Shown here in pieces: positions 1 to 64,000 of a stretch of 64,000 bases of DNA (its first letter is position 1; every line of letters starts with the position of its first letter). Location: positions 558,001-622,000 of the forward strand of contig JBBPEB010000009.1 in NCBI GenBank assembly GCA_039096225.1, read 5' to 3'. The notes under the pieces are model-generated. The model made no database searches. It was not told the DNA's origin and saw only the letters and a program-made list of their open reading frames with translations. This stretch comes from Blastocystis sp. Blastoise. Taxonomy: Eukaryota; Protista; Bigyra: Opalinata. The position numbers and the translations under genes are program-made.

Positions 1-1811
1 AATAAATAAAAATAAATATACCCACAGATAATTTATATTGATTATAAGATTGTCTATTACTATTTAAATAGAAATATTTTAGTTGATATCTATTATTAAA
101 TGAGATATCCTTTTGATGATCTAGAAGAGTCCAAGAATTCCCTTGGTTATTACTGCCATATACCATCCATTCCTTAGGATCTCCATAAGTAGCTGTTCCT
201 CCAGTTCGAATACCATATTTATTAGCAAATACACTTCTATAAAGATAGAGGATTTATGAATGAAATTTACATATATATATTTGTTTGATACTTAATTATA
301 TATATATATGTATATAATAATGATATAGATATATTACTATATTAATAATGATTATTCTATAAAAAAAGTAAATAAAAATTAATTCAATAAAAATAATAAT
401 AATTCTATATACTTTCCATTATTAAATGTATATATAACATCAACAGGAGCCCCTTGATTTGTATAATAAGAAGTAGTTCGAACTTTATCAAATGGTTTAT
501 CACAAGCATAACCAGTTGAGAAATCTGGCTTACTACATGTAGGTATACCATTAATAAATAAATCATTAGTACATGCTATATAGAATATATTTATAATAAG
601 AGGAATAGTATAATAAAGAGTATATCATACTATAAAGAGCAACAAAATATTATATTATAAATATGATAATAACTTATATAATAATAATAATCATCATAAT
701 AAACATAATCATAATAAACATAATCATAATCATCATCATAATATACTGTTTTCTTCCATATAAGAGAAGGTGATAAATATATTCATATCATCATTCATGG
801 TAATTGCTTGAAGTTGATGCATTTCAATAGCTATTTGAATACTAGTACCAGAAGAAACAAGATTTGTAGGAATACGTATACTATATATATATAGATATTC
901 ATATATATATAAATATAATGATAATATATAATAATGATATTTATATACTTTTCATAAGGAGCAACACCATCAATAAGAGATAATGCAGGTGTAGATGGGG
1001 TTAACTGTCCACTATATATATATTATACTAATGATACTCTATATATATACCTAGGTAGTCTATAACGATATACTTCTTTACCATCAAGATAAATAACCAT
1101 AGCAAATACAGTTTTAATATTTAAATTAATAGAATATATCTTTCTATCATCAGGAATAAATACTGTGTTTCTATAGTATCTAGTCACTTGAGTATAAACA
1201 GGGAAAGATCCAGCTTCAGCAGTTAACCATTGGGAATCACTAAAAACAGAATAACGCCAAGTATCAGTAGTTTGAGGATTATCTGAATATTTCCATGTAT
1301 TGCTAATACTTGTAAAATGAGGATGAAAATAAACAATAGATTCCTTATAGATTACACCGGATTGATAAGGAATAGTCGTCCAAAAGAAATCAAAATCTTC
1401 AAAGAAGAGTGTAAGGATAGCTGTCTGACCGTAAGAACCCCAACCATCACCACTTCTAAAAAATAAAAACAGAATTAATAAAAGTTTATTTAATGTTTAA
1501 AAAAGCAATATATACTCATCAAGTAAGACAAGAGTGTACTCTGTATTCTTAAGGCATACATCATACTTGACAGTATTCTTACTATCATCCGTTACACCAG
1601 TAACAGACATCAATTTAGTTCCTTCTTCTCTAGATCCTTCATAAAGTTCGAATGTTTCCTGAGATGGGAAATATCCATAGTATTTAGAGAAATAAAACTG
1701 ATATTCTCCTGAAGCACAATCTGCCAAAACTTTAAACAGATAAACTAATAAAAACTATATAGACATACTTGGAACGCAGAAAAGAAGTAAACAACATAAA
1801 ATTTTATTCAT
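1..1811 (-). CDS. Secreted/surface protein with an SGDGWG motif and a galactose-binding/F5/8-like domain (multi-exon, 3' end runs off the window)
   Basis: ATG at 1811 gives a signal-like MNKILCCLLLFCVP. GT-AG splicing gives a continuous frame through ADCASGEYQ...ESGDGWGS...YLDGKEVYR...DPKEWMVYGSNNQGNSWTLLD, which resembles F5/8 (discoidin-like) sandwich domains. Confidence 0.7.
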
Positions 1812-2394
1812 CCTATATATATTACGTATAATTACAGAATAAAATAAGTTATACATAAATGAATTCTATTATTTATTACTCCAAGAAAAAACCATGATTG
1901 TTCTTTGACTCCTTAAATTGCATTCCACAAATTGAATGGCTGTCATCACATTTTTATTCATAGAAAAAATGCCGTATCTCTGACGACTCTAGGGAAGCAA
2001 CACATTTATTGACCTCTAGTCAGTTTATTGGGTAATTCTCGATTATTCTCCAATAAAAACTGGAAAGGAATCTCCTTTTTATGAATGGACAGAATGATGA
2101 AAAATTGGAGATTCTCTAAAAGGACAAAGAATGAAGTCGGAATAGCTATTTTACACTAGAAACGTTTATTTTACGTGTCTTAAAGGTTAAATAACCAGAG
2201 TAGACGAAGTCAAATAGAAAATACGGTATTCTCACAATATACATGATTTACAACTTAGTCTGTTGTAAAAGGTTGCTTTATGATATCTGTATGATCAATA
2301 GTTTTTAAATTAATAGGAACGATCATTCATTTGAGTGTTTTTGAAAATACTGGATTTACGAATATATAGTATACATAGATCAAATAAATATCGA

Positions 2395-2467
2395 TCCCAT
2401 GTAGTCTAGCCGGTTAGGATAGCGGGTTTTCACCTCGCCGACCCGGGTTCGAGTCCCGGCATGGGAA
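2395..2467 (+). tRNA. tRNA-Glu(TTC)
   Basis: TCCCATG...CATGGGA acceptor stem, anticodon arm GCGGG-TTTTCAC-CTCGC, GGTTCGAGTCC T-arm, followed by an oligo-T Pol III terminator. Confidence 0.96.
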
Positions 2468-3356
2468 TATTTTTTTCTTTTATATCATTCTTTATTATTT
2501 TACAAAACATTATATTTTGATTTTTTTAAATAAAATGAATGCTACCGTTACCAAACAATTTAGGTGATTATATAGGACATGATATAAAATAGACAATAGA
2601 CATATAGAAAGGATAAAGATAGAGGATACAAATAAAAGATTTTCATTATAGAGAGAAAGAGATAAAAAAAGACAAAAAATACAAAAAGAAGATTCTTCGA
2701 CACGAATGATAATAAATTGAGATATATACTCTATGATTTATTCCAAAAGAGAATTAAAATAATATGAAAAATATTTGTTAGCAACATATACAAAAATAAA
2801 TGGAAGACATATAATATAATAATTTTTATATAATTATAAATAGAAAAAAAGCAGAGAAATGTAAAAATAGTAAAAACATTGAAAAGAGATATATATTTAT
2901 ATGTTATAGAATATTTATAGGTTACGTATAAAGGTAATAGAGTGTAGATTAGAATGGATATAAGGGAATAATAAGCATATAGGAAAATATATATATTTAA
3001 ATATGTCCTTTATTTTTAGAATCAAAAATAAAATAAGAAAAAAAAGAGAAAAATAAATATAGATAAGAATAAAAGACATAGATATATATATAACGAGTTT
3101 AAAATAAAATTAATATATATATAATAAGGATAGAATATATAAATAAAATATATATATAGATAAATATCAAATTCAAAAGATATTAATATTTTGATTATAT
3201 TCTTTAATAATAAGAAATATAAGGCTTATATATAGTATCTGATTCTTTTATTTATATAGATTTATAAGTTGAATTAAATTATAATATAGATAAAGAATAA
3301 TATTATAAAAGAAAAAGAATCATGAAGAGCATATATATATATATATTTATATAAAT

Positions 3357-5243
3357 TTATTGATAATTAATATTTGACCAATCAATTGTATCTAAATAGG
3401 ATTTCACTTGTTTCATTGAAGGACGTTTTTGAGGGTTACTCTGAAGACATAAATGAATAATACCTACTATAGCTATATATATATGTTATATAGATATTAT
3501 ATAGATATTATATAGATATTATATAGATATTATATAGATATATACCAGGAGAAATCGTTATTTTAAGTTCATGTATCATTGATTCATCACTTGGCTATAT
3601 ATATACATATATATAGATTTAAAAAAAATTAAAATATATAATTATTAAAATAATATATATATACATTAAGATGTCTATATATATTAATATCTTGTCGAGT
3701 AAATATTTCTATAAGTAGCACTCCAAAGGAATATACATCCACTTTATTATTATAATGACCAGATAAAATCTCAGGAGCAACACTATATATAATTATATTA
3801 TATTATATTATATTATATTATATTATATTATATTATATTATATTATATTATAAACTATTATATTATATTATATTATATTATATTATATTATATTATATTA
3901 TATTATATTATATTATATTATATTATATTATATTATATTATATTATATATATACTGTGAGAATGTTCCAACTTGAGAAAGTGGAGAATCAGTAGTATAAG
4001 ATCGAGCAAACCTATATATATAATAATAATAATATAATAATAATAGAATAATAATAAATATAATAATAATATAATAATAATAAACATACCCGAAATCACA
4101 TAGTTTTGCATGATTATTATCATCAATAAGAACATTAGCAGCCTAAGGAGTATAATAGATATTATATAATATATAACATATATATAACTATATAATATAT
4201 AATATATAATTACTTTAATATCTCGATGTAGAATATTCTTAGAATGTATATATATAATAGCATCAACAATATTATATATATAACTCCTTACGATTGCTGT
4301 ATTCAATCTATATATATACATATATATATTGATAAATATAGAATATATATATACATATATTTCTTATTCAATAATATATATAGTAACGTATGTTTACATC
4401 TTTCCATCAATATACCTATATATATAATATATATAATATTAATAATATATATATATATATATACCCATATATTTTCCTTCATAATCACATAATCCATATA
4501 ATTGAACTATATTAGGATTATTTAGATAAACATGAATACTGATTTCTCGCTGAATTCGTTTCAGTCTCTTCGCATTCTTCTCTGCAATAGATGTTGTAGA
4601 TGGCCTTGTGTTATTCCCATGGGAATTCTGATTTTGATTTACAACAGGAGATCCTAGAAATAAGTATAAACATAAATATAATAAACATGAATATAACAAA
4701 CATAAATATAATAAGTATAAGTATAAAAAACATATAAACATATATATATTTATACCTGAAAGATTATTTTCATCTGTACGACTTCTCGGAGTATCTATTT
4801 GTGTTCTTTGATGTGCACGTGCTATACTATTGGCCCTGGATAATTGCTGATGACGCGCATCATTAGTAGTCTCATCCTCAAGTACATATTTATCGATTAG
4901 TTTTAATGCATATATCTTACCCATATATTCACTATATATATAATAAAGAGATAGAGCTATTAACAATATAATATGTTTATAATATATATAAATATTCAAT
5001 TTTAAAAAATAGTTATAAAATTTATGAAATGAAATAGTATTATTAAATAAGAAAAAAGTTAAAATTATGAAAACATCAAATTTATTATAATTTTCTTTAT
5101 TATTATTATTATTATTATAATTATTTATATACACTTTATAGACAACTCCATCGTATCCCTCTCCTATTTTCTTCTTTAAATGAACTTGATTACAATCAAT
5201 AATATCAACTATATATAGAGTAATATTGTATTAAGATTAAAGA

Positions 5244-5281
<38 letters not shown>

Positions 5282-6030
5282 ACAGGAACCTAGAGAACAT
5301 ACTGAGTCTATAAAGAACGAAGAATAGCATAATATATAAATATATATATATATATAATAAAATAATAAAATAATAATATATATATACTTTTTCATGGGTG
5401 GTTCTTCTTGAAATAAATTATATAATTGTTCGGCTAATTCACGAAGGGTATGTGTCTTTATAATAAAAATAATAATAATAATAATCATCATAATATATAA
5501 ACATATATTATATTATAATCTTTATAAATACATTATTCCAGTTTTTTAGATAAGGATGAACTATATGCCTATATTCTCCATCATAATATATATAAGATCG
5601 TTCATGATTTGGGCCATATTCTATATAGAGCAAAAATAATTATTTTAAAAAAATATATTTAAAAAATAAAAAGAATTAAACAATTTTAGAGTAAAAAAAT
5701 ATATATATTCATACCTCCTTTTATATATATGTATAATCGAGGTGGTTCAGCTGGATATGTGAAAAATATTTGTAGAATGAGAGGTGTATTGATAAGTGTT
5801 GAGTTCACATAGGAAGGAAGACTTCCATAAAGACTATATGAATGATCCGACTCAATAATGTCTTTTGTGACCCATTTAAATTGATGTAAATCTATCAATT
5901 GTTGTTTCAGTAGTTCTTTCTATATATATTAAGCAAGAATATATACAAAAACACATACATTGGGAAGATTTTGTTTGTCCACAATTGCTAAAATATCATC
6001 GATAGAATTGATACGTTTGTTAGCGTTCAT
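3357..6030 (-). CDS. Protein kinase (TKL/Ser-Thr-like) with an N-terminal UEV (TSG101/Vps23-type) domain
   Basis: Spliced product has LYGSLP..PLILQIFFTYPAEPP..HPYLKNW..LYNLFQEEPP (UEV-like), then GEGYDGVVYK, ALK, HRDIKAANVL, DFG, APE, DVYSFG, KRPS. Ends in TAA at 3357-3359. Confidence 0.85.
3793..3945. repeat. (ATATT)n intronic microsatellite
   Basis: Direct tandem pentamer array inside a kinase intron. Confidence 0.9.
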
Positions 6031-7113
6031 ATTTTAAGCTGTAGATTAAAAGAAAGTGAAAAAGAAAAAATAAAACCCCACAAAAAATGGTCGATTTACT
6101 GAATAATACATCAAAAAGAAAACATTTGTCAAACATGAACAACATTTCTAAAGAACCAGATAATTTGTTTAATGATACTTCTTTTCCTTGAAACAAATTG
6201 AATCTATAGTGTTATTCCGGAGAGATTCACGGGGAGAAAAAAGAGTCAATTTAGAAACGAATATGAGGATATACGATTTATATAATGATACTTTCGGTCT
6301 TAATGGCTTCATCATCTCTTACGCTTCCATGATATTATTCTTCTCATACCATTTTCTATATAGAAACGTCATAACTAATTTTATAAACCATTATCCAACC
6401 AAGATAGAAACAACATTTCTTATTTTTCTTTTTCTAGTTTTTTGCAAATATTTATATATATTTCTTTTTTTTAGTATGATTAAAAAATATCCAGAAAGTG
6501 AGTTCATTTTATTTATCATTCCAACATAAAAGAGTCGTCATTATTATGTTAAGATCCTTGTTCTTCATAATTTAAATGTTTAGGAATCTTTTATTTCATT
6601 TATACAATGTATTGAAGTTGGAGAGATCTTATTCATATATCTAATAAAGAAAGAAAGGAACAATGAGACAATTTCTTTAAAAAGAGTCAAAAATACATCA
6701 TAGATCAATTTATCTAATGTCTCCCTAGATACTGAGTATTTCCAGCAATACTTTGAACAATAAAATCAAAAAGAGTGTATATTCAGATTAATTATCTTCG
6801 TTTTTTCTACGATTTTTACAGATAAAAGTATAGATTGTATGATCTCCATGATGTAGACTATCGATAATAGCAGTTGATAGAAAGCAGAATCTATAAATCA
6901 TTCAAAAAGATATAATGAAACAATATTTCATTTCTTCATGAAATAAAAGATATATATACCGCAAGAATTGCATGAAACAGAAATGAATTATTATAAATTG
7001 TAATTAACCGCGGGAGTTCTCGATAATGTATCGCAATAAAGAAATGTCAAAATTGAAAAATGTTGGTCTTGTGTTTTAAGTATTATTATTTAGATTGAAT
7101 TGTATATTAAAGA

Positions 7114-8650
7114 ATGGATCATTTAATGAATAAAAAAGCTGCTATTGTTGAATTAAGACGAAGAGCAAGCTATAAAAATCAAGTTGGAGGTCATAATCGA
7201 ATGATTTATCTTTTAGATGGACGAGTATAGAATATATATTTATTTGATTGACAATAATTTTTGCATTGACTATTTATTTATTATATTTTTAGATTGCAAA
7301 GCCTTATTCTTATAGTGAAAGAAAGAATTATGAAACAGTTATTTCGAAAGAAAAGCCACTCGTTGACTTCTTAGCAACCTATTTTGGTACTTTTTCATTC
7401 TGTGAAGTAAATAAAGGAGCTGACCTTCAAACTATCAACAGTGAATCGGAGATCCAAATAGTCAAAGATGAAAAAGCAGAATTATTAGAAGGAATGTATC
7501 CAATTGCTGTAGATAATAACCGATTTCTAGTATTATCTGATTTAGCAGCTAAATATAATAAACCCTGTATTTTAGATATAAAAATGGGAACTCGAACTTA
7601 TTGTATATTTATGTTATTATATTTTTTATGTTTATATATTTTTATGTTTATATATATATATATTTGTTTACTGTGTTTATTATTATATATATTATTATAG
7701 GGGATGGAGCTCCAGAGTTTAAGGTTCAACGTCATATAGAGAAAGCTTTAAAGAGTACGACTTCAAAATTAGGTTTACGATTATGTGGAATGAAATTATA
7801 TAGTATTATTATATTTATTATATTTATTATATTTATTATATTTATTTATTAAATTTATTATATTATATTTATTATTATATTTATTATATTTATTTATTAA
7901 ATTTATTATATTATATTTATTATTATTTTTATAAAATATTATATTTATTATTATATTTATTATTATATTTATCATTATTATAATCCTCTTTATTCTATAT
8001 ATATATAGTTATATCGACCGTATTCCCAGTCTTGGATAGTAAAGGAAAAGAAATGGGGAAAGACTTTAAATGTTCAAGATATATTAATGTCTTTATCTGC
8101 TTTCTTCTTTGATGGAAAACAATTAAGAAAAGATATTATTAAGAAGATTCTTCATCGACTGTTATTATTAAGAAGTGCTATTGAAAAAGTATATTATTAT
8201 TATAGTTATTATTATTTATTTTATTAATTTGTTTTTTAAAATATGTTTTTATGTATATATCAATTTATAATTGTTTTATTATTATTATTATTATTATATA
8301 TAGTGTCCTTGGCGTTTTTGGTCATCCTCGTTATTATTTGTTTATGAAGGAGAAGATTGGACTATGGAAGATATAAAAGAACGATCTGAACGAAATAGCT
8401 CTATAGATATTAATATAGATAGTTATATAGATTATGATATAGATTTATGTCCAGAAGAACAAGAATTAATTAATATACAAACAAAAGAACGTGAAAAGAA
8501 TTCTATTTCACGAGGAGATGACGGAGTTGACCGTATATTTAAAGCAGAACATGATGAATGGGACCATATTCCCGCGGATGTTAATATTATTGATCTTGCC
8601 AATTGTAACTTTGATACTAATTTTGATACTCCTGATGAAGTATATATATA

Positions 8651-8683
<33 letters not shown>

Positions 8684-8738
8684 GTTTATTATGTTTATTA
8701 TGTTTATTATGTTTATTATGTTTATTATGTTTATTATG

Positions 8739-8792
<54 letters not shown>

Positions 8793-9006
8793 TATATATA
8801 TTATTATTATTATTATCTGAGATATTATTTATATATATTATTATTATTATTATCTGAGATATTATTATAATATAAAAATGAATGTACTTCTATTATCAAT
8901 ACATATATAGGGTTATTTATTTGGATTAAATAATTTAATTGCCTATATGCGAATAATGGACAAATTAGAAATTACTCCTGATTTACTTGAAAAAATGAGA
9001 ATATAA
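7114..9006 (+). CDS. Inositol polyphosphate kinase (IPMK/IP6K family)
   Basis: Motifs QVGGH, PCILDIKMGTRT (PxxxDxKxG), GLRLCGM, SSLLFVYEG, IDLA and GYLFGLNNL after splicing. Confidence 0.92.
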
Positions 9007-10047
9007 ATTAACTACAATTATTTGTTTTGAGTATATTCAATAAGATTCTATATTTACTATTTATCATACGCTTCTACTTGTTTATTTCTTTTAGTTTTTT
9101 TTTTGTACTATTTTTTTTATTTAATGTTTCTATACACTATTTTTCTTTTTACATATATATTTCTAATTATTCTCTTTATCAAGTATTTTTATCTTTTTCA
9201 TTTTATTTTTTTATTTTGACTTGAATCATAATGAATACTGTCTCTGACTTTTCTTAACATACATATATATTATTTTTTCATTATTTATTTTGAAACATAT
9301 TTTAAGCACATTTTTCTAGGTTGATTTTGCTATTTTTTATTTTTTTTGTTTCTCTTCTGTACTTATTATTTCATTAAGATTTAAAGCTAACTAGATTTCA
9401 AGAAAATCATTTATATAAAAATAACAAAACACAAAGATAACATAATATTTACGTTTTATAAATAGTTTGCTCTCAAACACATGCGAAAGGAAAAAAAATG
9501 ACATGACAGAATCAACAGAAAAAATATAAAAATATGAATAATACAAACATAAATAATGACTGAATACAACGACAAGAATATCAAGGTTCTCTTGTAAATC
9601 ATGAACTTTTATCCAATATAATAATTAATATATATATATATATAATTAGAACATGACTCAACATAAAAATAACACCTTGTCAATGAAACTACATAAAAAA
9701 TGTGAAAGCAAAAAAATAATAAATATGAAAAAAGGTGAAAAAGAAATTGATTCACTTGAAGAAATGTTTGTAAAAAGAGTAAAAAAAAAAGAAAATTAAA
9801 AGGAAAAAGAAAAAGGAAAAAGAAAATCTAATAAAAAAAATACATATATTCTTTAAACAAAGACTATAGTACAAGACAAAGTAGAGAATATGTATATAGA
9901 ATAGACTAGAATTAATAGCTAGATATTACATAGTAAAATAGACAATAAGAAAGAATATTCAAGCCATAATTATCCCACAAATAAGATACCATAAATAATA
10001 TATGATATATATGATATATATATATATATATATTATATAAGTATAAC

Positions 10048-11568
10048 TTAAAGTGAGGAAGGAGCTACAAGTGGGTCCATATATCTTGATGATTGAATAA
10101 GAGCAGGATTACTATTCATATACATGGATTGTCTAGAGAAATTAAGAGGTTGACCAATCGGGGGTTCTTGTTTAGCTACTACTTTAGGTTTACCACCTAC
10201 AATCATATTTGAATGAACATCATTAGGCATGATATTACTAGAGATCAAATAGGAAGAAGGATATTGACCAGGAACATAAACAGAACCAGGATAATAAGCA
10301 TCGGATTTACCATAAGCTAACTATATATTAGTATTATTAGTATTACTTTAATATACTATTAGACTATTATTTTTATGTATATTAATATAATAATAATATA
10401 ATTTATATAATAATATATAATAATATATATATACAGGATTCTGTACATCCATATAAGAAGGAGAAGAATCGACAACAACTGGCATTTTTCTTCTATATAT
10501 ATATTCATATATACAAATAAATAATATTAAAATACATACTGTTGAGCATAGGAACTTTTAGGTTCAGAATAAGGATAAGCACTATATATATAGATTTAGA
10601 AATACATATTTATTAAAAAAAAAATTAATATAGATTTATAAATAAAAAAATTAAAATATAGATTTAAAAAAAAAATTAAAAAAATAGATTTATATAAAAA
10701 AATAGTTTAAAAATTTAAAAAATAGTTTAAAAATTAAAATTAAAAATAGTTTAAAAATTAAAAAAAGCATACTATCCAGAAGAAGCATAAACAGAATTAT
10801 AAGCATCTACAGGACGAGCAGTAACAGGGTTAGAATTAGTAGAACTAGGAGAACCACTATAAAAATAAAATAATTATTATTATTCAACTGTAATATAATT
10901 ATTTAAATAATATTGAAAAAATATATATATACTATTCGTGAGAAGCAGCAGTATAAGGATTTCTAGCAGGTTGATTACGTATAATAAACAAATAGTAAGT
11001 TTATTCTTTAAAAAATTATTAAAATACGAAAAAAAATAAAAAAAATAAAAAAATATATATATATGTACGTATAAGACTTTGAAGAAGTTTTGCTTGATTA
11101 TCCTGATAAGTATTAAGTTGTTGTGTTAAGAAAGTGACTTTCGAATTATTTTGATTTAACGATTCTTCGAGATCCTTAATGTAATCGATAGTATATTCGA
11201 TAAGAAGATTTTTGTTTAATTTTAATCCTTTTCTAGAAGAAAATTTCTTTGAGGAGCGAATGATAGTTTCAAGAGAACCTAAACTAGCACTCAATCGTTC
11301 GCGACGTCTCTAAATAAAAGACAAATAATAATAATTGTGCCAAATAGATAGTTTAAATAGAAAAAAAAAACAAAAAAAAAACTATATATACTCGTTCACT
11401 AGCACGATGAGATGCCTTCTTGATAGTACATTGGTCTCCAGTAGTACTGTTTTCATTTTTATCGGAGTGATCTTGAGTACTCGCACTGCTATCAGTGTCG
11501 AGTGTATTAAGATCATCGTTCAAAGTTTCGGTTTCTTCAGGCTTTACACTTGTTTTTTCTTCGCTCAT
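10048..11568 (-). CDS. bHLH(-ZIP) transcription factor
   Basis: KKASHRASERRRRERLSASLGSLETII...KLNKNLLIEYTIDYIKDLEE, then a heptad Leu stretch and a Pro/Ser/Tyr-rich C-terminus. Confidence 0.85.
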
Positions 11569-14500
11569 GTTCAGATTTAATAATGAATTGTATTCGAGAT
11601 TTTAAAAATATATGGAATACTCAATAAACACAGAAAAAATTAATATGTTACCTAAAAGCACAACACTTAAAAAAAGCAGAAGACATTGAGAAGAAAAAGT
11701 AGAGGTGCGTCATCGATCTCAACCACAAAATCCTAAAATATGAATCAAAACGAAGTCTAAGGCCAATCGATCTTAAGAAAAGTGTTTAAAAAGCAGACAA
11801 TTGACACTATGACGCATCCCCAGTGTCTATCGGCTCTTTCTGGGGTTTTGACATCATCAGCCAAAAGATTCAGCCTTCGTTGACAATTTTTTGGATTTTG
11901 ATACCTATCGGCAGCCCCCGAAATATGCTCGATTAAGCGTACCCGAGTTTCTCATGTGAAAGCCCTGCCTTATTGGAGGATGAAGCACATAAAAGAAACG
12001 AAAAGAAATCAGCAACAACTATAATATTCATATATTTTCTTGGAAAAATTACTATACAATCGAAAAGACTATTGTTTTATTTTGTCTATTTCTAACGTTG
12101 AAATCTTTTATATACCGACGATAAACTCAGGTATACTGACACCTCCGTTTGTTTCTCTATAAGAAATCTTGTGTTTACCCTGTCATCAAAGATCTTTTTT
12201 CTTTAGAACTATCTCCTTTTTTTCTTAGTGTAGAACTCTTTATATTCTATTTATTTCTTATTTTTAATATATACAATTTCATTATTATGAAATCTGAATA
12301 TACTCCAGAAAAACAAAAATCCACTTCACGTTAATTCTCCTCTTTCATTCTTAATGAACCGCTGAATTCAACATATTTTATTTTCTAGTTATCTCTATAT
12401 GTCTATTGGTTTCATAAGCATGATACTCAACACCAGTGACACCAATCAAGTTATTAATTTTTAAATATGTTGTTTCATATACTATCAATACGAAATACAT
12501 GTTTCTATATTATTTTCTATTTAAGTCTTTCATTTAGAATACGTTACCACTCCTCTATAGACAAACTCTATAAGGTTTCTGTTTAGCTCTTTTTAAACAC
12601 TGAATAAGACAATATCTTTTGATTGTTTCTGAAAAGGAAGAGCAACTGCTTATTATGATTCGTTTCCTAAGAATCTTAGAGTTTTGTCGTGTGTTTGGTG
12701 TGTGTTTTGTTGTGTTTTATTCTTTTATGTGTCTAAATAATGTCTTGAATGACACACTCCATTTTTTATTATAAAGAATGTTCTGACATTCTACTTGTAG
12801 TTAATATAGATGTAATCTTAAGTAAAAAAGTCAATCATTTTTTTTATTTTTCTAGAAAATAGTGATTCAAAGTAGTATTTAATGTTTATGGATATCGTAT
12901 TCATAGCTAGCATAAATATAAAATTAATTCACAACGAAGTATCATATTTTAATAAAGTATATGACAAATTGGATTATCTTCTAAATAGTTTTATTGATCA
13001 GTTTTTTGTTATTATAATTTAACCGACATATATATGTGCTGTTGTATAAATAGCAATGATAGTGACTTTATTGAGCCAAACATATAAATATGAGAATAAT
13101 TACCTATAATTGTTTTCAATAGCTCTGTTCTTCATATAATTAAGTATAAAGTATTTATTCCTCTATAGCAGCAACTTTAAAATAAGCAATAAATCAAAAT
13201 AAAATTTGTTTTGATTACAATTAATTTCTAGTTATTTTGTATCTTTCGAGTTATTCAACTCTGATTTTTTATAGTATTTACTCATTTCATATGTTTCTAT
13301 ATATCAACTCCACGTAGAAATATTCTATCGTATATTCTGTTTAACCGAAAATAAAATAAAAATAAATGTGAATTTTGAACTCATTCTTAGTCATGTATAT
13401 CTACCATTTTCATATCAATGCTTTTATAAGCAATAAACCTATCAATAAAACGTATTCTAAAACGGAATATCTTAAATGAAAAAAAAAATGAATGACAACA
13501 AAGAAATATTAAAAATGAATAATATTAATAATTTTGAAGTGCATATATGTATCAAAAAAAAAACATTTCATAAAACGAAAACACTCAAAAGAACTCACTT
13601 TTAACTCATAAAAGAAAAAGAACAAAAAGAAAAATAGATAATGACGCATCTCTTCGGGTTTCTATTCGATTTTCGATATGGAGATTCAAGTGAGGAGTCG
13701 TCATGATTCCTGAGAAACCCGTGGAGAAACTGGGTTTTTAAGAAAAAAAAGAGAAAAAAAATCTAGTCTTTTCCTTCATGTTGTTTGCTCTTTATATATA
13801 TTAGTAAATAGAATAGAAATTTCAAGTTAAATAGCCTTTTCTAAAACAATTTTTCAGCAACTGTTTTGACCTTTTTGTTGTAATTCATTGAAAAACAACG
13901 TATTATTATAAGGATATTACTATTCTAAATGATTTATAAACAATGTTTCTTCGTCTATACATATTCTGAAAGTGATTCATTATTATGTTAGATAAGAAAC
14001 AAAATATTTTCTCGATAATTTATTTTAATAAGGTCAAAAACTTATAAAATTAGTGGTCAGATATTGAATTGTGTCTTAATTTATCAGCAAAGAAGTATTT
14101 ATATATTTATTAGAACTATATAAATAATTACAATAATAATGAAAAAAGAAAGTCTCAATTATAATATTCATTTCATTCCATAATTTCATTTATTAATGTC
14201 TCAATAAATTACATCAATTTATTCCCAATTAAAACATGAAAGCATATTGACAATACAAAATAAACAGAAAATTTGTTATTATGAATGACTTTAATATCCA
14301 TGTCATCATAAGTAGAATTGCATGGAGTATATTATATCTTAAATAATGCATACTTTATTATAAATATTGAATTTATCAATAATATAAGCATATGTATACC
14401 TATCTATCTATCTCTTTGGATACTTTAAGCATTTTTCCTTACTTTACGTGATGTTTAATCAAAAAGAAATTAAAATATTTCAATTCTTTCAAATTATTGA

Positions 14501-14754
14501 AAAAGTTCAAGTGTAGCATCAGCCTATCTCTACATGATCTAGATTTCATTTACTTAGTCCTATTGTTGTTATAATTTTTAAAATAGAGAAGGATATACTA
14601 AATAATGATATAGTTGATTTTATTATAAATCCCAAACTAAAAAGCCAAAAATGAGGTGAGAATCAGAAAGAATTCATGGAAAATGGTAATAAATCAGTAA
14701 TTGTTCTTTCACTGAGACTTGTTGCTTTAATCATATTATCTTGTGTTGTTTATT

Positions 14755-18850
<4,096 letters not shown>

Positions 18851-19495
18851 TGATTGTTTTATACTAATAATAATATGTATATATTAAAGAATATACATTT
18901 TTAATAATTATATTTATATGTATATATGTTTCTATTACTTACTCCTTTATATATATGTTGTATATTAATAATATATATCCATAATATATACATATTATCT
19001 AGAATAGTCATGTTAGTATTATTCACTTTTCTTATATTTTATTCTCTTTCTTCTTTTGAGGTGTCAGTGGGCTTACTTTTTATATATTTTTTGTAGTCTA
19101 TATAAACATATACTTATTTTTTTTCTACCTTTACATGTTCTAAGATATATATATTGTCATTTCCTTATGATTATACATATATTTATTTATTTACTGTCAT
19201 CATATTGTTTTGTGGATTTTTTCTCTCTTCTTTTTTCATTCATATTATTATTGTTGTCGTTAGATATGATATTCTTCCTTTTCAATTCTTCTTATCTTCT
19301 TTTATTGAGATTTGTTTTTGTTTTGTACGCTCTTCATGCATATTTATTGTAATTCTCTTGTATATATAATATATTGGTAATATACTATTTAGTTGAGTTA
19401 GTAGATTTTTAAAATATCCTTCATTTAATAGCTATATTTATAAAAATATCGATCACTTTAAAAAAAGACAAAAATTTAAAAACAGAAAAATTAAT

Positions 19496-19569
19496 TGCTC
19501 ACAACCGGGATCGAACCGGCGACCCCCGCGTTATTAGCACGGTGCTCTGACCGACTGAGCTATGCGAGC
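19496..19569 (-). tRNA. tRNA-Ile(AAT)
   Basis: Minus strand reads GCTCGCATAGCTCAGTCGGTCAGAGCA-CCGTG-CTAATAA-CGCGG...GGTTCGATCCC...GTGAGCA. Confidence 0.95.
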
Positions 19570-20156
19570 TTTATGTTTATTTTTCCGTTTTATACTATAC
19601 TAATTCTAATTAAATCTTTGTTTAATTTGAAAGGAAATATGATGAATTAGATGTGTTAATATGCATTATATTAATAGATATGTATGCTATTGTGATATTT
19701 ATTCACGTATATTACACAAATATCAATTTTATGAAAATATTTAATAAACAGTATCTATAAACCAGGACAAACATAAATTACTAACAGATTTTTTCCTTTT
19801 TTTGAAAACAAGTGTTTTTTTTTATTATATATTATATTTCTTGTTTATTTAAATTATTTTAGGTTCAATGAGATCATAGTAGTTTAGGTGAATACAAAAA
19901 AATAGTTTTTCTTGATATTAAGATTGTTGATAATTGACTATTTAATTATAATTCACTTAAAATAATATTAAAACTAAACAAAATACTATAAGAAACATAA
20001 ATATGACATATAAACATTCATTGTAATAGAAACTGAACCAGATGAATGAAATAATATGAAAAAAAGTGAAAAACTGAATATGGGAAACATGAAAAATGAG
20101 TGAATAGAGAAAATTGGTAATTAAATAAATATGAAACTATGAGAGTATGTCTATGA

Positions 20157-21300
20157 TTATAATAAATCGGTAATATAAGTTAAAATATTATTATTTGTAT
20201 CTCGTATATCTTTGTATTCACTTCTTTGAAATGCGATATTTGGAGACGGTGTAAAATAATTACAAATATTATTTTTGAATCTTGTTCGGTAATCTTCTGG
20301 CGGTAAAATAGTTGGCTGGGCATCTCCTACAATACAGGTCAGATTCTTAATATTATATTCTATAGATATATTTATAAAAATAAATTAGTTGTATATAAAT
20401 GAGAGTGAAATAGTAATAGTATATATATATATATATACCTATTTCTTTTTTAAATTCATAAGATGATAAATAATCAATAATTCCCATCACTAATTCTTGC
20501 TATATATATAATTAATAATAATAATATATATATATATAAATGATAATATATAATGATATTGATGGTGTCTATATCAATGAAGAATATTTGTGATATAAAC
20601 AGTATATATAAAGTGAAATATATATAAAGTGAACTATATATATACGGTATCTTCATCAATACCAATAAGAAGGGAATAATCCACGATATTCAGCGACGAT
20701 AAGAAGGAACTATCACGAAGAACAGAAGACACAAAATGGACAATATCCGATGGCTATATAATAAGTAATAATAAGAAATGATAATAAGTAATAATAAGAA
20801 ATAATAATATTTATAGAAGTGACGATTATTATGTTATTCAATATATATATATATATACTCGAATAGCTATACTTCTCCCTTGTCGATCTCTCCATATATT
20901 TGTATCTAACAACGTACTTGAGGAGTTAACAGCATATCTATTTCGTTCACTTCCCTTTAAATCATATTTGACAGTGATATGACGACGGTAAAATAAATTC
21001 TCCATGATCTTTATATATATATATATATAGAATTGAAATATATAAAAAAGAAGACAATTGAGAATGATCATAATAATTATATATATATATATACAATATA
21101 ATAGCTGATTGTTTTCGATGTATATTCATTGCCAGAAATAGAGAAAAGACCGTAAGAGGGGCACAGGAAGGAGTGAGAAGATTCAAATATAGATTGACTT
21201 TCGTATCTAAAGATAGGGGACATAAATGGAGGAGATAGGGGAAATGTAGAAGATAAAAAGAAATGATTTCAATCATTTTAGTATTTATATAAAAGATGAT

Positions 21301-21362
<62 letters not shown>

Positions 21363-23266
21363 ATATATATACTTAAAATATTTGAATCCTATAGAGGAAA
21401 AGGCCTTGAATTCTCGTTCCTGAATCTCTTTACATACGTATCGACCATCCATAGACTCATAAAATGTAGCTCCTATATATATATATAAGTGTAATAAACA
21501 TAATACAAAAATAATAATAAATAGTATAATAACTAGAATAACAAATATGATAATACTATAGAGTATACCTGATTTCCCGCCTTTTGTTTCGAGCGGTTTA
21601 CATCTCGATAAGGAGGTGATGAAGTCGATTTCTGTGATTCCAGAAGCTTTTCGAAGGGCATAAAACTATTAGGTATATATATATATATATATTATTAATG
21701 TTATTATTATATATACCTGAAGAGGGAAATAAACAGTGACTTGAAGACGTGTACCAGCTGTATTCTATATATATATATAAATTAAAAGAGATATATAACA
21801 TATAAAATAGTATACTATCCTAGTTAACACTATATATATATATATATACTAATAGAGGAGTATCAAAAGTGAATTGTATGTTACCATTCCATTGTAACTC
21901 GCGAATCAGAAATTCCTGTACGTTTTCAACGAAGAAGGATCCTCCAATCATATCATTGTCCGTTACAGGATCCCCACTAGCCGTTATAGATCCTCCTGCC
22001 ATTTGCAATCGTATCTTTGGAGGAGTATCTTTGTACGGTGTGTGAAATAGTGCATAGAAATCGCTATAGAACTCTTGACACGTGGTCAGCGCAGAAAAAG
22101 AAGACCGCGATGCGTCATCAGATTGTATTCCCGTTTCTGTCGGAATAGTATTACTGAATGGAGATCGACGAGGATCTCCATTATAAGTCTCTTTTATATA
22201 TATATCGTATTGTTTCTTGACTTCATTAATCATAGTTGCAATACCATCCTTATATAAATCACTACTGAGTACATGTGTAAAGATAGAAGTTGGCTCTTGA
22301 AGATATAACGGGAATACAAGAGAAGAAGGAGTAGAGAGATGGGGACAACCGAGAAAGATATCTTTTGGGAGGTGCGACTGTAGAGATAGGGGAATAGGAC
22401 GTTAGAAATAGGGGAAGAATATAATTATTTATATTTATATATATAGATATATACAAGGAGAGATTTGATATATTTAGATATCACATATGTAGATGAATAT
22501 ATTCGCGGGGGAAAGAGTAAATCTGATGTAGAATCAGTACTCTAATATATATATATAATATATAATATATATATATAATATATACTACTGAAGGAGGTGA
22601 AGCTAATCGAAGATAATCCCGACGACTCTATATATATATAGTTATATATATAGTTATATATATATATATATATATACAGAAACACTAGAATCTGAGAGAG
22701 AGTCAGAGACTATATATGAATATAATTATATATATAACTATATATTATATATATATATACCATTATATTCATTAAGTACATCCTGAATTCTTTCCTTATT
22801 TATATATATATATAACTATATATATATATATATATATTATATACTTATATATTCCAGAATATGCTCAAAGAAATCAATTACAGACTATATATATGAAATA
22901 TAATAATAATAATAGTAATGTTATATATACAGTTATAAATGTATATAGTTTTTGTTTATAAAGAACAGCTTCAGGAAATATATAATTCTTTAAACTCATA
23001 ATTGGTTCCACCCTATATATATATATATATATAGTTATATATATATAATAATTACCATTCACAAATTTCTCTATATTCCAAAATGACTTTGTTTTTCAAG
23101 AGATTAAATGCATCTTTTACTTCTTTACTATTCTGATTACCTTCTATTCGTTGAATCCATTGTAGTAATTCATTCACACTTGTGTCCCCCATTTGACGGA
23201 GGGATTCGAATGTGTCATCAACGTACGTCTGTAATTTTGAATCTACTTGATAACTAGTATCAGGTC

Positions 23267-23311
<45 letters not shown>

Positions 23312-24442
23312 TAATAATAATAAATATACATAGAAACATCATAAACAGTCATTTCTCCCACGGTTATTGTTACAGTAATACCTTCCCATGTTATATATAA
23401 TTTCTAATACATATATATATATAATGAATCATTTCTTATAATATATATACTTTATTAAATAACATGTGATCATCACACGTGCTCTTGAGGGATTGATCAT
23501 AAAAACACATTTCAAAGAATTTGGAGGTCAGTATGTTCAATACTGCTGCAGGAATAATAGAGTGTTCACTTGTCTTTTTACATTCTTTACAATATCTATT
23601 ATGATATAATATATTAACAATATTTATAAATAGTATATAGTGTATCATAGTATATATACGTATAGATAGAATAGAACATAGACTTCTTATCTCCTTCTTG
23701 GCGGGGTTTGTCGGCGGGCTCATTTCGTTTATTTTTTTCTCTCTCAATTTCTATATATCGATTATTGTGCATAAGAACAAATTTATGTTCATAACTCTTC
23801 TTATTACAAGGATCACTAGAGAGAGGATAGGAGGGAGATTATATATATATATATATTATATAATAAAAGGTATAGTACAAATAATAAATTAAAAAAAAAA
23901 ATAATAAAATATTAAAAAAATATTATATGAATAAGGTTTTATAACTATAATAGTAGACAATTACAGAATAAGACACTCTTTAAATCTTATTATGAATAAT
24001 AATAATAATAATATATATATATACTTAAGGAATACATTTTTCTCTTCAAAGAAATATGTATGAAGGAATTCTCTTAATGTTCTCACATCTCTACCTTGAA
24101 ATAGATAAGTATATACTTGATATGAACAGCACTATAGAGATATATATTATATTATTATTATAATATAAATGTAAATATCAGAAATAAAAATAAATAGAAA
24201 TCTATACATTAAGAAAAATAGAATAATAAGAAAAAGTCACAAATTATATAATGATCATGTATAATGATATATGAATATAGCTTATTAAAACAATGTAGCA
24301 CTATAATTCCCGTGATTATATATGTAATTATATACAGGTTTATCATTAAGAATATAAAGGGCAGTCATTGTAATGGATTGTGTTTCAAACGGATTGGCGG
24401 GAAGAGGCGCGGGAGACGGACAAATATTCGACCCTTTGGATC

Positions 24443-24490
<48 letters not shown>

Positions 24491-26344
24491 GTAATAATAA
24501 TATATATATACAATCCATAGACTATATAAGGAGAGCTTGACAGTGTTTTATACTTATTCTTATCTCGATAATCACCTGTTTCTGATGGAATTTCCGTGGG
24601 AATACGAGATAATCCTAGAGCCACCAACAAATTCTTTTCTTGTTTTAAAGAGAGTCGTGACTATATAATAATAAACATAATAAACATAATAATATATACC
24701 CTTATAATATAACTTAGAATATCTCTCATTTTTGATAAAATAGAAGTATTACTTCCTCTTAAACATATAGTACCTATATTATATATATATATATATATAT
24801 ATTATATACATCCATCAAAGGTACTTATACCTTGGAAACAACAGTAGGTCGTGATCTTCTGAGTAAACTTCTATATAATAGGTATAATACGTATAATAAT
24901 AATGATAATAATAAATAATAATAATAAATAATAATAATAAATAATAATAATAAATAATAATAATAAATAATAATAATAATAAACAATAATGCATATATTT
25001 ACTCGTTGAGCATTATTCCTTTTATTCACGGGGAGAATAGACACAAGTGAACGAAAGTCTTCTATTCGAAATGCGTTGCACATGCCTATATAACGGCTAT
25101 CTTCTGCCACTATAACACAATCATTAATATACTCATAAATAATAATAAAAATATTAATAAATAAATAAATAAATAAATAAATAAAAATATATATTTATAC
25201 AGTTAACGGTATCCATGTGTTGAATAACTTCTATATTAAGCATTTGGGCCATTGTATTAATAATGACAGACCCACAATTAGCCAGTACAGTCACGTGATA
25301 CTATAGAGAATGAGGGATTATAAAAACATAATTAAATAGTAGTTTATATACATCAACGAGTAAATCATATGCTTTTGCGCACACGTGCTTTTCAACCAAT
25401 ATAACGTCAGGTTTCAGATGCATAATTTTATCCACCAATAATTGCATTGAACTATATGTATATTGGATAATAATATATCATATATTCATAGAAATATAAT
25501 ATATAATCATATATAATAAATAATGCGTATATTTAAATATATAGTACAAAATCTACTATATACAAATAGAGAATCATTATATATATATATATACTCATCT
25601 TCTTGGTTAATAATAGTAGCCATGGACACCAAAGTATATGTTTCATGGTAAAAATCGAGTTCCCCCGCGAATACTGCTATACGAGGGCTTTCTATATATT
25701 TATTCGTTGCCTATATATATTATTATTATTATTATTATTATCATTGTTATTCATTTATTTATTGTATATATACATAAAAATATAAAATAATAATAATAAT
25801 AATAATAAAAGAAGAAACAACAATTATGTTATTATATACATTATTATCTAAATAATTGAAACATATATATAAATACTTTCTTCGGTATATCTTTTTGGAT
25901 GATAAGGCCATCAAACACGCCGCTATCTCCGATCTCTCCTCCTTCAATTAATTCTATATATATATTCTGATATATATTATCTATTATATCATCTTCTTCA
26001 TATATAGGAAGAATAGAAGAAGAAGAAGTATGAAGATTTGATGAAGATTTATTTGGACCTAATCTGGGGGATCCGAAACGACTCATTGGATGATCCCCAC
26101 TTCCACTTGTACTACTTCCACTAGAATTCAAATTACGACGAATCTTCTTAGGAATTGTATCCCCAGAACTGGAGTTATTCCCGTGGTTACGATCGGTTTC
26201 ATTAAGGCATTTATTATGTAGTTTTTTAGATACTAATTGTATGGCATATTTAGATATAGCAAGAATGGCGGCAAAATAGGCGGGTTCCCTTGAAGAAAGA
26301 GTAGAATCAAGTAATAATTCATGAAGCTGATTGTGAAGGTATTC

Positions 26345-26384
<40 letters not shown>

Positions 26385-28789
26385 ATGAATGATAAGAATA
26401 GTCTAGTTAATGATAAAAATATATAATATATAATTGATTAAATATTAAATAAAGTGAATAATAATAAATATAAAAAAAATATAAAAAAAAAAAATCCTTT
26501 TAATACTCAAAAAAAAAAAAAAAAAAAACAAAAAAAAAACATATCATAATAACTCCATACATTGTTTCTGTTCCATTAATTTGGCAATATATAGTTTTTG
26601 TTTATTCTTCAGTTGTGGTGATAATATACGTTCAGGAACAGAAGTTTGAAGAGAGGATAGTGAATCTGAAGAGAAATTACGTATTTTGTTGGGTAGGAGT
26701 GATGGACTGGGAGGTGTAGAGACTGTGTTGATAGGGGCAGCATTCGCAGTTGAATGAGTATATGCATGTGACATAGGGGGGGATAAGTATAACGGTGGTG
26801 ACGGTGACGCACTCTTGAAGGGGAATGGAGGAGACATGAATTGTGTTGCTGACTGTGCTTTCTTGTGTTTTATTTTAGATGTATTTGTATATAGAGAAGG
26901 AGAAGGTGAAGGAGAACCAGGAAGAGGAGAAGTAGTAGCTGAATTAGCTGGCATAAGAAAATTCTTTGTAGTTCTAGAGGAAAGAGGAGATCCCAAAATT
27001 GTGTTACCTCCAGTAATCGCGGGAATAGTGACTGTTTTTGAGGATATAGGTGTAGGTATACAAGTAGAGCTTTTCGAGGAAGGAGGAATATGGATATTGG
27101 TATATATAGAATGAGTAGGAGTAGAGACAGGTGTAATATGAGAAGAAGAAAAAGAGGGAGATAAAGATGGTCTCGGTAGGGATGTAGGTGTGACATTGAC
27201 GTCGATGGTGGGGGTTCCAAAGGATAGAGACGCGGGTCCTGCGATATAATTGGATGTTATTGGGCCTCCAAAGGTAGGGGAGAGTGAGTAGTAGGTAGAA
27301 GTGGGAGATTTAATAGTATTATTATTAGTAGTAGTAGAAGATGGATAGAGATCATTTGGAGGAAGAGGAGTAGAAGAGAGAACAATAATATTATTCGTGC
27401 CACTGGAATGTGAAGTATGATTAGGAGAAGAAGCAGCAGAAATAATATTATTTCCTGATTTAGTATGAATATGAATAGATCGATGATGTTGAGGAGAAGG
27501 GTCTAAGTCTGTGGAGGGGAGGGAAGCCGGAGGAATAGATGTAGAAAGAGAGGGAGAGAAAGTGGAATAGTCATAGGAGGGGAGAGCTATACCGACATAT
27601 CCTGAAGATGGGAGAAGGACGTTGTCACTAGGGTGGAAATGGAAAAAGAGGTAAGGATAGGGAAATAAAGTAAATAAATAGATTATATATGTGTATGTAA
27701 TTATATATATATATACATATTAATATTTGATGGCTCTTCAATTGGTTCAACTATAGATATAAACATATATAATATAAATATATATAATATATAATATATA
27801 ATTATATAAATATATAAGTATAAATATATGTATACGTTGAATAGAGGAAGATTTGATCCAAAGATCTTGTGAGTGATCTTTCGAATTGATTGGATGTTGA
27901 TTAATACTGTTTTGTACATTACTAATAGCGCAAGAATTGATTGGAGGATAATGTAGTAATTGAGGGTTCTGATTGGTATAATTAACATGAGGCGTTGGTG
28001 TATGTTGAGGAGTTAACGTATGTGGGGATTTAGTATGTGATTTTAATCCACTTAAATTGAATGATGGAATATCAGTCTTTCGACTATATATATAGGTATA
28101 TACAATAAACAGAATAAACATAATAAAAATATTCTTATATCTATTATTATAGAAAAAAAACTTACTTATCTTTATACATCTCCTATAATAAGAATAAAGG
28201 ATAGATAGAATAATTGAATAAATAACATACATATAAAGCATTATAACAATTGATGCATAGTCTGTCATTACTAACAAATCCGTATCTATCTGCCTAATCA
28301 TGAAAATAAATTAAAAAAAATATCTTTATTAATTTAAATAGAGTAAAAAATAACTATAACAAAAAGATAATGATAAATTAAACTTACAGTGATTCGTTGT
28401 GGACAACAATGGTTACAAAATACATAGCCACATTTTCGACAATGATGTTTTCGTCGAAAGAATGAAAACTTTTTATCACAATGAATACAACTACTACACA
28501 CTTTATTTGGCATCCAGTAATCATCTCGACTTAACTAAAATATGTGGAGATAAATAAGAACATAATAAAGGGTATATTCATACACTTAAAGCACTTTCAT
28601 CGTCAACATCACCTATAAATGATTAAAATTTATATAAAGAAGATCTTAAATACCATAGACATATTCACCCTCACATTCATCTTCATCTTCGCTTTCACTT
28701 GATGACTCATTTCGTTGAAAGAAAACAAGTTTTTGTGAATTAGGAGTTTCTTTTTTATCTTGTTCTTTTTTCTTGAATAGTTTATTCAT
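20157..28789 (-). CDS. FAB1: 1-phosphatidylinositol-3-phosphate 5-kinase (Fab1/PIKfyve)
   Basis: FYVE (YWMPN..C..C..RRKHHCRKCGYVFC), Ser/Pro-rich linker, CCT/TCP1-like domain (KPDVILVEK, ICLRG), YCKEC region, EPTSIF, and PIPK domain (SLSRC, GGKSGA, MENLF, YDLKGSERNR, DYSLLIG, GIIDY, PTILPPEDYRTRF). More than 25 introns. Confidence 0.93.
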
Positions 28790-29223
28790 ACCTATATTTC
28801 TTATTTGTCTCACTATTGAAGAATGAAAGGATATAGCAAGAAAAAGAATAGTGTTTAAAAATTGATTCTATTTATGAATATTTTCTAGTTTTCCTGTGTT
28901 TTTTCTAAACAATCGAAAAAAATAAAATGAACAATCTTTTTAAAACTTTGCTTTTTCTGTACTATTTGGTTTGACACTGTTAATGTTTTAATATTCTATA
29001 AAGAAAGCAGCGATATGAATGTGGTTGACATAAATAACAAAACTTGAGGACAATTATAGAAAAAATAATGTTGATCAAAAATAGAGTTTCAAAGAATATG
29101 AGAAAAAATAGCTAATTCAAAATAGAAAACGAAAAAAATAAAGCGAAAAAAAGAAAAAAAAAATAAGTTTATTTATAAAAAGAATGAACTTTTGAAGACA
29201 ATTGTATGTTATGAAAATATCAT

Positions 29224-30424
<1,201 letters not shown>

Positions 30425-30745
30425 AGATTTAAAAATATGGGAAATAATCAAAATAATGTAGAAAACATTAAAAAAATAATAGAAACTGTTTCTATAAAAC
30501 AAATAATCAGTGTTATCTCTAAAACTATTGTTGAAATTGACAAAAAACCATGACTCTCGCTATAGATAGGTTTCTCTGTTTGTTTTTGAAAGAAATTATT
30601 TTTTGCCTTATCTTTTACATTGTTTCACGGGTGACATTTTGGCGTAGACATGAAACCGATAACATGAACTGATTTCTGCCAGTCTTTTATCAAGAAAGTC
30701 ATTTTAATTTTTTTTCCTTTTGTTCTTAGTCCTTGGCTTTGAAAA

Positions 30746-32213
30746 ATGTTTTCTAAATTAGGAAAGCTTGCATTGAATGTAAGTGCTATTAGCAGAAATG
30801 TTTTTCAAACTAAAACTATTCAACAATTACCTTTTGTTGCTGCTCGTTCTTTCGCATCTACTGTAGAGATGGATGAAAGATTACCTATGTTACGTAATAT
30901 TGGTATTTCTGCTCATATTGATTCAGGAAAGACTACTCTTACTGAACGTATTCTTTTTTATACCCATAGAATCAGTCAGATTCATGATGTTAGAGGTAAA
31001 GATGGTGTGGGTGCAAAGATGGATTCTATGGATTTAGAAAGAGAAAAGGGTATTACTATTCAGTCTGCAGCAACTCATTGTGATTGGAAACAAAATCATA
31101 TTAATATCATTGATACACCTGGACATGTCGATTTTACTATTGAAGTCGAAAGAGCTCTTCGTGTATTAGATGGTGCTATTCTTGTTTTATGTGGTGTTGG
31201 TGGTATTTATATATTATAATATATATAAAACATTCATTTAAATAAATATTTTATGTATTTTTTATATTATATTTAATAAATATACTAAAAATATGAATAG
31301 GTGTTCAAAGTCAGTCAATTACCGTAGATCGTCAAATGAAACGTTATGGTGTTCCTCGTGTTGCTTTTATTAATAAACTTGATCGTCAAGGCGCAAATCC
31401 AGATCGAGTTGTTCAACAATTAAGAGATAAATTACATTTAAATGCTGCTGCTGTTCAAGTATATGAGTGAATTTATATGTAATATTTATAGTCTTGTAAT
31501 TATTATTATTATGAATGTATTTAATATGGTTATACATAATCAATCATTATTTATAGTTCTATTTATAATTTTTATATATTTTTGTTTATATATATATATT
31601 TTGTTTATTTTTTATTTTATTTTATTATATTTTTATATATAGGTTCCTATAGGTATAGAGAAAGATTTAGTCGGTGTAGTGGATATACTTCGTAATAAAG
31701 CTATATACTTTGAAGGAGAGAATGGAGAAATATTAAGAGAAACTGATGTACCTAAAGAATTAGAAGAAAAAGTATATATATATATAATTATTAGGAGTAT
31801 TAAAATATAGTCAAAATACTCTATTTATTAATATTATTTTATTTATTATATACTTATATAATATTGTATCATTTAATTTATATTCTTATATATATAATTT
31901 ATTAATATTATTTCATTTATTATATACTTAAATATATATAGGTATCTAAGAAGCGTAAGACTTTATTTGAGTGTTTAGCTGAAGTAAATGAAGAGATGGA
32001 GGAGTTATTTTTAATGGAAGAAACTCCTTCTGAAGAACAATTTAAAAAGGCTATTCGTAAGAGTGTTATTGATTGTACGTTTGTACCTGTTTTTATGGGA
32101 TCCGCTTTCAAAAATAGAGGTGTATATATTTATATTTATTATATTTATTATATTTAATATATTTATTATTTATTTTATTTAATATATTTATTATTTATTC
32201 TATTTATTCTATT

Positions 32214-32282
<69 letters not shown>

Positions 32283-33410
32283 TTCAACCTTTATTAGATG
32301 GTGTTTGTGACTATTTACCTGCCCCTACGGATAAAGTCAATAAGGCTTTAGATCTAGATAATAATGAACAAGAAGTATATTATATTATTATATTATTATA
32401 TTATTATTATTATATTTATTATTATTATTATTATATTTATTATTATATTTATTATTATTATCATTATATTTATTATGTGTATATAGATATCTTTAAGTGG
32501 TACTAATGAGGATAATATGGTTGCCTTAGCATTTAAATTAGAAGAAAGCAGATTTGGACAACTTACTTATTTACGTATGTATCAAGGTAATTTAAAGAGA
32601 GCTGATACTATTACTAATATGAGAACTAGAAAAACTGTTAAAGTATATATATATGCTCTTCTATGATTATATATACTTCTACTATTATATATACCTCTAT
32701 TATTATATGTCCCTATATATATATATATATATGATATCCTTCTATGATTATAGGTCCCCCGTATTGTTCGTATGCACAGTAATGAAATGGAAGAGGTCGA
32801 CAGTATTGGTAGTGGAGAAATTGTGGCCATGTTTGGTATTGACTGTAATTCAGGTAATATATATATATATATATATATATATTAATTATAATATACTATA
32901 CAATAATTATATTTTATTCTTCATAATTTATTGTATTATCTTTGTTTTATATATATATTATTAATATATACTATTTTTATAAAAGTCTTATGTTTATCAT
33001 ATATATATATATGTATATATGATAATGAGTATAAGTGTATATACTTCTATAGGAGATACATTTACCAATAATAAAGTTCATTATTCAATGACCTCAATGT
33101 TTGTTCCTGAACCCGTCATGTCTCTCGCTATTTCTCTTAAGAATAAATCGAATGATGCCAACTTTGTTAAGGTATATATATAATATATATATATATATAG
33201 ACTTTATTCTATATATTTATTAATTATTATTATCATTATTAAATATAACAATATATATATAGGCTTTAACTCGTTTCCAGCGTGAGGATCCTACCTTCCG
33301 AATGGAGATTGATAAGGAGAGTAAGGAAACCATTATTAGAGGAATGGGAGAACTCCACTTACAGATCTATGTAGAACGAATGAAACGTGAATATAAATGT
33401 GAACTTAATG

Positions 33411-33443
<33 letters not shown>

Positions 33444-33646
33444 AATAAGTATATACTAATTCTTATATATTATATATTATATATTATATATTATATATTA
33501 TATATAGGTTTCTCCTCCACGTGTTAATTACCGTGAAACTATTCAGTCACGTGCTGACTTTAATTATCTCCATAAGAAGCAAAGCGGTGGTGCCGGTCAA
33601 TTTGGTCGTGTTATTGGGTATATTGAACCTATTGAGGAAGGAGGCG

Positions 33647-33678
<32 letters not shown>

Positions 33679-34884
33679 CTACTCTATATGCTATATATGT
33701 TTATATTATGTACTTCAAATTGATTATATATATAACTATGATATATTTCATTATATTAATAACTATATAGACTATTGTATATTATATTCTTGTAATATAT
33801 TTATATATATAAATATAGACTATGTATATACATTCTATTCTATATAGCCTAAATTTGAGTTTGTGAATAAGTTGATTGGTAATAATATTCCTCCTGAGTA
33901 TGTTCCTGCTATAGAGAAGGGGTTCTTGGAATCCATGGAGAAAGGACGATTATTAGGATATCCTATTACCAATATGAGATTCGTACTCTTGTATATATAT
34001 TATATTATATTATATTATATATATTATATTATAATTCTCTATTATATTATAATTCTCTATTATATTATAATTCTCTATTATATTACCTTTTCATCATCAT
34101 CATCATCTCTCTTTCTGTCTCTATACTCTTCTATCTATAATACTCTCTAGGGATGGTCAAAGTCACTCTGTCGATAGTAATGAACTCGCTTTCCGTACTG
34201 CCGCCAAGAACGCTGTTTATAGCGTCTTTGAAGCCGCTAATCCTGTACTTCTTGGTATATAGATATATATTATATTATTATTCTATAATACTAATAAATA
34301 GAATATTCTATTATTCTATGTAATTTCTTTTTGATTATTTTTCTTCCTCTATATATATATATGTATTTATTTTTATATATAATATCGTTTATGTTTCCCC
34401 TACCTCTAGAGCCTTTAATGTCCGTAGAAGTGACAGTCCCTCAAGACTTCCAGGGTGTGGTATTAGGGGGGTTGAATCGTCGTAAGGGTCTAATTCAGAA
34501 TAGTAGTGTTGATGAACGAGGCATGCTTACTATAGATGCTGATGTCCCTCTTGTAAGTATGTTCGGATATAGTACTGATCTTAGATCTCAAACACAAGGT
34601 ATATATATATATATTAATAGATTTGATATTATCATAAAAACATATTATATATACTTTTGTTAATATATATAATAATATTATAATTAAATATTTATGATAA
34701 TAATAATAATGCTATAATTAACTATTTATGATAATAATAATAATAATACTATTATAATTAATCTATTTATGCTAATACTATAGGCCAAGGTGAATTTACT
34801 ATGGAATATAAGTCTATGGCACGTGTTCCTAGAAATATTCTTGAAGAACTACAAAGAGCTCAAGCTTCTAAACAACAAAAGTAA
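30746..34884 (+). CDS. GFM1: Mitochondrial elongation factor G (EF-G1)
   Basis: N-terminal presequence, [20 protein letters not shown]-type [52 protein letters not shown]. Thirteen GT-AG introns. Confidence 0.96.
32217..32280. repeat. (TA)n microsatellite abutting a 3' splice site
   Basis: TA array that ends directly in the acceptor AG. Confidence 0.9.
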
Positions 34885-35588
34885 ATAATATATATATATA
34901 TATATGTATATACATATATTCATTTCTTTTTATTCTCTTTTAATTCATTAATTGATATTTTATTTTATAAAAAATTATATATTCTTTTATTTATTCATTC
35001 TTTTTTTATCCACTTTTTTTCATGATCTATATATACTTGGGAAATGTTTTTATTTGAATTCTATCCTTATGTTTCAATGAAAACTCTATTATATATTTGT
35101 TTTGCTTATATTACAAATTTTATTCTTTTGTTTTCCCATTTCCAAATGAAGTATCCTTAAATAAATTATTTTGATATCTTTCTACTTTCAAAAATGATGT
35201 TTGTATAAGTTTTCTATGCATATTTCTAAAAATTACAACAACAACAAATTAGTATTCATAAAAATAAAAAGAGATTTACCATATTCGAATGTTCTATAGT
35301 TTTTCCACACTATTTAAAATACTAAAAGCAAAATATTAACACACATTTAGTTCGCTTTAATTCAATTGTGAAACTATTTCAATAGTTAAGCTTTCTACAT
35401 ATAGACGTAGTCATTCAAACTCCATTGAATATATATTGAAGACAATTATGAAATTGTAGGATATAGCTTTTGGGTGCAAATGTAAAAAGTAAAAAATGCG
35501 ATTCTCTGGGTTTATTTAAGAAACTGACTACAAAAGAAAATAAAATCATTTCAATATTCATTTGTTCTTTTTTGTGTTATTCATTGCT

Positions 35589-37395
35589 ATGAGCATTTCT
35601 TCTTTATTTAAGAATCACACTAAATCGTTCCATAATTTCACGGAAGAGGAAATCAAGGAAATTGCCGAATGTCTAAGTGTATGGTATCAACAAAATCGTC
35701 GTCATCTGCCATGGAGAGGCGATAAACCTCCGTATACTATGTATGGTAATGCAGTAGAAAACATCAAAAAGAATAATTCAAAAAAGTTGGGTCAAAAAAC
35801 ACTTCAATCCTTTTTTACTCCTGTAGAATCTGCTGACAAGATCAAAAAAGAAAATGGAGATCATGAAACAAAATCGGAAGAACTGAAGGATAATGCAAAT
35901 CAGGATATTAGTGACGATTTACTTACTGTAACACCATATCATGTCTGGGTTTCCGAAATCATGTTACAACAAACAAGAGTCGATACTGTTATTCCAAAAT
36001 ATTTAGAATGGTAAAATGTAATTATTATCAATCATAAAATATTCTTTAGGATGAAGCGATTTCCTACAATTGCTGACTTAGCTAATGCTTCTGAAGATGA
36101 AGTTCAAGGAATGTGGTCTGGACTAGGATATTATCGTAGAGCGAAGTATTTACATCAAGGAGCACAAACAGTTATGAATAAGTATAATGGTATAATTCCT
36201 TCTACAACAAAAGAACTTCTGGATATTCCGGGAATAGGAAAATATACAGCTGGTATATAATTATATTATATTATATTATGTGTTGTTTTATTGTATATTA
36301 TTATGTTAGTCTATTATATATTATTATGTTATATTATTGTATATTATTATGCTATTTTATTATATATTATTATGTTATTTTATTGTATATTATATACTGT
36401 TATATATATAGGAGCTGTCAGTTCATTGGCATTTAATAATAGTGACGCACTCGTTGATGGAAATGTTCTTCGTGTATTTTCCCGTCTTCGTTTGATCTGT
36501 GCGTCTCCTGCGTCTACGGCTCTTAATAATTATACGTGGGAAGTATGTCCATCTTTTGTAAAACAAGGGGTTCCCGCGGTTATTAATCAAGGGTTGATGG
36601 AACTTGGCGCCATTGTATGTACTCCTAAGGCGCCAAAATGTGATATATGCCCTCTTCAAAAGTATTGCTATTGGAATTGTTATTGTAATGAAAAAGGAAA
36701 AAAGGAAGATATAGATATAGAAGATTGCTTACTCTGTGAACCTATCGATGAACCTATTACTGTTGAATCTCTTCCATTAACGGCTCCAAAAACGAAAGTT
36801 CGAGATCAATATATATATACTGTTCTCTTCTATAATAAAGAACAGAAAGAATATTATTTGGCACCAAAAGTTGAAAAAGGAGTTTTGGTGGGAAAACTAA
36901 AACCTATATATATAGAAGTATATATACAGCTATTTATGTTTAAATTCAATTATTTTTATTTCTATATATATTATATATAATATAATATATATATATATAG
37001 AAAAGGATGAATCGATAAGCGAAACTCAAGCAGCTGACGAGCTATATAATTATATTAAACAGCAAAATACAACATCTGAAACTCTTTCTAAACCGAAATA
37101 TATAGGTCAAATTACTCACAAATTCAGTCATATTCATCATTATATAAGTTTATATACAATTGATATTGATAAGAATTCTCTATCTATCCCAAATTACAAA
37201 TGGTATACTTATGATGCTATTCAGAAGCAAGGTCTCACAACATGGTTGAAAAAAATTATTGAGAAATATACTTCATTCACTTCTACAGGTACCATAGATT
37301 CTGTAGAGAAGAAGAATAAGAGAACAAATAATACAAATATATCCAGAAAAAGGAATAATAAAGTAATTGAAAGTGATTCTGAAAATGAAATATAA
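35589..37395 (+). CDS. MUTY: A/G-specific adenine DNA glycosylase (MutY/MUTYH)
   Basis: LPWR, VWVSEIMLQQT, WSGLGYYRRA, HhH IPGIGKYTAG, VDGNVLRV, ELGAIVCTPKAPKCDICPLQKYC (Fe-S cluster), HKFSH in a NUDIX-like C-terminal domain. Confidence 0.95.
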
Positions 37396-37588
37396 CTTTA
37401 TAGTTTTATTCTTTAATCCCAACTTTAAAGAATTATAGATATTCTTCTATTTGAATATATATATAATTGAGAAATTATAATAATATTATTGTTTTGTTTT
37501 ATATTATTATATTTATAAACAAAAACAAAATAAAAAATCGGCACAAGTCACATATTAAATAGATATAATATAATATATTTTATTATAT

Positions 37589-38991
<1,403 letters not shown>

Positions 38992-39698
38992 ATTAAATAA
39001 GCAATTAATTGATGAAAAACGACCAAATTATAAGAAACGAAGATTATATATAACAGTAAAATTGTGATCTTGTGATTGATTCTGTTTCTTCATATCATTT
39101 CATATTCTTTACTGATATCTAAATCTATGAAAGCGCATGAATTCACAAAAAATATCAAGAATCATTCATTTAAATTATTCAATTCGATCAATCATTCTTT
39201 TGTTATTATCAAATTCATTCTATATAATAGTATTCAATCAATTGTGGATTTAATTAATTGAATCTTCATCTTTTTCAACATTCTCATCTTGTTATTCAAC
39301 GACTTCTCGATCAGTTTTGGTTTAATACATAGCCTATTTGATATCAAATAATGAGTAATTACTTAAAAAAAAGTATAAAGGTTGTTTTAAGAAAAAAAAT
39401 AATTGAATTGGTGTTTTTTTAGTACAAATTTTATGTCACATAGATATCAAACTATTGAATTCTAGTCATTCATAAAATAAAGACACAATATATTTGAAGT
39501 TGATGAATGTTTAGTAAGTAGAAAATAATTGTTTTTAGTTAAAAGTATCTATTTGTGTATTAATAAAAAGTATCTAAAAAAAAAAAGGCAAACACAAATC
39601 AAAAATAGAAAAAAAAAACGAATAATACTATAAGTATAAAGAAAACTTGAACTTTTATATTAAAAACTATAGTATTATATTATTGATACATAAATCTT

Positions 39699-40857
39699 TT
39701 AGAAGAAGAAGAAGAAGAAAATAGTAATAAGAACAATAGAGAATGTAATAGAAGAACTTAGAATTCCATCATATTTAGAATCTTCAGCAATAAATATAAC
39801 ACGACTATTTTTATTTTCTGTTAAGAAATAAGATAAAGTAGGTATATCTTGAGGAGCTGAAGTACAAAAACAACCAAATATTTTCTTTGTACCTACAGCA
39901 GATTCACATTGTGATTTTGAAGTATAATATATATATGAAGATGCTGAGATATCTTGAGATAATACTTGGTATTCACCACTTGTAAGATAACCTAACTCAA
40001 GGTCAGAATGGCTCTATATATTATATATTATATTATATTTGATAAAACTTATACAATATATTGAATTATCTTGAAATAAATCTAATAAATAAAATAATAA
40101 AAATAATAAAAATAAAAAAAATATACATGAGTATAAGATTGTAAAGCTTGCATAGAATCAATTTCTGCATCAGAAGAAACCATACAGTAACTATTCACAG
40201 AACCAATAGGTCTTGAAGTAATAAAAGTACTAATTCTAGCAGAATTACCATATTTGGCATCACGTAAAAAGAATAAATCTGAGATATCACAAGTACCTTG
40301 TTGAACACATTTAAGAGCTTCATCATCATTAGAATAAAATTTACGATCTATAGTAATTGTTCCATAATTCTTAGCAATTCGAGCAATTATAGCATCAAGT
40401 AATTCATAGAAGAAACCATCAGCATAATATGTATCAATGTAAGGTAAGTCGGTTATATAAACAGAAGCAACAACAATCTTTCCACGACTTATAATCCTTG
40501 CAAGTCTTCCATTAGCTTCAGGCATTGAGCTAACTATATATTATTAACATATATATCTATGAGTATTATAGTTTCAGAAAAAATATGTGTTCAGAAAGAC
40601 AAGAATAAAAGCATACTTGAAGAACCAGATGGAAGATCAAAATTAGTGATTCCGTATCTGTCTCTCATTGATTGGAGTGTTCCATCTTTTATAAACTCAT
40701 TGACAGTGTAGTCTATGGCTTCTTTAAGAGTATTGACACTACTCTGAGTAGATTCAAAACTAACAGAAAGAGTATCTTGATCCCAGAATCCACGAGGATT
40801 AATGCTTATCGCAGAAACTATAAAAGCTAACAGAATAAATAAAGTAATCGTTCTCAT
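39699..40857 (-). CDS. Surface protein resembling bacterial periplasmic solute-binding proteins (family 3/PBP2-like), with signal peptide and GPI-like tail
   Basis: MRTITLFILLAFIVSA signal; GRLARIISRGKIVVA..LPY..DGFFYEL..ALKCVQQGTCD; C-terminus ...SITFSIVLITIFFFFFF then TAA. Two GT-AG introns. Confidence 0.65.
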
Positions 40858-41361
40858 AGTTAAAAAAAATATGTTTATGATTTCCAGAAAAAACTCTGAT
40901 AATCAAGAGAAACGAACGGTTTTTAAAATAACTTTTTTTTTCTTCATTTCAAAAAATAAATAGTTGATAAATAATATAAATAGAATGGTATAATCTTTTG
41001 ACAACCGATATAAGTCAATATAACTCTCTATTCACGTCTGTGGTTGATTGATTAATAGATTTATTGGTTGAATTACTTTAAACTAACTCTGTAAAAAAGA
41101 TAAATACGTGAATTGTATGGTATATGCTTAAAATCAATTTTGAAACATAGATGTTTGTATGTAATGTGAATCATTAGGTTTTCATTTAACTTTAACGTAG
41201 GAAATTTTGAAATATATTATATAAAGATATAAATAATGCTTATGTGTTGATAATAAAGATTAAATAGGAACTCTAGAGATAATAAAAACAAAACAACATT
41301 TTATTTTCGTTAAAACTTAGATGAATCATCTATTCATTATTATTATTTAAACTATTAAAGT

Positions 41362-41887
41362 TTAATTCTTCTTAGGAGGTTGAACAATACCATCTTGAAC
41401 TAAGTCAATACACATTTGTTTCTTAGCATCCTTAGTAGTAAGATTATACATCTATATAAGATTATAATAAATAGAAATAATAATAATAATTATTATTATC
41501 TAACTACATACTTCTTCTAAAGCTTGAGGATAGAATTCTTTATAAACTTGATCAACAGTCTTTTTAATATCATCAGCATTATTATTTAATTCAAAAAGAG
41601 TAGAAATAGTAGATAATTTCATTAAATTAGGATAATCTTCAAAGATAACTTGTCCCCAAATAGTAAGAAGAGCTTCTTTACATACTTTTGTTCTATAGAT
41701 CATTCTATATACAGGGTAATCAAGATGACTATCACGTTCAGATTGAAGAGTAATAATGACTTCAACAGGTTTATGAATATCATATTTAGTTAAAGTATTA
41801 ATCCAAATAGAGAATGTTTTACCTTCATATCCATATTCATTACCAGACCATTTATGACTTTCACCAAATTCATTAGGAACACCATAC

Positions 41888-41953
<66 letters not shown>

Positions 41954-42792
41954 TAAATAGAATACATACAACATTATATTTAAATTCTTCATCATTAACA
42001 GTAACACTAGCAGCAGGATATTGATTGAATAAACGGAATCTATAAGCACGTGATTCAAGAGCACCTTCATAACCGTCACCTTCAACAGGATTAATAGTGA
42101 TTCTAATATGAGTACTATCAATTTGTTCATAATCTACATTCGTCTTATAATAGTTTCCTTTATATATATCTGTATTCTTTCCTTGATCATCTATATACCA
42201 AGTATGATGAATCTGATTATCATCAATAGGATAAACATTAAATAACATCATTTCAGGAGAACGAGAAGCAGCTCCTTCAAGTTTATTATTATCTAATTCC
42301 ATCATAGGAATAATACTACCTTCTTTAGCATATACAGGGGTTTCGGATAAAGTGAAATTCATAGAATATTCAATACCACCATAATTCTTAAGACCAGTCT
42401 TAAAATCATAATAGGTACCTTCAGGAAGATAAATACTATAGAAAAATAATAATAATAATAAATATTAATAATAATAATAAAAAATGTTAATAATAATAAT
42501 AATATATATATATATATATACTCTCGAACAGCAAGATCATGAAGGTCACTCCATGATTTATCAAGAACAGGAGCTACTACGATATCATCACCAAACATAT
42601 ATATAGTGTTATATTTATAGGCATTATCACTAAGAGGGTCTTCATAATATAAACCACGAATATAAGATAAACCTATATAATAATAATAATATATAATTAA
42701 TATACAATACATAATATATAATAATAATAATATATACCGGTTTCATAAGCTTCAACTGAACTCTTATAAAGATAAGGAACAAGACGTTCACC

Positions 42793-42861
<69 letters not shown>

Positions 42862-43963
42862 TATATATACGAAGTCTATAGTCTCTCTTCATAAATTTAG
42901 CATAAGGATCAGGGAAAGCAAAGAAAGCGTGTTCTTTAGCCCATTTAGTACTATGAGTTCTATATATATAATTATAATAATTATACATTTTTACAATTTA
43001 ATTATTACTTAATGTAATATATGAAAAAGAAGAAAATAAATAAATAATGATATATATAACTATATATATATATATACCTAAGAGAATGACTCCAGAGACC
43101 TAATTGAATCCAACGAGTGTTTAATTCAGGATATTTCTCCTATATATATATCATTAATATATAGAATACTTATGTAATCAATAAGAATAGGAAAAGACTT
43201 GAAGAAGTAGATATACATACAACACCGTCATTCTATATAGATATATATATAGTATATTTCTTATATAATAATATGTATAATAATCAATTATAATAATAAT
43301 AATAATAATAATAATATATACAGGATTATGACCACCTAAATCATGTCCCCATTGATAAGCAACATTAGCAGCATATATTTCAAATTCAGGCTGGAATTTC
43401 AATGTTTCCCAAGAAGTAGTAGCATCTCCAGAGAAGCCGATAGGATAACGATGAGAACCGAGACCTCCGAAACGACCCATAATAAAGGGACGATCTTCAT
43501 TAGACCAACGAGTCCTATATTATATATATAGAGATATATCATAATAAATATGTATGGTAATATAATATATAGTAATATAATAATAATAATATATAATAAT
43601 AATATAATATATACTTAGAAGTAAACCAAGTATAATCAGTCCAGAAAGTGGGATTTACATTACGATAAGTAGTAGTTTCACCTTGTTGGTAATCAATCCA
43701 CCAAAATTCCATTCCTCTATCGTGGAAAGGTTGAAGAATGATCTTAAATAAGTTTTCAGCATATTTCAGATCAGTGATATTCCAAGGAACAGTCTCTCCT
43801 TTTTCAGGATCATAACCCATAGCTATAGCCATTTCCTTATAGAATTCTTCATAGAATTGAATACCTCCAGCAGGATGAGTATTAAGAGTGGTGTATATAT
43901 TACGTTGTTTCATATAATTCATAAGATGAGAAGGAGAAGGGAATTCAGCATCATACCAAGTAA

Positions 43964-43999
<36 letters not shown>

Positions 44000-45185
44000 A
44001 TTGATTATATATATAGAATTATACCCTGACCATCCATTAACAGATACATTATAAGGATTAGGGAATCCATGGTCATAACTATATATATATATATATATAT
44101 ATAACAGATAATATATATATATATTATATATAATATATATATATATATATATATTATATATAATATATATATATACCTCTTATGGAAGTCCATATCAATA
44201 ACCATCATATCAATGGGAACACCCGCAGTAGCGAAATCCTCAAGGATAATCTCACGAAGGTCTGTTTCTGTCCAACTATATATATATATAATAATAATAA
44301 ATATACTATATATAATAATAAATATAATAATAAATATACTATATATAATAAAAATATAATAATAAATATAATATATATATACGCATGATATTTACAATAC
44401 CAAGAACCAAGGGAATACTTTGGAATAATAGGAATAGGACCAGAAAGAGTAGTATAATCCTTAAGTGCTTGTTTATAGTTATAACCATGTCCAAAGAAAT
44501 AAAAATCATGATATAATTGTTTATCATCTTTATCATAAGCTTCAGGAATAACACCTTCAGTCCACATCCATTCAGAATTATCTGTGAATCTGGGTCTACG
44601 ATCATCAACAATAATAGTCCAACCATTACGAGAAATAACACCCTTCTCACAGAAATTATCACTATCCCATGATTCACCTATTTATTTATATAAAAATAAT
44701 TATAAAATATAATTATAATGATTCTATCTATATTACATACGTGTACAATCCATTCCAGTACTACCATTAACACCATCTAATGTTCTAATAGCACCATTTA
44801 ATCTTCCAGGATTAGCCATACCAAAGTGCCATTCTACTTTTTGATCTAATTTCATAGTAATTTTTAAAGCAGCAGGATCAGTAACAATACCAACAGTAGC
44901 ATTATATTCAAGAACAAGAGCATCAGTTTCAATCTTAAGGAAATCACTTCTTAATTCTTTAGTAAACTTAGGAACATCAAGATTTCTATTAAGAATAGCA
45001 AAAGAAGGTTCATCGTGGAATTTAGGAGTTTCTAATTCGGAATACTCAACACGAATAACATAGGGAGTAAGAACAGTGAATCTAGCACGATTTAAAACAA
45101 TAATAGCATCAGGATTTGCAATAGGATCAAATCCTTCGAAAGCGAAGCAAGCGCAGAATAACAACGCAAGAACAATAAATTTCAT
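41362..45185 (-). CDS. Secreted glycoside hydrolase family 31 (alpha-glucosidase/xylosidase-like)
   Basis: Signal peptide, ARFTVLTPYVIRVEY, YFFGHG, PKYSLGSW, VIDMDFH, GWSGFTW, FWWIDYQQG (nucleophile), HRYPIGFSGD (acid/base), HDLGGH, YMFGDDIVVAP. Confidence 0.92.
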
Positions 45186-45908
45186 TCTTAACAAAGGAAT
45201 AAAAGATTTATGTTAGGAACAAAGAAATAACAAACTTTTGTAATTTAATCTCATTTCACAAAACTGAGATTATCGGAAGGGTAGACCCCAAAATAATTGG
45301 ATATCTTGCCGATGACGCTAAAGGTAGAAATTATTCTATTGGTTTCAAATTCATATGAGGTTTCTTGTTTGGAATAAAATTTTATTATTCATTTGCTCTC
45401 TCCTATGACTTTAACACAATTATTTTATTGGTTGAACCAATTAAGAAGATGTTTTTGATACGTTGCTGAAATGGTTCATGCCTATTTTTCATTATTATTA
45501 AAGCTGAAGAAAAAAGAAGCATTTAAAAACATTGTGTAAGATCCAGAATTATTATTTAAATGCAAAAAATATGTTTATTTCGATATAGAGAATATTACTT
45601 TGTCTGTGGCTGATTAGTGTTGAGAAATATATTTCGTTGTTAAAACAAAATGGAAACATTTGAAAGAAGTAGCTTGTAAAAAGGGAAGATTAAAAAATAA
45701 AACAATATTTATATATGAAATGAAAGCGAAGATCATCTTTGATAAACATAAAGAAATAAATGGAGAAAAGAAGAAAATGTTTAAAAGAAAAAGAAGAGGA
45801 CTAGAACTATTAAAAATTGATACAATAATATAAATAAATATATATAAAGATGGAATAAAGGTTAGTAAGAAAATTAATAACAGAAAAATATATATGAAAA
45901 AGCAATAC

Positions 45909-48189
45909 TTAATGATAAACTTCAATTTCTTCAACAACAAAATAGTTTTTATTAATTTCATTATTTGTGTTTACAAATAGCGAACAACCTTTGTTAGTAG
46001 TATTAAAGAATCCAATATTACCATTAAATGAAGTAAAGCTATCATTATTTTCATTAGAATTATTAGCAATATATAAATCTCTTGAATCTTTTCCATCATA
46101 ACCAAATTGAATATGACTATTTTTACTATTGACTATACTCCAATTATCATTATTAGGGAAGAATCGAGTAGGAGGAATATTAAAACTATTCTTTAATGTA
46201 AATAAGAAACTATTTGGATCAAATTGACCATATAATACTTTATATATAATATATAATATAATATATAATATAATATATAATATATAATATAATATCATAG
46301 TATATAATATAATAGTATATAATATAATAGTATATAATATTATATAAGATATATAAACATTATTATATATATATACTATCATCATTGGGTGAGAACCAGG
46401 AGAGAGATGTATACCCTCCAAATAAGTTATATATATGATTATTTTTATTCACTGTTTTTATAATAACAATAGTACCAGGGATATTATCGCAACGTGAATG
46501 AAAAGCAGAAGAAGAAAAACCATCTCTTGTAGCTCTATTATACATATATATGTTAATAAAATAATAATATATTTATTTATGTATATATAGAAAAGAAACT
46601 TAATAAATAGTGATGAATACTAATTGTTGATTCTATATTCTAAATAAATACTTATAGAGCAGACTATGTTTGTTATTATTCCCTAACCATGATAATATAT
46701 ATTGACAATAATAATCCGTTAATAATTGACTTCCAGCGAAATATTCACTTGCACAATACTCTGTAGAGTCCTATATGAATAATAATAATTATTAGCATTA
46801 TAAATATAATAAGTAGTATAATAGTAATAATATTAATTTTATTTTCTAACTATATCTTAGAATAATATATATCAAATATATAGATATCAAATAAAAATAA
46901 TTTAATATATATATATACTTGTCTTGGAGATGCAGGAGAGAGAAGAAACGGAGAAAATGGATTATCGAAGAAGGTTAAATTGGTAGATTTTATAGTATTT
47001 GTTATGGATTTTATATAAGGCATCTAATATAGAGATAATAATAGACAGAGTTATATTTTAAATATATAATAACATATAATAATGATATTTAAAATATAGA
47101 TAATAATATGTAATAATGATATTTAAAATATATATAATATGATTATGATAATAATAAATAAAGAAACTATTAAAAAAAAAAACTATTAATAAAAAAAAGC
47201 AATTAATAAAAAACACAAATTATAAATAATATTAAGAATACATAAATACTTGTAGAATAGTATGAATAGTCGGACGATCGGATATATTATAAGAAAGAAG
47301 ACTATTCACAAGTTGAATTAATTCTTTGGAATAGAATGAATTATTATGTAATATATATTGTTTTGTATTAATAATCTTATGAGATAATTCAACTTCATCT
47401 TTAATATCTTCGAAAGGAAGTTGTTTCTCTATTAAAAAAAATAATATAATTCCTAATGACCAAATATCATCCTATATAGATATTATTTTAAATAGATATT
47501 TTAAGACATAAAAATAAAACAATATATACCGCCTTTTGATATTGATGAAATTGGATCATTTGGGGTGACAAATAAGGTAAAGAATCGAAAGAAAAAGAGA
47601 TTCCACATAAATCCTGATACATCTCGTAAGGTATACCATATCCAGCTATTCGTAAACAAAAAGTAACACATAAATTATATAAAACAATATACTTAATTTA
47701 ATAATTCCATCATTAGTACATAAAATATTCTGAGGTTTCAAATTCTATATTATAGAAAAGTGAAATAAATATATTAGCATTCAGAATAAAAACCTATATG
47801 CATACAAAATAAGGTATATTGTTATCATGTAATTTTTTAAGTCCTAAGAGACATGCAAGAAGTATCAATTGTATTTGTTGTTCCGTCAAAGGTTTCTCTG
47901 AAGAAAACAATTTTTCATTTAATGAAACGCCATTCACAAATTCGGACACAATCCATATTCCATCACCTGAACAGAAACAATCCACAATAGGAGATACAAA
48001 ATGACTTGTGATAGAAGTCAAATAAAGAAAATCTTCACAAACACCTTGTAAATCACCCGTTGCATTGATAACTCTTATTGAATATAATTTATTTGTAGTC
48101 TTATGTCTTGCTCTATATGTTGTACCTAGTAAACCTTTTCCAAGGATTTCCAGGAGTTTGAAATCATTATTACGAAATCCAGAATGCAT
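45909..48189 (-). CDS. Pseudokinase fused to a C-terminal TLDc domain
   Basis: Kinase fold (LGKG, DIWSLG, RPT) with degenerate catalytic motifs, spliced in frame to LLYKATRDGFSSSAFHSRCD..FGGYT..SFLFTL..VEEIEVY. Confidence 0.85.
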
Positions 48190-49296
48190 AATTAGTGACT
48201 AATGAAATATGAAATGAAAATATTTTTATAGTTAATATTATTAATCAACAAATAAAGAAAAATGAATAACTTGACAAATTCCAGATTTTTTTCTTTAACA
48301 AAAATGACACATATACAAAATATAAGTGACAAATACGATGTATACAGAATTATCCAATAAGAAAGAGATTGCATATTTTATTATTAATATGTTTAAGATA
48401 ATGTCTAAATAAGTATATCTATTGGTCAAGAAATGATTATTATAATTGAAGCACCTTTAGAAACATTGAATTTATTGGTTCTAATTGCAAGAAAAGTATT
48501 ATTACAAATATTATTGGAAAACTCAATGACAGGTCGTTGGAAAGCAATGATGACACATAGAGTCACCAAATACTAAAACGAATTGTTTTTCCGTTTTTCC
48601 ATTTTAATTGTCTATAGAACTATTGATATTTATTCATTTTTGTATATACTGTCATTTATACTGGCTGATTCTGCAATATTTTACATATGAATATTAAATA
48701 CAAGGGAAATCAAAGAACAAATTGTTTTTATTTTTTTACTATTTTCATTTTATATTAATACATAGTATATATGATCATTTTTATTTAATGACAAAGTATC
48801 CAAAAATCATTTTTATAATAATTTTCTATATCTTCGCATTATAATATAAATAAAAATTATAAAATAAATTTTCACTTTAAATTTTTATAAATTTTTGTCC
48901 GTTATTGGTATTTTTTATTTTTAACTAATTTTTATAGAATGCGATTATAAATAATGTGTAGTTATATTGGTCTCTTTTTATATGCGAAATTGACTACATA
49001 ATGGAAAATAATAATCAAAATGATTTAAACAAAAATATTATTTATATAAAAAAAATTAACAATACAATGTAATAACGCAAAAGTACATATATCTAGTAAC
49101 AAATAAGAGCAGGAAAATCAATATCATAATGTATTTGAAATAAAAACCATGATAAAAATCAAGATACTTATAATAAATACTTAAATCATCCTAAAATTAA
49201 TATATAGAGAGAAATATATAAAAAAAAATAAAAATCAAAAATAGAAAATTTATTTTTTTACATATAATTATAAAAAAGAATGTATTATAAATAGGT

Positions 49297-54818
<5,522 letters not shown>

Positions 54819-56111
54819 ATCTTCTTTTAAATAAAGAAATTAATAAAATATGTTCAAAAAATTGGAACGAAATAAAAATATAGCCGCTTCTCTTCTAGAA
54901 TGGAAGAAAAGCTGTAACTTAAATTTTTTGATTATTTGAAAAGATTCATTGTAATGGATAGAATAATCATGTTTATTTGACAAACGTTCAGTCATTGAGA
55001 ATGGTAATCATTCGAATATAAAAAAGAAGAAATCAACATGTTTATCTGACCATTAGAATCTATATGTTCAGTGATTTTCTTGATTCATAAACTTTTCGTC
55101 CATTATTTGACACAAGCTCAAACTGAATTCATGGAGTCTGTCATTATTCATACCTTTTCAGACATTATTCAGAGCCTTCATTAGTCTCTGATTTTTTTTA
55201 TAGACGATTTTATCCATATTCTAGAATTTACTCTTTAAAAGTACAGTTTCTTTTAATACAACCATTAAATGTCTTCTTAATTCATAGCATATATTGAAAA
55301 AAGTTAAAGGTGATGTATAAATGATTGAGATGGAACTAAGTTATATATGTTTTGAATAGAAAATATTCTCTTTTATGCTTCATGGAATAACTTACGATAA
55401 GATTGAAATCTTGTTGATTATGAAAACAAAGAGAAATGGCGGCAAATGAATAACATTATTGTAATAGCATTTAGAATAGTAGGATGCCACCCTTATAATG
55501 ATAATGATGATAATAATAATAAATCTGAATATGATTTCTTTAGCTCTTCTGTGAATGGATATTTTTGATAAAAACAGCAGATTTATATTTAAATTGGATT
55601 AGAATGAATGAAAAATACTTTATAACTTAAGAAAAAGATAAATACAATCACAAGTTAAATAGAATCTAATTAAAGAAAAGATATAATTTTGAAATAATAT
55701 TTTTTTGAAACAATATAGATTGAGTTCAGATTATAAACATAGAAAATAGATTATGATAAGTATTGATAATAAAATTAAATATATAAACCCTATTAACAGT
55801 AAAAAACAAATTTAAGAATGAAGCAAAAATTGAATTTAATTAGTTTCTAGATATTAGAATATCTAGATGAAATAGATACAACATTACTATTTTTATAAAT
55901 TGGTTGTTATCAAGAATTAAGAAAGCAAAATATTTTAAAACTTAAAAATAAAATGATATAAAAATCCCCATGGGAAAATATATTATTTCTCGGTGAGTTG
56001 AATAATTTCCCAAAATTAAAACTAGGAAAGAGAAAAATTAAAAAGAGAAGAAAATTATAAGAAAAAGTAAGTTTTTTAATCTATTCTTTTTCATTGAGAG
56101 ATTTATTTTTT

Positions 56112-58049
56112 ATGAGCAGTGAAGATAAATCTGTGCAAAAGCTTGATATAGCGAAATATATTGATACTGAGCTTCAAAAGTATCATGAAACTGTAGAAAT
56201 GATGAAACGAGAGGTGAATAGTACGTTAAATGCTACTTTATCGAATTCTGAGATTATATTTAATAATATGAAGAAAATGATGAGCTACATTCGTGAGAAA
56301 GAGTCAAATCCTCAGTCTACAATGATAAAGCCTGTTCTTGATGAGATAAAGAGTCTTCAAAGTATGAGGAATGAAGATTCTGTGTTGGTATTATATGGAT
56401 TTTCGAAGAGTGTTTCAAAGTATTCAATTGAGCTTTCTTTATTAAACAAATATCCTGGATCATTGTTAACAGAAATATTTAGAAATAATAAAAAGCGTGA
56501 AGATAATGTAATTAACACGATCGATCATGATGATTTATTGTTTCCTGCTATTTTATATTATATGAAAACAAATGTATTAGATATAAAAGATAAGGATGAA
56601 TATTATATAGCAAAATTATATTCTGATTTTCGATTTTATAATTTACCTATTCCTTTAGAATTGATTCCTTATGGTTTAGAAAAAGATAAGCAAGAAAAAT
56701 GGTTTAGTTCTATAATAAATGTGAAAGTAGAAGATAAGATCTATATGATTAATCGTGAAGATTTACAGAAACGTCGTATAGATGATTCTTATTTTGATCA
56801 TCCCGTTAATAAATCTATACAATATGATATGATTAATAATATATTTATCTTAACAGAACAAACTCAGTATTTCCAATATATTTGTGATTATATAGAAGCT
56901 GGAGAAATCTTTATAAAAGAAGATCCTTCTTATATTCCTTATATACGTAAAACATTTGATTATTATTCTATTCCTATTAGTGATTTTGAATTTAATAAAT
57001 GTCTTAGTATTTCTGTATCTTCTTTCTTTCAAGGATCTACATTACTTAATACACAACATGCTATTTATTTAGCAGGATGGCTTGGACTAGAAAAGAAATG
57101 GACTATTATTTATAAGTATATATATTCTTTTTTATAGTTGTTATTATATATATATTTTTTTAGGTAAATTAGAATTCTTTTGCTATTTAATTATATAATC
57201 TAATATAATATAAAATATATAATATATTTATTATAGAGGTTCAGTAAATGGTTATAATGCTTCTGATTTTCATCATTATTGTGATAATTGTGGAGAAACA
57301 ATGACATTAATATATGCTAAAGGAAGTGATGATAAACCATGTTTATTTGGTGGATATACCTCGATCAGCTGGACATCTCCTAATTTTGATGGTATATATA
57401 TTGATTTTTAATAATAATAATGATAATATATATATATGTATTTCTTTATTAATTTTTTTTTTATTTATACTTTTGAAATAATTATATTTTCTTTATAAAG
57501 CTTTCCTGATTTATATTATTATGAGTATTAGTATTTTTCTACTCTTTTTACATTCATTTAAAAACACTATTCTTTCCTCTTATCATTATAATTTATAATC
57601 ATTATTCTTTATTATTATTTAAAATTACTATTCTTTATTATTATTATTTATAATCACTATTCTTTATCATTATTATTTAAAATCACTATTCTTATATATA
57701 TATAGGTTCTGAGAAGAAGAGAGATCCTGAAAGTTTCTTATTTACATTAGCAAATCCTCACGATATCCCTCCAACAAAATTCCCGTGTATATTAACAGGA
57801 TGGTCTGTTTGTCATTGTGCCTTGAATGGTCCTGTATTTGGTTTAAGTACTGTTTATAATGGAGCTGATTTATGTGTTTTAGATCATTGTAATAATTCAA
57901 AAGGTGCTTGGTCTTTCTTTAATAGTTGCTATGGTTTTGATAATACTACAGAAGCAGGTACATCTTTATTTGTAAATACTGCTCCTGATAATGAAAATAA
58001 TTGGTTTAAAGTTGAAGACATCGAAGTCTTCTCTTTAAATAAAGTCTAA
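56112..58049 (+). CDS. BTB/POZ-like (two repeats) + TLDc domain protein
   Basis: LLNKYPGSLL..IDHDDLLFPAILYY..DFRFYNL; second repeat FQYICDYI..FDYYSI; then IYKGSVNGYNASDFHHYCD, FGGYT, SFLFTL, GPVFG, VEDIEVF. Confidence 0.85.
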
Positions 58050-58990
58050 TTTATATATATTTATTTTTTTATATTCTTATATGTTTTTAAAAAATTATAA
58101 TAAAAATATTTTTATTGCTATTTATATATAAATCGCTTATTTTTCTTCTTTTTTTTTATTTTTGATGTGTTGTATTATGTAAAAATAATTAAGTATTATT
58201 TTATAATATAGGTATACTTTTAGTTTTTATTCAATAAATATTTATATATTTATTGAAAAAGAGAAGAAAATAACAGTGCTCTATAAATCTATGATCAGGT
58301 CGATTCATTTGTTTTATTTTGGATATTTTACTGTATTATTCTGTATATATAAGGTTTTAAAAATTATTTCATTCTTTGTTCTAATCATTTTTTTTTTATA
58401 AAGTCATTCATCTCATTTTCTTATATTCATGAATCTTGTTTTTCACTCCATAATATTCAGGATCCATTTTTTTTCAAATGAGAACTCTATTTTTTATTAA
58501 AGTTTGTATTTATTTTCGAAATGAAGATGAAATAAATGCATTGATGAATTAATTATAAATAAATCTTTTGTCTTAATTAGTGATCATTTCAAGTAATTCC
58601 AGTTTATTCTAATGAAATACAATTAATATGTAGAATCAACTTGAATGTTTTTACACATGATCAAAAAACGAACTTATCTCTACATGATGATAAAAACCTT
58701 TGTTAACATTAAAAAGAAATTTGTATTCATCATTCTTCTGTAACCAATCAAGTGTTGAACATCTGAATTTTAAAGAGTTCTCTCTTTTGGAATTATTTAT
58801 TTTTCCCTTAAAGAAAAGTATTTTCCCACGGATATCTAGTATTTCTAAAAATATATGGAAGCAAAAGCCTTCTCATGACACCACTTGAGAAACAGAATAT
58901 TTTGTTTGCTTCCTTTTTTTCTAAAGAGAAAAATAACTCAAAAGAATATCACATAATTTTTTAAATAAATAATAGATAATATAAAATAAA

Positions 58991-61307
58991 ATGTCAAAGC
59001 CAGATATTGCAGAAGATTGCATTAATCCTGATTTTGATCTCATTGTAATAGGTGGTGGTTCTGGAGGTATGGCATGCTCAAAGGAAGCTGCTGATCTCGG
59101 TGCTAATGTCGCCTTATTTGATTATGTAAAACCATCTCCTCAAGGATCTGTTTGGGGTCTTGGTGGTACTTGTGTAAATGTTGGTTGTATTCCTAAGAAG
59201 CTTATGCACCAAGCTTCTATTATTGGTGAATTCTTAGAAGATGCTAAGACTTTTGGTTGGGATGTACCTAAAGTAAATCATCATTGGAAGACTCTTGTGA
59301 ATAATGTTCAAGATTATATTCGTGGATTAAATTATTCTAGTCGTAGTACTCTTCTTTCTAAGCATGTCACTTATTATAATATGCTTGCTAAAGTTACAGA
59401 TAAATATACTGTTGAGGGTACTGATGTTTTTGGTGAAAAACATACATTTACTGCTCGTCGTATAGTTGTTGCTGTAGGTGGTCGTCCTAATAAATTAGGT
59501 TGTCCTGGTGATGAATATGCTATTTCTTCGGATGATCTTTTTATGTTAAATCATAATCCTGGGAAAACGCTTCTTGTTGGTGCTAGTTTTATTGCTCTTG
59601 AATGTGCTGGTTTCTTACATCATTTAGGGTATATTTTTTGTTGTTGTTGATTTATTTTTATTGTTGTTGTTGTAATTTTATTGTTGTTGTATTTTTATTG
59701 CTGTTGTAATTTTATTGTTATTGTAATTTTTATTGTTATTGTAATTTTTATTGTTATTGTAATTTTATTGTTATTGTAATTTTTATTATTATTGTAATTT
59801 TTTATATAATTATTTGTATATTATAATATGGTTTTATTATTTTCATTATTATTATTATTATTATCTAAATATATATATAGATTTGATGTAACTGTAATGG
59901 TTCGTTCTATTCTTCTTCGTGGTTTTGATCAAGAATGTGCTACTCAAATTGGTGATTTTATGAAAAATCAAGGTGTTCACTTCTTACATGGATATGTTCC
60001 TAGTGAAATATATATTATGTTATTATTATTTTATTATTTTTAATTTTTTTTTTGATTATTATTTTTTTAAAATTAAAAATAATAATAAGTTTTATTATAT
60101 ATAAATAATAAAGAGAGAAGATGGTAGATATTTAGTTAAATATAGTGGTGCTGCTTTAGCTAATGCAGATCTCACAGGAGAAGAAGTTTTTGATACTATT
60201 GTTTCTTGTACTGGTATGTTATTTTTATTGTTATTTGTTTTATTAATATAGTTTTTATTGCCATTATTTGTTTTTATTATTATTATTTTTTCATATTATT
60301 ATTTATTTTTACAATAATAATAATTATAATGATAATAATATATAGGTCGTTATGCTGATGTAGAGAAATTAGGTTTAAAGGAATTAGGTATAAAGATGAG
60401 AAAAGGAAAGATTATGTGTGTTAACGAACAAACTTCTATTCCTAATATATATGCTATTGGTGATGTTCTTTATGGTGGTAAAGAACTTACTCCTGTTGCT
60501 ATTCAAGCATATATATATTATTATTATTATTGTGTTTGTTATATTTATACTTATTATTATTATTTATAGGCTGGTAAATTACTTGCTAGACGTTTATATG
60601 GTAATAGTACTGAACAAATGGATTATAATGGAGTATATATATATGTAATATAATAATATAATATAATAATATATATATATATATATATATATAGGTTCCT
60701 ATGACAGTATTTACACCTCTTGAGTATGGTAATTGTGGTCTTACTGAAGAAGATGCTATTGAACTATATATTATATATTATATTATATTATATCATTATA
60801 TAAATACTATTATGATTAATCAATTTATTTACAAATAACTATATTCTTATTGTATTGAACAACTTGGTGATGATAATGTTGATGTTTATATATCTTATTT
60901 CACTCCTTTAGAATGGAAAATGCCTGAATCTAGAGTTAAAGATAAGTGCTTTGCTAAATTAGTTATAAATAGAAATACAAAAGAAATCATTGGTTTCCAT
61001 ATCTTATCTCCTAATGCTGGTGAAATTACACAAGTATATATAATACATAAATAATAAATAATAAATAATAACTAAATAAATAATAATAATAAATAATAGC
61101 TAAATAAATAATAGCTAAATAAATAAATAATAATAATAATAAATATATATTCTATAGGGTTATGGTTTAGCTATGAAGGCTCATGCTACTTATGATGATC
61201 TTATGAATGTAGTAGGTATTCATCCTACTATAGCTGAAGAATTTACTACTATTTCTACCACGAAACGTAGTGGACTCTCTGCTAAAAAAGGAAGTTGCTG
61301 AGGTTAA
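58991..61307 (+). CDS. TXNRD: High-Mr thioredoxin reductase, selenoprotein (C-terminal GSC-U-G)
   Basis: [37 protein letters not shown]; ends GGA AGT TGC TGA GGT TAA. Confidence 0.96.
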
Positions 61308-61620
61308 TCCCGAGGAATTCGGATAGATCTACTTAAATATAGAGAACTTAATCTATTTATTATATAATACTATTCATACTATATATATATAATAATATTT
61401 ATTTATTTTTTTGAGATTCTTTTAAATTATTCACTTTTTTATAATATTATTTTTTTGTGAATAATAATCTCTTTATATATATTTATATATTTATATTATT
61501 ATAAATTAAATAGATTATTTTACTTTGGTGATTTTATATATACCTCTATATTTATATCTATCCATTTTTATATTCCTTGGGTTACCTTATCCTTTATATA
61601 TATTATTATATGAAAAAGAT

Positions 61621-61686
61621 ATTATTGGTTATAGATGAGAGATTCAACTTAAATGCTTTTATAGCGGAGTTGTTTCTTGAATAATA
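61621..61686 (+). promoter_or_regulatory. SECIS element (type II) in the TrxR 3' UTR
   Basis: ATGA at 61635, 11-bp helix AGATTCAACTT/GAGTTGTTTCT, unpaired AAA at 61651-61653, apical minihelix TGCT/AGCG, 3' TGAA core at 61678, lower helix TTATT/AATAA. Confidence 0.88.
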
Positions 61687-61956
61687 AGACTCTTTTTCAT
61701 TTATTCTTACTTTTTTTATATTTATTAGTTTATATTAGATGTAATTGCTTTCACAATATTACATTTTTTTATATGTTTTGTTATTACATGTATAACTATA
61801 ATTGTTATAATTATAATTAATAAACACAACAATATTGTTAAATACTCATAAACTAGAAAAAAATAACAGAAATTATTAAAAAGAAAATACAAACTATGGA
61901 AAAAGAATTATGTATACATTTGATATGAATATATATAATATATAATAGAAATGAAT

Positions 61957-62469
61957 TTATTGTTCACCACCTAACATTAATGTAACTCTACGAACAATAG
62001 TATCTTTACTAGGATCATAACTATATATATTTATATATAATTAATTTGAAATAAGAATTTTTTTTTTAATAATCATAAAAAAATAAAAATAAAAATAAAA
62101 ATAAAAATAAAAATAAAAATAAAAATAAAAATAAAAATAAAAATAAAAATAAAAATAAAAATAAAAATACGGTTTATCTTTAGTAGGAATTTCTAAGATT
62201 GTAGGTACAGTTCCTTTATAAGCATTGATTAAATGACGTATTTCATCAGCTTGAGATTGGTTTATCATAATAATACCAATATCTTTACGTTCAGTAAATC
62301 TTGTAAATACTTCTTCAAGCTCTGTAGTCTTAGTATTCTTATCAGCAACAAAATAATTGCTTCCTTCTCTTCCAGTATTATCTCCAGCACCAGCTAATAA
62401 AAATCCAGTAACTGTATCTTCATCACCAATAACAGCAATAAGTTTTTCAGCATCTCCTATTTGAGCCAT
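61957..62469 (-). CDS. VMA7: V-type ATPase subunit F
   Basis: LIAVIGDEDTVTGFLLAG...PTILEIPTKDKP|YDPSKDTI, one intron. Confidence 0.96.
62079..62169. repeat. (TAAAAA)n intronic repeat
   Basis: Hexamer array in the V-ATPase F intron. Confidence 0.9.
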
Positions 62470-62738
62470 CTGTTTCTATTATAATATAATATTATCTTTT
62501 ATCAAATCAAGAACACAAGTATTCCTTTAATATTTATAAAAATAATTGGTAAGAATCTTGATTATCCTAAAAAAATTCAGTTTAAAAAATAAACTGGCCA
62601 ATTCTTCAACAATTTCTTTTTGTTTATCATTTTTTCTTGTAGCAATTTCTCAGTTTCTCAGTTTCTCAGTTTGCTTGATCTTTTCTATTTTGTTATTTTG
62701 TTTTTGTTTTGTTTAATTATAATCGTTATAATTATATC

Positions 62739-63515
62739 ATGTTTTCCATACTAACTAGACGTCTAAGTTCTTCTTCAAAAAGAATTTTTCCAAATTTAAA
62801 AACTCTTTCTAATGAAGAAATTATCAAAATGGTTCAAGCAAAAGAAGTCCCTCATTATCGATTAGAAGATCTACTTGAAGATCCATTGAGAGCTATTGAA
62901 ATTCGTAGAAAAGCTCTTCTTAATTCGAAATCTGAATGTATTGGATCTATTCCTGTGAATAATTGGGATTCTACTTCTTTCTTTACTCGTGTTCAAGGAA
63001 GAAATTGCGAAAATGTTATTGGTTTTACACCTATTCCTTTAGGTGTTGTAGGTCCACTTACTGTTAATGGCGAATCTCATTATGTACCCCTAGCTACTAC
63101 TGAAGGTGCTCTTATTGCATCTACAAATAGAGGTATAATTTATTTTTTTTATTATATATATATTTTTTATTTATATAATGTATTTGTTTTTATTATATAT
63201 ATATGTTTTTTTTTATAATATGTTTTTTATTATATATATTCATTTTTTTTATTAATATATAAATAAATATATATAGTTTCAAGATACTATATTGAATATG
63301 TTTTCTAATGATATAACTATATAGGTATTACTGCATTAACTCGTTGTGGAGGTGTAATTGCACGTGTAACTTCAGATGCTATGACTAGAGCTCCTATTTT
63401 AAAATGTAAGAATTTAGATCAAACTTTAGAAATTAAACATTATATTGATTCTGAAGAAGGTTATAAAGATATATGTAATTCTTTTGAAACTACTACTTCT
63501 CATGGAAAAGTTAAA

Positions 63516-63564
<49 letters not shown>

Positions 63565-63733
63565 TTGTAGTTTTTTAAAAATGAATATATATAATATTCT
63601 ATAGTATTCTATTTTGTTATAATATATATGATGCTATTTATATAGGAAATAAAATCTTGGATTATTGGTAATAGAATTCATATTAGAATTGAAGCTGAAA
63701 CTGGTATTTTTTGAAATAATAATAATAATAATT

Positions 63734-63764
<31 letters not shown>

Positions 63765-64000
63765 GTATTATTATAATTATATTTATTATTATTATTATTA
63801 TGTTTCTCTCTCTATATATATAAATAAAGGTGAAGCAATGGGTATGAATATGTTGACAAAAGGTAGTGAAAAGGCGATGAAACATATATGCTCTCTTTAT
63901 GAAGGAGTCACGCTCGATACACTCTCAGGAAATATGTGTATAAGGATATGATAATAATTATATATAATAAATGTAATAATATATAATAAACATAATAAGT
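62739..64000 (+). CDS. HMGR: Class I HMG-CoA reductase, soluble form (3' partial)
   Basis: NCENVIG, PLATTEGALIAS, MTRAP, TGEAMGMNM, SGNM. No N-terminal membrane domain. Confidence 0.93.

What the first reader, a model, noticed from the sequence alone, without database searches (positions are those of the whole stretch)
60764..60859. CT-AA intron with no AG at all in thioredoxin reductase
EEDAIE|[10 protein letters not shown] is interrupted by 96 nt that contain an in-frame TAA. There is no AG in the segment or downstream until the conserved PLEW, so no GT-AG solution preserves the protein. An 8-nt direct repeat (TATTGAAC) flanks it and none of the 9 possible registers is canonical. CTATAT...GAA best fits the local donor consensus and the C-A compensatory pair. 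The repeat could alternatively be a target-site duplication from a recent intron gain.
Basis: partly seen in the sequence, partly recalled or inferred. Interest (0 to 1): 0.88.

Follow-up and report, generated by a model that had tools for sequence, protein, structure and literature searches.

The report
Odd-ended intron in Blastocystis thioredoxin reductase
A 96-base AT-rich insert that splits the selenoprotein thioredoxin reductase gene of a tortoise-gut Blastocystis is real, has no GT...AG solution and is most likely an intron with non-standard ends, one of many in this genome, which the public annotation could not model and therefore truncated the protein.

Summary
Window 60764-60859 (96 nt, in-frame TAA at 60836, no AG, 8-nt direct repeat TATTGAAC at both junctions) lies exactly between residues that are adjacent in human TrxR1 (412|413) and in a polyadenylated mRNA of a related Blastocystis. 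No GT-AG or GC-AG pair within 90 nt keeps the frame.

The genome is Blastocystis sp. 'Blastoise' (Russian-tortoise strain Rus-B). Its NCBI model of this gene reads into the insert, stops at the TAA, and so lacks the dimer domain and the Sec codon. Exons 7-8, the UGA and a conserved SECIS are nevertheless intact.

An RNA run holds 0.53 of the gene's 31-mers, against 0.548 expected if fully spliced and 0.603 if the insert is retained.

Best reading is a spliceosomal intron with non-consensus ends. The CT-AA register is the only one that fits the strong local donor core (N-TATATAT). 3' AA ends recur here in TrxR intron 2 (AT-AA), 14-3-3 (GC-AA) and ADSS (GT-AA).

The scan had already noted this class of odd-ended introns elsewhere in the same genome.

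The parts
58991..61307 (+). High-Mr thioredoxin reductase gene (selenoprotein, ends GSCUG-stop), 8 exons and 7 introns. NCBI locus WA158_000592.
   Evidence: Exon-by-exon match to ortholog P0260, 85-90% identical in the exons that align without reading through introns; PDB TrxR1 hits; alignment A2.
60695..60763 (+). Exon 6 ([23 protein letters not shown])
60764..60859 (+). The insert (intron 6) in the CT-AA register, 96 nt; it can be slid from 60757-60852 to 60765-60860 without changing the mRNA.
60757..60764 (+). Left copy of the 8-nt direct repeat TATTGAAC
   Evidence: repeat length 8; chance about 5e-4
60853..60860 (+). Right copy of the 8-nt direct repeat TATTGAAC
60836..60838 (+). In-frame TAA inside the insert; the annotated NCBI protein P0419 ends here.
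60768..60863 (+). Alternative AT-AC reading of the same intron, 96 nt; the junction residues become LF instead of QL.
60844..60851 (+). TTCTTATT, a 6-of-8 match to the U12 branch box TCCTTAAT seen in this genome's clear AT-AC introns. Its A at 60849 is 10, 11 or 14 nt from the three candidate 3' ends.
   Evidence: the U12 snRNA keeps its branch-binding box
60860..61033 (+). Exon 7 ([10 protein letters not shown]...NAGEITQ), dimerisation domain
60008..60104 (+). Intron 2 of the same gene: AT-AA with a 5-nt junction repeat AAATA. It gives [10 protein letters not shown], matching the ortholog's EIIKRADGRY. The NCBI model instead uses GT-AG 60019-60115, which gives EIYIIEDGRY.
61299..61301 (+). 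In-frame TGA (selenocysteine) in GSC-U-G, followed by TAA
   Evidence: homologs end at the Cys before it
61626..61690 (+). SECIS-like hairpin, weak against Rfam but with its core conserved in the relative's mRNA 3' UTR
   Evidence: 18.3 bits, below the gathering score; alignment

Best explanation
The 96 nt are a genuine intron of a working selenoprotein TrxR gene of Blastocystis sp. 'Blastoise'. They are removed precisely from the pre-mRNA, although neither end carries the standard dinucleotide.

The most likely route is the major (U2-type) spliceosome, or a relaxed form of it. The 5' end is found through the lineage's very strong donor core (position +1 variable, then TATATAT), and cleavage occurs before C at 60764. 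The 3' end is an AA rather than an AG, at 60858-60859. AA ends recur in conserved genes of this genome.

Shown:
- The segment interrupts a conserved, otherwise intact gene.
- No standard splice pair exists.
- The CT-AA register alone fits the local donor matrix.
- Other non-GT-AG introns exist in conserved genes here, several of them with long junction repeats.

Inferred:
- RNA lacks the segment.
- The major spliceosome does the removal.
- The register is CT-AA.

The junction repeat suggests the intron arose by an insertion or repair event that duplicated 8 nt of the exon.
For: 1. Exact placement between adjacent residues of human TrxR1, of four other TrxRs and of the poly(A) mRNA contig of a close relative, which reads EEDAIEKLGEDH without a break.

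2. The gene is otherwise intact. All 8 exons are open, the Sec UGA is present, and the 20 nt after it and the SECIS core are conserved with the relative. The only other high-Mr TrxR-like copy found is a 56%-identical paralog; the two remaining matches are far weaker.

3. An RNA run of the same organism holds 0.53 of the sampled 31-mers. The expected share is 0.548 for a fully spliced 8-exon mRNA, 0.603 with the insert retained, and 0.43-0.46 for the truncated annotated model.

4. The donor matrix built from 21 canonical introns scores the CT-AA register +5.9 (canonical range 4.4-14.2). Of the other 15 registers scanned, one scores -2.7 and the rest -5 or lower.

5. Precedents checked here:
- TrxR intron 2, AT-AA; the ortholog supports its exon ends.
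- ADSS, GT-AA.
- 14-3-3, GC-AA and TT-AG.
- Ub-L40, GT-CC.

6. Junction repeats of 8, 6 and 5 nt in three of these non-canonical introns, plus 7 nt in a probable one in the paralog that rests on inference only, against 0-3 nt in 21 canonical introns.
Against: The 31-mer share is therefore the only RNA evidence, and it is about 2.3 standard errors from the retained-insert expectation.

The 3' end in the CT-AA register scores -8.0 on the acceptor matrix, against a canonical range of 6.9-17.3.

U1 snRNA has the standard 5' end, so a C at +1 with A at -1 leaves very little U1 pairing.

A competing AT-AC register exists.

The assembly is R9 nanopore polished with MiSeq reads, so base errors in TA-rich introns cannot be ruled out without reads.

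The examples of other odd introns were picked from earlier flags, not at random. In my less biased sample, about 3 to 5 of 28 introns are odd (7 TrxR, 11 paralog, 10 HSP70 paralog).
Confidence: 0.5

Rival explanations
1. It is a degenerate minor-type (U12-dependent) or hybrid AT-AC intron at 60768-60863. The mRNA would then read ...AIE-LF-GDDN... instead of ...AIE-QL-GDDN..., and the 8-nt repeat would be a relic or a coincidence.
For: - This is the only solution with accepted terminal dinucleotides, and it has the same 96-nt length.
- TTCTTATT at 60844-60851 resembles the TCCTTAAT branch box of this genome's clear AT-AC introns. Its A lies 14 nt from that 3' end, within their 10-15 nt spacing.
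- U11, U12 and U6atac genes are present, and U12 keeps its branch-binding box.
- One TrxR used as a scaffold has AIELFG at this very place (P0034).
- Blastocystis is known to be rich in AT-AC introns (PMC10639083, PMC5608401).
Against: - The donor reads ATATTATAT, whereas the clear U12 introns here have ATATC[CT]TT with C at +5, and U11 keeps the matching AAAGGG box.
- The closest ortholog has KL, nearer to QL than to LF; the alignment score is 346 against 353.
- It leaves an 8-nt junction repeat (chance about 5e-4) unexplained, while similar repeats mark other non-canonical introns that have no AT-AC solution.
Confidence: 0.2
2. It is not an intron. It is a recent 88-nt insertion with an 8-bp target duplication, or a repair scar, that disables this gene copy or one allele. 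The mRNA would then be truncated as in the NCBI model, or made from genome copies that lack the insert.
For: - The 8-nt direct repeat is the geometry of a target-site duplication.
- The insert is absent from the paralog.
- The NCBI model ends at the TAA inside it.
- No junction read was seen.
Against: - The interior matches only (TA)n low complexity elsewhere in the genome, so there is no element family.
- There are no inverted ends and no end-pairing fold.
- The 5' end copies the intron donor core of this genome.
- The 31-mer share of the RNA run fits all eight exons without the insert, and fits the truncated model worse (z about 2 to 3).
- Essential or single-hit genes (Ub-L40, 14-3-3, ADSS) need similar odd removals, so the organism must be able to remove such segments.
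Confidence: 0.1
3. Assembly error: the true sequence has G at 60764 and at 60859 (GT-AG), and the nanopore-based consensus is wrong at both ends.
For: - The assembly was made from R9.4 reads with Guppy 5 and Flye --meta on a xenic culture, polished with MiSeq data.
- Odd ends often sit next to TA repeats.
- For intron 2 and for ADSS, single G-to-A changes would restore GT-AG.
Against: - Two substitutions are needed in one intron, while about 1.5 kb of coding sequence in the same gene has no frameshift or stop.
- The two 'wrong' bases are part of a perfect 8-nt repeat that would be broken by the correction.
- Nanopore residual errors are mostly indels.
- 14-3-3 intron 1 and Ub-L40 cannot be mended by one change.
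Confidence: 0.07
4. It is a separate, non-spliceosomal excision system of the euglenid 'nonconventional intron' kind. In this reading the junction repeats, or a fold that brings the ends together, define the cut sites.
For: - Variable termini and register-ambiguous junction repeats are the hallmarks of euglenid nonconventional introns and of Amoebophrya non-canonical introns (this comparison is from my own knowledge, not from a paper read here).
- Junction repeats are enriched in the odd introns here.
Against: - The segment with its flanks folds no better than shuffles: z = +1.57, and 191 of 200 shuffles fold at least as well.
- The odd introns keep the ordinary donor core in one register, which points to the ordinary machinery.
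- ADSS GT-AA has only a 1-nt repeat.
Confidence: 0.08

Closest known systems
Non-canonical U2-type introns with relaxed terminal nucleotides (for example the diverse non-GT-AG introns of the tunicate Fritillaria borealis; U2-type AT-AC introns of vertebrates)
   Same: Ordinary intron body and donor core, removed precisely, with terminal dinucleotides other than GT-AG. Several classes coexist in one genome.
   Different: CT-AA is not among the classes I know from those systems. Here the 3' end does not resemble the local acceptor at all, and long junction repeats accompany the odd ends. Removal from RNA has not yet been shown.
U12-type AT-AC introns of Blastocystis (346 reported in ST1, PMC5608401; 253, of which 77% AT-AC, in PMC10639083)
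   Same: Same genus. The minor snRNAs are present in this genome. An AT-AC register exists, with a branch-like box at the right distance.
   Different: The donor lacks the ATATC[CT]TT box that this genome's clear minor introns have. The favoured register is not AT-AC.
Introners and transposon-born introns with target-site duplications (PMC9860276)
   Same: A direct repeat spans both junctions, so that removing the element plus one repeat copy restores the old reading frame.
   Different: No multi-copy family, no inverted ends and no GT-AG within the repeat frame. Repeat lengths among the odd introns vary from 1 to 8 nt, which fits microhomology better than one transposase.
Nonconventional introns of euglenids; non-canonical introns of Amoebophrya
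   Same: No fixed termini; boundaries are ambiguous because of short direct repeats.
   Different: No stable end-pairing structure here, and an ordinary donor core is kept.
Published intron classes of Blastocystis (GT-AG, GC-AG about 0.5%, GA-AG about 0.16%, AT-AC; PMC5608401)
   Same: Same genus, and GC-AG is also present in this gene (intron 4).
   Different: CT-AA, AT-AA, GT-AA, TT-AG and GT-CC are not described there, nor in the tortoise-strain genome paper (PMC12129017), whose text does not discuss splice-site types.

Membership tests
Major (U2-type) spliceosomal intron | GT-AG or GC-AG termini | tested here: not met
   None of the 9 equivalent registers qualifies, and no frame-keeping pair exists within 90 nt.
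Major (U2-type) spliceosomal intron | Donor core matching the lineage consensus (G-TATATAT) | tested here: met
   The CT-AA register scores +5.9 on a matrix from 21 canonical introns (range 4.4-14.2). The other 15 registers are all negative (one -2.7, the rest -5 or lower).
Major (U2-type) spliceosomal intron | Acceptor region matching the lineage consensus (TATATAG) | tested here: not met
   Score -8.0 against a canonical range of 6.9-17.3.
Major (U2-type) spliceosomal intron | Removed from mature mRNA | tested here: inconclusive
Minor (U12-type) intron | AT-AC (or GT-AG) termini | tested here: met
   AT-AC at 60768-60863, same length; it changes QL to LF.
Minor (U12-type) intron | 5' box ATATC[CT]TT, pairing with U11 and U6atac | tested here: not met
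   The donor reads ATATTATAT. Clear local examples read ATATCCTTTT and ATATCTTTTA. U11 keeps AAAGGG.
Minor (U12-type) intron | Branch box TCCTTAAY about 10-15 nt before the 3' end | tested here: inconclusive
   TTCTTATT (6 of 8) lies 14 nt before 60863. The chance of such a match is roughly 1% by my own estimate.
Minor (U12-type) intron | Minor snRNAs encoded in the genome | tested here: met
   U12 46.8 bits (below the cut-off, but full length with a conserved branch-binding box), U6atac 63.8 bits, U11 62.9 bits. U4atac was not searched.
Transposon-derived intron (introner) or MITE insertion | Target-site duplication | tested here: met
   8-nt perfect direct repeat; chance about 5e-4.
Transposon-derived intron (introner) or MITE insertion | Many similar copies in the genome | tested here: not met
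   Only (TA)n-type low-complexity matches.
Transposon-derived intron (introner) or MITE insertion | Terminal inverted repeats | tested here: not met
   No end pairing in the fold, z +1.57. Comparing the two ends by eye shows no inverted match.
Euglenid-type nonconventional intron | Stable structure bringing the intron ends together | tested here: not met
Pseudogene | Further disabling changes, or loss of downstream conservation | tested here: not met
   Exons 7-8, the UGA and the SECIS core are intact and conserved with the relative. A very recent insertion cannot be excluded on this ground.

The most novel reading that the evidence does not exclude
Tortoise-gut Blastocystis removes a sizeable share of its introns (perhaps one in ten) without GT-AG. 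These odd introns are young ones, born by insertion or repair events that duplicated a few bases of the exon; this would explain junction repeats of up to 8 nt. They would be spliced by machinery that reads the TATATAT core and tolerates any base at the two terminal positions. Intron 6 of TrxR, CT-AA with an 8-nt repeat, would be the clearest example. The low BUSCO scores of the tortoise strains would then partly reflect gene models broken at such introns.
Probability: 0.3. Interest if true: 0.85.

Novelty: new variant of a known kind. Interest (0 to 1): 0.62.

Why it matters
If transcripts confirm it, this lineage splices introns that break the near-universal GT-AG rule at both ends. That bears on how strictly the terminal G-G contact is needed in the spliceosome, and on how new introns are born, since the junction duplications look like scars of insertion.

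There is also a practical consequence. The public annotation of this genome truncates or mis-splices genes at such introns:
- The TrxR model (413 aa, WA158_000592) lacks its dimerisation domain and its selenocysteine.
- Intron 2 of the same gene is modelled with a wrong in-frame GT-AG.
- The paralog's model carries 14 junk residues.

Gene content, selenoproteome and BUSCO comparisons for the tortoise strains are therefore likely to be understated.

Tried and rejected
- **Read laying.** No read-level evidence could be obtained.
- **Looking for this strain's own spliced transcript or protein.** An exon 1 search, a profile of exon rows plus scaffold proteins and a search with the ortholog's C-terminal half found only the truncated NCBI model and a relative's mRNA. 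The exact look-up of the NCBI model found nothing.
- **One exon-only DNA pattern in JGI metagenomes.** No match.
- **Joined models.** I sent no joined spliced model to any search tool. Joined windows were compared with the ortholog only inside local scripts.
- **Translational bypass** (take-off GAA, landing GAA). Rejected: intron 2 has no matching codons, and the distance is far beyond known cases.
- **Ciliate-type DNA elimination.** Considered early and dropped once the organism was identified.
- **A-to-I editing making AA read as AG.** It could mend AT-AA, GT-AA and GC-AA, but not the C at +1 here, nor TT-AG or GT-CC. No editing enzyme was tested. Kept only as a remote idea.
- **First to last base covariation.** No pattern in the 6 cases.

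Full report
**What is there.** The window is 20-27% GC in most 2-kb bins. It belongs to a 33.34-Mb assembly of 34 contigs.

A paralog's protein is NCBI KAK8805859.1 of 'Blastocystis sp. Blastoise', on a contig whose length equals that of G000:C8. That assembly was made from R9 nanopore reads with Flye and polished with racon, Polypolish and POLCA.

The gene at 58991-61307 is a high-Mr thioredoxin reductase ending GSC-UGA-G-TAA. I placed its eight exons with the close ortholog P0260, which is 85-90% identical in the exons that align without reading through introns, and with a junction scan that ignores splice dinucleotides. The introns are:

| Intron | Ends | Note |
|---|---|---|
| 1 | GT-AG | |
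| 2 | AT-AA | |
| 3 | GT-AG | |
| 4 | GC-AG | |
| 5 | GT-AG | |
| 6 | none standard | the finding |

**The observation.**
- The insert is 96 nt and has an in-frame TAA at 60836.
- It holds no AG, and the next AG is at 60910.
- TATTGAAC sits at both junctions.
- Nine equivalent registers exist, and none is standard.

Exon 6 ends and exon 7 starts at adjacent residues of human TrxR1, of four other TrxRs and of the ortholog. No frame-keeping GT-AG or GC-AG exists within 90 nt.

An 8-nt junction repeat has a chance of about 5e-4. Twenty-one canonical introns from three genes of this genome have 0-3 nt.

**Does it have to be removed?** The ortholog P0260 sits on a 1,755-nt ENA contig with a poly(A) tail, so it is an mRNA. 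It comes from a GC-rich relative and reads EEDAIEKLGEDH without a break.

In our gene, exons 7 and 8 are open. The UGA is in place. The 20 nt after the Cys codon are identical to the relative's, and the SECIS core is shared.

The NCBI model P0419 (WA158_000592, 413 aa) instead runs into the insert and stops at its TAA. That protein would lack the dimerisation domain and the redox-active C-terminus. I take this as a failure of a pipeline built around standard junctions, not as biology.

The only RNA evidence I could get is indirect. Run X1, of the same organism, holds 0.53 of 241 sampled 31-mers of the gene. The expectation is 0.548 for all eight exons fully spliced, 0.603 if the insert is kept, and 0.43-0.46 for the annotated truncated transcript.

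I did not send those letters to any search tool afterwards.

**Which register, which machinery?** A matrix from 21 canonical introns shows an unusually strong donor, G-TATATAT, and acceptor, TATATAG. Among 16 registers only CT-AA (60764-60859) gives a positive donor score, +5.9, which is inside the canonical range. Its acceptor score is poor, -8.0.

U1 snRNA has the standard 5' end. Recognition of such a donor therefore cannot rest on U1 pairing alone.

It has the same length and gives LF instead of QL.
- Its 3' half looks minor-like. TTCTTATT lies 14 nt before the AC, compared with TCCTTAAT 10-15 nt before TAC in two clear AT-AC introns just beyond the window. U11, U12 and U6atac genes exist.
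- Its donor, ATATTATAT, lacks the ATATC[CT]TT box of those introns.
- The closest ortholog has KL at the junction, nearer to QL than to LF.

I rank it second. The two readings predict different mRNA letters, so junction reads would settle it.

**Context in the genome.** I checked several earlier flags myself.
- **TrxR intron 2** is AT-AA with a 5-nt repeat. Its exon ends give [10 protein letters not shown], matching the ortholog's EIIKRADGRY. The annotated GT-AG, 11 nt further on, gives EIYIIEDGRY.
- **14-3-3** has a TT-AG intron and a GC-AA (or CA-AG) intron with a 6-nt repeat.
- **Ub-L40**, the only L40e hit in the genome, has GT-CC.
- **ADSS** has GT-AA.

In each case but one, a single register keeps a good donor score.

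The TrxR paralog has ten clean GT-AG introns. An eleventh is annotated so that 14 junk residues (IYIYIFYYIYFYSY) stay in the protein. The homolog-like reading needs a 106-nt segment removed that has a 7-nt repeat and no GT-AG. That case rests on inference only.

An HSP70 paralog has 8 clean GT-AG introns among 10 scored junctions and two doubtful ones.

Odd ends are therefore a minority, roughly 3-5 of 28 in my less biased sample, but they recur. 3' AA is the commonest oddity, and it occurs with G, A, GC or C at the 5' end.

**Origin.** The interior of the insert matches only (TA)n elsewhere. The segment folds no better than shuffles, so there is no sign of a transposon family or of an end-pairing structure.

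The paralog has no intron at this site. A relative's long open frame (P0265) is unbroken there too, but I did not check whether that sequence is genomic.

The enrichment of junction repeats among the odd introns points to birth by insertion or repair with duplication of a few exon bases. This is an inference.

**What is known.** Published Blastocystis intron classes are GT-AG, GC-AG, GA-AG and AT-AC (PMC5608401; PMC10639083). In the passages I read, the tortoise genome paper reports longer introns but does not discuss splice-site types.

Earlier notes of this scan on other pieces of the same genome had already flagged odd-ended introns and the 'ends copy the exon' pattern. This report adds:
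- the ortholog mRNA;
- the truncated NCBI model;
- the donor-matrix register test;
- the repeat statistics;
- the AT-AC alternative.

**Verdict.** The feature is real. It is most likely a non-canonical intron (about 0.8 that it is removed from RNA). The CT-AA register and the major-type machinery are the best but unproven reading (0.5).

Noticed in passing
window 58991-60838 (NCBI model WA158_000592, P0419): The public protein model is truncated at the TAA inside intron 6. At intron 2 it uses a GT-AG 11 nt off the ortholog-supported junction, giving EIYIIEDGRY instead of [10 protein letters not shown].
   Followed up: yes
L016 1447-1552 (G000:C8, TrxR paralog KAK8805859.1): The annotated protein carries 14 TA-coded junk residues (IYIYIFYYIYFYSY). 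The homolog-like reading GIDY|INSRGSF needs a 106-nt removal with a 7-nt junction repeat TTATATA and no GT-AG.
   Followed up: partly
window 61296-61318 and 61575-61590, versus L017 1505-1527 and about 1555-1570: About 20 nt straddling and following the Sec UGA (TGCTGAGGTTAATCCCGAGG) and a CCTTGGGTTACCT box in the 3' UTR are identical between the 23%-GC tortoise strain and a GC-rich relative. They may be Sec-recoding or UTR elements.
   Followed up: no
L002 1501-1617 (-), U6atac: The box that pairs with the minor 5' splice site reads GAGCCGAGAGA instead of GAAAGGAGAGA, while U11 keeps its AAAGGG box.
   Followed up: no
L037 about 2420-2615 (HSP70 paralog on C7): One junction scores better as GT-AT than as any GT-AG (220 against 199), and another slightly better as TA-TG (261 against 257). 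These are possible further odd introns.
   Followed up: no
whole genome (PMC12129017, Table 1): BUSCO content is 42-43% in the three tortoise strains against 56-61% in the human strains sequenced in the same study. Gene models broken at non-canonical introns could be part of the reason.
   Followed up: no
They lie inside the TA/AAT-rich intron 7.
   Followed up: no
window 59640-59800: Intron 1 of TrxR holds a tandem array of ATTGTTGTTGTAATTTT-like units.
   Followed up: no
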